Origin: Octopus vulgaris
Taxonomy: Eukaryota
DNA length: 64,000 nucleotides
Assembly: GCA_951406725.2 (NCBI GenBank)
Contig: OX597814.1
Coordinates: 148,180,001 to 148,244,000 of the forward strand
Direction of reading: 5' to 3'
This document shows positions 1 to 64,000 of the stretch, piece after piece. Numbering within the stretch: position 1 is the first letter of the stretch; each line of letters starts with the position of its first letter. The position numbers and the translations under genes were made by a program. A model generated the notes under the pieces. It was not told where the DNA came from. It did no database searches and saw nothing but the letters and a program-made list of their open reading frames with translations.

Positions 1-340
1 GCATATAAGACCATAGTGGATCTTCTTCTAGCAACATGGATGACCATTGTTTATGGTTCATCCTTGTTATATAATACTTTCACTTTAATAGTGAAAGTGT
101 CTGCATTACAAAAGAGAGATGTTTTTGTTTCACTTTTAACACGTAATACTGAAATAGTGGAAAAGATATGATATTGCAGTGGGGTCGCCCTAGGGAAAAG
201 TTAAGATTTTTTGCCGATGACACTCCCCGGACCTTAAGTAAGGCATGTGTAAAATTTGAGTGAAATTGGTTGTGTAGTTCTCAAGTTTTAGGGAAACAGA
301 CAGACAGACACACATTCTCAGTTTTATATATATATAGAGA
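1..340 (-). mobile_element. Non-autonomous Helitron-like element, 5' end
   Basis: Minus strand from 340 reads TCTCTATATATATAAAACTGAGAATGTGTGTCTGTCTGTCTG, preceded by A; same 5' style as the complete element at 37221. Left boundary uncertain. Confidence 0.55.
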
Positions 341-1631
341 TTTACAAAAATATATTACACGTAAAAAAATATCAAACAACACATTAAAGCAAAACCGATG
401 TTGAATACAAACATAATTGTACACTCCCATCTAAAGGGAAAATGTTCCATTCATTTGAGGCACACAGAAATGTACTTGATGACACAATATTATCTCATAT
501 AAAACTATTAAAAATAAGATAAGGTTGAAATTATTTGAATATTAATATTTCTTTATGTATTCATTTATTTATGATACTGCTGCAAATATTGTGGATAGTT
601 TGTTAAGGCCTAATCAAATTGCTTTGAACAAGAACACATCTGACCCGATTAATGCTTCTGATGATTCCTTTCTCGTGAAAGGGACACAATGAGCTTGTTA
701 GAAGTTCAATTGTATACCAACATACTCGCAGTTTTATGAAGGGTTCGAGGCGATGTGATTGGAGACTGATGAAGCCGAAGCATGCGCTGAATCTATGGCA
801 TTTTCAATTCTGAATCGTGATGATGTGACGTCGTCGTTTGACCTTTTGTTAATAATTTGTTTCGATATCTCTTTACTTTGATTGAGCTACTATATTTAAC
901 TACGAATAGAAAAAAAGTGTATTTGTGTAGCCTTTCGATTATTGGTAGACAGATATCTTTAACAAATAAACAAAACAAACCCCTGAAACTTAGACGCTTT
1001 ATACTATAAATGTTACAGGAAAAGTATAATCTACTACGTAATATGTGATAGTCTGGGTATCATTGAGGATAACGTAAGCTTTAATATGCAGAGTATACTA
1101 AAGGCTGGTGATTGCGGTCAGTTATTAAGATTGATGGCAATCCTACCATGGTAAGTTGCCTCCCGGAGATAATTACTGCTGTACAATAGCGTCTTCCATC
1201 ATGTGTCCGTATTGCAAGAAGTATCTCAATAAATATAAAAGCTGATACATATACATATGCAGAACAAAACGTGCTCAACGGAGTTTTGGCAAAGGAGAAT
1301 AAACGATTTTCATCTGCGTTTATCTGCTGTGGAACAGGAAATGTGGTGGACATTTTTAAACTTTTCCTTCTCGGTCTGATAAATTTTGAAGTGAAAGGAG
1401 TTGGTGGCGAAGTGAAAAGTTCAAGTGAATTTTACTGGGAAGTGAGTGAAACTACTATATTATGTTCGGCAGAACGTGTCTTTTTTAATTGTGCGTTTTG
1501 TTAGCTCAGTGAGAAAAGCTCGAAGCAAACACAACGTAGTTGGGCCAACACCCACTAATTATGGATATCATTGATTGACACCATGTGACTGACTTCTCTT
1601 TTCCTGCTTCATTCATATACACGAAAACATA

Positions 1632-1717
1632 TGTATGTATGTGTAAATGTATGTACGTATGTATGTATGTATGTATGTATGTATGTATGTATGTATGTAT
1701 GTATGTATGTATGTATG
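1632..1717. repeat. (TATG)n microsatellite, representative of many (TA)n/(CA)n/(TATG)n tracts in the window
   Basis: Direct tandem of TATG; such tracts generate the YIYI/YVCM pseudo-ORFs. Confidence 0.95.
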
Positions 1718-4408
1718 TGTACATACATACATATATATGTGTATATATGTTTATACGTTCATATTTTGGTCATTTTATATATTGATTTTATTTCTTCATT
1801 CGATGTATCTCTTCCCCAGTTTTTGGTTTCAATATCCTCCTCCTCGTTTATCTTACGGCAAATAAAGACATCATTATTAGAATTGTTATTGTTACTATCT
1901 AAGTAAATACAGGATGGTTTAGTTTAATCATTCAAATCAGTAATACACTGTAGGCGAACGAAATTCTCGTTAAATATACAATACTTACACTGTTTCGTAG
2001 ACTGACCACCATCTACTCCAACCCACCATCGCTACTAATTTACAGCAAACACACTATGACGTAAATAAATGTCCAGGTCTTTGAAATAGTACGGTACCAT
2101 TTATCACCATCAGAAATGCAGATATTTTCACCAGTCATCAGACAGTTTAATTGCTCTGAATACTGTGACTCCAAGCTAATAGTTTGAAGGAAACGGAACA
2201 AAAGTTGAAGAACGGAAGAAGCATAAGAAAAATTAAGTATTATAGAAAAATCTGACGTAAACAGAAGCATATATACAAACAAAGGAAGTAATATCCAAAT
2301 AATATATTCTACATCCGTAATTGTATAACTTGCCTCAAATATAGCTCCATTGAACTTTACGAAATTTCTTACCAACTGTCTTCATTCCATCATGTTATGG
2401 AGAAAGTATGTCTGCTTTTACATCCGGGTAAACAGCGTAACCGGAAATGTCGTCTATGTTTACAAATATTGTTACACACGTTGAATATTATTCGGTGAAA
2501 TGCAGGAAAACCAAACATTACTCGAAGCAATTTTGGTTAGGTTAACCCTTTTTTTACATTGGGACTTCGAAGTCATTCAGTAGTGGCGGTATTTATATAA
2601 TAAATATTTCTTGATTTAGGAATAACTCCAGAAATTTGGTAGGATATAGTAGAACACATCATATTACAGGTAACTCAAAATTAGTAAATGCCTTCGATCT
2701 GGGAGTGTTATACCATTGAGTGCTTCATTTTCACCCCATTAGCAGATTTCCTACATAAAAATTTGATGTAAAGCAATTAGAATCAGAATTTCTCATTCGC
2801 CTTTTTGTCCAGGTTTTCTATCATGGCAGTCTTGGCGCTTTACAGCCATATATTTTTCACCAGCCTTCTAGTTCCTCTAATAATCCTATTATCTAGCTGA
2901 ATAACCTTCCAGTCTTAGAGTATTGTGATAAAAGTTATGCATCACGATGGGGGAGCATGTTATAAGTTAATATTTTTGTTGGAAGGAATTAATGGGATTG
3001 GGGTTTCCTATCCCAGAAGCAAATGATATCTTGATTGTAACCTGTTTACCGCTTCATCAAATGCTGCAACTATGATTATGAGTCGAGTATTACAGTCAGG
3101 AATCGAAACTTTTGCCAACCCAGTGTGCTTTCCTATTGCTAGCAATTCTGAACATATTGATCAGCTTGTTAAAAATCATTATGTACCATACTCGAGGTGT
3201 TCTATTCTTTTTACATAGTGTATTCTACTACGCAGGACATTTTTATGATGTAAATTAGAACTGATAAATCGTTAGCATTCAGATTTATATTGTTGATACA
3301 CCTTCTAGTTTTAAATGACGTAGCGAGTGTTTGTAGAATCTGACAATATTTTCTGGAAATACTTTATTCAATTAAATGTTTTTACGTATTTTTAATTACT
3401 TTATATTGTCTACTTTAGACAGATTTTATTAATATTTTTTCGCATCCAATGTAACTTTTATTCTTGCTTGATATTGTAAAACATTTTGAAGAGCCTTTTA
3501 CATGTTATTTATCCTTTTTCAGGGACTAACCGATGTGCCTTTCTGTATGCTTTAGAGTTTCTCATAAACCATTGCACTCTGGGGTTGCTGTTTGTATTTG
3601 TTTTATTTCTTTCGTTGAACCAATAATGTTATACTATTCAGTAGTGGAAATATCTATACAATAAATTTGTTTCTTTTCGTTGAACCAATCATTTTATACT
3701 CGTAGTGTAGTTTGAAATATGCGTATACTTTGCTATATTTTGATATATAAAGCCATAATGCTCTAGATGGTCCAGAGTTTTGATTCAAATGGCAGCTATG
3801 CTTAAGCAACAGCCTTAGATCTTCAATTTGCCTTGTAACATTATACAAAAACATATGTGTGTGAGTGTTTCTGTGCGTGTGTCTGTGTGTGTGTGTGTCT
3901 GTGTGAATACCAGTGTGTGTGAGTGTATACGTGTATGCATGTGTATGCGTGCGTGTGTGTGTATATATATATATATATATAATGAGTGAGTCAACCCAAA
4001 TTGAGGTTGTTGCTTCAATGTGAATTGTCTATTATTTCTATCAGGTCACTCGACCAGCTAGAGCATTATGATCGCACTAATGGATTTCCTGAAACGTAGA
4101 CGCAGAGAAATAGTTGGAAACACATGTATTTTTTTCATAGAAACTCATTACGTTTTAAGATCGATAACTCGTTTTACATTTTAATTGCTTATAGAAGAAT
4201 CAAATATTTGGCGATAGATGAGTGCGTGAGTGTGAGGGAGTGTATTCAGATAGATATCCCCGCAAGTAGGCCTTGTAAAATGTGTGTGGGCGTAAATTTA
4301 TACCCACGCTCTACATTAATTCTCTTATACGCTGACATACGCTCAACCCCACCATATATATATATGTTTGTGTGTGTGTGTGTGTGTGTGTATTTATATA
4401 TATATATT

Positions 4409-4456
<48 letters not shown>

Positions 4457-4578
4457 ACACATGCATACACATGCATATTCACAAAGCACACGCACACGTA
4501 TATGCACACATACATTTATTTTCATATATGAATATATGTATATACGTTTTTGCATGAGTTTAAAAGCATCGTGTATGC

Positions 4579-4672
<94 letters not shown>

Positions 4673-5259
4673 GTATGTAATTGCTCACAAGCTTGCACAC
4701 ATTCATGCATACATTTACATACATATATGATAGCAATTACAATAGACTGATGCCAACAAATAAGTTTTTATTCCCATTATGACTGTTTACCAATTAGCTT
4801 CCATTTTTACAAAATAAAATTTTTAAATAATAATAATAATAATAGCAACAGGAACAATAATAATAATAATAGCAACGGAACAATAATAATAATAGCTATA
4901 ATTGGAATCATTATGACAAAGGAATACTAAACAAAAAAATTGAAAATCTCACAAGAAGTAAATTTTCTAAAAATGTTGCCGTTTTCTCTCTATGTTTAAT
5001 ACTTTCAGATTATAATTTAATTCCTGATAAAATCCATTCAATTTCTGAATTACTTCAGAAGTTAAAGATTAATGTCCATTTATATATAACCTTGGTCATT
5101 TTACTCTTTTGATTTGAATACACAACTAAATGCACATATATACAAACACATACACACACAGACATACACTCACATATCACACACACATATATGTTTGTAT
5201 TTATACAGTGATACATAGATACATACATCCATTTATATATATGTGTGTGCAAACATATA

Positions 5260-5372
<113 letters not shown>

Positions 5373-5653
5373 GTACATACCTACATCTGTGTGTGTGCTT
5401 GATTTTATATGGAAATGAAAGTATGCATATGAACATATATATTTTTTATCTGAAATATATTAAATTACTCGTTATCGACAAAGTTCAGTGTGGAATTACT
5501 TACAATCACATGCATTCATACATATGCATACTCTCATACACATAGTCACAAGCACAGAAAGACATAATTATTCATAGATTTCAAGTGTTCACTATATTAA
5601 ATATATTCACATTAATGTGATAGATGTGTTTATGTAGATATATACATACATAC

Positions 5654-5739
<86 letters not shown>

Positions 5740-5937
5740 TACCTACATACATGCAAGCATACATTCGTACGTAAATGTCGTCATATATGTATGTATGCAT
5801 AAATATATTTTCAGTGAATCAATTATAAGAAACAAAAATCAATACAATTGATAATATACCAGATATGTTGATAGGACTTTGATTTCATGTTGTTTAACTC
5901 ATTCAAGAAGATCAGAGTATTTGAGTGTTTTTCAGAT

Positions 5938-6143
5938 CAGTTAGTTAGTTAGTTAGTTAATTTGGCTCAAAAGCAAATAGCAAGGCCATGTAGGGGGACA
6001 TGGAGTTAAGTACAGGGTGGTGTTGATGTAAAGAGTTCAGGCCACTTGAGGTCCAGGGAGGCTTTGAACAAAGCGGTCGTCGACATCTTCACCATCTCGT
6101 CTGGCAGCTTGTTCCACGGATCCGCAACTCGGACGGAGAAAGC
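5938..6143 (-). mobile_element. 5'-truncated CR1-type LINE, 3' end
   Basis: Minus translation AFSVRVADPWNKLPDEMVKMSTTALFKASLDLKW matches the CR1 ORF2 C-terminal FSxRVxxxWNxLP...FKxxLD motif; followed by a short 3' UTR and (CTAA)n tail. Confidence 0.8.
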
Positions 6144-7161
6144 TTATATTGGCTTATGTCTCCGGATTAATCTGATGTGGCATGTTGACCAGGTCGTATG
6201 TAGTGCCCAGATCGGCTGTAGTTACCAGCATCTTTTACACAGCCTTGAGCAATAATATTTGTTGTGCATAAATACAAATATTATTTGGTGCTCATTAGAT
6301 AGCTAGTGGGCGTACTATCGAGGTGAAGGGGAAAGCAACTTTGTCATACCTTGCATTTTGGGCTCCATAGAGAAGAATGCGTATGTACATGGCTCAATGA
6401 TAGCTGGTTCCGCTGATTTGGGAATATATGATTATACTATTGTGGAGTTCTTAATGCTCAGGTAGGAACTATAGTTTCACATATCGCTTTCAGCAAAACA
6501 AAATGCGTGTGAACAGTTCATCTATATTCTGAGAAGAGTGGTGCTAAATACGATACTCTAGGATCTACAGGAGGAGATTCTGTTGAATGAAAACTTAATG
6601 AATGAAAACTTAAATTCTTTCACAGCAGCGTTTGTTGAAAAGTGTAATACAGTAAGAGAAGAACTCAAGATAACCCCACTGTCAAAATACATACACTATA
6701 GCGAACAGCTCTCTACTAACGCACAAACAAGCTAGTGCCCTAAGTATTGTAAGGAAATGCAGTTCACTGACAATGTCTGGTTTCTGTACTTCAAAATGTA
6801 TTTTGGTAACATAGCTACATAACATCGAACTTGGCAACAAACCTTTATTCAACCATGATGCAGCAGATAGACTATAGTTTCAGATCGGATCATTTACCAA
6901 GGATGAGGCGACAGGAAGCCTAACATTTTTTTAAAAGATGCAACCGGTCACTTCACGATATCGACATTTATCACTACCAATGAAAAATGATATCCACTAG
7001 TAGTAGAACTATATAAGAAGTGTGCCTTCACATCCTGCCTATAATGAGCTACTACAAATCCGATATTTTTAATAAAATTGTATCTCGTAGTGATCATATT
7101 CTTGAACAGAAACAAGGCGGCTAACACAGAGGTAAAATAAGTTTGCATGAATGTATGAAGG

Positions 7162-7195
<34 letters not shown>

Positions 7196-7431
7196 TGTAT
7201 GTATGTATGTATGTATGTATGTATCTATACATGATTCTGACTGTGTGTGCCTATGGATGTATAACTGAATGTAAGTAATAAAAGACTACACTGTGTGATG
7301 TTTAAATTCCTATGAATATTCCTTGTTTCTAGAAACAACCTTTCTCTCCATCTGAGGAGAAATTCAAAGATTAAAAACCAGAGAAAACATGCATACTTGC
7401 ACATACACACACAGATACAAACATACATACG

Positions 7432-7482
<51 letters not shown>

Positions 7483-7707
7483 GTGTGTGCGTGTCTGCGC
7501 GTGTATGTATAATTGTACGTATACACACCACAACTTTTCCCTTTCGTTTCAAAAGCAAAGGCAAAATAGAAGAAAATATATATATATAAACTCATGAATA
7601 CATACAAAAATGCATACATGAAAGCATTATGTGTAGCCCTAGCCTTGCTTATGATTATCTGCACACATACAGAGATCCCTATATGTAGGCATACATGCAT
7701 ATATATA

Positions 7708-7738
<31 letters not shown>

Positions 7739-8752
7739 GCATCATGTGTATATACATATACATATATACATATACATACATAATGCAGGCATACATGCAC
7801 ACAAACATATACATACATACATACATATATACATACATACCTGAGTGCAGAGATGATACTTATATTTTTCTCTTCTGCTAGTTGTAGAAGATCTAAGTTT
7901 CTATTTTGAGTTTACGCGGTTGTTTTCCTGTGCGCCAACCAGTGAATACATATATGTATACATTTTAGTTATTTATACATTTTTTGAGAAAAAACATAAA
8001 ATGCAAGAATTGGGATTAGGATAAAGTACTAAAAATATTGTATTTTTGAAAGTTCAATTCAGGATTATCAAAAGGTTCCCAACCAGCTACATACGTGTTT
8101 ATGGATTTCACCTTTATCTCCAGAGCTTCACAAATTTTTCATAATTTCTCTAATATAATTATTTTATGTACACAGCAAGGCTTTTGTTTCTTATACTAAC
8201 ATCTCTGATCGAATTTTTGTTCGCAGCAAGGAAGCTTTAATGTCCGACGTCATTACAATTGAACTGGTTTCATACTCGTAAATATTGGATGGAACAATGA
8301 GAAAGCATTGTTCTGTCGAGTATTTACTTGCATCAACTATATATGTTGTTGACTTAAAGGTGTTAGTTGATTCTTAAATAAACTTTGAATGAAAACAATA
8401 TATTTTCCCATACACGATACATCTAAACCTAATTAAAATATGTTTTTTCTGTAACTCGAAGAAAAGGAAACTGATGCGCATATATGAGTATATCTCCATA
8501 AATATATATACGCACTTTGACAAGTGTTACGCTTATATATGTGTATGTGTGTAAGTGTGGGTGTATATGTAGAGAGATATATAGATAGCTAAATACACAG
8601 ATAGAGAGGTAGATGGAGACATAGAAAGATAGATAGAAAAGTGCATACATACATACATAAATATATCCATCCATACATACATTCATACATACACACACAT
8701 ATGAACAGTTACATACATACATACACACATACGTACGTACATATATACATAC

Positions 8753-8783
<31 letters not shown>

Positions 8784-9053
8784 CATACATACATACATAC
8801 ATACATACATACATACATACATACTTACATACTTACACGTAAACACTCGCTAAAACAATGGAAAGCCAACTGCCAGCGCAGGTGGATGACAGAATGTTAA
8901 TCTATGTCAACTATTTCATTCGGTAAATAACAATATGGCGACCAAAGTAGAAAAAGAATAGTTTATGAAAATAGATGTGAATATACTTGTGCTTTTGCAT
9001 TCAAGTGTGTTTGTGTGGAAAGATATGTATGTATATAAATACATATAAACATA

Positions 9054-9114
<61 letters not shown>

Positions 9115-9289
9115 CAGCGGGAGACAGACAACCATATATATATATAAATATATATGTGCATATATATGTATATATATGTATATATATGTATATATATGTA
9201 TATATATGTATGTATATATACACACACACACACATATATATATATGTATAGATCAATAAATGGTGGGGTTGTGTTATGGAGAAATGATA

Positions 9290-9463
9290 AGTAAGGAAAA
9301 ATTTCTTTTAAAAATGAGAATGCTCAAATGAAAGAAAATATAAAATATGATAAAATATATAAATGTATATTTATATACATTTATATATTTTATCATTTTC
9401 TCATTTTATTAAAATTTTCTTTCATTTGAGCATTCTGCATTTTTTAAAAAAGTTTTCCTTACT
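9290..9463. repeat. Imperfect ~170-bp fold-back palindrome
   Basis: AGTAAGGAAAA...AGAATGCTCAAATGAAAGAAAAT pairs with ATTTTCTTTCATTTGAGCATTCT...TTTTCCTTACT; inner ATGATAAAATATATAAATGTATA pairs with TATACATTTATATATTTTATCAT. Confidence 0.85.
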
Positions 9464-9464
9464 A

Positions 9465-9607
<143 letters not shown>

Positions 9608-9748
9608 AATATGTGTAAATGAATGTTGTCTGTAAAATATGTTGCATATTTCATATATTTGTTCGAAGGAAATGATTCACATCAGAGCGCTTGATAGAAT
9701 AAACGTATTTGTTGCCTGGAGGCGCCAATGCGTATAACATATATATAC

Positions 9749-10144
9749 GAGTGGCTGTGTGGTAAGTAGCTTGTTTACCAACCACATGGTCCCGGGTTCA
9801 GTCCCACTGCGTGGCACCTTGGGCAAGTGTCTTCTACTATAGCCTTGGGCCGATCAAAGCCTTGTGAGTGGATTTGGTAGACGGAAACTGAAAGAAGCCC
9901 GTCGTATGTATGTATATATACATATATATGCGTGTGTGTATTTGTGTGTCTGTGTTTGTCCCCTAGCATCGTTTGACAACCTGGTGTGTTTATGTGTCCG
10001 TTACTTAGCGGTTCGGCAAAAGAGAACGATAGAATAAGTACTAGGCTTACAAAAGAATAAGTCCCGGGGTCGAGTTGCGCAATTAAAGGCCGTGCTCCAG
10101 CATGGCCGCAGTCAGATGACTGAAACAAGTAAAAGAGTAAAGAG
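9749..10144 (+). mobile_element. tRNA-derived SINE, family A (abundant octopus-type SINE with internal microsatellite)
   Basis: A-box-like TGGCTGTGTGG, B-box-like GGTTCAGTCCC, CORE-like GGCACCTTGGGCAAGT, internal TA/TG tract, (GTAAAAGA)n tail; about 9 copies in the window. Confidence 0.85.
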
Positions 10145-10177
<33 letters not shown>

Positions 10178-10399
10178 TCAATATAGGGTGGCAAAAAAAA
10201 ATTTTGTAGAATTCTTTTGCCACCAGCGGCCTAGTGGGAAAAAATTAAATAGTCATAAACCATTTTTAAGTTCAACATCACAATCAAGGAACGGCCATAA
10301 TAGGCCATTCACCCACTAGAAATAACAGCCAAAAGCTTTAACCGCAAAATAACATTAATTCCGTAAACCAGGAGAAAATTGAAAAACATTTACCCTGTA

Positions 10400-10506
10400 A
10401 TTTCTTAGACGATGCACCGTTTCATCTACCGTTTAATGGTAAACTAACCTGATTAAATTAAATCAAGCCAATCCACCATAGGCCCTTAGACTCATCAGTA
10501 AGAAAT
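10400..10506 (-). ncRNA. Type I hammerhead ribozyme, copy 1
   Basis: Minus strand: stem I ATTTCTTA, core CTGATGA, stem II GTCTA..TAGAT, GAAA, stem III CGGTGCATCG, TC, stem I' TAAGAAAT. GUC triplet; predicted cut between 10408 and 10407. Confidence 0.88.
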
Positions 10507-10890
10507 AGCCAAGTCGGAACAGATATTTTTCACGAGGCATTCCTCTTGCTACATCGGCAATATCTGACCTAAAATTTTCAAATCGTCGCACTCGCGCCAA
10601 ATTTATCGGCAGCAAATAAATATAAGCCACCGATTCCATTACGGAACTAACCAGAAAATTCATAATTAATCAATATAGGGTGGCAAAAAAAATTTTGTAG
10701 AATTCTTTTGCCACCAGCGGCCTAGTGGGAAAAAATTAAATAGTCATAAACCATTTTTAAGTTCAACATCACAATCAAGGAACGGCCATAATAGGCCATT
10801 CACCCACTAGAAATAACAGCCAAAAGCTTTAACCGCAAAATAACATTAATTCCGTAAACCAGGAGAAAATTGAAAAACATTTACCCTGTA

Positions 10891-10997
10891 ATTTCTTAGA
10901 CGATGCACCGTTTCATCTACCGTTTAATGGTAAACTAACCTGATTAAATTAAATCAAGCCAATCCACCATAGGCCCTTAGACTCATCAGTAAGAAAT
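10891..10997 (-). ncRNA. Type I hammerhead ribozyme, copy 2
   Basis: Identical to copy 1 at +491; predicted cut between 10899 and 10898. The third copy (11382-11413) retains only the 3' half. Confidence 0.88.
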
Positions 10998-11409
10998 AGC
11001 CAAGTCGGAACAGATATTTTTCACGAGGCATTCCTCTTGCTACCTCGGCAATATCTGACCTAAAATTTTCAAATCGTCGCACTCGCGCCAAATTTATCGG
11101 CAGCAAATAAATATAAGCCACCGATTCCATTACGGAACTAACCAGAAAATTCATAATTAATCAATATAGGGTGGCAAAAAAAATTTTGTAGAATTCTTTT
11201 GCCACCAGCGGCCTAGTGGGAAAAAATTAAATAGTCATAAACCATTTTTAAGTTCAACATCACAATCAAGGAACGGCCATAATAGGCCATTCACCCACTA
11301 GAAATAACAGCCAAAAGCTTTAACCGCAAAATAACATTAATTCCGTAAACCAGGAGAAAATTGAAAAACATTTACCCTGTAATTTCTTAGACGATGCACC
11401 GTTTCATCT

Positions 11410-11460
<51 letters not shown>

Positions 11461-11515
11461 CACACATATATAAATATAATATATATACACACATATATAT
11501 ACATACACACACATA

Positions 11516-11897
11516 TCATCATCATCATCATCATCGTTTAGCGTCCGTTTTCCATCCTAGCATGAGTTGGACGGTTCAACTGGGGTCTGTGAAGCCAGAA
11601 GGCTTTATCAGGCCCAGTCAAATCTGGCAGTGTTTCTACGGCTGGATGCCCTTCCTAACGCCAACCACTCCGAGAGTGTAGTGGGTGCTTTTTACATGCC
11701 ACCCGCACAGGTGCCAGACAGAGCTGGCAAACGGCCACGAACAGCTGGTGCTTTTTATGTGCCACCGGCACGAGGGCCAGGCGAGGCTGGCAACGGACAC
11801 GAATCGGGGCGGTGCTGGCAACGGTCGCGAAACGGAAGGTTCTCTTACATGCCACCGGCACTGGTAACACATCTGCAATTTCCATTGATCGATTTCC
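11516..11897 (-). mobile_element. Non-autonomous retroposon with RTE-like 3' end and (GAT)n tail
   Basis: Minus strand has GGTTGGCGTTAGGAAGGGCATCCAGCCGTA, ends GGAAAACGGACGCTAAACGATGATGATG; three internal GC-rich sub-repeats. Confidence 0.65.
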
Positions 11898-14800
11898 ATA
11901 TATATATATATATATATATATACGTACATATACATATTTAATACACCTACATATGTGTGTGTGCATGTGCATGCGTCAGTGTGTGCGAGTATGTGTGTGT
12001 TTCGGTGTTGAGGTGTATGTGTATGTTCGTGCGTTTCTCTGTGATCCTGGTTTACATCAGTTAACCGATCAGTTGCTTCAGGGTTATGAGGGAATATGAA
12101 AATCCCCAAAACATAAATACATCGGTTATTTTTTTTTAAAGTGTTCAATTCACACTATATACTTTGTACCCCTAATATACTCCATATGTTTGTACTGTTC
12201 AATAATCATTTAACTTTATTACGGGAAACAATTTGCCGGCGTTAAACTTCAATTGTTTTCTTAAAACATTATAGCTATATATTAAACCACACGTGATATA
12301 CATATACAAATTGAAAAGAGAAGTTCAACATTCGCTGACAAAAAGAAAACTCACTGTGGGAAAATAAACTCAACTAATACTACTTGTTCAATAGTTAGAA
12401 CGCCGTGAGTCAACCTGCAGTTCATATTAGATGAAGTTTACATTCATCAAATGTGCCTCGTACCAAATTAGCATTATGTACTGACCCACCTATTCAAGAC
12501 GAATAACACTGTGTTAATGAAAATCTATCATGGAGCAATGCTTCACTAAAATGATGCCGACATTTTTTTGTCGCTCGACAGCATATTACTTACAATGTAG
12601 AAGACATACAGTAAAGAAAATTCATACGGCTTGCATAACGATGATAAAATAACTAAGTTGTAAGTACCTGATGAATCTTAGTGCCTGATGAAATTTAGAT
12701 CTATATCAAATCATGCATTTGATATACAGCTTAAGATGGCGATTGTTCTGTATAATTCTTTTATTTTTCTTCGAAAATATCATAGTTTAAAACATAACCA
12801 ATGGTAACGTATTAGGATTAAAAAGTGCATGGTCTAGGAAATCACACCATCTAATAGAAATGTCAACCAAATCTCCTAGGAATTACATCTTCCGTGATAG
12901 GGATTGGTAGAACAAGACTGAGAAGTCTACGACCATTGGCCAGCTCGATCGATGAAAGCCGACTCGTAGTTAAACAATAAGAAAAAACAATGAAACATGT
13001 GCATTATTACGGAGATGGAATAAAGATTTTAAAAAATGTTCAGCCAGTTAGCCAATGTATATTCTTGTCGAAGTTTATTGTCGACAACGGCGAGTGAGTT
13101 AGCATTAATTGTATCGAATATGAGGCCAGGAAATATTAATTTGATATTGGTAGGATGTGAACGCGGAGCATAGAGATACAAAACGAGATGTTGCATTACA
13201 TTCAGTCAATATTCTAAATTTGTCTGCCACTACTGAACTTGAGTTTAACTGAAGCAAGAAACATAATTTACGAAAATAATCGTCTTACAGACTAAATTTA
13301 GAGTAGAATTGACCATTATTCGTATGATATGTATATGGGAGTAGAAGACATCTTACTCCATATTTCTTTCTTTCAAATTACATAGTATTTTCTTTGCCCT
13401 TCCCCCAACTATCATTATTTATCCTAAATTTACTTGCACTCCAGCCAAAATGTTTTGAAGATATCCTAAAAGAAATGGCATAAGAATCAAATTACGGTTA
13501 CTTATCATCAAAGGCAGACATTTGAAACGTCCTTATCTTCGGAATGGCGAACAGAGTAGTATGTGCTATAAAAGATTTCTGCCATATGCCTTGGGAAGAT
13601 ACTTACTCAATAAAAACCTCTTAAACATTTGAAATGTTTGCTGCTTCAAATGTGGTCAGAAATGTCAGTTCTCTAACTTTAGTATCGCTCGCAGACATAA
13701 CCTAAACAGAAAATAAAACTTCATGTCCAACTGAATGTCTGGTTTTGACAATTAAGAGTTCTATCTTATACATATTAAGGTGATAAATTATCGGCAAAAC
13801 TCTGATAGAGATTCGGTTATCTCATTACAGCTTTCTCACTTACTAAATAATTCATCCGTACTATCGAACACGGCCACGTATTTAAAGTCAAGATGAATGA
13901 GCTTTTGTGATGTTCATGCTTTTCTAACTGCCACTTATCGTGAACTATAAATCGGAAATGTAACAAGTTTCCATTCCCAGCGCATAACAAAACTATAACT
14001 CCATGTACGGTGCTCATCAATCATTTATTAAAATTAACAAATAACCGTAGTATCATAATTCTAATCCCTCATCTTTCATGACGCGTAGCGTCAACTATAG
14101 ATTTCTTTTATTGGTTTTCGCACAATCTATTTTAAAAATTTGAATTGTTTCTTTTAAAATAATCTTTATTTGTGACACCTCTCTGTACAATGAAGAAATA
14201 AAAAGGAACTGATGATAGTACGAAGCATCTAATGGGGGACTGTATTTCATAGTTTAAATCAACTTCTTTTATATGATTCATACTGTTAGGAATTAAAAAA
14301 AAAAAACATAGATTGATTTTAGTAATTTATATCAACGTTTGTGTTTTCATATACCACCAAATGATATGCATGAGTTCCTAATCAAAATTCAGGTGGACAT
14401 ATTATTGGTTGTAGATAGATAATAAGGACTTTTCCAAAAGTATGACAAAGTATATCTATTAGCGTATAAAAAATACAGCTTACACACATGTCTGTATAAG
14501 TGGATGTCCATTGTGGAAAATGTTTTATAAATTTCTTCAAGGATACGTAGATGCGTAATAACCCATATGTCAACAATGTCACAAGGCGCTATGGCAATGT
14601 AGAATAAACCTGTTTATTAGAATCTTTACCAGTATCAGTTTGCTTCATGTGCACAAGTTATATAATAATGTCTTCTAGAGAACTAATGAGAAGAGATTTA
14701 ATCCAGAAAAATAAACGTGAACGATATTATAATAGTAGCTACTGTGTGTGAAACTGTTCTTCTTTTATGTAAAGTTCCCAGTTTTCCTAGTATTAGTGTT

Positions 14801-15465
14801 AATTTTGTTTCAAATATACAATATGCATTCCAGAATTTTTTTCACATTTTCAAGAGTGACTTTTATTTATTTTAAAGAAATACAAAACTACAATCTTTTT
14901 CAATGTACTTGTTGTAGCTCTCCAGCCACATCCTGAAAGACAATACGGGGGCCCTTCAAACCGATGATGTAAAGGACCCTTTTCACAACCTCCTTCATCA
15001 TATCAGTGTCTTCTAGATGACTGTCCCTGTTGTACTACTTTAATTTGAGAAATAAATTAATGTTATAGGGAACAAGACGGATGGGAAGGTGAAGGGCAAT
15101 TCTGATGTCCATGTTTGCGAAGTAGTTGATTACCAAGATGGAATTGTAGACTGGATCACTGTCCTGCTGCAGGTGCCTCTGATACGAGTAAAAGAGCTCT
15201 GGCCTTTGTTACAGCCGTATCCTTCAATCTGGAATAGAAGAGATGGCAAGTCAGCTTATTAGAACTATAAGAATACTATACTGAATTATAATTATCCATG
15301 ACATTTATAATTGCCCCACTTAATATAGTCTCACATCTTGAGGAATCACCCTGTATTCGTCCTCTGTATTAGCCAGATTATTTATTTTACAAACAAATGC
15401 GCACACATTATACATATATTATATACACACCGAACACAAACACACGCACATACACATATACATAT

Positions 15466-15679
15466 TTTTTCTTTTATTCTTTTATTTGTTACAGTCATTT
15501 GACTGCGGCCCAGCTGGAGCACCGCATATAGTCGAACAATTCTTATTTTTTGTAAGCCTAGTACTTATTCTAAAGGTCTCTTTTTCGGAACAGCTAGATT
15601 ACGGGGACTTAAACATACCAACATCACTAGTGAAGCGATGATGGAGTGACAAACTCAGACACAAACGTATACACACACA

Positions 15680-15759
<80 letters not shown>

Positions 15760-15921
15760 CGATAGGCTTCTTTTAGTTTCCGTCTACCAAATCCACTTTC
15801 AAGGCTTTGGCAGTCCTGAGACTACAGTAGAAGACACTTGTCGAAGGTACCACGCAGTGGAACTGAACCGGAACCATGTGGTTGGTGAGAAAGCTGCTTA
15901 ACACACAGCCACTCCTGCGCC
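15466..15921 (-). mobile_element. SINE family A copy
   Basis: Reverse complement of 9749-10144 with an expanded internal (CA)n. Confidence 0.85.
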
Positions 15922-16151
15922 TCCCCTCCCCCATATTATATATATATATATCGATATATATAACAATGCATAATGTATGTCTGTGGCCTTCTTCAGCCGC
16001 GCACAACAGCTTCCACAAGGACATGTGTTACATCAAAATTCTTGGTTGGGGATGCAAATGATCAATTTACTCCACCACCTACACCACCAAACGGTATACA
16101 CAGGTGCTTATAATTATCAAGTACTCATGAATTTCTATACTCAACTCACCT

Positions 16152-16187
<36 letters not shown>

Positions 16188-16189
<2 letters not shown>

Positions 16190-16372
16190 TCGCGTATAAC
16201 CAGCAGAATTTGCAAAGATAATCTGCAACTCGACTGAGGGTAGAAAACTCCGAATGATCCGTTCTTATTTTCCTTGTATCGTCTGTCTGGATATTTTGTT
16301 GTCTCTTTTTTTTTGTTGTTGTTTCACCTAACTGTCTGGATGTTTTGCGTTCTTGTCCAATGTTTGTATTAT
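16188..16372 (+). mobile_element. Truncated copy of the repeat family at 39298-39955
   Basis: Shares AACCAGC-GAA-TTGCAAA...CTGAGG..AGAAAACTCCGAATGA-CCGT..TGTATCGTCT-TCTGGAT; starts right after (TA)n. Confidence 0.7.
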
Positions 16373-16438
16373 ACACACACAGACACACATATATATATAT
16401 ATGTATGTGTGTGTGTGAGTGTGTGTGTGTTTGTGTGC

Positions 16439-16488
<50 letters not shown>

Positions 16489-17172
16489 GCGTGCGTGTGT
16501 GTAATATTATTAAGTAGATACACATAAGGAATATGAATTTTAATATTCGTCCATATTCATATATTCTTACACATACACACTAAGGAAAACACAGACACGC
16601 ACACACACAGAAAACATATAATTACAAACTTATACGCATGCGTCTATACTCTACCTACTGACGTCCATCCATCCATACATACATAAATACATCCATATAA
16701 ATGTACATCCTTATATATATATATCCTTGAATGCAATCACAGAAGTATCAGTGCTTGTTTTTCATAAGCTGATTTCTTTCAAAGCTGCACTTAATGACCG
16801 CTTTAAGTGTAAATATTTTTGGCCTAAAAACTAATTTCATTGTATAATAGACATGTACTTTTACTTCAATAATATTTATAACAGTTATGATGTTTTATAT
16901 CATTTTTTGTTGTTGCAACTATTGATGAATTTAAAGAGTAATTTTATTGTTTTCTTCTTGTGATTCTTTTTTTTTCTTAATGTAATTTGTAATGGAGATA
17001 TTGCTTTTTTTTATGGTTTTAATGATTATATTAGTTTTTTTATTGTGTGTAGTCTTTCGGTACTGTAAATCATTTAGCTGATTAATTTTGTTATTGTTAT
17101 TATAATCATCATTATTTGTATTATTATTATTAGTAGTAGTATTGTTATTATTAACGCAGTTGTCGCTGTTAA

Positions 17173-17388
17173 GGCGGTGAGCTTGCAGAAGTGTTAGCAT
17201 GGCGCGCAGAATGCTTAGCAGCGTTTTGTCCGTCTTGCTACGTTCAAATTCCTCCAAGGCCGATTTCGTCTTTCATTGTCTCCGGTTCGATATAATAGGG
17301 ACCAGTTTAGCACTGTAGTCGTTGTATTCGACTTAACCCGCCCTGAAAATTGCTGGCCTTGTGCCAAGATTTGAAACCATTATTAATA
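17173..17388 (+). mobile_element. tRNA-derived SINE, family B
   Basis: Head GGCGGTGAGCTTGCAGAA..GTTCAAATTCC, central TTTCAT..GGTTCGATATAATAGGGACCAG domain, tail CTGGCCTTGTGCCAAGATTTGAAACC(ATT)n; degenerate copies elsewhere. Confidence 0.7.
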
Positions 17389-17419
17389 TGGTGATTGTTA
17401 TTGTTGTCAGTGTCGTCGT

Positions 17420-17528
17420 TCTCATTATCATTATTATTATTATCATCATCATCACCATCATCGTCATCATCATCATCATCATCATCATCATCGTCATCAT
17501 CATCAACATCATCATCATCATCATCATC
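17420..17528. repeat. (ATT)/(CAT)n microsatellite
   Basis: Direct trinucleotide tandem. Confidence 0.95.
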
Positions 17529-18237
17529 TTTACGATCTTCATATCTGCTGAGTAATTTGTGGAAGCGCGTTATATTTAGTTCCATCAATTGGGTTTCTAA
17601 AGTGCAATGATACCTCGACCTAGTCTAGTCTTCATCCTCTGGCATCACCATGAAAAACAGTATCACATAGGAAATGAATTCGATTTAATCGAATTTATTA
17701 AAGCAACATATTCTTTGGCTTGTTACTATATCAGAAATAAGTATCTGCCTCAGTAGAGTCCGTTTGGTAAACCAGCGTCTGTTTTTCATGTAGATCCTTT
17801 ATAGTTCTAAGTTCAAATCTTATTAAGAAAGGCTTAGCTTTTTATGTTTACTAGCGTCAATAAAATAGCAGCCCATCAAGTTCTTTGGATAATTTTATCA
17901 TCTTCTGCTTCTTCTTTATATTTGCTATAGCGCCAGTATAAAAAAAATTGGTTGAGCGCTAAAACATCAAATAAAATATCGCGCTGTTTTTATTTCAACT
18001 TACATTCTGATTTTAACCCCGACATCTGATACCGTGTTTCACAATCGGTAAATTTAGTGTCTGTGAAATTCTGGTTTTAAATTATTCGATTGTCAGCATT
18101 TTCTTTAATAATTGAAGCCTTATGGGTGTTTCGGATAATTGTGAGCATCAAAATCGTACTGTAGGCACTTGTGCAATGTCGAGCAGCTGTTTTCTCTCAT
18201 AGAACTGATTCGGATCTCGCCGAATCACCGATGACAA

Positions 18238-19900
18238 CACTGAGCAAAAATTAAAAAAAGTAAATAAATGAATAAATTAAATTATTATCTGTTACCCAGA
18301 CAAATGTTGCTGTATTGAACTAAATCGAGTAAGCTAATTCCGAATCTGAACTCAGAATTGCTTTAGCAAATTAGGATTTTGTGTTATGCGCATAATAATA
18401 TATTTATACTATATTAGTATCAGGTATAGCTACGTTCACGGTAAATAATTATCATTATAGTATATCTATGTTCAAGGCAAATAGTGTTATAATATAATGG
18501 TACATAGTATATTTATGTTAAAGGAATATTCATTTTGTTTTTTATATGCTCATCTCAGAAATATTTGCCACTTACCCTTGCGCTTATGCGTCGTGCTAGC
18601 CTCCCGTTGTAGGAACGAGCAGTAGTCATCCATCATGTGTGGATTGAACCGGCCTTGATACATCGTTTCGATCTCGGATATGTTCTGATGGAAACTCTCA
18701 CCTTGCTCATAACTAACAGCACAAAGATTCGTTGGAAGAAATGGAGATGAGTATGCAAAAAGTATATTTTAAGGAACATACAGCATTCGATTCTTTGATA
18801 CGCTGTTCGCATGTTGTTTATTAGATCAGCATAGTTGTCAGCTCTATGATTTCCAAGAAACTTCTGTACAACTAACACGATCCAACCCCATGCCATCAGC
18901 ACAGCTGGATTCAGTTTGTCTCTGAATGTGCTATCAGACATCAATTCTCTCATCTCGGGTCAAATGAAAATGCCTGATTTCAGTTCTGCGTCACATTTCT
19001 CGGCACCATTTTTTTCTTTTAGAAAGTGGAAGCTACAATCTTCCTGTTGCTGTTATGAAGCTTTCCCTGGTGCCGTGTTTGATGTGAAGGAGTGGAGGGA
19101 AGATCTTTTGCAATGGCATATAAAGCACATTGTACCGACCAATTATACACTCATCTCTTATAGGCCAGTCTTTTACAGTGTAAATATTGCTGTCGTTATA
19201 GCTATTCAAAATACATGAGAAGCTGCAGTTCTAGAAGGAGGGAAACGACATTTAAATAACCACAAATATTCCACTAATGAACTTTCAGAATAAGTTACAT
19301 CGATTCATAAGTTGCTTCCATACCGACAACATGACACACAGAAATGGAAGATATTTCATGACCATTATATAACAACACAGTTTTGAGGTTAACCTTACTC
19401 GACTCTATACACAGACATTGAGAGTTACCAAAAACAAACTGACGTATTTGGTGCTTCCACACAATATGTCAGCGCCATTTATATAATGAACTTTCTCATC
19501 GTTTGTTTTATTGCTGTTATTTCTTAAATCTTGAATTAAGATTGCTTTCACTTTAGCAAATTTCATAATACTGCATATATCTTGCCGAAAGTATAGTTAT
19601 AATCTTGCCCATGCTCATATCTCAAGAACCGCGCTGCTAGAACAATTCTGAGTGAAGATACAGAAACATCATCCTCGATTTAGTCTAAAACACAACCTTT
19701 TACCCCAGTAGCAAAACCTTTGTTTTCCAGTGCAGCTGATGGTTAGATAGGCAGATTTCCTATTAGTTGTTGCCATCGTAGAACAACGTGCATGCCAGAT
19801 GAGTCTGATGATACGAAGGACTGACAACTTCCTGTTTGATGAAATTTGCCTAGTTTTTATTTTTGTGACATTTGGAAAAGTGGAAATGGCTTGAGAGGAG
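18238..19900 (-). mobile_element. Decayed DNA transposon, Chapaev-3-like (CMC superfamily)
   Basis: Minus-strand fragments ESSKVNLKTVLLYNG...MEATYESM...WNICGYLNVVSLLL and FLGNHRADNYADLINNM...CMFLKIYFLHTHLHFF; CACTG terminus at 18238. Multiple stops and frameshifts; right boundary approximate; family name from motif recall. Confidence 0.65.
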
Positions 19901-20660
19901 CTATTCTCCGGTAATTTTACATTGCATAAGAGAAACTAGGTTAAAGTTTGTGTCCTTGGTGATCAGGGATAACCACTATTTGTGGATTTGATTAGTCATA
20001 GTCAGGGGCTCTCTGTAATCTGGTGTTGTGCTTTATTCATATATTAACATATTTTTATACTGTTCATTCCGCATATCGTTCTTTTTTAAAACCTGAGCAA
20101 TCTTACATAAAGCCACCATAAATTGTAATTTGTCATTCTTGTAACATCCGGCTTATCTGAACTCCGTATTAAAAAAAAACATCATCCTCATCATCATAAT
20201 TATTATTATTGTCATTATTATCAATTTTGTCGAATTATCTACTACTGTTAGAAAATTTCTTTACCAATTAATTTCAAATCTTTACATTCTGGTTTCCAAT
20301 CGTGACGAGGTCAACCGTGTCTTTTATTTTGTCAAGATCGATTCGATAGACTTAATCGAGTTCTTCGGTTGATGTAATGGACTCACAATATCCCTACGAA
20401 ATCATTGGCTTTCTGCGTAAATCAGAAATTCTTATTCTGGATTCTGGTTTCCCAAAATATTTAGAAAGCCGGAAAAATGGCTTGCTGGGCTGGATATATT
20501 CCGGTTCTTATATTAGAATCTCGGCGAGATCTGCGTTACATTTTTCTCTTCTCCAAAGTCGATTGAGTAGAGAAATATTCGAGTTCTACAGTCGGTGTAA
20601 TCGACTAACGACTGACCCAACGCGTTCAAAGTACTGGCTTTTGACTAAATTAGAAATCGA

Positions 20661-20868
20661 AGAGATGATCTGGCAAGTTTGTAAGCAAGCCGGGAAAAAT
20701 GCTTAGCAGCATTTTGTCCGTAATTACGTTCTGATTACAAATTCCGCTGTGCTCCACTTTGTCTTTCATCATTCTGGGGTCGATAAAATAGGTACTAGTT
20801 GATTTATGCAATGCACTTAATTCCCTCTAAAACTGTTGGGTATGTGCTTAAATTGGAAACCAAAATTA
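20661..20868 (+). mobile_element. SINE family B copy
   Basis: AATGCTTAGCAGCATTTTGTCCG and TTTCATCATTCTGGGGTCGATAAAATAGGTACTAG shared with 17173-17388. Confidence 0.7.
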
Positions 20869-20883
20869 TATATGTATATATGC

Positions 20884-20969
<86 letters not shown>

Positions 20970-21783
20970 GTGTGTATGTATGTGTGTGTGTGACTGTGTG
21001 CAAGGTTGAACAACATAAAGGGATATAACCACATATAAAAACTGGAATTGATTTGGAGCTCTCATTGCACTGCTAAATAAAAAAAAAACAAAAAAGAACA
21101 ACCTTGCAGTCCTATATTTGTATCATCTTTATGTTATGCTATTTACTTTCTCCCTTTATTCGCCTTTCTATTTTACTTACTCTTCTGTTATATTTGTTTA
21201 TAGATTCTTTATCTTTGTTTCTTCAGAGAAATGGGGTCGCATAGTATGGCGACTGAGAAGCGTGACACGCACTTCGAAATAGTCTCAGATCATGGCTAGT
21301 GTTTATTTATACTTCATTTGCTTAGAACTAGGTTTGGTTTAGGATAGAGGAACACGTGCAATATTCACTAACAGTTCAATTTATTCTTAGGATTTACGTT
21401 GTTTTGTTTATTTTGGTCATTTAATTTATACATATAGTTTTTATGTTCTTTTCCCTCAGCCATTCCCTTGTATAAACATATGTGCGTGTAGATATGCGAT
21501 TATACGGTTGTGTATGAGATTGCATGCAATATATGATATTGTGTGTGTGTGTGTGTGAGTTTGTGTGTGTCTGCGTGCAGTGTGTGTTTGTGTGTGTATG
21601 TGGTGTGTACATGTGTGTCTATCGAGGATTTTACGCATCAATGTATCCGCGTAAAATAACATTCTGTCATGTATGTGTGTGTGAGCGTTCACGCGCATAC
21701 ATGCATAAATGTATATGTATATATATATATATATGTACATACATATATATATATATATATACACATATTTATACATATTCATG

Positions 21784-21922
<139 letters not shown>

Positions 21923-22935
21923 ATGTGTGTGTGTATATATATATATATCAGAGAGTACTAACATGTGCGGTCTGATATATGTATCAATATACACACATAG
22001 CTCTACACATCCATACAACACACACACTTATGCACACAGAAATAGAAATACGGATAAATAGCTAGCTAGCTAGCTAGATAGATAGATAGATAGATAGATA
22101 GACAGGATATTGGAGTGTGCATTTAAGACTGAAGACCCTGAGGGAAAACCAAAATAAACATTGGGAATACGAAAGAGGTTCTCAAAAAAAAAATTGTGGT
22201 AATAGTTTTTGATCTCTGTTTTCATTCTATGACGAATATTTTTTTTTGCTTTTATTGTTCTCGGATTTTTTTCTGATATTATTTTCCAAAGAAAACTGAT
22301 ATAGTTTCCTTCCTAAAAGAGATAAGTAGTTGAGATAAGAATACATCAATAAATTTAAGCCACTGTGCGATGTTTCTTTTTTTCCCCCTTGAATGAACGA
22401 ATGTATTTCATGGCCTCTTCGTCTGTCCCTCTTCGACGTGTGTGTCTTAGTTGTTCGACCAACAAAGACAACTACTTATGTATGAGTGTTCCATACACAT
22501 GTATATTCGCAATGTATTCCTTAAGAATATACTGAATCAGCCGAATACTCGGTCTTGTAGCAGCATATGTTTTATGTGTCTCCATTGAGTTTCTATCAAA
22601 TAAATTTAATTAAAAAAATTTAATTAGGTCAACACTGAGTTCCAGTTAAAGACTTTTACCGAAGTTGTAACGAGTTGAAACAATGTTGGGGATCACGATT
22701 GTCATTCGAACTGCTAAACACCTAATGTATGGTCTATATGTAAGTGGCGAATGAACAGAGATATTAAGTGAAAGCAAACTTTTAACGCTTGTGTTGCTAC
22801 AAGTAATGAAAATGGAATTATTTATATGCTTAGAGGCCTCTGTGCACAAGCGCAGAAACATATATCTGTATATACTTACAGTCATATACACGCATGCATG
22901 CATACATCCATGAACACACATACATACTCACAAAT

Positions 22936-23025
<90 letters not shown>

Positions 23026-23036
23026 GTGTGTGTGTA

Positions 23037-23470
23037 GGCCGAGGCGTTGCTATGTGGTAAGAAGTTTGCTTCACAGCCAATGGTCCCAGGTTCGGTTCCG
23101 CTGTGTGGAAACTTGGGACTGTGTCTTTTACTACACCCTCGTTCAGACCAATCCTTGAGAGTGGATTTAGTTCATAAAATTAGAAGACCGTCGGGTATAT
23201 ATGTGTAGCTATTCATATATGTTGGGTGGGTGCTTGTGTGTATGCGTGCGTGTATGTGTGTCTTTGCATCAGTGTTTTTTCTCTATCATCGCTTACTAAA
23301 CGGTGTTGGTGTGTTTCAGTCCCCGTAATCTGGCTTTTCAGTAAAAGAGAGAAATAGAATAAGTGCAAACCTAAGATAAAAACAATAAAAGACCGCTCTA
23401 CTAATGTTCTTCAAGACAGTATCCCAGCATGACTGTCGTCTAATGACTGAAATATGTAAACGAACAAAGA
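23037..23470 (+). mobile_element. SINE family A copy, degenerate
   Basis: Colinear with 9749-10144 (TGTGGTAAGAAGTTTGC...CCAGCATGACTGTCGTCTAATGACTGAAA). Confidence 0.7.
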
Positions 23471-23485
23471 GATATATATTGTGTT

Positions 23486-23524
<39 letters not shown>

Positions 23525-24462
23525 TAATCATAGTATATATCCTATTTAACACGATATTCATATATATAAACAAATTGACTGAATAATGATGACTCAAGCC
23601 TCCGTAACTTAAATGATGAGCTTACACGCCGTAACTCACAAAGACTTCTGGTTTGTTTATAAATATTGTATATATATATATATATATCAATTACTGCGAC
23701 GATATATCCCTTTAAGTTTGTAAATATCAATGTATTCCTCGGATATTATATTTTAAATCTTATTATTATTATAAAAAATTGACAACGTAGAATACAGACA
23801 CCGTATCATAATAAGTAGATTGAATTCGTTATGGTCACGTGGTACACGATAAACAATAACTGTTATTAATAGTATAAATTATATTAATTACAAATTAGTG
23901 ATTGACTGTTAAAACTAGCTGTAATGACTAAGTGATTGAAAATAATTATTAGGTAATTAAAAAGCTATACTGGCATTTAATACTGTCATAAGTAATAATG
24001 TAAATATGGAATAATTGTTTTTTACATACCGGTGACTAACTGTATCGCAAATATTTAAGTAATCTAATGGTTCCTTTTTTTATCAAATATATTAGCACGC
24101 ACACGCACACAAATACGATAAAAAGAAAAACAATAATAAAACAAAAATGCGTATACATAAGTAACAGTATTAAAAAAACATTAACAAGCACACGCGCACA
24201 TATCTGAATTTAATGCTGGGTCTACCAACGATCACTCGACTCATTCAGATGTAATTCCTCTTTATGTCAGTTTCTAACCCTGATGAAATGTTCAAATTAA
24301 CTATATTCAAAATGCATCTTTAATTTAATTATTTATTTGTGATCCGAAATTGATTAAGCATGGAAATTGTTGTAAGTTATGAGAAATTGAGGTTATTCGA
24401 AATCGGAGTTGTTTTAATAAATTGATGGCTATCTGTCGATTTCTCCATTTTGTTTTCTTATA

Positions 24463-24636
<174 letters not shown>

Positions 24637-24641
24637 GTATA

Positions 24642-24699
<58 letters not shown>

Positions 24700-27600
24700 A
24701 ATATATATACATATATATATATATGTATGTATGTATGTATGTATATACGTGTGTGTATGTCTATAAATGTATGTATTATGTACGTGTATATGTATATGTG
24801 TGTGTGTGTCAGTGTGTATGTGAGAAACTTGCAGCACAAACGTATTTAACAATGCACAACTTCCCCTCTTGCGACTGGCAAAAGCGATAACATTTCTACA
24901 CAACCTGAACATACAGAGATCAATATGTATCTGGGAGATTAATTAAATGGAATTTGTGGTATGGGGACAGCTCTACACATGTCCATGTACTTGCAAATGA
25001 GTTACACTAGAATCAGGTTATCGCGTAAAACTGAAATTCACCTCAGGAATTTCTAGCACCAAGGAGAGGCGTTTTATTCCAACCACCAGATCATTACTTA
25101 AGCGATATTACATCTGTATATTAATCCCAGATATAACAGACCTTCTCATTTGAGTCAAACTGCAATATCACTTTCAGTAAGATAGTCATTATTACCTTGT
25201 TGGTATAACCTGAATATAGACTTTTACCATGAACTTTTGAGGGTAATCCTCAGATATTTTGTTACTCGGAGGAATGCAAAATCGAATAAAAAAGGACGGT
25301 ATTATTCTGTTGTAAGATGACAAGGTAATGAATTTAGCAATCATAGACTCCTCAGACTCTTTAATTGGATAAAATTTTTCTCCCAGCTTTTTCTGTTTAT
25401 ATCTAGATCGATAGCGCAACTCTGTGTCTTTTCCAGATTTGGAGATGCCATTTGCCGAGAATTTTGTGCGTAGACTTTAGCTAATAGCACGTTCACTAAA
25501 AACCTACCATTAACATAGAATATTAAATTGTATAATTTCCATGCAACATAGCCAGTTAGGTAGAAAGAAGTTTAATAGGAGCCGTCGGGACTACACTGAT
25601 TCCAAAGCTATAGCAATCAATGTTCATTTAATTTTAAGTAGCCATTATTAGTGAGCGATCAAACCGTGTTGGGAATGTCGGTTTATAAACATTTCTGGCT
25701 TGTTGGCTTGATATATTCACACGTGGGATATGTCAAGAAGGAACATCATTTTAAAACAATTTTCATTTCACCAGACGTCTATACTTACGCATTTCTATCA
25801 GTTATAAATAAATTATCAATAACACGTGTATCAGCTTTACATTTGCCTTTAACGATTATAACAAATATGAATTTATTTTATAAAAGCAGTAATTATTTTG
25901 GACCCTATCATGATGCAGAATTAATGAAAGCTGATGCTTACTCGAGATAATTACAAGTATAATTTAGAAGAATAATTCAGTGGCTGTGTGTGACATTGAA
26001 TAATGATTCAGATTATTTTTCTATCCGATATAGTAATCTATTACTGATAATTCCGATTTCTAGTGTTATGGATATAACAGAAAAAGCTTACGCATATATC
26101 CATGAATTAATAATGGACTTGTAAGAATACTATGATGGAAATACGACACGATAATCAGAAATTAGACGAGTTATATCAATATAAAATACTTTATGTATCT
26201 CCTTAGTGATTAGTATTGAATTGAATCTGTAGAACGTTTGCATTTGCAAAATATCGATTATTAAGAAGGGAGGTTAATATCATCAAGATTAGAGGTTAAT
26301 ATTGATTTCTCAGATTGCCACAAGACCACGAATTTTTAGGAGGAGAATAATAGTCGGATCAACCGCAATATATAGGTGGTACTTATTGATTCCACTCGAA
26401 CAGGATCAAAAGAAAATCGCCCCAATGGCATGTATGGGATTTGGAATGCTAAGATAAAATACGAGTAACACTAAGAAATTTAACCCGACTTTACCTTTTA
26501 ATTATCTTTTTGTAGGTACAATGTTTTGATTATTGCCACTATGAAAAGAAGTAGAAGTTTCATACTGGAAGAGTAAAATGCATTTTCATCTTCACATTTC
26601 CACGAAGTTGCGATCACGTTCCACATCCGCCGTTTTTAAGCTATTTTCGCACACTTAACATAGGGAAAATTAGAGATTTCAGAATGTTTACTCCTACTAT
26701 TTTAATAATATGTTTTGAATATTAATCTATGAAATGTATAATGTCGTTTGAGAACATGTTCCTTTTTGAAAGAGTCGAAAGTAAATCGTTGGGCTATTCA
26801 AATATTCAATTATTTAACAGGAATTCACAAAGGGGAACTAGTCTAAAATACATACATACATATATACATACATACATATATATATGTATTATATGTATAT
26901 ATATATATATACATTTATAAAAAAAACGAAACGTCATTAGAATTATATTTCACGGTTATATATTTATCTAATCTTGTACATTGTGTCCATAGCAGTCAGC
27001 AGAGATACAAGATATATGAAAAGAATCTTTAACGATAAAATATTACATTACCCATTTTCCATTACCGTAAAATATTGTTCTGAGTAAACAAACCAAAATA
27101 ATGCAATTTTCCAGTTATTAGAATTTTTCTCATTATTTTTACTGTAAACATTTCGAAAAAGGAGAAAGTTATCATATTGCGATTGTAATCAAGGCTGCCG
27201 TATTTACTTGTCAAACTGGCATTTGGTGTCGTAAGGTACTTCCATAGTAGTAAACTTTCAACATTAAAGAGCTTAATATTTTATGAGCAAAGCAGAAGAG
27301 AGGCAGAGTAAAAACGTCTTTCCAGATCTTCTTAGATGGGTAGAAGTGGTGCGATGTATGCATAATGTGAACGACTAAGACAGAGCTTAAAGGAGGTTTG
27401 TTGCAAAGTATTTAATAGTACTTATCTAGTTGATTCAGGATAGCTTATTTCGTTGTACTAGCGACACAGGTCATACATAACAGAATGCAAGTAAAGGTCG
27501 CCTTTTGATGCGTGTATCTCAGTTAATCAGACTTTTGACCTGTTTTTCCTGTGTAAGAGTCATACCAGCATGTGAGTAGTGCTTCAATGTTAAAAAATAT

Positions 27601-27702
27601 GCTTGAAATTTTAAGTACCTCGAAACTCGTTTTCTGAATTCTTTAGGGTACGTTAACTTTTGATTTCTATGGCGAAAATGATAAATATGAAAGGTTACTA
27701 TG

Positions 27703-28107
27703 ACTCTCTCTTTACTCTCTTTTACTTGTTTCAGTCATTTGACTGCGGCCATGCTGGAGCACCACCTTTAGTCGAGCAAATCGACCTCAGGACTTATTCT
27801 TTGTAAGCCTAGTACTTATTTTATCGGTCTCTTTTGCCGAACCGCTAAGTTACGAGGACGTAAACACACCACCATCGGTTGTCAAGCGATGTTGGAGGGA
27901 CAAACACAGACACACAAACTCACACACAAACATATATATATACATATATACGACGGGCTTCTTTCAGTTTCTGTCTACCAAACCACTCACAAAGCTTTGC
28001 TCGGCCCGGGGCTATAGTAGAAACACTTGCCCAAGGTGCCACGCTATGGGACTGAACCCGGAACCATGTAGTTGGTTAGCAAGCTACTTACCACACAGCC
28101 ACTCCTG
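27703..28107 (-). mobile_element. SINE family A copy
   Basis: Near full-length reverse complement of 9749-10144. Confidence 0.88.
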
Positions 28108-28713
28108 GTCATTATAAATTGACATCGAACTCTACTGTGGTGCTGGGCTTTATTAGTGTGCTATCAATGAGCTTTCAGGAAAGTGAAATATAACGTTATA
28201 TTTCACTTTCCTTCCGTTAAGTGTAATGTCATTTCTTCTTGGAAACATCTTTCTGTGGCTATACTAGTAACGGAGCTATTTTTAGCACTAGAGCTATCCA
28301 CATAGTGGTAACTCTCTTATAATTTATGTATAAATTTGTATTATCTCCATAGTTTTATGTGATAAGCCACTTGGTGCCAAATTGATGCTATTATTAAATT
28401 AATATCAAAATTTTCACCTTCATTTATATATATACGTTCTTCACTTGTTTATAACTATTAATATTATAACTAATGTCCATTGTCTGGAAAACTTTCGTCA
28501 CACATATATGACCCCTATGCGACACTTTCCGTCTTCGTGTATACTCTTCATCAGCTTATTCTATTCTCTGATTATTCCAATGGAATAAGTAGAGAAAGAG
28601 AAAAGCGTCGCTTAGTAGGTCACAGATGTGTGACGAAAGATTTCCGAACAATGGACATGAGTTACAATACGAACAGTTATAAACGAGTGAACAATATATA
28701 TATATATATATAT

Positions 28714-29353
28714 TTAAAATCACAATAAGGGTGAAAAAATTGAATATTAATTAATAACATCAATTTAAAACACCAAGTGGTCTAGCGTAAAAAAACTGTG
28801 ATACATTGAAAATTATTAATACAAGCAATAAGAGAGGGACCACATGTGGTCACTCTAACGCTAGAAATAGATCCGCAAAGGGAGTCCACCACTAAAGAAT
28901 TGTTCTCAAGCAATAATTCAACACGCCAAGAAATGTAAGCGGGCAGGACAAATGAAAAGTAACGAAAAAAGAGATTAACTCTATATAATTGTTTCATCGC
29001 TAATAGATTGTGTAATTTTACTTACAAATCATTTTCGAGTCATCGGTAGAGTATATCAAAAATATAATTTGCTGAACCGCACGCCAAAATCCATACGAAG
29101 CCGAGCAAAGGCGAACGGCACAGCCAATTATACTTGCAGTTACGTTCAAATATCCTCATTTCTGGCGCGCTGAAAATACCGGATGTAAATACCACCCCAG
29201 TAATTTACTGCCGGTTTGAGAGCATATTAATTTATAATTAAAATCACAATAATTAAAGTTGAATTAATGCTTGAATTCTTTAGTGGTAGATTCCCTTTGC
29301 GGATCTATTTCTAGCGTTAGAGTGACCACATGTGGTCCCTCTTATTGCTTGTA
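28714..29353 (-). mobile_element. HHR-bearing 524-bp unit plus inverted segment (Penelope-pLTR/retrozyme-like)
   Basis: TTAAAATCACAATAA recurs at 28714 and 29238; 29258-29353 is an inverted copy of 28820-28922; (TA)n on both flanks. Confidence 0.75.
28978..29052 (-). ncRNA. Type I hammerhead ribozyme, slightly degenerate
   Basis: Minus strand: ACTCTA, CCGATGA (one core change), (C)TCG..CGA(T) with inner hairpin, GAAA, CAATTA, TA, TAGAGT. Confidence 0.7.
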
Positions 29354-29411
29354 TATATATATATATATATAAACATACACACACAGAGACACAAAAACAC
29401 ACACATGCATA

Positions 29412-29486
<75 letters not shown>

Positions 29487-30356
29487 TTCAAAGGATTAGG
29501 TCTAAAATGGGGTAAAATTAGTAATGGCTAATTGCAATAATTTATTCTCTTTAAGATCATGGTGTGGAGCGTCAGTAACGTAACATATCACTCTATCTAT
29601 ATATATAGCTCTATATATCTTTTTCTCTATATATTTATCTGTACCGATCTGTCTTTATCTATTTATAGCTATCTATGTATATATCTATCTGTCTGACTAT
29701 CTGCCTGTCTGTGTGTCTATCTATTTTTCTATCTATCTTTGTATCCAGTTATCCATCTATCCATCTTTCTACCTATCTATTTACCTAGATAGCTAGCTAG
29801 GTTTCTCTCTCTTATTTGTCTTTCTACTTACCTAGCTATCTCTCTCTCTCCCACACTCACCCTCTGTCTGTCTGTCTCTGTCTCCGTCTTTCTATCTATC
29901 TATCTCACTCCCTAATGTTTTCACTTTCATTTTTCAGACGCTATTGTTTGCACATTCAATTTTAACACGCCATTGTGTTTCCACTTTAACTGCAATCGTT
30001 ATTGTTTTGACAGTAAGTTTACGTTTTTAATCGCTATTTATGACAGAAAGAAGTTCACAATTTGTGATGTAAGTAATTTCATAATTTACTGAGAGAAGTA
30101 CGGTTTTGTGTTTTTCTGTTGCTGAGGGTTTTTTGTTCTGGTACCTTCGATACTGACTCTTTGGTTCACTAAGTGACAGATTTCGCTTCAATCCGTACGG
30201 TACTTTATTTTCCCTTACAATTTCTTGTTTGCTTTTTGCCCGTCGTATTAAGAAGCGTAATTTCCCGTTTCCAAGTTATTTTCATCGCTTACAATCTTCT
30301 GCGCATGCGTATTTCTGTATACGTATATAACCACGCTTAGAAGAAAAGTATCAAAT

Positions 30357-31640
30357 TTGTCTATAATATCAAGATCAGCCAAAAAAATGTTTCTGTCCAG
30401 GGAAAGAGAGACAGCTGCAGAAAGGGAAGCAATCCAAGATACGAACAGACTGTGTACTACAAACATCAGAGCATCTCAAAGTGACGAACAGAGGTATGCA
30501 CGACTGACAAGAAATAGGATCTCCACTGCAGAACGAAAATCAGTTGCAACAGCTCAGAGAAGCAACTTCTATGAAGCAGCGTGCTATAGAGCAGCGATCC
30601 AGCAATTCGTTATGCAAATGACACTAGAGTTTCCATTGCTGCAATGAGAGCTGTGTGCATATATTGTAAAGCAAGGAAGTGACCTGGGGAAACACCTGCA
30701 CTATGCTTCAGTAGAGGAAAGATTAAACTCCTGCAATACTCCAACCTTGAAGAAACTGGTGTCAACCACTGCCCAAAGTTCCAAGCACTTCCAAAACAAA
30801 ATGACACAGTAAAATGCTACACAACATATCATATTATTTGGAGCCATAAGAGATATAACTGAGACAGGATTCATGCCAATTTTGAAGGTCTAAAGGTCAG
30901 ATTTATCATGGGATTGTCTCTACTACCTCTGTCAAATGAATCACTAAAATTCCATCAAATATATTTTATGGATGATTCTGAACAAGACGGGTAAGAAAGA
31001 TGCAAGAACACGTCCGGCATCAGGATGAACAATGTAGTGTCTCTGCAAAATATGCTGCATAACAACAACTACCTGATCAGAAGCTTCAAGACTGCGCTTG
31101 AAACAAATTCACCACACTCCATGGATTAGAAGGTAGTAATCAGATCAGGCAAGAAATCATATGTTCAACATGGAGGGATGTTTAAAGCGCATACTGCAAA
31201 GGAAATAGCTGTGCTTCTGGTTGGGCAAGAACATGATAAGTGTGATATTGTCGTCCATCTCAGAGACAGCACACTGATGAGGATTTCCAAAACACACAGA
31301 TCCAATGATGCACTAGAATATCCATTGCTATTCTCTTATAGACAAGATACTTAACACATTGATATTAGATGGACAAACTCCTCAAAGCGAGTTTCATCCA
31401 ATGATTTCTATGCATTCCACATCATGGTCAGGAATCAAGATTCAAACCACATCCTACATTGTAAAGATTTGTTCAGTCAGTTCATTGATGACATGTATAT
31501 AAAAATTGAAAGTGAACGATTACTCTACTTGAGACTGAACCAGAAGAAATTGAAAGAGGAATCATATGCACAACTTCAAGATGCAATCCTGAATGATCAT
31601 GATGTCTCCAATTCATCACCTTTCGTTTTACCGTCTGTTG
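30357..31640 (+). pseudogene. Helitron Rep/helicase N-terminal region, decayed
   Basis: MRAVCIYCKARK*PGETPALCFSRGKIKL, GFMPILKV*/GQIYHGIVSLLP and LFSQFIDDMYIKIESERLLYLRLNQKKLKEESYAQLQDAI...VLPS match Helitron_like_N-region motifs; many stops. The element probably extends left to about 29480. Confidence 0.88.
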
Positions 31641-33018
31641 TGTCAGTATCAATATAATATTCAATAAATGGGTCTCAGTCATATAATGGGTTCTATGCAA
31701 TTCATTTTTATCCAAGCAAGAAGGACAGCGGCAGAGACGAATTGCGAGGAACGGATGTTGTCTTAAATATGTGAACCTGTCCCGAATGTTTGCACCAAAA
31801 TGAAATCTGCTAAATACAACCAAAAATCAAGTGGTGGTGTGAAAAAGATAAGCTTAGTCTATCACTCAAAAGAAAAGAATACAAGGAATCGGAACTTATC
31901 TCACGCTAATCAACCAGCAAGGAACGGTGCTTTATAGATCTATCACAAACGTGCGAAAAATTTTACCATGAATGTGGAACCAGAGCTCAGAGAGCTGGAA
32001 TAAAATATCGCAAGACAACTCTGCTGACGTTCTAGAAACCAATCTACAATCTTAGATTGTTACTAAAATTTAGGGAAATTCCAAGGATAGATATTCAAAG
32101 GAAAGCAACATTTTGCTGGGCAGGATTTGAATTCAAGTCCAACAGAACTAGAACTAATAACGCAAGCCATTATTTATTAGATGCTTCGCCTTGGTTCTAT
32201 TAATCACCTATTTTAGCGTCCGTAAGACGAACTGGAAAACGATCGAAAAGACATTCAAGCAGGGGAATTAGTCCGAAAATACTTAACAATGAGTGGACAC
32301 AGTTAAAGGGCCTTAGAAACCTGATGCCAGCGGTACAATTATTTGGCGTCGTATTGATGTAAGAAACCAATAACAATACAATAAAGGCAAAGGTCATAAA
32401 GACACAGAAACTGAAGAACGCAAGAATCAGTCAAGTAAATATTATAAATATAAAAGGAAAATAAAAGAATCAGAACATAATCGTAGGATTTAGTATGCAG
32501 AATGAAACAATTAAATTAGAGATTATTGTGATATATATTAGTAAAACTCACAGACAATTATTTTAATTGGTTGATAGAAAAAAGAAGAATCAACAATAAA
32601 CAGAAAAACAATGGATATAAATTGTTTACGTAAGCCGCTGGGATTTTAGAAATAATGTCAGAAAAGTCAATAAATCAATCATACATAGATACATACATGC
32701 GTACACACATTGACTAACAAAAGAGTATGTACACACACGCATACACACATATACACACACACTGGCATATCGATATATAGATAAATAGATATACAGATAC
32801 ATACATACAGCGATTGATAGATACATATGTGTTCGTTTATAGATTATTGGTCCCATATACACATATATATGCATATATATTTATGAACGTATATACGCGT
32901 GCACATACAGACAAACATATATACACGCATACATATTATATATAAATGCACATATATACATGCACATAAATATACATACATATGGATACGTATACATATT
33001 TGTATGCATATGTATATA

Positions 33019-33054
<36 letters not shown>

Positions 33055-33375
33055 TTACCTACATACATATATATGTATGTGTCTGTGCATATATATATGC
33101 GTGTGTGTGTGTTTGTTTTTGTATGTGTGTGTCTGTGTGTAAATACTCGTACATAGACTCACAATACATTGAGAAGAACATACATATACACACTCACAAA
33201 AATACACGTAAACATACATAAATTATTTTTACAAGCAAAAAACAAACTAAGAAAGAAAAATTATTTTTATAGTGTACGCAGTCAGTCAATTTTCAGTTAT
33301 TGTTTGAATGATTTTATGGGTAATTATATATAAAACGTATTCGATAATACATATACACACATACAAATTTCATTG

Positions 33376-33412
<37 letters not shown>

Positions 33413-35599
33413 AGTGTGTTTGATTTACACTCAGTAGATCTATTTGTAGTTGATATTTACTTACATCAGTCTGTTTTCAGTTCAAATTCCACTGAGGAAT
33501 TTTCGGGAGATTTGCATTTTTACATCCTGTCGTCTATAATTTCAATATATCTCGATGTAATCAAAACCCGTGTACTACTAATGCCACAATTCAATGACTG
33601 CGACACGAAATATAAAATGATGCACAATACGTATGCTTATGTATTAATATTTATATACATATATATTTCGTAACCATGTACATATTAACACCGATTTATA
33701 TATATATATATATATATAAAACAAATGCGTATCAATTGTAAATGCATGTATATATTTTATTCATACATGTACATGTATGTAAGGATCTTTGTATATAGGA
33801 TCAGAAATGAATGCTTATGGCAATAAGTAATCACTTCCATCCTGTATCGTCGTAAGATCATGGACAACCTCATCGGTTTAATCACTAGAATAGCATTTTA
33901 TGGAAAAAGAAACCGTGCTAGAGAAGGCGAATAACACAATATACGGTGAAATGCCGTCTACGAAATCCTGCACTGGCTTATACAGATTGAAGACAGTGAA
34001 TGCGTAATCTAGTAATCCATTCAGTTGATGGAAGACTACAAATTTTAAATACTTTTGTGTTATTGGGTTAATTTCGTTGTCAATGTATAGAAAGGGACTA
34101 GTCGTCGAGTTGGACGTGTTTGCCTATATTAAGATAATGGCGTTCCTGCTGTGCAAGTGTCCGTCACTGTAATCTCTGTAATGTATGGGTACAGTTTAGC
34201 TACCGGAGTGAACCGTGCCTCTCGTTGGTAGTACGGTTCATCAGCGAATATTTCATAAAGAAAACAACATATTAAACAGTTTTATCCATATTAGGCTTTT
34301 AAAATCCTTTGGCAATATGTGCCTAGAGAAATATACTGATGTGACGATTGGATGCATGCTCTCTCAAAATTGCACATTGGGCATAAGAGACGTACGTAGT
34401 ATTATATATGTATATACGAATGTATGTATGTATGTATGTATGTATGTATGTATGTATGTATGTATGTATGTATGTATATGCATGCGCATGTATAAGTTTG
34501 ATTATTCGTTCTATTTTCAGTGTCTGTATGTATGTATGTATGTATGTATGTATGTATGTATGTATATATATATGTATGTATGCATGTTTGTATATATGCA
34601 TGCGCATGTATATGTTTGTTAATTAGAGTTTGATTATTCGTTCTATTTTCAGTGTCTTTGTGTATTCGTTTAGGGAATAATGAAGAGTGTGAAATATTTG
34701 GGATTCGGGTTACTACGTCTGTCTTTACTATTTGCAAAATACTATCTTTGATCAGATATTTCTAATATAATGCTGTTATGGTGGATTTAGCATTGTGGAA
34801 TTTTGGTTTCATTATGTAGTTTGGTTTCCTCAATGATATTATAACATTTCTTCTGTTTTTTAATAAATGCTGCTGTAAGTTTGTGTTGCATGAAAAATCG
34901 TGAACGTTATCGAAATAGGAAGAAGTAATGTTTGCATGGGCGGCAGTGATTTACTTCAACAGAATTCTGAAATAAAATGAATGCAAGAAAAAAATTAATA
35001 ATTGATAATAATTTTGTAAATTTATGTATTGAATATAACAACAATCTAAAAGTGGAAATAGATTAATAATTATAATAATTACATAACAGGCGAACTATTT
35101 ACCGAGTGATCAGCGAAAGAAGTCTCCGAATGTAAAACTGCTGCTAAACTTTTAGCAGCTATAAAGAAAATACGAGATATTAACCACTATGGACTTAATG
35201 AAAATAGATGCACACATCAGTGTCAGCTGAATGAATCAAGTTATTTACGTTGCTTCCAAAGCAGTCAGATGACAATGCAGTCTCTTCAGTAAAACCACAC
35301 ATAATAGTACTAAATCTAACGAAAAATGTTGTAAGCAAACATACAGAGAACGATAAACAAATAAAACCAAAATTTTTCAATCCTCAGTGACATCAACAAA
35401 GAAGAGAAAAAAATGAATAAAATACGAATACTACGGAAACAGAAGATAACACAAATGAAGATATCAAAATCAAAGAACAGCGAAAACAACAGATCTATGC
35501 TAAATCGCTACCTTTCCATCGTTATAAAATTTGTCAACGATTCTTTGGAGAAAACAAATTGTGTTGAATCCAAATTAGTTACAACAGCTAAGTAAAATC

Positions 35600-36350
35600 A
35601 AAAATAGGAAAATAACAATAAGTGAAGTAGAATTTTTCGTGAGGAAGAGAAGGAAATACTGGTGGAAAATCGAATGGGAAATATTTTTCAAAAACGACAG
35701 GAGCAAAAAAGCGAATAATCACGGCAAGAATCAACTACACAAGAAGTGACCCAGGCATTACAGAACTTGAACTATCGGAAATCAATAGAAAATGATAAAG
35801 TTCTGAAACTTCAGCTAACATATCTAACATAGATACGCACAAAAATATTTGCAAATATAACCAAAGATGAAGATGGAATAATCAGACACCAAACCAGAAT
35901 TTCCTACCAAGGTAAAATTCATATTTACACAAGAATCTAGCGTAAAGTCTGGAACTACAAAATGTAAAATGATAACATAAAATCACCTTAGTAATGCTAC
36001 CACTACTATTAGAATTATTCATAGAGAACCATTTTCTATCAAACAGGCAAATGTCATTGAAAAGCTTTGAAGAAAAGGTCGCGGCACAAATAAACGTAAG
36101 GCCTCTAAAGACTCTCTATACTAGCAACAAAATGTGACAAGCCTGGCCCTTCTCAATTTTGCCAGCTGCGTGGACTGGAACAAGGTGAAAAAATGGTTTT
36201 ACTCAAGGACACAACGCACTGCCAATGGTTATATATATAGTGACTGTGGCCATGTAATTCCAGGAAGACATCAGATTTGGGGAAAACATCCAATCCCACT
36301 GCCAGGTGCAAATAAACGGATGAGACCACGAGAAAGACTGTTCAACACGC
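35600..36350 (+). pseudogene. Heavily decayed LINE reverse-transcriptase region
   Basis: TTQEVTQALQNLNYRKSIENDKV (EVxxALxxLxxxKSxGxD-like), RKGRGT and ALLNFASCVDW fragments occur in the expected order. Confidence 0.5.
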
Positions 36351-36374
36351 TATGTCGTTTAAAATTAAATTGTG

Positions 36375-36421
<47 letters not shown>

Positions 36422-36449
36422 ATATGTGTGTGTGTGTGTGTATATTTGT

Positions 36450-36857
36450 ATTTACTCTTTTACATGCTTCAGGCATTTGACTGCGGCCATGCTGGAGCAC
36501 TGCCTTTAGTCGAGCAACTCGACCCCGGGACTTATTCTTTGTAAGCCCAGTACTTATTCTATCGGTCTCTTTTGCCGAACCGCTAAGTGACGGGGACGTC
36601 AAAACACCAGCATCGGTTGTCATGCAATGCTAAGGGGGACAAACATAGACACACAAACATACATGCACACACACACATATATATACATATATACGACGGG
36701 TTTCTTTCAGCTTTCGTCTTCCAAATCCACTCACAAGGCTTTGGTCGGCCCGAGGCTATAGTAGAAGACACTTGCCCAAGGTACCAAGCAGTAGGACTGA
36801 ACCTGGAACCATGTGGTTGGTAAGCAAGCTACTTACCACACAGCCACTCCTGCGCCT
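36450..36857 (-). mobile_element. SINE family A copy
   Basis: Near full-length reverse complement of 9749-10144. Confidence 0.88.
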
Positions 36858-37073
36858 TAGTTATATATGTATATATATATATATATATATACATACACAC
36901 ACGGACACACACACACACACATATCTAAGAGACAATGGTGTCATTGAGACCCAATGATGTCAGGTAATGCTGGATAAGTGCTATAGACGGACCATAGTTA
37001 AGTTTCAGATTCGGTAATATTGCGAATAAAGAGTTCAACATTGGTTCTATGTCAGCATGTATATATAAGACGT

Positions 37074-37189
37074 TTTTGCGTAATAAGATAAAAAAACCAA
37101 GGCTGTATAGATATTAGAGCATTTATAGATAGAAGGTCTTCTATCTATAAATGCTCTAATATCTAAGCCTTGGTTTTATCTTATTACGC

Positions 37190-37193
<4 letters not shown>
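37074..37193. repeat. Near-perfect ~120-bp palindrome
   Basis: TTTTGCGTAATAAGATAAAA..AGATATTAGAGCATTTATAGATAGAAG-GT-CTTCTATCTATAAATGCTCTAATATCT..TTTTATCTTATTACGCAAAA. Confidence 0.9.
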
Positions 37194-37220
<27 letters not shown>

Positions 37221-37221
<1 letters not shown>

Positions 37222-37583
37222 CTATATAAACGGCAGTTTGTCTGTGCGTGTTTCTGTGTGTCTGTTTGCTTGTACCCTCACTCTGACCACGGCTTTCAAC
37301 CGATTCTGATGAAACTTATAGCCCAATGTCATAATTCAAAACTAACGCAGCGAAAATTTTGTAAAGTTAGTTCTGAAAAAAATCGATAAATTCGACATGG
37401 GGTCGAGAATCAGAAACACAAACCACAAACTATCTAGGGGACGCAACTCCACCTTTTTTAACTCTCAAAAAAAATTTACCATCATTTTTTCCACTTTTTG
37501 GCTATTTTTTGGCTATAACTCTCTAAAAATGCTTTATAGTTATTTCCCTTACAAACCTGAGCAACGCCGGGCGATACTGCTAG
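37221..37583 (+). mobile_element. Complete non-autonomous Helitron
   Basis: 5' TCTATATAAACGGCAG, subterminal GC hairpin CCTGAGCAACGCCGGG, 3' CTAG, inserted between A and T within (TA)n, no TSD. Confidence 0.85.
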
Positions 37584-38755
37584 TATATATATATATATAT
37601 AAACATTTGGATGAATACATGACTATTTCTGAATAATATACAGAGTGGACCTTATACGAATGTCTTAGAATATGCACCGTTATCGTCGGAACCAGACAGT
37701 AATAAAAGAAAGTAATAACACTAGCAAATTGTTTGTCAGTCTCCAATGATATCAGAATATTTTATATAGGCGTAATATGTATAATAAGTAGGAAATCTCA
37801 ACTCTGTTACCTGATTGCAAGGTCGACGTCTTCTTCGATTGAATAATGTCACTATATATGATGTCTTGGAGAAGGATGCCTTTTGTTGCTTCTGTTTCAT
37901 TCGTTCATAGTCTAATGGTGATGGACACTTTTGGGATAGCACCTGATAAATCCTCTTATTAACATTTGTAAGAAACTCGAAAGAGATATATACACACAGT
38001 GTAATTACATTTGTTGCTTGAATAAGCAGATGTGGAATGATATCTTTAGAATAAGATATTAAATGGAAAACTTCAAGTCACCTGCGCATAACAAAGATAT
38101 TTAAATGGATGGTAAATAGAGCGCTTATAAGTAACAGAAATTTGGCGTAGTGGATACATACTCACACAAGGATATATATTAATTAAGAAATTAGAAAAGA
38201 TCAGGAGTTATGTAGTCGAAACAAGTGTTGAAGTTAAGGGCTGAATGCACCCTTCACAACTTATGGATTCCTCGAATTAAATAGCTCTGTGTACACAAGC
38301 ACTCACACTTGAATGCAATGCAGCTTACAACAAATATGAACTTACGCTAAGGGTAGTGTTTTCGTAACTCTTTTATCACTTATTAGTTGATATTATGTAC
38401 TGTATTCACCTAGTGCTTTGCTTCAAACTGTGCATAGTGATTTAACGACTGGTGAATAGTACTGTTATGCGGAAAATAAATCACACACACAAACACGTCT
38501 GTAGTGAGTTTTATGTGTAACTATTTGTAAAGCCAATTTAAGATTAAATTGAAAATATTGTTCATTACTTTTAGTAGACTATAGATGTAATACTTACATC
38601 AGTTTTTACAAAAATATTTAACAGCTTTTGATGCTTCGGTTTGAGAGCATTTATCGAGGCTTTGCGACGGAGCTTCGATATCAATGTTAGATATTTCCTT
38701 AAAATGTGAGAAGAATATATACATGAGTGTGTATATATATGAATATATACATATA

Positions 38756-38837
<82 letters not shown>

Positions 38838-39232
38838 TGTGTGTGTGTATGTATGTATATATATGTATATATAATAGAAATATTATTATTTCTAAGTCTC
38901 TCTAAAGGAGACTATAGCAGCAGTACTGGTCATTAATATTTATCGACAAATTAATATGGCAGTCCAGAAATATGGGACGAATGCTGTCGTTGATTTGCTC
39001 CAAGAAGCCATCACATCAAGCTAGCTATATGAAACACGAACCTGTGTCCATTATAGCCTTGGAACAGGAGAGGTTAGCCGCTTCCTCTTGCTGGCCAGGC
39101 ATCCGCAGACTAGTTTCAGGGTATTTGCCTTTTATCAATGCTGGGTTCGGCTGCTCTGCACCGCCGTTAGCTTTGCGATATATACATACCTACATACATA
39201 CACATATGTATGTATGTATAGTATATATGTAT

Positions 39233-39297
<65 letters not shown>

Positions 39298-39301
<4 letters not shown>

Positions 39302-39955
39302 TTGTACGACTCTATTCTTTCTTTCTATCAGACCTTTCACGCTTATTCGTTCATTCCACTCTTTGTTCTTTCGTTCCCCCTCTCTCATATTTCCCTGCCT
39401 TCTCGTCTTGTTCACTTCCCTCCTCTTTTCACGTCACTGTGTCCCTGTCACCTTTTCTCACTCCTCCTTAATTCTTGTGTCCCTCTGCCTATACTTCTCT
39501 CTCTCTCTTCTCTTCCCACGTGACCGGTGTTCTGCGAAGCCTGATGCTTCTTTCTTGGTTTGGCGGTCGTCCGTGCAACATCTACATTCCTCCCTGTGCC
39601 TGTAAAACCCTGTATCCCTGCCGTAAGGCTTTATTTCCACACACGCCAGTTTAATTTAATTTATCTTTAGTCGACAGACATCTTTTGTTTTGTCCTGTTA
39701 TTTGTATTTGTGTAAATTCTCCATTTTCCCGTCCTTGTTTTCGTATATATTCGCTGCTTTCTTCCAAGGAATGTAATGTTCTTAGCTTAGTTTTTCCTTG
39801 GGACTTGCCAGATTGGAGCAATCTCTAGTTTAACCAGCCGAAATTGCAAACATAGTATGTTACTTGCCTGAGGAAAGAAAACTCCGAATGACCCGTCCTT
39901 GTTTTCTTTGTATCGTCTATCTGGATGTTTTCTGTTCTTGTCTCATTTTGTATTA
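39298..39955 (+). mobile_element. Unclassified non-coding interspersed repeat between (TA)n tracts
   Basis: Pyrimidine-rich body; 3' part homologous to 16188-16372. Confidence 0.55.
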
Positions 39956-41194
39956 TATATATATATATATATATGCACACTTTGCACATAACACTCACCC
40001 TACATACTCTGCACATATATGTGTGTATACCTCTCTCGCTCTTTCTTGATATATATATATATATATATACGCTCACGAACATATACATACATAACCACAA
40101 ATCTTCAAATAATAACTGATAACGAATTTTCGATATAAAGAAACAAAAGAAGAGTAGAATAAAGTAGCAATTTACTGAAACCAGAAAAGAATGCAAGACA
40201 AAAAAATAATAATAAATGACTGACTTATAGTTTCTTTTTTAAAACAATGGGGAAAAAAGAACCTTGATATCTTTTTGATTTACTGTAGCCATAGCAACTG
40301 GTGCTACTTGGTAAAAGGATAAGAATAGAATAATAAATTAACTCGGAAAGACACATTAAAATATATCCAATCTACTATTGTTATAACAAATCACAGCTGC
40401 CTGAAGTAATATACAGCGGCGGACAAGTTTAAGAGATAATTATTGATTTCTACTTTTGGCGGAAAGCCAGAAATTTTGGAAGAGATGGGCGTACTCTATT
40501 TCAGTGTTCGCATTCTCAGCATACAACTGACACTTATGGAATCCGGAAGGAAGAAAGGGAAAGCATTCGAACAGGGTGAGATATAAACTTAGAACGGAAA
40601 CGGACGTAACTAAATACTGTATTGTTTGTATCACTTCACTGCCCCGATGTTTCAGATATAATTATTTACTTGCAGCTTTGATATTTGGCCAAAGATTTGA
40701 AAGGAGCTATGCATTTATTGTTATTATTTAGCCCCAGGTAAATCCAGACTGAAAACATATGATTGAATACATTTCAGAGTTGACCACACCCGTTCTTAAT
40801 TCTGTCGCATCATATTTGCGTCTACATAAAGCAATGAATCAGTTTTCAAAATTATAGGGAATGTTTGGAGGGAGATTTGTCTACTATTTCCATCAAGTGA
40901 AGCGACCATATAAACCTTTCCTTGTTTGCAAAATGAATAGCGTAGTTAATGAATATTGTAGTTCATACAGTTGAAGATATAGCAGGATTGGATCTATTTT
41001 GTGGATATCGAGGACAAACCTGATATAAGTGGGATATGGAACTGGAAATGAAAGGTGAGTACTTCTTAAACACCACAAGTTCCTAAATCGCTGAACTGTG
41101 AATGCTGTTGCTTCTGCTATAACGTCGGCCGTATGTTTGGGGGTTATTCATTTACTATGCATATAATAAAGACTATGATTGTACACAAGTAGTA

Positions 41195-41205
41195 TTAGTA
41201 GTAGC

Positions 41206-41294
<89 letters not shown>

Positions 41295-41308
41295 CAACAG
41301 TAGCAGTA
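41195..41308. repeat. (AGT)n microsatellite
   Basis: Direct tandem. Confidence 0.95.
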
Positions 41309-41890
41309 CTCTAGATTGATGAGTTACATTGATTTAGACATAGCCACCTTGTTTATCAGCATTTATCAATCGATTTAACAAAGTCATGTTATCAAAGTGT
41401 GTCTCTTAAAATTTCTTTCTGTTGTAAGCATTCTGCCCAACCCTCAATTCTGATCAAATCTTCTTTCATCTTACTAGTCATGGATGCATTAAAATGCACA
41501 GTGAGCTCTAATTTTCATTCTCTAAATCAGTTAAACTAACCTACATTGTGCGCTATGCAAGAGAGCGCTTTTGATGTAAGTCACATGAAGTGGCAATGTA
41601 ATGTCTAAAACCGATAATATTGTGTAAATTCTCACTTCAAGGTTTGGGATTAACTGGCGTTGAAAGCAGGGTTGGTGAGATACAATTGTAACTGAACGTT
41701 TAAGATGTGTTTCTCTATCTTATTATTGGATTATACTTTTCTATTCTCTAACAAACACAACAGATTTACTGTCGTGAAGCCTTGGTTTTCTACATCTGAT
41801 TAATTACGGTATTAATCTGGAATCCGACAGTGTTGATATCACAGAACATGGGTTGAGTGCTGCTCACCTATTGTTATACCGCACCAGGTT

Positions 41891-41983
<93 letters not shown>

Positions 41984-42059
41984 TATATAGCTATATATAT
42001 ATACATATATACATACATATATATATATATTAATTACATATATACATGCATGCATACAT

Positions 42060-42255
42060 ACAGTCGCCATGATTGATCGCTAAATCCAGAGGTTTTATTT
42101 TTTATATTATTCTCTCCCTGTTTATTTGTTCATATTTCTTTCTGTTGAACAGCGTAGACTCGAAACGTAAAAGACTTTCTCGAGCATCAAACAAATACAC
42201 CTGTTTGTTGTTCATAGACCTCTCTTCGTCATTTATTTCTCTGCAAATTTAAACT
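42060..42255 (+). mobile_element. Short repeat with minimal HHR-like motif (second copy about 55925-56082)
   Basis: Shares TTTCTGT..AA.AGCGTAGACTCGAAACGTAAAAGACT..CGAGC..AATACACCTG.TTGTT with the second copy; both end at TA-rich tracts. Confidence 0.65.
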
Positions 42256-42275
42256 ACATATATATATGCATACGT

Positions 42276-42392
<117 letters not shown>

Positions 42393-42439
42393 TGTATCTG
42401 TATGTATGTATCTCTTTCTATATATATATATGTTAGTCT

Positions 42440-42620
42440 ATATATTTGTCTGACAACCGTTGTCGATTTTGTATGTCCCCGTATCCTAGCAATTCGGCAA
42501 AACAACGAAAGGAAGTAAGTATCAGACTGAAAAATACGTTCAGAGATAGATTTCTTCAACGAAACCCTTCAAAGCTACGCCCCAGCTTGGCTGCAATCCC
42601 GTGACTGAAACATGTAAAAA
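42440..42620 (+). mobile_element. SINE family A, 3' part, degenerate
   Basis: TGACAACCG..TAGCAATTCGGCAAAA..CCAGCTTGGCTGCAATC..TGACTGAAACATGTAAAA. Confidence 0.6.
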
Positions 42621-44459
42621 AGGGGAGAAAGAAAGGAATGTGAAGATATTTAACTCAAGTAACGAGAAATAGAAATTTATCAACTGTAATATTATCATCG
42701 CAAGAATGAGGGAAAAAAGAGGAGGAGGATGTTCATGTTTATTAGTGTATGAGAATTAAGGACAGAAGAAGGGTGGGACATACGACGTTGTAATGAAATA
42801 TAAACCTGGTTAATAAAAGTGAATGGCAAGGAAAAAGCCTGGTTGTAATTATGGTAATAAAGCGTTCAGTTTCTGAAATTTTATAACTTACAAGCATTAC
42901 GTTTCCTTAATTAATAATCTGCTTATTAAAACAGATATGTGAAATATGATAAACAATTTAGTTACTTCTGAAAGTAAACTTGAATTAGCTAAATCCTTAT
43001 TTACGACTATAATTTAATTTAAATTGGCGCAAGCATCGGTGCTTGAAAATTAACTCGAAGTATATACCAAGTAGCTTTTGATAATAAGGATTAAGTCTCC
43101 TTTGCCATTGATAAATTATACTGAAACTTAAGAAAAATACATCTATCCTGCTGTGATATAAATATGCCTTAATTTTCTACAGATTCGCATCTGGTGGATA
43201 TTGAAATGGCGTCTCAACTAATAATTACGTCAAATATCTACTGAGATCTTTGATAAATAGACTAATTATACATACTTCTTCAATTTTAGCATTTACTTTG
43301 CATTTGGTTTTATAATTATATAAAGCAGAGTAGCCATAAAAGAAACTATTTTGCCTATATGGACACCTCAATAACTTCAAGAAAAGGAAGGGTGCATTTC
43401 AAGACTAAGACATACATACTGTCGTGTATGGCCACAGCAAAGATATACTTACTTAATTTCGTCTGTTCAGAGCTTATCTTTAGTTAATTCCGGGCCATAC
43501 ATTGTCAATTCTATCATGTTATAATCTGAGAATATTGTAGATAATTCCCACATAGTTTGTAAAATAGAGGTTTAGAATATTTTTGGGATCTTTTCAATTG
43601 TGAAGCCAGGACCACAGATCTTTCTACTTAACTAAATATTCTGAAACTTCGTATGCTGATAGAGTCTAGCAAAACAAGACACAGGTTGGAACTAGTTTAT
43701 TTGAGAAAAATCTATTTTATGACTTTAATCGTAGATTAAAACTGCGAATTTTAACCAATCAGATTGTTTGTTTTCATGTGTAAAACGTGACTGCATTCTA
43801 TTAGTGTGACGTAGAAAGCGCTTTTGTGACGTACTAACGTTCGGAAAACTAAACAAACACAGAACGTAACGGCAGACGAAATACGGCTACGCATTTCGCC
43901 CGGCGTGCTAACGTTTCTGCCATCTCTTTGCTTTTTTAATATTAAATTTCTTGCCTTTTGCACAAATAAATACAATAAGTGAAATGAAACGCATTAGCTT
44001 AGAAACAAAATCTTGTTAGAAGCCTCGTCACTGAGATGCCACTTCTTAATAGCAAACGAAAGCAAGTACTAACAGAATGGAAACATTTTCAATTTAATAC
44101 ATGTGGCTTATTAACTAGTTTTAAATATTGTTATTAGAAGGTGGCTGACTATAGGATCCTGGAAACATGAGTACGTTAAATAATTAGAAGGAGATTTCAC
44201 GGAGACATGCGGCTTGTTTACATTTAAGATGTTTAATACGTCACCAAATTGGTGGTCGAGACGGAGTAAATAAAATAAAGCCGAATGACGGAATATCATT
44301 GGTTAAAATTCTAATTATTAAACAACGTTAAACTTAGAAGTTACAATTCCGTTTTCATACAATTAAGTTTACTTTTGACACATTCTACCAGTATACGAAG
44401 TTTCAAATTGTTTGGTTCAGTAGGAAAAATTTGAAAAAACTGGCTTCAGAATTGAAAAG

Positions 44460-44990
44460 ATCCTATTTTTGTGCCTGGTTGGAGAGAGTATGATCTGCTC
44501 CACGAATAGCATTTTCGTAAGATCTAGTAGAGATTCTTCTTGATTTCGCTCTCTGTGCGTCATTCCTGGGGTTATATTTTCCTCAGGCCACCTGATGTTG
44601 GGCAAGTCGAAGTCGACCGTCAGGAATATAGTAATACGTTCATCCAATTGTGTTAGTACTTCCTTTATCGCACTGAGGTTTTCCTCAAATTTTCCACTAT
44701 CATTTGAGGCATCAGACGGGCAATATATTGTGCATATCACTATAACAATTTGCTTTAGATGTACTATGAGTGAGACACACACAGGAGTTGGAGTTCGATA
44801 ACAGGGTCAATGGTGTGACATCTTCTTGGATGTACATTATTCCACCGTGATTTCTTTTTCTTCTGTCTGTACGGATGATAGCATACATTGGTATGTGTAT
44901 CTCCGCATCACTTATATCCGCAGATAGATGTGTTTCTGTAAGTGCAATGCATATAGTTTGATTACATGCAGAAAGATTTTTCGTGTGTTC
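44460..44990 (-). pseudogene. LINE ORF2 apurinic-endonuclease (APE) domain fragment, CR1/L2/Jockey-like
   Basis: IALTETHL...YAIIRTDRRKRNHGG; IYCP...IFLTVDFDLPNIRW...QIILSPTRHKN; frameshifted. Confidence 0.85.
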
Positions 44991-45456
44991 AGTTTTGCAT
45001 TTGCTGTTGTTCTGCAGCAGGCTTAGGTCACAATACATGTATTAAGGGAATAGGCGGAATTTTCCAACTCTTCAAAATATATTTATACATATATATGCAA
45101 CCATTGAAAATTTCAGACATGTAGTTCAATAGAGTGCTAGGTGTCTTAGATGTGGACAGGATCTGTGCTCTTTCATGCAAAAAAGTTTACATTTATTCTA
45201 TCCATTCACAGAAGGTGTGGATTTCTCAATTATTTTCCATTTAATCACATGCGGTGTTTCGTTATCTTTCAAAATCCATATGTAGCTAGCCAACTTAGTA
45301 TCTTTATTTTAGTCCCTATGTCCGAAGGAGGCTATGTGATTGCCGTGTGTGTATATTTGTAAGAAAAATTTTAGTGTCTAAACGACCAGTACAACATACA
45401 GTTTTCAGTTTCAAAACGGCTATTTGAAACTCATACCAGAGTCACTTCCTGTAAAT

Positions 45457-45758
45457 CACCGTGATCACCGTGACCGACCAGGCTATCAGATGTTGGTACA
45501 CATCGCTGGTCACAATGCGCTTTGCATTGTATTAACCTTCAAATGACGCCACCCCGCTGGCTAAGCGAGCAGCCAAACAGAGTGGGAAAAAGTTGTGGCG
45601 AAAGAGTACAGCAGGAATCGCCACCACCCCTGCCGTAGCTTCGTGGATCCTTAGGTGTTTTCGCTCAATAAACACTTACAATGCCCGGTCTGGGAATCGA
45701 AACCGCGATCCTACAACTGTGAATCCGCTGCCCTAACCACTGGGCCATTGCGCCTCCA
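45457..45758 (-). mobile_element. tRNA-derived SINE, family C, with 14-bp TSD
   Basis: Head TGGCCCAGTGGTTAGG..GGTTTCGATTCCC; tail (CACGGTGAT)n; CACTTCCTGTAAAT duplicated at 45443-45456 and 45759-45772. Confidence 0.88.
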
Positions 45759-45882
45759 CACTTCCTGTAAATAATATTATTAAAATAAAAATTATCCAAA
45801 AAACGCTATCTCTACTAATTTTATATATACATATATATATGTGTGTGTGTGTGTGTAAGTTTGTGAGTGTATGTGGGTATAG

Positions 45883-46190
45883 TGAAGGTATGTGACTTAG
45901 TGGTGAGGGCATTCGACTCACGATCGTAAAGTCGTGAGCTCAATTCGCAGCGACGCGTTGTGTCCTTGCACGTTGCTCCACTTCACTCAGCTGGCAAAAA
46001 TGAGTTGTACCTGTATTTCAAAGTGCCAGCCTCGTCACACTCTTTATCACGCTGAATCTCCTACAGAACTGCATTAAGGGTACATGTGTCTGTGCAGTGC
46101 TCAACCACTTGCACGTTAGTTTGACCAGAAAGCTGTTCCTTTGATTGTATCATCTGAGACTCTCGTCGTAACCGACAGAGTGCTCCGCCT
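45883..46190 (+). mobile_element. tRNA-derived SINE, family D, degenerate
   Basis: TGACTTAGTGG A-box, GAGCTCAATTC B-box-like, GTTGTGTCCTTG..TTCACTCAGCTGG..AAATGAG central domain. Confidence 0.6.
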
Positions 46191-46192
46191 CC

Positions 46193-46271
<79 letters not shown>

Positions 46272-46382
46272 GTGAAATAGAAAGATGAATAATCTTGTTG
46301 CTGGCCATGGGCTCTTAGGAGCCTCGTTCGATTTGTTTTGCTCAGCCTCTGTTCTGTTTTTGTTTTTTTCCAACGGATTTCC

Positions 46383-46475
46383 TATTTCTTCCTGAAGAGA
46401 AAGACACAATATGGTCTCATTATTCAATCGGAATTTGGTAAATTGTGCCTTTCGAAACACGTGTAGAATGAAATA
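46383..46475 (+). ncRNA. Type I hammerhead ribozyme with intact core, inside a ~260-bp element (46268-46527)
   Basis: TATTTCTTC, CTGAAGA, GAAAG(ACACAAT..ATTGTGC)CTTTC, GAAA, CACGTG, TA, GAATGAAATA; predicted cut after 46465. Confidence 0.85.
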
Positions 46476-46523
46476 AAACGATTTCTGTTCAATCTTCGTT
46501 CAACTCCATTTCTTCAATTCACT

Positions 46524-46574
<51 letters not shown>

Positions 46575-46608
46575 TATAGATATGTGTTTATATAATATCT
46601 TTCTAAGA

Positions 46609-46923
46609 GTTCCAAGGACTCTACTGCGATTATTTTAACCCCAAGGGGACATCACTTCTTGCTGGTTAATGATGCACAACTACATCCGATAAAATTGCGA
46701 GCACGGGAGCGAACCCCTATCATCTCTAGCGGACGTGGTGTCCAGTACAGCGGAGTGGCAGAAATAGCCCGAAACTCAGGACTGGTCCATTTGTCCCGTC
46801 GCGTGGAGACGGTTGGGGTTCGCTCCCCTGCTCGTAATTTTATCGGATGTAGCTGTGCATCGTTAACCAGCTAGAGGAGATGTCCTCTTGAGGTTAAAAA
46901 TTCGCAGTAGAGTCCACTCGAAC
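46609..46923. mobile_element. MITE-like long inverted repeat (~125-bp arms)
   Basis: GGACTCTACTGCGA..CATCCGATAAAATT..GGGAGCGAACCCC mirrored by GGGGTTCGCTCCC..AATTTTATCGGATG..TCGCAGTAGAGTCC; no clear TSD. Confidence 0.7.
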
Positions 46924-47033
46924 GCACAGCCATGTTAAAGTGGCTACGAATATTACTTGTCAGAGCAATTACAGCGTTGATCTCTTACAGATATTTTAGA
47001 ACTAGCATCTTTACTTCTACATACATGTACATA

Positions 47034-47085
<52 letters not shown>

Positions 47086-47629
47086 TGAGAGAGTTGGTAT
47101 GTGAAAGCACGTGGTTGGATATATAAAAGACAAAAAAGAATGAAAAAAACTACAGAAGGCTTGTGTTATTTGGTTAAAGCATATATTTAAATCGTTATGT
47201 TAGAAAAATGCTATTAAATTTTGCGTATAGTAACATAGTTTTTGGAGAAATAACCGGTTTCGTATTTTTTTTTGAAATTTCTAAAATTTCTTTACCTATA
47301 TCGTGTCATGTCTTCGCTATGTTGTGAAATATGGAGTTCCAAGCAGGGGAAGGTAATCAGGGATTTTTCCGTTATAAGAGAGAGAATAAAAAATGTTGGG
47401 AATGACTAGGCGTGATTAATTTAACATGATTTGGTTTAGAAGGAATAGAATGTTACAAGTGGTTAGGTTTTGCTTTAAATCTTTTTCAATGTGGGGTGGT
47501 TTCCTTATTTAATCTAACTTGTGTTGGTGTCCCAATGGTACATTGATAGAATGGAAAGATTAAAAATATATATAATTATATACATTAATATATATCGATA
47601 TATACACATATAATGCTGTATGATACTGA

Positions 47630-47800
47630 ATTCAGATTTTGGCACAAGACCTGCAATTTCGGGTGAGGGCTTAAGTCAATTACGTCGATCCCATTATCTA
47701 AATGTTACATTTTATTGAACTCGGAATGATGAAAGGCAAAGATAACGTTGGTAGCATTTGAAGCAAGATCCTAAAGTCGAAAGAAATGCTGTTAAACATA
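47630..47800 (-). mobile_element. SINE family B copy, degenerate
   Basis: TTTTGGCACAAGACCTGCAATTT..GATGAAAGGCAAAG is the reverse complement of the family B tail and central domain. Confidence 0.55.
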
Positions 47801-48330
47801 TCAATATATGCGATTTATGGAGAATAAATGAATTGCAATAGAAAAGTGGTATGAACCAAAAGCCAGTGGAGGATTTCACACATTGAGACAGATATAGTCT
47901 CTTTGTTATCACTTTGTGGAAGAAACGTTTGTGTAATTTCAATAATAATTGGCTGAAATGTTTAGGAAAACATACAGAATTATGATGAAGCAATCAGTGG
48001 AATCTCCATTTCATAGCTGATAGAGAAATACCGTTCGAATAATATACATGATATCGATAAGTACTGCACTAAAGGAAATTGTTTTTATTTAGTTAAATCC
48101 AGTGATTTCGTAGGTGGCAAATTAATTAGAAGATCGATGTATATTCACAAACACGCGCGCGCGCGCGCACACGTGCAGAGGCACGCACACATGCACACAC
48201 GCACACGTGGAATATGTCATATATATATAATATTTATTTTATATATACATATAATCACATAAATACATACATAGAAACACATCCATATATGTATAGATAG
48301 ATAGATATTTCCCGCACACGCACACTTATC

Positions 48331-48369
<39 letters not shown>

Positions 48370-49995
48370 TAATAATAATAATAATCATAATGATAGTAAT
48401 AATAAAACGTGTGCGACCGTGCATGCATGTGTGTATGTGTGTATGTGTGCGTGTGTGTGTGCATGAGTGTGTAAGTAATTACATTAAAACGATTGCTAAA
48501 ATTGACTACTATTCCGATGCTTTAACTTTTCTACCGAGAAACGTAATCCTTTTAAACAGACATGGAAATGCTTGCGCACGTGCACATATTAACAAAAATG
48601 TAAACACAAACACTCTTTCTAACACATACACACAAAGTACACACACACACACACAGTCACACACACATACCCCAAACCCCCACACATACACACATGAATG
48701 TGTACAGGTAACGTTTATGCGTATATATGTTAGTTTTGCATGTGTTTGAGCATGTACCAGTGTTTTACGAGCGCTTTCACAGGACTCACATGTACCATTA
48801 AATATAAGCCTTGTTCACAAAAGCAATAACACCCAGTACTAGACCACGTGCTGCTGATATCAACCTATAATTTCAATACAGAAATGCGAATTGCTAAGCG
48901 ATGGAGCGGAATTTAAAAGAGTCTTCTCTTTATTAATAATACATTATTGAAACAACAGACTAGACTGTGAAATATACAGTAGCAGCTTAGGAGCATGGTT
49001 GGGCTTAAGCATTAGGAACAGTGCCAACAAATATTGATTTTAATCTTCGGCACATGACGACACATTCGTGTTGGTAGAAAAGAAATGAGGTCATACGATG
49101 TTAATGTTTTTACCCAATGATGATTCGGTCGTAGGCAAATTGAAATGAAAAGCAGATAATTGTTTCGAATCATTAAACATATTTTACCTCTGTTGTCCAT
49201 CGTTTCTAAACCACCAGTATTATAATGATAAATGACATTGTAAATTTTTTGCCCTTCAGACTTATATTGCAAATTATAATCTGCTGGGTGAAAGAAAATG
49301 CATTCAACTAGGAATCGAATTCAATTTATAGACATAGGATAGAAAAGTTTACTTCGTACACTAAACTGCAAACGAAAAACAAAAGAACAAAAAACATATT
49401 TATTTTCATATAGACATATGAAGAAGGCCGAATGTCAGATTCAGATTTTTATTGCTTTTCAATGAAATTAACCCTGGTTCAGAATAGAAATCATTTTACT
49501 CTTCTTTCTCAAAATTTTCAATTATGGCTCACATAGGTCTTATATTTCTGATCTATTATTGCTATACCTTGCAAGAGAATATAAATATATCACTCTGCGA
49601 AATCTCTCAAAGTTTATACAGGAAGATGATACTAGTTCGTATGTGGTAGTCTATGCATTGATCACCCTGGACTGAACATTTAATTTGCTACAATCATTAT
49701 CATTAGAAAAAAAATTAACATTTCTGACCAGACACCACCTGCTTTCATTTTGCTTTATTGGAAATATTTCTTGTCTATTCATAATACATTGAAAACCAAG
49801 TCAAGAAACAAAACGAAACTACATTGATAGCATTTCCAAGTTTTTCTATATAAATAAATCCCAGAAGTATTTAATTCTTTTTATATAATTTAAATCTTGC
49901 AGACATTGCTACAAATGATGAAATGATATCAGTTTTTAAAGCAGACAAGTCTAATGTACCTATGTGCATATGTGTGTATGTGTGTGTGTGTGTGT

Positions 49996-50038
<43 letters not shown>

Positions 50039-50548
50039 CGCACAACAAAAAGTTGGCATAGTCGTGTGGGAAAGTACATAAACCTTTGCCAAGGAGGCTG
50101 ATTTACAAGTTATATTCATCTGAATTCCGTCGGTGAAATTTACGGTGCGTAGATGTATTATACCATAGTGACGGCTGCATTTTGCAAATCATATTAAGCA
50201 CATATTTGTCGTAATAAATAAGTAAATGAACCGACGTATTTAGAAATAGAAGTAAATATATTACTAATGTTGAGTGTGAAGAATTCAGTATACAAAGATT
50301 TTGAAATATCATGAATTATTTTTTAAGATGACGTCTGATGTTGATTGTTTATAGGAAAAGTTTTGATTTTACACATTCAATCTGAATAAAGTAATAAAAT
50401 ATGAGAAAAGAAATTAAGAAGAAAACAAACATGTCTATGAAATACATAAAACAGTAGAATTATGCTTCGCATTTTCAAATGAGTTAAATCTTATAGCTTT
50501 CGGCATGGAATATAGAGCTTTCACTAAAAACACACACACACACACACA

Positions 50549-50597
<49 letters not shown>

Positions 50598-50607
50598 GTA
50601 TGCATGC

Positions 50608-50648
<41 letters not shown>

Positions 50649-50697
50649 GATAGATAGATAGATAGATAGATAGATGAATATTGATATAGATATATAA

Positions 50698-50739
<42 letters not shown>

Positions 50740-51047
50740 GTGTGTATAAACAGAAGGAGAAAATGCTAATAATACTTAATATATTGAATCTAAAGTAAAG
50801 AAAATTTTAAATCAAATATAAGATAAATGAATAAACCATAATGAAATAAATACGTTTGGGATTTATGTAATGAAACAAAGAAGCCGACATTTTTCTTTTT
50901 GTATAATTTAAATCTTGCAGACATTTCTACAAACGATGAAGAGATTTCAGTCGTAAAAGACTAAAGTAAGTATACATATACGGAGTATGGGTAATGTGGA
51001 GGGGTACGCATGTGTACCTGCAGGTGCAAACTCATGTGTGTGCGTGC

Positions 51048-51082
<35 letters not shown>

Positions 51083-52480
51083 CGTGTGTGTGTGTGTTTG
51101 AGTCTTCACGTATGTGTTTATCTGTTTTAACGCTTCTGCAGAGAGTAAGAGACGAGCTGGAAAAAAAAATAAAATGAATAACTTTAAGAAAGACATGTGA
51201 TTAATAGAGACAAAATTAATGGTAAGTCATGGAAATATAACCAAGTGAAAGACAGAAGATAATAGAGTTTGTAAAGTAAGATAATATTCTAAATACTGCT
51301 TCTAGTGTTATACATTGTTCTGCAGAACTCGCCTATCTCTCAACATCAGTTAGATTTTACTGGGTTTAAGTGAGACGAATGGTGTTCTGCAAATGCATGA
51401 TTCATAGCTGCAGCTGCTATTATGATGTTAATAATTTTGCATCGCAGCCACGTCTCTCTAGCACTGAAACCAAAGTTCCTCATGATAAACGATTCTCCTG
51501 TTAGTATAGCATCGTTTTCACTAGCACCTTGAGTGGATTTTGAAAGAAGGGAAGCTGTTCGAAGCAGAAGAAAAATATTTCGAAATAGTGTAGAGAATAA
51601 TTTCATTTATTTTGCAAGTGAATTATTTATCTCATCGGAGTTATACAACTTCACGATAGCTTGAGATGATGATTGTCAATCTATAAAGGGAAAATAATGT
51701 CTCCAGACCTCGGAATTTCATTGGTTACTACAGATCACATGCGACACTACTAACACAGTGCAATCATACAGATCACAAATTATTCTTACAACTAATAAGA
51801 ATATATCCGTCTTCAAGGGATACGAATGTTCTTCCTTTTAAAGGAAATTCCATTTTGGCATATATTTGCCAAAGATTTGAACTCACAATATTAGCAATTA
51901 AGTCTACCATTTTGCAATTGAAATAGCAGATACATGGAAATTTCTTCAATGTTTCATTTTATTAATTGTTGCAAGGCATTAGCAAGGAAGTACTTCTCTC
52001 TACACATTGAAGTTATCACTCAGTAGTGTAGCAATTTCAGGATCTTAATTATTTGTATTGCGTGTGTATGATAGTAGCTACACATGACACTTTCCTTGCA
52101 GCAGTATTAATGTATCATAAGATCGATTTCTCTTCAGTTTTTTAACAAGAAAATTATACTTTATAAATTTTGTTTCATTGCTCTTGTTTCTACTTCTAGC
52201 ATAAAAGTCAATCGGTATTGATACAATTTGAAATATGATCTCTCTGGCTCGATATATGTCTTTACCTACTGATTCTATGTTTGTTCTGTAGATTTAGAAA
52301 GTCTATATGCAAAGACTGTTGTTGGAGATGGTAAACTGGGGACTTGCCAAATACCAAATGGATAAAATGTAGCATTTTCGAAATAAATTTTCTGCAATAA
52401 CGAGATGGTTAATTCTTTAATACTAAATTATCTTAGTCCTCTGTCTTTCTTTTGTATATTTTATGTATATGGTACTAGTT

Positions 52481-52801
52481 TTAATTAAAACAAGTTTCAC
52501 TTGTGCCTCTGAGAACCTAATTTATGTAATAACCTGCTCGCGTTGTGGATATAACTACATTGGATATACGAGTATGTCCTTGAGACGGAGAACGACTGCA
52601 CATAAAGAGCAAATCTGTTCCACGAAATACGGGCAAATTCCTTTCAGTGAACATATAGAAAAATGTGCAGATAACATCAAATGAAATTGCACAGTCTTCT
52701 CCTTCTACAAGTGCAAAAACATAATTTCTCCCCAAGAACGTTTAAATAAAGAAACTATTTTCATCGAAAAATACAGAACAGGTCTTAATTTGCTCGCATA
52801 A
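52481..52801 (+). pseudogene. Penelope-like element GIY-YIG endonuclease (C-terminal domain), 5'-truncated, one internal stop
   Basis: FTCASENLIYVITCSRCGYNYIGYTSMSLRRRTTAHKEQI..PFSEHIEKC..*..ERLNKETIFIEKYRTGLN shows IY..CxxC..YIG, catalytic R and E, and terminal GLN. Confidence 0.88.
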
Positions 52802-53175
52802 CCAACTTTTATCTTTTTACATATTTCAGTTCACCATTACATCACTGTACATAAATCCCTTTACTAAACAAATTTTTCGAAACATTTCTGTGTATATATA
52901 TATACCTTCCCCTCTACTTACCAAAAGCTGAACAGCTATCTCTCTTGCCATCAACAATAACAATAACGATAGCCAATTACTTACCCTTATTTTTCTCTTT
53001 ACCAGTCAAGTCATTGACTGGTAAATATCATCACAAACATGGACAAAAATTTCTTCTCAAGAAAACACATATTCAAATAAGTAAATCATGATATCATGAA
53101 TAGCGAAATCGAAACCGTTGGATGAATTAAAAATTATATTAAACTATGTAAAATGTCTGTATTTTACTTTTTAAA

Positions 53176-53226
<51 letters not shown>

Positions 53227-54895
53227 TATATATATATGTATGTATATATATATGTGTGTGTGTGTGTGCGTGTGTGTGTGCGTGTGTGTATGTGTGTGAG
53301 TATGTATATATATATATTATGTAGCTGGCTGCTGTTGGGATTGCAAAGCTAAAGATTCCTTCCAGCTTTTGTAGGTGACGCTTCATAATCTTGATGCTAG
53401 AGCGGTTTCAAAAGTTAAATCTTTCATCGCATCTGTAATGGATTAAATCTGATAATCTGCTTGTATTGGCAACAAGGGTCGTTGCAGCTGGTACGTACTT
53501 TACGGCACGTGCAGGAAAGTACAGCACCACCGGAAACGCACTGCGTAAACGAGTGGAGGGTCCCGGTCATGTTTTAATCTCAGACTATAATATTGGACGG
53601 TATACCTTATACTACAATACCCCCGATACTTCGCACAACTCTTCTACTGTTTGAGAATCTCTTTTGCTATGATCTGAAAACTGAGCTAGGCAATGCTCTG
53701 TTTCACGCCATGTTTTGTCGGTGCAGTTCTGTATTTCCATAACCTAACCACACTTTCAGGATCGTCAATAAGTCTATTCTGCTACCTAATTCACTCTACA
53801 TTGTTGATATCCGCGTATTCGTGAGCATTCACTGCCGAAACTGAAAGATCATTAATGACTCGGCCATTTAATTTAATGTACAAATCTGTATCGCGTTCCT
53901 GTGTTGCATTGAGATATCCAGATCCGCATCAGCTTAAGTATTAGACGCTGTTTTCTCACTCGGGAAAGAGTGAGAGTCTCCAGTGGAGAAAGTCATTCAA
54001 GTTTCTCTAACATGTCTGGTATAATACTGTAGCTGACGCTCCTCGTATAGAGACAAGCTGTGTTAACGAATTTGACAATGTATGTGTAAAAGTAATTATC
54101 GGTGACGATTTTCAATCTAATATTAGTTAAATCCACATAGGTTGTAGTGATTTCAATTGATTAATATTTCTAGTAAGACCATAAAGATAACACGTTTATT
54201 TCTTACATCCCTCAGAATTTTGAGAATCACTTATACACAATCAATAATAAATGAGCAGCAGCGGATAATATTGTGTGGTGCATTTCGTTTTCATATTGTT
54301 TGTATTTCAATTACCTTACTTCACTAAGTCCATTGTAACAGATGTGAACGTTTCAAAACCTTCTTTACTCTATTTGCAATGCAAATGTATTGTGCTTATG
54401 CAAGATACCACTAATTGATCAAAGCTTTTGTCGCTTACATCACTCACTATGTATCCAGCTAAGTTTACTTTAGCATTTAACAGATCAAATGAACAGAGAA
54501 TTATCAGCAACTGAACAAATATTATAGCATGAATAATGATGCACCAACACCCAGAAATATACACATACTCTCACATTCACAATAAACACACGCATGTGTA
54601 TATGAATATACGCGCATACGTATAATAGTGTAACCTTTATAACATGTGCTATCAAATTCATTACAATGTATGACATCATATATATTACAATATCAAAGCG
54701 AGGTCGTAAAGTATTTAACCGCTTTCCATCATGGTATACAGGCAGTTTTGGCGTGTAACGACATATCCAGCAACACATAAAATCATTTTTCTTTATTTAT
54801 AAATAAGCTATTATCTTACAAAAAATATATTTAATGAATAAACTATTCCTTACCCGTTATTGTTTAATATCATACACCATAATTTCATTCAACAG

Positions 54896-54954
<59 letters not shown>

Positions 54955-54969
54955 CATATATATATATAT

Positions 54970-54970
<1 letters not shown>

Positions 54971-55044
<74 letters not shown>

Positions 55045-55065
55045 TAGATATAGATAGATACAATA

Positions 55066-55136
<71 letters not shown>

Positions 55137-55158
55137 TATAGATAGATAGATAGATAGA
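54971..55158. repeat. (GATA)n microsatellite
   Basis: Direct tandem, interrupted once. Confidence 0.95.
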
Positions 55159-55746
55159 TGTATATGTATATGTATATGAAACATATTAAATCTATTGTTG
55201 GCTTTCATGTTTCACTTTTATTTTCACGTATGTGCAATAAACAAAGACATTTTTGTATTTCTGTTTTTTGGATAAATTTTTCCGATGCCGGCCAAAGAAA
55301 AAACTGTATCTGCATTTCAAAACTGTCTGTGAACCAAACTCATGGAAATATAATTAAGCGTTAATTTATATTCCATCCGGAAATACATCCTTTATTTAAT
55401 GAGATATAATACGCGTTTCGCTTGACAGCCTTTCCATAGATTATGTCTTATCTTTGAGCGTGTGGAAAGGTATATTGTGTGCTTAGTGTTAAAAGAGCTT
55501 AGAAATTGAACTATGCTTGATGAGCGTAACTATCATGTTTAAGATAACTATCAACCCCTGTTGGGTTTACATACAATGCTCATTTGTTTTATTCCTAATA
55601 CTTGTAAAGAGTCGAATTATACATGAAGTTTACTGTTGCAATAAATAACGAATTCGGAGACCATTTCCAGCTAATAAATGATTACATACACATACAGTCA
55701 CACGTATGAACACACGCGCAAACACTAACCTACATATATGCCTAAA

Positions 55747-55822
<76 letters not shown>

Positions 55823-56141
55823 TTATTTTATTATTTTGTGTATGTCAGTCATTTTGACTGTGGCTATAGTGATCACCACCACACACACGCATGCACATAC
55901 TCACACATATTTTACTTGTTACAGTCACTTTTTATTCTCTCTTCTATTTTCCCCTCATTCCTTTCTGTCAAAGAGCGTAGACTCGAAACGTAAAAGACTC
56001 CAATTTTTCCCGAGCGTTGAACTAATACACCTGGTTGTTCTCCCTACACTTGTCATCGTCTTTTGTTTCTTGTAAATTTGAAATATATATACACATTTAT
56101 GTGCGTGTGTGTGTGTGTGTCTTTCTCCCTCTCTCTCTCTC

Positions 56142-56177
<36 letters not shown>

Positions 56178-56199
56178 ATTTATATCGTATTTTATTTTA

Positions 56200-56612
56200 T
56201 TTTACTTATTTCAATGATTAGACTGCAGGCAATCTTGGGGCACCGTCTTGGGAAAATTTACCCGAGCGTATCGATCCTACAATTAATTTGTTTCTCTTTA
56301 AATTTCTACGCCTAGTACTTGTTCTACCGCTTTCTTTTGCTGTTAACGGTAAGTTACTGGAATCTAAACAAACTAACGCCGATGGTCGGGCGGTGGTTGT
56401 TCCCAATACTGGCATAGAGATACACATAAACTTGCACACGCAGACACACACACTCACACACCCACACAGAGGCATGTATGACAAGTTTCTTTCAGTTTCC
56501 GTCTACCAAATACACACAGAGGGATTTAGGCTGTAGTTGAAAACACCCAAATGACATGAAGTGGCATTGAACCATGGTGTTTAGAAGGAAACTTCTAACC
56601 TCAGAGTCATGC
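56200..56612 (-). mobile_element. SINE family A copy, degenerate
   Basis: GACTGCAGGC..CCTAGTACTT..TTTCTTTCAGTTTCCGTCTACCAAAT colinear with family A. Confidence 0.65.
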
Positions 56613-58837
56613 TACTGTATGTATGTTCGAGTTTATTTCTTTTGATCACACCGGAAGTTCAATAGCTCTAGGATTTCATTTTGGACAATAAAAAGAAATT
56701 CTTTCCACATACAATCTAAGCAACGGTTCCCCATTCCTCGTGGAATGCAGTAGGCTACCAGACACAGTCTTTGAATGCTTTCGCTGCCACAATGATAGAT
56801 AACATCTCACTTCTTCAGAACTTTATAAGACATCTGTTCGTACATCGAAAGCAATACACAAAACATTTTGTCGTGAAACTTGCCAATTTAGAAATATTTC
56901 AGTAAAATCATGAAACAATACGAGTCAAAATAAAGTTGTATATTCGTATTTAACACGTTGTTTCATACTTGTAATTACTGTGGTAACCCGTGTCCGAGAA
57001 AAAAATGTTCCTAACAAATCTCGTTTGCAAAATCACAACATATTCCAAGTGAGATTTTGCAGAGTTCCGAGCACGTTGATTTAGCGTACTTTTGATTCTT
57101 CCTGGGCTGGTAGATATTACTCTGTAATTTCGAACTAGACAAGAATTCCTGTTGCTCTAAAGAAACAGCAAGAAAAATTCTCCTATTATTTACCAAGGTG
57201 ACAAAGGTTAGGAGTAATTTAATATAAGTTCAAGAAGATAAAAATTATCGTGGTTACATAAATTCGGTCAGTAATTTTCCCAGAAATATTGTTCAATTCT
57301 TCCCTCAATCAATGAGTTTCAAAATAAGAGAAGGATATGTTGCGTAGTGTGGTCATTAATTTAGAGTCATGTTTCGACTAAGCTTGATCGTAAGCTTTCT
57401 AGATCGTTGCTATTCTGAGACAACACAACTACAAAAGCAGTAGTTTCAATAACAACAAGAGCAACAGCAGCAAGAACAACAGCAACAACACTAACTTGAT
57501 ATTTTGCCACACAATCCATTACATCTAATTCTTATATATATATAAGGAATATTGGTAAATTGTTTGTTTTTGTACAACAGTCACCTTCCAGATTTTCTGG
57601 GCACATCAACCATATGAATCTCACCAAACTCGTTCCAAGTGTAGACAATAGTGTTATATTATATCTCGCCCTCCTTACAGAAGCATCTAAAAATTTGTTG
57701 TGTAAGGTTATGTCTGTAGAAAATGTTCAACCTCTTTCATATCAAATCTGACTACTGTTGTTCTTCCACATATTATAAAAAAAATGTTATTTACATTTGT
57801 GTTGTTCGTTGTACAGGTTGTCTTCATTGCCTAATTTACAATGAGCAGGTTAAATGTTGTTTATGTGAGAAAAAGCACAGAGTAAATAGCACTAACCATT
57901 ATAGCACCACATCCAGATCAATTGGAAGCAATCTTCCTTGAAGTTTTTATTTGTTCTTTTCAGACATTTATGGTTGCCATCTGGAAGAAAGAGAATTATT
58001 GAATCATCAAAGACGATAACATGTCGGAAAGAAATTCAATTATAATTTTTTTTCTGTGTACACTCAAAGAAATTGCTTTTCGTCAACTATGTTTAGTTTT
58101 ATTCCTTTCTTTTGAACATAAGCACTGATAAAAGTTCCAGATTCTTTCAGAAATGTTTTAATGGCGTGTTTGGATACATTTCCTCCATCACTTGTCGTGT
58201 AATCTTTCGATAACAAAACGATGGTTTGTTGCATGTCATTAGAGAATCGTTTTATGAACCTTCTCTTATCTCCTGACCTCCCAGCCTTACTGCCTACTGA
58301 CCCTAATTAGATTTTATGACTATTGTCTCTCTCTTCCTTTATTTTGGTGCTGTGTTCTATGCGCGGTGATTAATTAAATGTCTATTTTCATCTTTTTTGT
58401 TCTTTATTTTTAAAAATATTTCTGCTGTCCCAGAATCTATGAACTTTCCCAAGAACATGTTTGAAAGGTCAAAATAACAACAAAAACCAACAGCAAGAAT
58501 AAATAAAATAGAAGGAATGCAAAAAATATAATAGTAAAAGGAAATATAAAAATGAATTTAATAAAAATGTGATTTTCAATAATCGTATAGAAAGTTAGAA
58601 GGGAGGAATAAAATTTGGTTGAAAAAAATGATGTAAGAGGGTATAACTAAAAAGAAAAAAAATTAAAATGCTTATGGGAAAAAATATTAAATATCAACTG
58701 AGAACAACAACAGGAACAAAAGCAACAATTTCAATAATAACAAAAAATAGAAAAATATTAAAAATGAAAATGATAATAAATGTTATGATAGTAATAATAA
58801 TAACAATGGTGATAGTTTCAAACTTTGGCACAGGGTC

Positions 58838-58841
<4 letters not shown>

Positions 58842-58898
<57 letters not shown>

Positions 58899-59090
58899 CA
58901 ACAACAATAATAATAATAATAATGATGATGATGTCGCTAATGATGATGATGATGATGATGATGATAATAATAATAATAATAAGAAGAAGAAGAAGAAGAA
59001 GAAGTAGAAAAAGAAGAAGAAGAAGAAAAGAAGAAGAAGAAGAAGAAGAACAACAACAACAACAACAACAACAACAGCAACAAAAATCGC
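58842..59090. repeat. Compound trinucleotide microsatellite (AAT)(GAT)(AAG)(CAA)
   Basis: Direct tandem blocks. Confidence 0.95.
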
Positions 59091-59389
59091 AACAACTACA
59101 AGGCTAATATATCTTCAAGAGTAATTGCTTTCGTTTGGCATTTGTATTGGAAATATTCAAAAAATTTTAATCGTTCCTTTTATATAATAATTTAGTTTTA
59201 ATATTTCATTGCAAATAGTGAACAATAGTGTCATGGTTACTTTGTTTCAACGTACCACTTAGTGATTCACTGCATTATTACATACCAGAATGACAAATGA
59301 GAATCTGCGTAGCTTGGTTAGACACCAATAACATGGGATATTCTTTCAAAATTCTTTGGCAGTCACTTTTTTCTGGCGTTCTTTACAAT

Positions 59390-59431
<42 letters not shown>

Positions 59432-59859
59432 GCATACACATGCAGACACACTCACACACACACAGACACAAACACATACAGATAACTCACACCACACCCG
59501 TACACACAGATATAAAAGAAAATATATACTCACGTTTGTATTCCACACATAAACGTCTAGCACAGGAACTCAAGCACGCAAAAGATATTATTGCACTCCT
59601 GTGTCTTCAAAACGAAGACATCTATCTCTCTACAGCTATACATCAGTTCTTTTTCGGTCATGTAATGACACATGCGCTTTCCTCCCTGACTATCTGTTCC
59701 TTTCTCTTTTTCTCCTCTTTAGAATTCTCCTGTGGCATATTCGAAACGTCGTTTTCAGTCATACTTTTCCTATCTAAAACTTTCACTGAAACTCAATCTC
59801 ACATATTCTCTGCCTACATCTAATTGACGTTTGTTGATTTTCCCCTTTTTTGGCTTTTG

Positions 59860-60057
59860 ATTTGCTTATAAGAGATGCTTCGACATTCACGCATCTTCAG
59901 CTTTTCATTTCGAAATTCAATTATCATTAGAGTTTGGATGTTTTAATGAAATATAGATATTTTGAAATAATTATGAGAAAATATGACTTTATATTTATTG
60001 TTTAATAATCTGAATAAGATTAGCAGTAAGCCGAGCAGCGCTGGGTCATTCAGCTAG
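59860..60057 (+). mobile_element. Helitron 3' terminus
   Basis: CCGAGCAGCGCTGGG hairpin then CTAG|T at 60054-60057, same layout as the terminus ending at 37583; left boundary uncertain. Confidence 0.65.
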
Positions 60058-60098
60058 TGTCTGTGTGTTTTTGTGTATGTGTGTGTGTGTGTGTTTGT

Positions 60099-60129
<31 letters not shown>

Positions 60130-60600
60130 CGTGTGCGTTTGAATACTGTGTGCATTCCATTAACTTTAATCGTACTCATATCAGTTGGTACGTATTTGGT
60201 GTTTGGAAATGCTGCAGATAACCTGAAAAATATAATATAACAAATTTCTTTTAACATATTTACTTACATCATGCGTACTTGTCATAACCAAAAAAGGCTT
60301 AAGACTTACTTAATATAATTACATAATCAATATCAATTGTCAAATCATCAGAGACCTGTAAAATTGTTGACCGTTGTAATTTTACACTTGTTGCTTCTGT
60401 CAACAATTACAAAAACCATTAGATGTACGTATTAATATCACAGATATTTGAGGATGTGGTAATGGGTTATGTCATTTATAGTATTACCAATAGCCAATTT
60501 TTAAACCATATATGCGAAACACTGTAATTAAAAGTATTAGAAACAGTCTCTTGTTTAGAATCTCTCTTTATAAGAGAGATTGTAAACAAGAGATTGCATT

Positions 60601-60664
<64 letters not shown>

Positions 60665-60699
60665 GGAGTTGCTGTGTGGTAAGTAGCTTGCTTACTGCG

Positions 60700-63640
60700 C
60701 ATGCGTTGGTTAGTTGCTTCCACACTAAATACTGTCAAGACGTGCTTCGTAGCCATCTTGAAGTGAAGAACTTTTGAAGGCGCGACTGTAAGATAGGCAT
60801 CTACTTTTTTTTTGGGGGGGGATTTAGTGGGGTTTTGCTGTTTGATATTGTTTTTCCTTTTTTAAATAAAAAACCATCACTGGGTCCCGGACAGTCGCGC
60901 TCAGTGACTCACTTAGCTGTGAGAATTTTTGTTTTAGGGGCGTGTCATGCCCCCGAAAAATTGTGAAACTTTGGAAAATTCTAACAGTTTGTGGAGGAAT
61001 GTTTTGTGCTCCTGCTGCTGTGACCCTGGACTACATTTTTGGAGTACCTTTATTTGGAATACATGTTCGGCAGGATTACCGTGTGGCCAAATTGTGGGTT
61101 GCCGTAACTTTAACTGTCTTCCTTCCTTCCTTTTTCTCTGCTCTGTCTTTCTGCTCTTTGTGTTTTGAACTTTATTTTGACTTTTTATTTTGAACTGATT
61201 CTGGACTTTTTTCTGTGTTGGAGTGGGGAGATTGTAACTCCCAAGCAGTGGTTAAAAGACTTAAACGAGAGGACCGTGGTGTTGAGGATTCATTCTATGT
61301 CACTCGACACCATTACGGTATTTCCTCAAATTGAAATTGAAAAAGAGTTAGCAGAATATCTGCGAACTATTAAGTTTATTAATGGAGAATAGAAAGGAAA
61401 GGAAAAACGGGGCATTGCCGGCGGTTGCTAATACACCGCCGGCACATCCCGAAACCCCGTCGGTGGGATTTGTGTCACCGACGGTGAAAACTGTGGCCTT
61501 TCCCTATGTGGAGGAGGAATTTGTAATCCTATTCCACAAGGGAGGGGCAAATCAAGAATTTGGTAGAAAGTTTAACAAAGTAGGTCAGTGGGGAGTGATT
61601 CTAACCTGTACAAAGGACACTGATTGGCCTCCGCAGGTAGATGAGGGGGTTGTGTGAGAAACAAATTTGTGCAAGGTGATGAACTCCTTCCCCAAAGACA
61701 CATTGCGCTTCATGCTGAAGAACCCCGATCGAGGTACTTGAGTGAGGCACTGAAACTGGCCGGGTGCCGGTGGGGTGTAAAATAATTAATAGGCTAAGTG
61801 CCTCGTATTGTTTATTGTCTGTAAGAGGCTCAGCGCCTGAATTTGTAATGAATTATTAAGTCCAGTAATTGTAGAACTGAGGTAAGTTCTTTAATCCCTC
61901 GTCTTGTTTATTGTTTTGAAAAAAAGGAACAATATTTTAGAGAAACAGAAAATAAGCGGGCATCTTTTGCCTTCTCCCATTTATACCATCCTTTTCATGA
62001 CTCATCTCATTACTGTGTTTTGTCCAGCCCGCAAGCTATTCTCTCTGTATACGACCTTCATCGCCAATGAAATGTAATACAGTAGCTTGCTCACCGCTTA
62101 CACGCAGGCGATGTTGTTAGTGTCGTTCTTGGCACTAAGGAAGTCGTACGCTATTTTGTAGCTGCGAATTAATGACAAAAAGAGCTCAACTAAGGTAAGT
62201 CTTTTGTTTTTTGGGGGCGTGGGGGTTTGTTATTTGGTGTGTAATATTATTTCCCAGGTAAGAAGTTCTCACTGGATTCTAGAAATTTGTCGGCTAGCAG
62301 TTGAGCATTATTGTTCACTTAAAGTGAATTGTTTTGGTGGTCTTGTCTCGCCGTGTGGTAAGTAGCTTACTGTGATTTTTCCTTGTGATTTTTCCTTGTA
62401 GCTGCCAGTTGGATTACCAGTGAACGGAGGAATTTTGCATGAAATATTAATTTTGTGTTGCTGACGGACATTTTTGTGAACTGTCTTCGTGTTCTGAAAT
62501 CTTTTCCATTTTTTTTGGAGTACGAGTTTAGGCATTATTGGCCGAAGATTCTGTGTTTGTGCATCTGCTTTTTGGTTTCTTGTTTCCATGCCTATTATTT
62601 TTGGTTTTTCTTCTTTCTTCTTCTATTACATATATTTCCTTGTTTCTCTTTTTTATGTTTTCCTTCATATATTTGTTTTTCCCTTTCCTATCTATAATGT
62701 TTTCCCTTTATTTTAATATTCTGAACTTTTATTTTGATGAACATGTCTGAGTGTTGTTTTGGCACTAAGGAAGTCGCACGTTATTTTGTAGCTGCAAATT
62801 ATTGACGAAAATAGCTCAACTGTAGGGAAAGACTTTCGTATTTTGGCTCCAGTGGGGGTTTGTTGTTTGGTGTGTAATATTTTTCCCAGGCAAGGAGTCC
62901 TCATAGGATTTTGTACATTTGTCGGCTTGCAGTTGAGTATTATTATTCACTTTAGGTGAATTGTTTTGGTGAGCGTGTCTCGACGCCAAGAGTTCGAACT
63001 GTGAATTCAAAAATAAGGCCAGGAGTACAAATTGGCCGGGATTTAATTTTTTGTGGAGCTGCCGTAATTTCAACTGTCGTCGCCGTCAGAACTTACATTG
63101 TGCTTCAAACTGTTTTTTTTTAAAGTTCTTTCGTTTCTGTTCTATTGTTGTGTCTTTTCTCTGTCTTTTTTGCAGCCGGTTTTTTCTGGACTCTTCATTT
63201 TTTGTAAGGACTATTTTGTGAACATTTTTTTAAAAAGGAGAAGCATGATGTAAAAGGTGAACGATGTCTTGGAGTTGGAGATTATTCCACCCAAAGAGTG
63301 GCTTAAACAGTAAGAATAGAAGACGGTGGTGTTGAGAACGTATTCGAAAGTTCTCGACGCCATTGTCGTCTTCTCCAACCAGTGGATTGAAGGGGAGCTG
63401 CCAAAAATCTGCCAACTATGAAATTTTTTGCCCGGTGTGTCAGATAGGCAACGATTTGGTTGGTATTTGACAAACCGGAAAAGACTCGTAATTTTGCGAG
63501 CCAGCCCTTGGAGGGCAATTGAATTTTAGTTGTTCCCATATATTTTGGGAGGAAGTTGACGAGGGCCTGGATTTGCGGTTTGCCACCCAATATTCAACCA
63601 GGGGCCGTATTATCGATTCTTTCAACAACCTAAGTATGAC
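60700..63640 (+). mobile_element. Cluster of related retroelement 5' regions with ORF1-like relics (tentatively L1/Tx1-type)
   Basis: WLKDLNERTVVLRIHSMSLDTITVF (about 61250) and WLKQ*E*KTVVLRTYSKVLDAIVVF (about 63300) are homologous; ~235-bp direct repeat at 62119-62353 and 62750-62985; follows a SINE A head at 60661-60700. Confidence 0.4.
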
Positions 63641-63762
63641 ACGAGATTTCCAGACACGTGTGAAGTTTAATCAAAATCAATAAAACGATGTAGGAGGTGT
63701 TAGTTAACAAAGCCCCAAAGAAACACACACCGATTTTCCACACATGTAGCATATATATATAT

Positions 63763-63985
63763 ACTCTCTCTTTTACTCTTTTACTTGTTTCAGTCAATTG
63801 ACTACGGTCATGCTGGAGCACCGCCTTTACTCGAGGAAATTGACCGCAGAACTTTTTCTTTGTAAGCCTATTACTTATTTTATCGGTCTCGTTTTGTGAC
63901 GTAAACACAGCAGCATCGGTTGTCAATCGATGTTGGGGTGGGGGGCCAAAGAACACACAAACGCACACACACACACACACACACA
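63763..63985 (-). mobile_element. SINE family A, 3' half
   Basis: CTCTTTTACTTGTTTCAGTCA..GCTGGAGCACCGCC..TGTAAGCCTA, ending at the internal (CA)n. Confidence 0.8.
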
Positions 63986-64000
63986 TATATAAATTTATGA

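What the first reader, a model, noticed from the sequence alone, without database searches (positions are those of the whole stretch)
10170..11413. Young 491-bp tandem with canonical hammerhead ribozymes: candidate cephalopod retrozyme / circular RNA element
Seen: 2.5 almost identical head-to-tail units inside (TA)n. Each full unit has on the minus strand an 8-bp stem I, CUGAUGA, stem II, GAAA, stem III and a GUC cleavage triplet. The unit has further inverted repeats (GGTGGCAAAA..TTTTGCCACC, CTAGTGGG..CCCACTAG) and no credible ORF. Known: metazoan non-LTR retrozymes and Penelope pLTRs are tandem, type I HHR-bearing units, and retrozymes yield monomeric circRNA. Inferred: cleavage at 10899/10898 and 10408/10407 releases a 491-nt monomer, large for such units, which may circularise and be copied by a Penelope RT.
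Basis: partly seen in the sequence, partly recalled or inferred. Interest (0 to 1): 0.92.

Follow-up and report, generated by a model that had tools for sequence, protein, structure and literature searches.

The report
Ribozyme-bearing Penelope-type mobile tandem repeat
This is one copy of an abundant, protein-free jumping RNA element that carries a self-cutting ribozyme and is most likely copied by Penelope-type retrotransposons; the class is known, but its genomic copies show where copying starts and where the RNA was cut, so the unsolved Penelope mechanism can be tested.

Summary
There are 2.5 copies of a 491-bp unit (99% matches) inside (TA)n, each full unit with a type I hammerhead on the minus strand, cut sites 10899/10898 and 10408/10407. 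The ribozyme is not fully canonical: stem II is a 68-nt hairpin and Rfam scores it below threshold. The unit belongs to a young family of about 2,700 or more units at an estimated 800-1,000 loci. Insertions carry the Penelope (PLE) signature: (TA)n targets, variable 5' ends, head-to-head inversions and two fixed 3' ends about 106 nt apart. Inverted insertions use one end per arm (28 mixed outward pairs, 0 like pairs). Subfamilies keep the hammerhead through compensatory changes. Arms stop at the predicted cut site more often than at control sites (23 versus 8, 10, 10-13), and at three loci both arms stop exactly there, which points to cleavage in vivo. Variants private to a locus are fixed across all its units, as repeated copying of one monomer predicts. 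Verdict: a non-LTR retrozyme / non-autonomous PLE (about 0.9). A circular template is likely but not shown (about 0.55). Expression and the partner PLE were not established.

The parts
10170..11413 (-). Whole insertion: 2.5 head-to-tail units, single-armed, fixed 3' end (site B) at about 10170, truncated 5' end at 11413
10408..10898 (-). Predicted 491-nt monomer between two hammerhead cuts
10891..10997 (-). Type I hammerhead, copy 1: core CUGAUGA 10989-10983, 68-nt stem II 10982-10915, GAAA 10914-10911, stem III with palindromic loop, cut 10899/10898
10400..10506 (-). Type I hammerhead, copy 2, cut 10408/10407
11382..11413 (-). 3' half of a third hammerhead (cut 11390/11389); its 5' half was lost by 5' truncation
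10170..10224 (-). Site B: hairpin 10187-10224 followed by a single-stranded stretch that ends in AT and joins (TA)n; inferred RT start used at this locus
10277..10310 (-). Site A: hairpin 10289-10310 followed by a stretch ending in AT at 10277; second inferred RT start, used at other loci (also at 10768 and 11259 here)
10171..10276 (-). About 106-nt 'tail' between sites A and B (boundaries uncertain by 1-2 nt through AT microhomology)
10145..10172 (.). (TA)n target tract, left flank
11414..11505 (.). (TA)n target tract, right flank

Best explanation
A non-autonomous Penelope-like element of the non-LTR retrozyme kind. (1) An array is transcribed on the hammerhead strand (inferred; promoter unknown). 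(2) Hammerheads cut after GUC or GUA, probably as dimers paired through the palindromic loop 3 (site supported by genomic junctions; dimer inferred). (3) Monomers are mostly rejoined into circles (inferred). (4) A PLE RT/GIY-YIG protein, most likely of the Hydra clade, nicks both strands of a (TA)n tract and primes one cDNA at site A and one at site B of the same RNA (sites and pairing seen in DNA; enzyme inferred). (5) Each RT runs through one to several turns and stops, and the two cDNAs join head to head. If only one arm survives, the result is a plain tandem as in this window. Confidence about 0.9 for PLE-mobilised retrozyme, about 0.8 for cleavage in vivo at this site, about 0.55 for the whole including a circular template.
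For: Two fixed 3' ends joined to (TA)n, with variable 5' ends, in 40 loci. By my reading, 28 of 40 are two-armed; 26 of these have one A and one B end, 2 have one odd end, none has like ends. Second tally on contig 1 and the first 75 Mb of contig 2 (81 B ends, 78 A ends): 28 outward A/B pairs, 0 outward A/A or B/B, 1 same-strand A/A. The same rule holds in autonomous PLEs: 15 of 15 two-armed loci of family PLE-A and 12 of 12 of PLE-B. Hammerhead in 21 units of several subfamilies: 11 core positions invariant, N7 takes all four bases, H17 is C or A, a stem II pair is A-U in 13 and G-C in 8, loop 3 is UGCA 14, UAUA 6, UACA 1. The stem I pair at the cut changes from U-A to C-G in 4 of 5 loci fetched from a 238-match class, and one of them has two further paired stem II changes. 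Junctions in a 3-nt window at the cut: 23 of 25 matches, against 8 of 8, 10 of 14 and 10-13 of 25 at three control sites (P 0.001-0.004). Both arms end exactly at the cut at L186, L187 and L059. 14 locus-private variants are fixed in all covering units in 11 of 40 loci, 5 of them across both arms; units differ by 1.4 substitutions within loci and 4.3 between loci. 165 cut-site crossings show no indel at the junction. Hydra-type PLEs of this genome have hammerheads with stem II of 55, 60 or 85 nt.
Against: No circle, transcript or cleavage was observed directly. No partner was found: no significant DNA match to 20 Hydra-type upstream regions (best E 0.21), to PLE-B (E 0.24) or to the Hydra-1_Obim-like family (E 0.81); PLE-A's pLTR looks unrelated by eye. 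Core invariance alone is not significant (P 0.12), and the units are related, so each compensatory change is one event. Some pairs break: one long-hairpin pair is A-A in 15 of 21 units, and L184 has a mismatch at the cut. The junction classes were assigned by eye; on raw counts the excess at the cut falls to P 0.04. 14 variants are shared by only some units of a locus, and the 18-unit array L033/L034 is a mosaic, so DNA-level exchange occurs and could also homogenise arrays. The 40 loci are the best hits and are biased towards long arrays of one subfamily. In vitro, anole Poseidon used uncleaved RNA as its main template (PMC11167929). The hammerhead fold lies 1.5-6.8 kcal/mol above the predicted minimum of the circle.
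Confidence: 0.55

Rival explanations
1. Same PLE machinery, but the template is a linear, mostly uncut multimer read through from a source array. Cleavage only trims it, and arrays are homogenised or lengthened later by unequal exchange in DNA.
For: Uncleaved RNA is the main substrate of Poseidon in vitro (PMC11167929). L186 and L187 are copies of a linear RNA with its 5' end at the cut. The mosaic array L033/L034 and variants shared by adjacent units show DNA exchange.
Against: Private variants are fixed across both inverted arms (5 cases). Only 9 of 83 singleton variants recur in a second locus, with no shared ordered mosaic seen. Arms copied from a cut end give at most 238 nt and are dead ends, so selection on the ribozyme is harder to explain.
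Confidence: 0.27
2. Linear cut monomers are the template and the RT jumps end to end, on the same or another monomer, to build tandems without any circle.
For: L196 joins the cut end to a position 23 nt short of the monomer's 3' end, which looks like a jump. Jumps on one molecule would also fix private variants.
Against: 165 crossings of the cut in the 40 loci show no insertion or deletion within about 5 nt, only 3 substitutions. Imprecise junctions would be expected from jumping (general knowledge of non-LTR RTs).
Confidence: 0.14
3. A DNA-level repeat (satellite or Helitron-type passenger) in which the hammerhead is incidental or a relic.
For: The long array L033/L034 behaves like a satellite after insertion. 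The Rfam score is below threshold.
Against: Two fixed 3' ends paired one per arm, inversions and (TA)n targets as in PLEs; compensatory ribozyme changes; arms stopping at an RNA cut site.
Confidence: 0.04

Closest known systems
Metazoan non-LTR retrozymes (coral, Mytilus, axolotl: PMC7229834; vertebrates: 10.64898/2026.07.22.740005)
   Same: Non-coding tandem units, one type I hammerhead per unit, palindromic loop 3, G+C under 45%, co-occurring with PLEs.
   Different: 68-nt stem II. Circles are shown for those, not here. The parts of those papers I read do not describe fixed start sites, inversions or (TA)n targeting. No pLTR homologue was found for this unit, unlike 24 of 57 Xenopus families that matched known elements.
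Penelope-like element pLTR insertions (Poseidon of Anolis, PMC11167929; Adineta, PMC3846280)
   Same: Two internal RT start sites whose interval is the 'tail'; AT-rich target; head-to-head inverted 5'-truncated copy; tail on one arm only.
   Different: No ORF; tail about 106 nt rather than 30-40; up to about 18 units; stops at the hammerhead cut are seen in DNA, whereas no RNA-seq read ends at the cut were found in Anolis.
Hydra-clade PLEs (PMC8557442)
   Same: (TA)n targeting and a type I hammerhead. Families of this genome with Hydra motifs have long stem II (55-85 nt) and, in PLE-B, a long tail (about 170 nt).
   Different: The Hydra hammerheads listed in File S2 of that paper have short stem II with loops of 3-10 nt. 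This unit has no detectable sequence match to the families sampled.
Non-autonomous Chlamys elements such as MRC1 (10.1101/2021.04.23.441226)
   Same: Multi-copy head-to-tail non-autonomous PLE derivatives.
   Different: Those generally share 3' sequence with autonomous families, and most Chlamys lack canonical hammerheads.

Membership tests
Type I hammerhead ribozyme | Core CUGANGA...GAAA...UH with three stems, open at stem I | tested here: met
   11 core positions invariant in 21 of 21 units
Type I hammerhead ribozyme | Reaches the Rfam RF00163 gathering score | tested here: not met
   22 bits against 34, with a long insertion in stem II
Type I hammerhead ribozyme | Stems kept by compensatory change | tested here: met
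Type I hammerhead ribozyme | Self-cleavage | not testable with these tools
   indirect support only: arms stop at the site
Non-LTR retrozyme | At least two tandem units, each with a complete type I hammerhead | tested here: met
Non-LTR retrozyme | No protein-coding capacity | tested here: met
   longest frame in the unit 68 aa; indels vary freely among subfamilies
Non-LTR retrozyme | Dispersed multi-copy family | tested here: met
Non-LTR retrozyme | Expressed as monomeric linear and circular RNA | not testable with these tools
   contigs cannot show ends, strand or circles
Non-autonomous Penelope-like element | Partial tandem with 5' truncation and inverted 5'-truncated copy | tested here: met
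   28 of 40 loci two-armed
Non-autonomous Penelope-like element | Two 3' ends with a tail on one arm | tested here: met
   tail about 106 nt, longer than the published 30-40
Non-autonomous Penelope-like element | Insertion into AT-rich or (TA)n DNA | tested here: met
Non-autonomous Penelope-like element | Sequence shared with the pLTR of an autonomous partner | tested here: inconclusive
   no match in the families sampled; sampling limited to the best 150 candidates
Autonomous PLE | RT plus GIY-YIG ORF | tested here: not met
   PLE ORFs near three loci are separate insertions
Plant LTR retrozyme | Type III hammerhead in two LTRs around a unique central region | tested here: not met
   type I topology and plain tandem units; PBS, PPT and 4-bp TSD not examined

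The most novel reading that the evidence does not exclude
The family is a genomic record of the full PLE/retrozyme cycle. A hammerhead-cut, religated 491-nt circle on the sense strand is copied by a dimeric PLE enzyme whose two RTs start on opposite target strands at two fixed sites of one RNA and roll round it. This would explain pLTR tandems, head-to-head inversions and the tail in one mechanism, and it would define a long-stem-II hammerhead subclass shared with Hydra-type PLEs.
Probability: 0.4. Interest if true: 0.78.

Novelty: new variant of a known kind. Interest (0 to 1): 0.56.

Why it matters
How Penelope-like elements make their tandem and inverted insertions, and what their hammerhead is for, are open questions. 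PMC4209133 and PMC7229834 propose a circular template without showing it for transposition. PMC3846280 proposes self-priming on an antisense template. PMC11167929 found cleavage dispensable in vitro. This small, young, abundant family gives countable genomic evidence on these points: the hammerhead strand is the template, the cut is made at the predicted base, and the two start sites are used one per arm. It also offers a 491-nt substrate for in vitro tests. Standard short-stem descriptors and Rfam thresholds miss this hammerhead shape, so such elements may be under-counted in animal genomes. The class itself is known, which caps the score.

Tried and rejected
Expression: no RNA holder listed. 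Four runs only guessed to be RNA were laid as contigs; they cover 24-26 of 30 bins and show subfamily variants, but cannot show transcription, ends or circles. Partner search: PLE-A, PLE-B, 20 upstream regions of Hydra-type ORFs and 6 of 24 Hydra-1_Obim-like loci gave no significant match; pieces of the unit at L093 and L118 lie beside PLE-A copies and look like separate insertions. A pattern for a UAUA-loop variant with GUC found nothing because that subfamily has GUA. One search was meant to count 5' ends at the cut but returned 1,686 mostly GUA-subfamily units. One search was a mis-designed control and is used only as a unit count (2,698). One search had a mis-specified stem III and is uninformative. 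The automatic end classification over-called internal B sites and is not used for counts. My first hammerhead scan missed short-stem-I motifs. The L060 '74% older copy' is not an older subfamily but a copy with many small deletions. No tRNA gene in the window; the bacterial promoter scan is not meaningful here. Rfam miRNA and other weak hits come from (TA)n and hairpins. Earlier scan notes: three look-ups returned nothing. Literature searches found no description of this family: retrozyme/hammerhead/octopus, hammerhead ribozyme/Penelope/cephalopod (one paper), hammerhead/long stem II/retrotransposon (none), octopus/Penelope/non-autonomous/tandem repeat, and mechanism terms. Repbase and Dfam could not be searched, and the supplements of the two bioRxiv preprints were not seen; either may hold this family.

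Full report
Numbering. U1-U491 is the unit read on the window's minus strand, U1 = window 10660 (or 11151). The predicted cut lies after U253.

1. Observation. Tandem Repeats Finder gives 10170-11413, period 491, 2.5 copies, 99% matches, between two (TA)n tracts. The minus strand shows an 8-bp stem I, CUGAUGA, a 68-nt stem II region, GAAA, a weak stem III with loop UGCA, and GUC. Rfam's type I model matches both full copies end to end at 22 bits against a threshold of 34; nothing in the window reaches a threshold. The monomer folds with z -5.0. Stem II is a 5-bp base plus a 19-bp hairpin. The longest frame within the unit is 68 aa.

2. Family size. A DNA search of the own genome (2.8 Gb, 227 contigs) scored 40 of 926 candidates and returned 227 matches; the 150 listed are 96-100% identical and lie on more than 20 contigs. 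Exact patterns give 426 units with the window's GUC hammerhead, control 0; 1,686 matches with a non-C base at the cut, nearly all GUA in the 100 listed; 238 with a changed base after the cut; and 2,698 matches to one conserved 19-mer. Ends joined to (TA)n number 836 for site B and 366 on the forward strand for site A, the reverse strand being double-counted. I estimate 800-1,000 loci. Thirty units fetched from 20 loci are 483-499 nt and 89-98% identical to the window's.

3. Insertion anatomy. I mapped the window locus and 39 others. 3' ends cluster at U384 (site A) and U490-491 (site B); both end in AT and run into (TA)n, while 5' ends vary. By my reading, 28 of 40 loci have two arms in head-to-head inversion, counting two tiny arms (L044, L052) and one degenerate arm (L060). 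Of these, 26 have one A and one B end within about 10 nt, 2 have one odd end (L036, L053), and none has like ends. The 12 single-armed loci end in B (8, including the window) or A (4). A second tally on contig 1 and the first 75 Mb of contig 2, overlapping the first sample by one pair, found 28 outward A/B pairs, no outward like pairs and one same-strand A/A pair among 81 B and 78 A ends. In the consensus fold both sites lie in single-stranded RNA just after a hairpin, each preceded by TTGATT, and a long-range helix encloses both. Target-site duplications cannot be read in (TA)n.

4. This is the Penelope signature. Published PLEs form partial tandems with an inverted 5'-truncated copy and a 30-40-bp tail at one end (PMC8557442 and its preprint, passages; PMC3846280, passages). 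For anole Poseidon the tail is the interval between two internal RT start sites, both target strands are cut and extended, and the protein is predicted to be a dimer (PMC11167929, parts 1-2 of 4). Two autonomous PLE families of this genome follow the same rule. PLE-A has open frames up to 1,312 aa and a 58-nt tail, and 15 of 15 two-armed loci are mixed. PLE-B has a 5.6-kb period and a tail of about 170 nt, and 12 of 12 are mixed, though those loci were found with the long end. PLE-B has the motifs that define the Hydra clade: RW[RK], DKT, CxCX5C, C-terminal GIY-YIG (definitions from section 11 of PMC8557442). Hammerheads with stem II of 55, 60 or 85 nt were found in 11 of 20 upstream regions of related ORFs and in PLE-B. 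The Hydra hammerheads in File S2 of that paper have loops of 3-10 nt. A Hydra-type partner is therefore my best guess, but no sequence match was found.

5. The ribozyme is under selection. In 21 units, 11 core positions are invariant (not significant alone, P 0.12), N7 is T 7, A 6, C 5, G 3, and H17 is A 16, C 5. The pair 10.1-11.1 is A-U 15, G-U 5, U-U 1. One stem II pair is A-U 13, G-C 8. Loop 3 is UGCA 14, UAUA 6, UACA 1, and the two palindromes give much more stable self-duplexes than UACA (-17.5 and -13.6 against -7.1 kcal/mol). In 4 of 5 loci fetched from the 238-match class the stem I pair at the cut is C-G instead of U-A, and one of them also has two paired stem II changes; the fifth has a mismatch. 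A weak palindromic stem III implies dimer cleavage in known metazoan hammerheads (PMC4209133, passages). These are a handful of independent events, and one pair of the long hairpin is a mismatch in 15 of 21 units.

6. Record of cleavage. I counted places where an arm leaves the unit within a 3-nt window. At the cut there are 25 matches, 23 of them true junctions by eye and 13 with a foreign base directly at U254. Controls: 8 of 8 at U197, 10 of 14 at U55, 10-13 of 25 at U335. The excess gives P 0.001-0.004, or 0.04 on raw counts; for the exact position, 13 against 0, 7 and 2 gives P 0.0007. Eleven of these loci were fetched. At L186 and L187 both arms stop at U254 with no earlier crossing, one ending at A and one at B. 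L188 and L193 stop there after one and two crossings. L196 joins the cut end to about U230. L059 has both arms stopping at U254 after one and three crossings. Near-symmetric inversions occur elsewhere too (3 of 28 within 5 nt, L059 included); even if 5-20% of loci were symmetric, three at this one base has P 0.00006-0.003. I infer that the hammerhead strand is the template and that the RNA is cut at the predicted base. That speaks against the antisense self-priming proposed in PMC3846280, at least for these insertions. Such stops are rare, about 1% of units, so the template is usually continuous at the cut.

7. Circle, multimer or jump. In the 40 loci, 63 of 65 arms cross at least one cut (a biased sample), and 165 crossings show no indel. 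Fourteen variants private to one locus are fixed in all its covering units in 11 loci, five across both arms; mean distance is 1.4 within loci, 1.3 between arms and 4.3 between loci. This is what repeated copying of one monomer gives. Against it: 14 variants are shared by only some units of a locus, the 18-unit array is a mosaic that suggests unequal exchange, and an unsampled homogeneous source array could give the same picture. An arm copied from a cut monomer is at most 238 nt and cannot rebuild a unit, so a selected ribozyme makes most sense if monomers are rejoined (inference). Circles from such repeats are shown in coral, mussel and axolotl, with RtcB as the likely ligase (PMC7229834, passages, section 14 and part 4 of 6). 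I put the circle at 0.55, linear multimer at 0.27, template jumping at 0.14, a DNA-only route at 0.04.

8. Known versus new. Non-LTR retrozymes are known, and their PLE origin is argued in a 2026 preprint on vertebrates (10.64898/2026.07.22.740005, parts 1-3 of 5). The circular-template idea is published as a hypothesis. A review was read in passages and added nothing specific (PMC6765202). My seven searches found no account of this family, of long-stem-II hammerheads in retroelements, or of genomic stops at the cut; repeat databases and preprint supplements were not seen. It works like a PLE pLTR and meets the testable criteria of a non-LTR retrozyme. It differs by its 68-nt stem II and its tail of about 106 nt. 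Verdict: new variant of a known kind, interest 0.56.

Noticed in passing
G000:C22:44548781-44552716 (L103/L104) and many other loci: Young, abundant autonomous PLE family (PLE-A), clade not determined: open frames up to 1,312 aa with an Asn-rich insert, period about 4.6 kb, 58-nt tail, one end type per arm in 15 of 15 inverted loci, non-canonical hammerhead-like motif.
   Followed up: partly
L122 (G000:C6:133252500-133262000) and related loci: Young Hydra-type PLE family (PLE-B), period 5,604 bp, hammerhead with 85-nt stem II, tail about 170 nt. Related families at 44-50% protein identity have stem II of 55 or 60 nt.
   Followed up: partly
L060:2275-2569: One arm is a copy of U1-384 with over a dozen short deletions, many filled with AT or TA. 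Either RT slippage with AT addition or an assembly consensus of filled and empty alleles.
   Followed up: no
L033/L034 (G000:C10:17474891-17483867): An array of about 18 units with variants in an irregular mosaic, suggesting satellite-like growth after insertion.
   Followed up: partly
L048, L051, L059; G000:C11:47005580: Inversions in which both arms stop at nearly the same template position, as if both RTs met one break in one RNA.
   Followed up: partly
L042, L056: Single-armed arrays of almost exactly 2 and 4 units whose 5' end also falls at site B.
   Followed up: no
window 10000-10150: A very high-copy dispersed repeat whose (TA)n tail is the target of this insertion; contig depth there is hundreds of times that of the unit.
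   Followed up: no
window 11684-11803: 63-bp tandem inside another common dispersed repeat; a similar repeat lies in L053.
   Followed up: no
L053:3-1330 and L046:200-2260: 3' halves of two further PLE families with C-terminal GIY-YIG and deviant hammerhead-like motifs, next to but separate from the arrays.
   Followed up: no
L197-L202: 24 copies of a hammerhead like that of published Hydra-1_Obim; in the 6 fetched, ends lie about 35 or 95 nt after the cut and the copies look older.
   Followed up: partly
L118:7094-7332, L093:1-1044: Units of the family beside PLE-A copies; L118 is a small inverted A/B insertion in PLE-A's (TA)n tail.
   Followed up: no

Follow-up and report, generated by a model that had tools for sequence, protein, structure and literature searches.

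Hammerhead retroelements and a 491-bp octopus repeat

Among the described systems, the non-LTR retrozymes of animals are close to the repeat reported here, sharing with it, in the main texts of the two descriptions (PMC7229834; 10.64898/2026.07.22.740005), a non-coding tandem organization with one type I hammerhead per unit, a low GC content, thousands of dispersed copies and the co-occurrence of Penelope-like elements. The unit of 491 bp falls within the 51-972 bp range given in the main text of the preprint of Li, Clavereau and Pollet 2026 (10.64898/2026.07.22.740005), but exceeds the 150-450 bp of Cervera and de la Pena 2020 (PMC7229834). In the main texts compared, the stem II of published retrozymes is a 4-bp helix with a small loop and its contacts are the canonical ones between loops 1 and 2, whereas the octopus motif has a stem II of 68 nt and a predicted pseudoknot. 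For Xenopus retrozyme dimers, no cleavage was reported in 8 of 9.

The hammerheads of Penelope-like pseudo-LTRs, as presented in the main texts (PMC4209133; PMC11167929; PMC8557442), are likewise of type I, with a palindromic short stem III and a helix II larger than usual, and the elements that carry them have two fixed 3' ends, inverted 5'-truncated arms and AT-rich targets, as does the octopus repeat. The published helix II has 6-8 bp, whereas the stem II region of the octopus motif spans 68 nt, and the octopus unit has no ORF. A Penelope hammerhead is described as having needed protein and as having itself been dispensable in vitro (PMC11167929, main text).

The architecture of the arm itself has a mirror counterpart in the atypical type III hammerheads of toad and termite HDV-like RNAs (PMC7936874, main text), in which the enlarged helix is also made up of a short stem, an internal loop and a capping hairpin, and a conserved GC-rich 4-mer of the internal loop pairs with the opposite arm, as is predicted here. 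In those RNAs it is helix I that is enlarged (5-bp stem), GCCR pairs with YGGC in loop II and the cap has approximately 20 nt, whereas in the octopus motif, of type I and in a retrozyme, helix II is enlarged, the predicted partner is the 5' flank of the open stem I and the cap has 44 nt. Pseudoknots are present in approximately 40% of hammerheads according to the main text of Perreault et al. 2011 (PMC3088659), where a Watson-Crick pseudoknot replaces the loop-loop contacts of stems I and II, as is predicted here; the stem II partner in the octopus motif differs in being an internal loop beneath a long cap, and the 2011 study excluded repetitive type I motifs from some of its analysis. Searches of the open-access main-text literature yielded no account of this latch architecture with helix II as the enlarged arm, nor any of a natural long stem II or of a cephalopod retrozyme. 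The novelty is, then, a structural variant (the long helix II arm and the predicted latch) in a retrozyme class that is already known.

The window, i.e., the whole stretch of 64,000 nucleotides of Octopus vulgaris DNA that was analysed, contains on its minus strand an array (10170-11413) in which the 491-bp unit is repeated 2.5 times head to tail, with (TA)n tracts on either side, and which is 5'-truncated at 11413 and terminates near 10170, at one of the two fixed 3' ends of the family. The type I hammerhead motif, together with its 5' flank, is found twice, at 10400-10510 and, in an identical copy 491 bp away, at 10891-11001, both by motif match and in Rfam. A search of the genome (2.8 Gb, 227 contigs) with the pattern of the subfamily of the window returned 426 matches and no control matches, while a pattern with A at position 10.1 returned 2043 (2 in the control) and a third, which includes GGCY, returned 361 (none in the control). 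As these three patterns hardly overlap, the resulting figure of approximately 2,800 motif copies is a lower bound.

The mapped insertions have the anatomy of retroposition, with two inverted arms in 93 of 163 regions, and 3' ends that cluster at two positions of the unit followed by (TA)n; these positions are approximately 105 nt apart, compared with 30-40 in the main-text descriptions of Penelope-like elements. The 5' ends are scattered along the unit, with no clear enrichment where the cut is predicted (3 of 272 fall on the three positions closest to it), and the arrays reach at least 17 units at some loci. The copies differ from the consensus of their own subfamily by 0.3-1.4%, and, given that this is true of many lineages which are up to 21% apart, these lineages seem to be concurrently active, in a sample in which the search patterns favour intact copies. 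Rooting the subfamilies by age was abandoned, all being equally young.

The array of the window has two or more successive units that each contain a whole type I hammerhead, and the family has dispersed young copies of retroposed anatomy. No stop-free frame of at least 110 aa from the 491-bp unit is present among the frames listed, and the unit is without the ORF with reverse transcriptase (RT) and GIY-YIG of an autonomous Penelope-like element. By the working definition, the 491-bp repeat is a non-LTR retrozyme, with Penelope-type insertion anatomy.

The motif, its long arm and related hammerheads

In copy 1, read on the minus strand, the hammerhead has an intact core and comprises CUGANGA, GAAA, an NUH triplet, a three-way junction and an open stem I. 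The 5' strand of stem I (10499-10506) forms 8 bp with 10400-10407, with two-sided changes in 4 of the 6 tested pairs, and is followed by the CUGANGA box (10492-10498), in which N7 is the sole variable position among the subfamilies, the core itself having belonged to the search patterns. Stem II spans 68 nt (10424-10491), beginning with the 5' strand of a basal stem (10487-10491; 5 bp with 10424-10428, two-sided changes in 3 of 5 pairs) and continuing with a 7x7 internal loop (5' strand 10480-10486, with GGCC at 10481-10484; opposite strand 10429-10435) and the capping hairpin as its outer part. The GAAAC box, a short stem III with a palindromic loop and the GUC triplet occupy 10408-10423, and the cut is predicted, from the hammerhead consensus, between 10408 and 10407. 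Position 10.1-11.1 departs from the usual G-C, being G10.1·U11.1 in the copy of the window, while the other subfamilies have A10.1 opposite U or C (A10.1·C11.1 in 5 of 21 alignment rows).

The Rfam model Hammerhead_1 (RF00163) aligns to both copies at 22 bits, below its gathering score of 34, which is attributed to the long stem II and reflects a detection limit rather than a defining biological trait. The remark of the preliminary description that such motifs would be easy to miss with compact hammerhead models was therefore borne out. In an Rfam scan of the whole window, the best 150 of the 224 rows were driven by microsatellites, and a hammerhead was not among the rows listed. With the internal loop likely latching onto the stem I arm, an RNA with this long-armed hammerhead can probably still cut itself.

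The capping hairpin (10436-10479), established by folding and by the comparison of copies, forms 19 consecutive pairs in 44 nt, six of which are G·U (pairs 6, 7, 9, 11, 12 and 14), as had been described. Its minus-strand fold reaches -21.7 kcal/mol (z -8.7), a stability equalled by none of 200 shuffles, whereas on the plus strand, where just 13 of the 19 positions pair, the value is -5.3 kcal/mol (z -1.7), equalled by 17 of 200. When the whole unit is folded as a circle, the hairpin has a probability of 0.92-0.99, and basal stem II one of 0.02-0.98. The further idea that the arm was an insert in a compact stem II gained no support, as only one short-stem-II copy was found genome-wide, which is decayed, the arm having been lost in that copy alone.

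The unbroken 19 pairs are confined to the subfamily of the window and a single near relation, together 69 of 195 loci. Pair 5 (10475/10440) is mismatched in 127 of 197 locus-states, 126 of them with A·A, U·U or A·G and one with C·A, and the hairpin in its conserved form thus has 4 bp below a 1x1 loop and 14 bp above it. Of the six G·U pairs, five (6, 9, 11, 12 and 14) have Watson-Crick states elsewhere among the lineages, where pairs 1, 10 and 13 in turn become G·U; pair 9 is found as U·G, U-A and C-G, and pair 7 alone remains G·U (157 of 158 loci). The apical 5 bp and the 6-nt loop (10450-10465) are constant in all shared haplotypes.

Two other roles considered for the hairpin were rejected: a start site of reverse transcription, with none of 270 insertion 3' ends falling within it, and a stall site, suggested by the array of the window beginning 4 nt beyond it, 5' ends not being enriched there. 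An AUUAAA hexamer at 10432-10437 (minus strand) spans the base of the hairpin and the internal loop, 24 nt ahead of the predicted cut, and is followed downstream by a U-rich tract; a successful subfamily with 14 loci is without the hexamer, which argues against the hexamer being required. Finally, a single copy at locus L109 (G000:C1:90903917) has insertions in both arms of the hairpin, in a region that also carries a different hammerhead motif with a long stem II.

Long stem II arms had also been reported at five other positions of the window, of which one was confirmed. The hammerhead motif at 46383 (plus strand, 46384-46473) is real, having a stem II of 55 nt and a score of 10 (random windows above 6: 0 of 60), and belongs to a second young repeat family with at least 54 matches (40 scored of 1337 candidates). 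The opposite strand gives the better fold of its stem II (-12.5 vs -9.8), and hence the argument on strand from G·U pairs is not general. The site at 28978 (minus strand) is doubtful, looking like a decayed motif with one core mismatch, a 6-bp stem I and a score of 3, within the background. At 8256, 47244 and 53048, motif scoring gave nothing above background, and the sole genome match of 8256 (1 of 1) was itself.

Three of the 25 loci of the 46383 family (L346, L352 and L354) run upstream into a common ORF of at least 300 aa with no Pfam match, the end of which we take, by eye, to resemble that of a GIY-YIG nuclease. An older, longer hammerhead repeat family (L212, L251-L270; single-copy, 77-85% identity, 379 candidates) matches the 491-bp unit at 63% identity over 130 nt (E 3e-4); its stem II measures 60 nt and resembles that of the young unit at the apex, with no evident pseudoknot, and no ORF was seen in the approximately 1 kb (about 950 bp) upstream.

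A possible source of enzyme is a young, two-armed, TA-flanked Penelope-like element (L276:3125-6990, within G000:C1:63840000-63849000), with open RT and GIY-YIG-like frames (the GIY-YIG match being weak, E 0.045) and two 3' ends approximately 41 nt apart; 40 of 2071 candidates match it almost identically. In the 3' region of the element lies a hammerhead-like motif whose core is of the U3/A8 kind and whose stem II is short, identical in 22 of 23 copies; hammerhead cores with U3-A8 have been published. The interval at approximately 47250-47275 of the window (minus strand) resembles, by eye, the 3' half of this motif. A copy of the retrozyme directly abuts the element, and no sequence match between the 491-bp unit and the element was found besides this adjoining repeat copy. 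The element is a candidate helper for the retrozyme, and a candidate only.

Pairing under selection and its rival explanations

In the preliminary description, the G·U pairs of this one sequence were taken as an independent indication of selection on the RNA of the ribozyme strand. While the conclusion stands on the diverged subfamilies, the argument does not, as a single sequence with G·U at six of six sites (approximately p=0.03, two-sided, assuming strand-symmetric transitions) is weak evidence for selection, and the 426 copies of the subfamily are, by descent, one observation. Covariation within this subfamily was uninformative, 54 of 68 copies being identical, and diverged subfamilies were collected instead. 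A pattern that excluded the subfamily of the window and retained G10.1 gave seven matches, five indel variants and two unrelated. The diverged set comprises 17 subfamilies with at least two loci, up to 21% apart, sampled by pattern and best matches at approximately 200 loci, mostly on contigs C1-C4. For the hairpin, 486 indel-free copies from 195 loci were retained (15 of 501 were set aside for indels), with 61 haplotypes, 14 of which are common to at least two loci.

Changes between shared haplotypes have passed through retroposition, and they serve as the test set against private changes, seen at a single locus, in a contrast that compares present-day states. Among the shared changes, 13 of 16 keep pairing and three break or form it, with one further change from mismatch to mismatch, whereas only 22 of 54 private changes keep pairing and 32 break it (Fisher p=0.009); when pair 5 is removed, the contrast becomes 13:1 vs 22:31 (p=0.0006). 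The neutral expectation of pair-keeping, derived from private mutation rates, is 0.32-0.38. Nearly all of the pair-keeping changes in the hairpin are one-sided swaps of G·U to Watson-Crick, and an A·C at pair 12 in one four-locus lineage counts against kept pairing.

Covariation across genomic copies, scored as two-sided changes against the commonest pair in a 21-row alignment, gave a divided answer, being compensatory in stems I, basal II and III (8 of 34 pairs, supporting all three helices) and absent from the hairpin (0 of 19). For the motif as a whole, 96.2% of 712 cells are paired, a value matched by none of 500 shuffles and compared with 27-43% in slid controls, and RNAalifold recovers the identical fold unprompted. 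Contigs from other organisms have structure-keeping changes at N7, at the cleavage triplet and from A-U to G-C in the basal stem, together with the exchange of the loop III palindrome for another palindrome and of G·U for A-U at pair 6. Selection on the fold of the ribozyme strand is thus well supported by these comparisons of sequence, whereas they do not support selection on the G·U pairs in themselves.

The same pairing might be the neutral product of a fold-back in a repeat that spreads as a DNA satellite, inherited by descent. The low divergence of the copies within subfamilies (0.3-1.4%) and the arrays of at least 17 units would fit such a history, which is nonetheless largely refuted by the contrast of shared and private changes, and which would also have to accommodate private single-unit changes that are strand-symmetric and pair-breaking and dispersed two-armed insertions with fixed 3' ends; it can hardly be credited. 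The strand asymmetry could also reflect mutation and not only selection, if A-to-I editing of the arm in its double-stranded form had left the G·U pairs behind, reverse transcription having copied them into DNA. Four of the five variable G·U pairs do alternate with A-U or U-A, at 10491, 10474 and 10430 the subfamily of the window carries G and almost every other one A, and changes present in all units of one locus are more often A>G than T>C (23 vs 12, p=0.005), compared with 20 vs 44 for single-unit changes. This excess is, however, absent in 37 held-out regions (5 vs 4, p=0.5) and falls to 7 vs 5 (p=0.25) under a strict filter, while no clustered edits were seen, the subfamilies differ about as often in A/G as in C/T columns (46 vs 41, p=0.83), the G·U pairs also swap with G-C and C-G (pairs 9, 12 and 13), and selection on pairing predicts the same A>G bias. 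Editing as the origin of the G·U pairs is accordingly held to be improbable, and its signal is a lead, no more.

The arm may, on the other hand, have been selected for the life cycle of the RNA (the stability of circles, or a handle for a protein of the helper element or of the host) and not for catalysis, with the complementarity of flank and internal loop due to chance or to other pairing. This would agree with the apex, whose 5 pairs and loop contain none of the 17 shared changes compared with 13 of 58 private ones (p=0.03), with 0 of 16 apical columns variable vs 28% elsewhere, as well as with the similar apex and 60-nt stem II of the older family, in which no pseudoknot is evident, with the extensive self-pairing of retrozyme circles and with the non-significant pseudoknot control described below. 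The apex belonged, however, to one search pattern and some script filters, the unit has three further invariant runs of 18-20 nt, and the lack of insertion 3' ends in the hairpin removes one such role, the start of reverse transcription. As a full alternative it is regarded as doubtful; for the apex alone, it is compatible with the preferred explanation, and the constant apex probably forms another element, recognised by its sequence, for instance as a loop that binds protein.

The predicted latch and its meaning

The explanation preferred here, with moderate confidence, is a long stem II whose pairing has been kept across lineages and whose outer hairpin likely acts as a rigid cap closing an internal loop, the GGCY of which is predicted to pair with the flank of stem I. 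Several of the observations above speak against it, namely the hairpin's lack of two-sided changes, the departure from G-C at 10.1-11.1, the 5' ends scattered without clear enrichment at the cut site, the uncertain basal stem II of the circular folds, and the published Xenopus and Penelope results. The four bases immediately 5' of the 7-8-bp stem I read RGCY (GGCU at 10507-10510 of the minus strand), and the 5' strand of the internal loop holds GGCY seven positions above the core, at 10481-10484 in the window. All haplotypes seen at two or more loci retain four of four pairs between flank and loop, and four compatible combinations (GGCU/GGCC 216, AGCU/GGCU 6, GGCC/GGCU 5 and GGCC/GGCC 4) account for 231 of the 256 haplotype-locus counts; GGCY was included in the pattern with 361 matches and in one more, and was absent from those with 426 and 2043. 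The pairs were altered in three lineages, always compatibly, and on both sides in one of them (AGCU with GGCU), while a fifth pair (G-C or G·U) is possible in 50 of 256. Both motifs are near-palindromic and could pair with other partners. With a single two-sided event, the shuffle control was not significant (93 of 500), and the pseudoknot, a likely latch of the internal loop onto the stem I arm by these 4 bp, therefore stays a prediction.

If so, the pairing of GGCY with RGCY would supply the contact of stem I with stem II that fast hammerheads need, beneath the rigid cap that the hairpin would form. Tandem transcripts would then self-cleave into 491-nt units, with the palindromic loop III possibly helping in dimers, and the units may circularise before the enzyme of a Penelope-like element copies them back into (TA)n sites, so that every round of copying would filter for RNAs that fold. 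The G·U pairs would be tolerated wobble states, drifting to and from Watson-Crick, rather than a selected pattern. A broader combination, in which the pseudoknot latch is joined by an apex that docks a Penelope-type RT or a host protein and by editing that feeds heritable A>G changes, is considered unlikely; if true, A-to-I editing would shape retroelement lineages.

With at least approximately 2,800 copies in one genome below the threshold of the standard model, hammerheads with long arms probably escape many counts. The coexisting subfamilies differ by up to 21% and are a natural mutagenesis of one ribozyme, and the four flank-loop pairs, with their natural rescue variants, make for a sharp and cheap prediction. 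As a defined substrate without coding capacity, the unit also lends itself to the question of what is recognised by Penelope-type enzymes, and bears on whether hammerhead cleavage matters for Penelope-type mobility.

Follow-up and report, generated by a model that had tools for sequence, protein, structure and literature searches.

The copies of a 524-bp hammerhead repeat in the Octopus vulgaris genome end at one or other of two fixed sites, and in the loci scored the two outer ends of an inverted insertion, where both are canonical, never use the same one, a rule that the autonomous Penelope-like elements (PLEs) of this genome also follow. We came to this family from a single copy in a window of 64,000 nucleotides (the window here meaning the whole stretch of DNA analysed), and it is the junction rule of the family together with its long tail, rather than the window copy, that is of main interest. 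We think it probable that the window element is a copy of a non-LTR retrozyme, here a ~525-bp hammerhead repeat, and that an autonomous PLE, most likely one of the Hydra clade, supplied the reverse transcriptase (RT) and GIY-YIG endonuclease (EN) for its insertion. The enzyme, its clade and the double priming proposed below are what we infer from the insertion junctions and from comparison with the PLEs.

The window copy is flanked on either side by (TA)n and, read on the minus strand, consists of a 97-nt inverted arm, a 5-nt linker, a 15-nt stub and a 524-nt unit. The inverted arm (29258–29354, plus strand) is inwardly truncated, running from unit position 419 (u419) to u316, and its outer end is the fixed end site A. 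BLAST aligns it with u419–u316 of the unit (window 28819–28922) with 94 of 104 columns identical and seven gap columns (E 3e-35), and one substitution that departs from the family majority (u412) is common to the inverted and direct arms. The linker (29253–29257) forms the head-to-head junction, and is followed by the stub (29252–29238, minus strand), an exact match to the last 15 nt of the unit (u510–524) that makes the insertion a partial tandem. The full non-coding unit (28714–29237, minus strand) has a GC content of 35%, differs from the family majority sequence by 4.2% (the mean for 29 units is 3.7%) and contains a type I hammerhead motif, located by family alignment at 28978–29052 on the minus strand. 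The PLE-sense tail, u420–524 (28714–28818, minus strand), is present at one end only. The target tract spans 28694–28713 at the site-B end and 29352–29371 at the site-A end, where pure TA hides any target duplication. The layout described in the first-pass annotation, namely an inverted piece (97 bp by our measure), a unit tail, a full unit with a hammerhead and then (TA)n, was therefore borne out. Its '15-bp unit tail' does exist as a 15-nt copy of the unit end, but it is the remnant of another unit that precedes this one head to tail, and the tail in the PLE sense is u420–524.

Searching the animal's own genome (2.8 Gb, 227 contigs) with the unit gave 1,989 first-look candidates, of which the best 40 were scored; these yielded 106 matches, mostly 88–96% identical to the unit. 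A second query of 112 nt gave 1,119 first-look candidates. The 55 distinct loci analysed are the best-scoring matches of the two queries and form a non-random sample. Left out before counting were L024 (the same place as L004), L022 (whose flanks match those of L017), L150 and L083 (both of which extend past the locus edge) and 13 of the 30 loci of the 112-nt query, which were repeat places. No reading frame of a doubled unit stays free of stops for more than 63 codons, so the family is ORF-less, and the copies are mostly monomers to dimers. In 29 of the 55 loci the end of a unit runs into its own start, indicating that the whole element is a cycle of approximately 525 nt. Short, non-coding, head-to-tail units with less than 50% GC are a feature of retrozymes, and are what is found here. 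One of the excluded loci, L150 (G000:C13:22646199-22649310), holds a rearranged array of this family with a repeated block that is composed of direct and inverted pieces; it lies approximately 1–2.5 kb from a Neptune-type GIY-YIG match. Two further elements, both in TA, were seen in L072: a 67% relative of the 3' half of the unit (L072:1757-1986) and, separately, a small element (L072:850-1020) that has a hammerhead and an inverted arm.

An inverted truncated copy combined with a partial tandem had been put forward as a Penelope-type integration signature, with the suggestion that junction types be scored across genomic copies and that inverted arms of fixed form, as in a MITE, would speak against it. 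Scoring of the 55 best-scoring loci upheld the signature: 29 are tandem and 39 carry an inverted arm, 20 of the latter being tandem as well. The arms are not fixed, since they range from 27 to 479 bp in 34 distinct lengths and are absent from the other 16 loci; the outer end of the arm is constant and the inner end variable. The outer ends of the copies lie at site A (u419) or at site B (u~524), some 105 nt apart. Both ends are canonical in 35 of the 39 inverted loci, and these comprise 25 A/B and 10 B/A combinations with no A/A and no B/B, so that every one of the 35 has a tail on one side only. The remaining four have a non-canonical end.

The same pattern was seen in a second hammerhead family, present in the window as a tandem array of 2.5 units of 491 bp that are 99% identical (10170–11413), with intact hammerheads of the long-helix-II type (C3 at 10989 and 10498). 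Its 942 candidates include copies that are 99–100% identical and arrays of at least 17 units; the family is very young, and two consecutive complete hammerheads are present in 30 of 30 loci. Inverted arms occur in 23 of the 30, the end sites are 106 nt apart, and 11 A/B and 8 B/A insertions give different sites in 19 of 19. Taking both families together, the chance of 54 different-site pairs out of 54 at fixed margins is 1e-14. The 524-bp unit had been called 'related' to the 491-bp one; this holds for architecture, but beyond a short AT-rich end there is no significant BLAST similarity, and MAFFT gave no meaningful alignment of the two units.

Every one of the 55 loci has a TA run within 20 nt of its right end. 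A looser first test scored target duplications in 21 of 85 cases against 10.4 in shuffled sequence. Under a strict test, in which the duplicated TA must contain an internal interruption and 200 shuffles served as the control, interrupted duplications were found in 9 of 55 loci against 0.92 in the shuffles (maximum 4); they measure 11–19 nt, and seven of the nine are 14–17 nt. The 491-bp family has such duplications (15 nt) in 2 of 30 loci against 0.09 shuffled. A microsatellite target combined with target-site duplication, which is a PLE feature, is thus present in the 524-bp family.

These structures would be produced by double priming, or 'twin priming'. The enzyme would nick both strands of the (TA)n tract about 14–15 nt apart, and each 3' end would then prime reverse transcription within the repeat RNA, one of them starting at site A and the other ~105 nt downstream, at site B. 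Joined head to head, the two variably truncated cDNAs would give the direct and the inverted arm, leaving a duplicated target and a tail at just one end. Multimeric or circular RNA could supply the partial tandem, and if the enzyme acted as a dimer on a single RNA, this would account for the two ends never using the same site. The accessible parts of PMC11167929 describe a PLE protein that in vitro nicks and extends both target strands, that starts reverse transcription at two internal sites on the RNA which delimit the genomic tail, and that is predicted to be a dimer; insertion in that system did not require ribozyme cleavage.

The hammerhead of the 524-bp family is of type I, with a 6-bp helix I and a helix II insert of ~44 nt that opens with a U-U mismatch; in the family alignment helix III has 2 bp and a palindromic tetraloop. 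Complete motifs, 61 in all, were found in 49 of the 55 loci, and the core is intact in 43 of them. In the usual hammerhead numbering, C3, G5, A9, A13, A14, A15.1, C15.2 and U16.1 are invariant in all 61, and position 7 is occupied by all four bases. The helix II pair 10.2–11.2 is U-A in 53 motifs and C-G in eight, with no mismatches, and among 14 hand-picked copies, in which 96.6% of cells pair, this is the only pair to have changed on both sides. A consensus lacking the hammerhead, which had been named as evidence against the original reading, was therefore not seen. In the window copy, where the predicted cut lies between 28984 and 28983, there are two changes, U4C at 29045 (found in 14 of the 61 motifs) and G16.2A at 28986 (1 of 61), the second of which breaks the C15.2–G16.2 pair of helix III. 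With these changes the window hammerhead is probably inactive, and we regard the copy as an ordinary, probably dead, member of its family.

The minimum-energy fold of an isolated near-majority motif contains other hairpins in place of the hammerhead, which makes efficient cleavage by a monomer doubtful; assistance by dimerisation or by protein is described for such motifs in the available parts of PMC4209133 and PMC11167929. Two direct hammerheads occur in only 4 of the 55 loci. The window copy does not have the two consecutive complete hammerheads that serve as the criterion for an 'active' element in the accessible text of a recent preprint (bioRxiv 10.64898/2026.07.22.740005), and the direct arm starts within 5 nt of the cut site in 1 of 55 loci. 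Rfam reported no hammerhead in the element, nor among the 150 listed of its 224 window matches, probably because the long helix II defeats the models. An expression query, whose segment also took in a flanking high-copy repeat, listed no RNA record; in a comparison of sequencing runs as assembled contigs, bins 1511–2023 correspond to the unit and the ranking of runs is confounded by that repeat. Ribozyme activity of the family, and any circular RNA, are best described as putative.

A search of the genome for GIY-YIG domains gave 6,136 candidates. The leading group is a young family of 781-aa RT-EN proteins with a CX4CxxC linker and many intact frames, which by motif appears to be Neptune-like. 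Its targets are (TA)n, the end sites differ in all 8 of the inverted loci seen among 45 (scored by eye), and its tail is ~35 nt; target duplications, in 1 of 43 loci, are not above chance. A strict scan of its 3' region found no hammerhead of its own, the one match (at L064) belonging to an insertion of a different, Hydra-like type. That nested element, which had been considered as a third non-autonomous family and was rejected as such when an upstream ORF was found, belongs to a PLE of ~980 aa, of which it forms the 3' end and which has RWK, DKT, CxCX5C, CxxC and CxH motifs, (TA)n targets and a hammerhead. These motifs define the Hydra clade (PMC8557442, in the parts available), and by motifs rather than by a tree the element can be placed as Hydra-like.

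Two such families were analysed. The first (L283-L296; ORF in L284, 980 aa) has several intact frames of ~980 aa with asparagine-rich inserts, a 3' UTR of ~1.7 kb and 18,040 first-look candidates, and is much larger and more abundant here than the Hydra elements that have been described (<3 kb). Its end sites differ in 27 of 27 cases among 44 loci, with a tail of ~113–117 nt, part of this sample having been picked by a query that contains the tail at the right end. It carries a long-helix-II hammerhead, and its older copies share helix III, loop and cleavage triplet with the 524-bp family. The second (L304-L322) is young, with 778-aa frames and 17,125 candidates; different end sites are used in 7 of 7 cases among 19 loci and the tail is 152 nt. 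It too has a long-helix-II hammerhead, and U4C is present in five of the six motifs printed, indicating that this variant spreads in autonomous elements as well. Target duplications were counted in 4 of 39 Hydra loci, a raw figure without a shuffle comparison.

Trans-mobilisation of the unit by PLE enzymes, as the first-pass annotation proposed, is therefore consistent with the end rule that this ORF-less unit shares with autonomous PLEs, but a partner sharing its sequence was not found. Among 150 PLE loci (30 + 20 from the GIY-YIG searches, 32 of Hydra-like family 1 and 68 further Hydra-type, in a genome that holds more PLE families) none has sequence in register with the unit; a few unit matches near PLE loci were considered as shared sequence and rejected as separate insertions nearby. 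The expected linkage to PLE ORFs did not hold up either: within flanks of 1.5–2 kb, Neptune-type fragments lie near 3 of 56 loci and Hydra protein fragments near 3 of 56, which appears incidental and which we read as a sign of shared TA targets. The only PLE coding sequence in the window is a Neptune-type GIY-YIG fragment (52478–52798) that is 50% identical to the 781-aa family. The 105-nt tail has no exact match in the Hydra families (113–117 and 152 nt). Hydra PLEs are nonetheless the likely mover, favoured, not proven, by tail size and by the build of their ribozymes.

The same double priming might have been carried out by a Neptune-like or another unsampled PLE outside the Hydra clade, which we consider unlikely, though far from negligible. 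The Neptune-like family is young and intact, targets (TA)n and obeys the end rule in all eight inverted loci, and it may be that the RNA rather than the enzyme sets tail length; however, its own tail is ~35 nt, its 3' region is without a hammerhead in the strict scan, and it has no sequence in common with the unit. It is less probable still that the unit is only what remains at the 3' end (a truncated stump, or pLTR) of some autonomous PLE yet to be discovered, its copies made in cis from coding transcripts. Truncated PLE stumps with inverted arms are indeed common in this genome, and scoring covered the best 40 candidates per search, but the end-to-start junctions in 29 of 55 loci close an ORF-less cycle of 525 nt, and in no locus examined for junctions does the unit continue into coding sequence.

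That the inverted arm was made from one cDNA that folded back or primed itself, or by recombination after insertion, seems to us highly improbable. Self-priming has been proposed for head-to-head PLE palindromes (PMC3846280, in the parts available). Variants of an inverted arm recur in the direct arm of the same locus in 97 of 197 comparisons, against 479 of 7,461 for other loci, which indicates that both arms stem from one donor lineage (one RNA, or two RNAs of one donor), and fold-back would predict this sharing too. It is contradicted by five loci (L023, L116, L148, L165 and L175) in which neither arm contains the other, excluding simple fold-back there, and it leaves unexplained the constant use of different fixed sites at the two outer ends. 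Almost no credence can be given to a DNA element of MITE or Helitron type that ends in terminal inverted repeats and has acquired its hammerhead-like motif by chance. The window copy taken by itself, with its ~100-bp inverted arms, TA site and a hairpin near CTAG, could be mistaken for one; yet across the family the arms vary from a few tens to several hundred base pairs or are missing, the duplications are ~15 nt rather than TA, and the core of the hammerhead is preserved, in contrast to position 7, where any base occurs. An arm with a fixed outer and a variable inner end rules out a MITE. PLE-driven double priming, probably by a Hydra-like enzyme, is the reading retained below.

In its sequence features the 524-bp family fits the non-LTR retrozymes, and it appears to act like a non-autonomous PLE. 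With the animal non-LTR retrozymes (Cervera and de la Peña 2020, PMC7229834; Li, Clavereau and Pollet, bioRxiv 10.64898/2026.07.22.740005), as far as the available parts of these sources describe them, it has in common a type I hammerhead, short units of low GC content that are non-coding and arranged head to tail, target duplications of more than 4 bp and PLEs as proposed movers; it differs in its 525-bp unit, its ~44-nt helix II insert and its mostly monomeric to dimeric copies. The likeness lies in sequence features, with cleavage and circles predicted. The accessible text of PMC7229834, in which PLE mobilisation of retrozymes is proposed, does not use the word 'inverted', whereas inverted arms are found here in 39 of 55 loci. 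Retrozyme integration has so far been argued from co-occurrence and pLTR homology, as in the accessible parts of the preprint; the evidence presented here is of insertion junctions without pLTR homology, the scars matching those that this genome's own autonomous PLEs leave.

Compared with insertions of EN+ PLEs, as described in the parts available of PMC8557442, PMC3846280 and PMC11167929, the family shares the partial tandem, the inverted 5'-truncated copy, the tail at one end, the microsatellite target and the two RT start sites. It is unlike them in having no ORF and a tail of ~105 nt rather than 30–40 nt (31 nt in PMC3846280), and the either/or use of sites, qualitative in those papers as far as they were accessible, is counted here. 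The Hydra clade (PMC8557442, same parts) resembles the unit in its long tail and similar ribozyme build and has no detectable sequence in common with it. Non-autonomous Chlamys elements such as MRC1 likewise have pLTRs and multicopy head-to-tail insertions; however, their 3' ends are generally similar to that of an autonomous family, a likeness not found for the unit among the 150 PLE loci, and most Chlamys have no canonical hammerhead (PMC8557442, same parts). Earlier publications cover the inverted-plus-tail structure, non-autonomous PLEs and trans action (PMC8557442, PMC3846280 and PMC8969392, in the parts available). Retrozymes moved by PLEs and the inverted-plus-tail structure are thus known; for PLE tails of 100–150 nt and for a counted either/or rule we found no earlier report in a search that took in few subscription journals and repeat databases.

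We tentatively extend the proposal, as a possibility that we would not yet favour, to a general one: Hydra PLEs might have a 100–150-nt tail and a dimeric enzyme that primes both target strands on one RNA, always one per fixed site, and unrelated ribozyme repeats might hijack them through this two-site geometry and a long-helix-II hammerhead in place of partner sequence. If hijacking by two-site geometry is true, the junctions themselves offer a direct test of retrozyme movement in animals and of the way in which PLE inverted structures arise. Strictly different end sites, together with tails 3–4 times the described length, yield a sharply defined prediction for the in vitro assay of PLE activity that has been published, and the 491-bp family, with its near-identical copies, is a ready substrate and the best one for experiment.

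Several other features of the window were recorded. Adjoining the copy, 28439–28695 is an element with diverged inverted ends of ~80 bp and a hammerhead-like core (28554–28526, minus strand), which has a 69% relative in L059 and is possibly another PLE-type stump. The segment 28250–28430 is, by eye, an old diverged relative of the 3' part of the unit in opposite orientation, and is absent from the BLAST list. Broken frames on the minus strand at 44417–45041 resemble a LINE AP-endonuclease, and the plus strand at 31355–31657 has a candidate fragment of a Helitron-like helicase.
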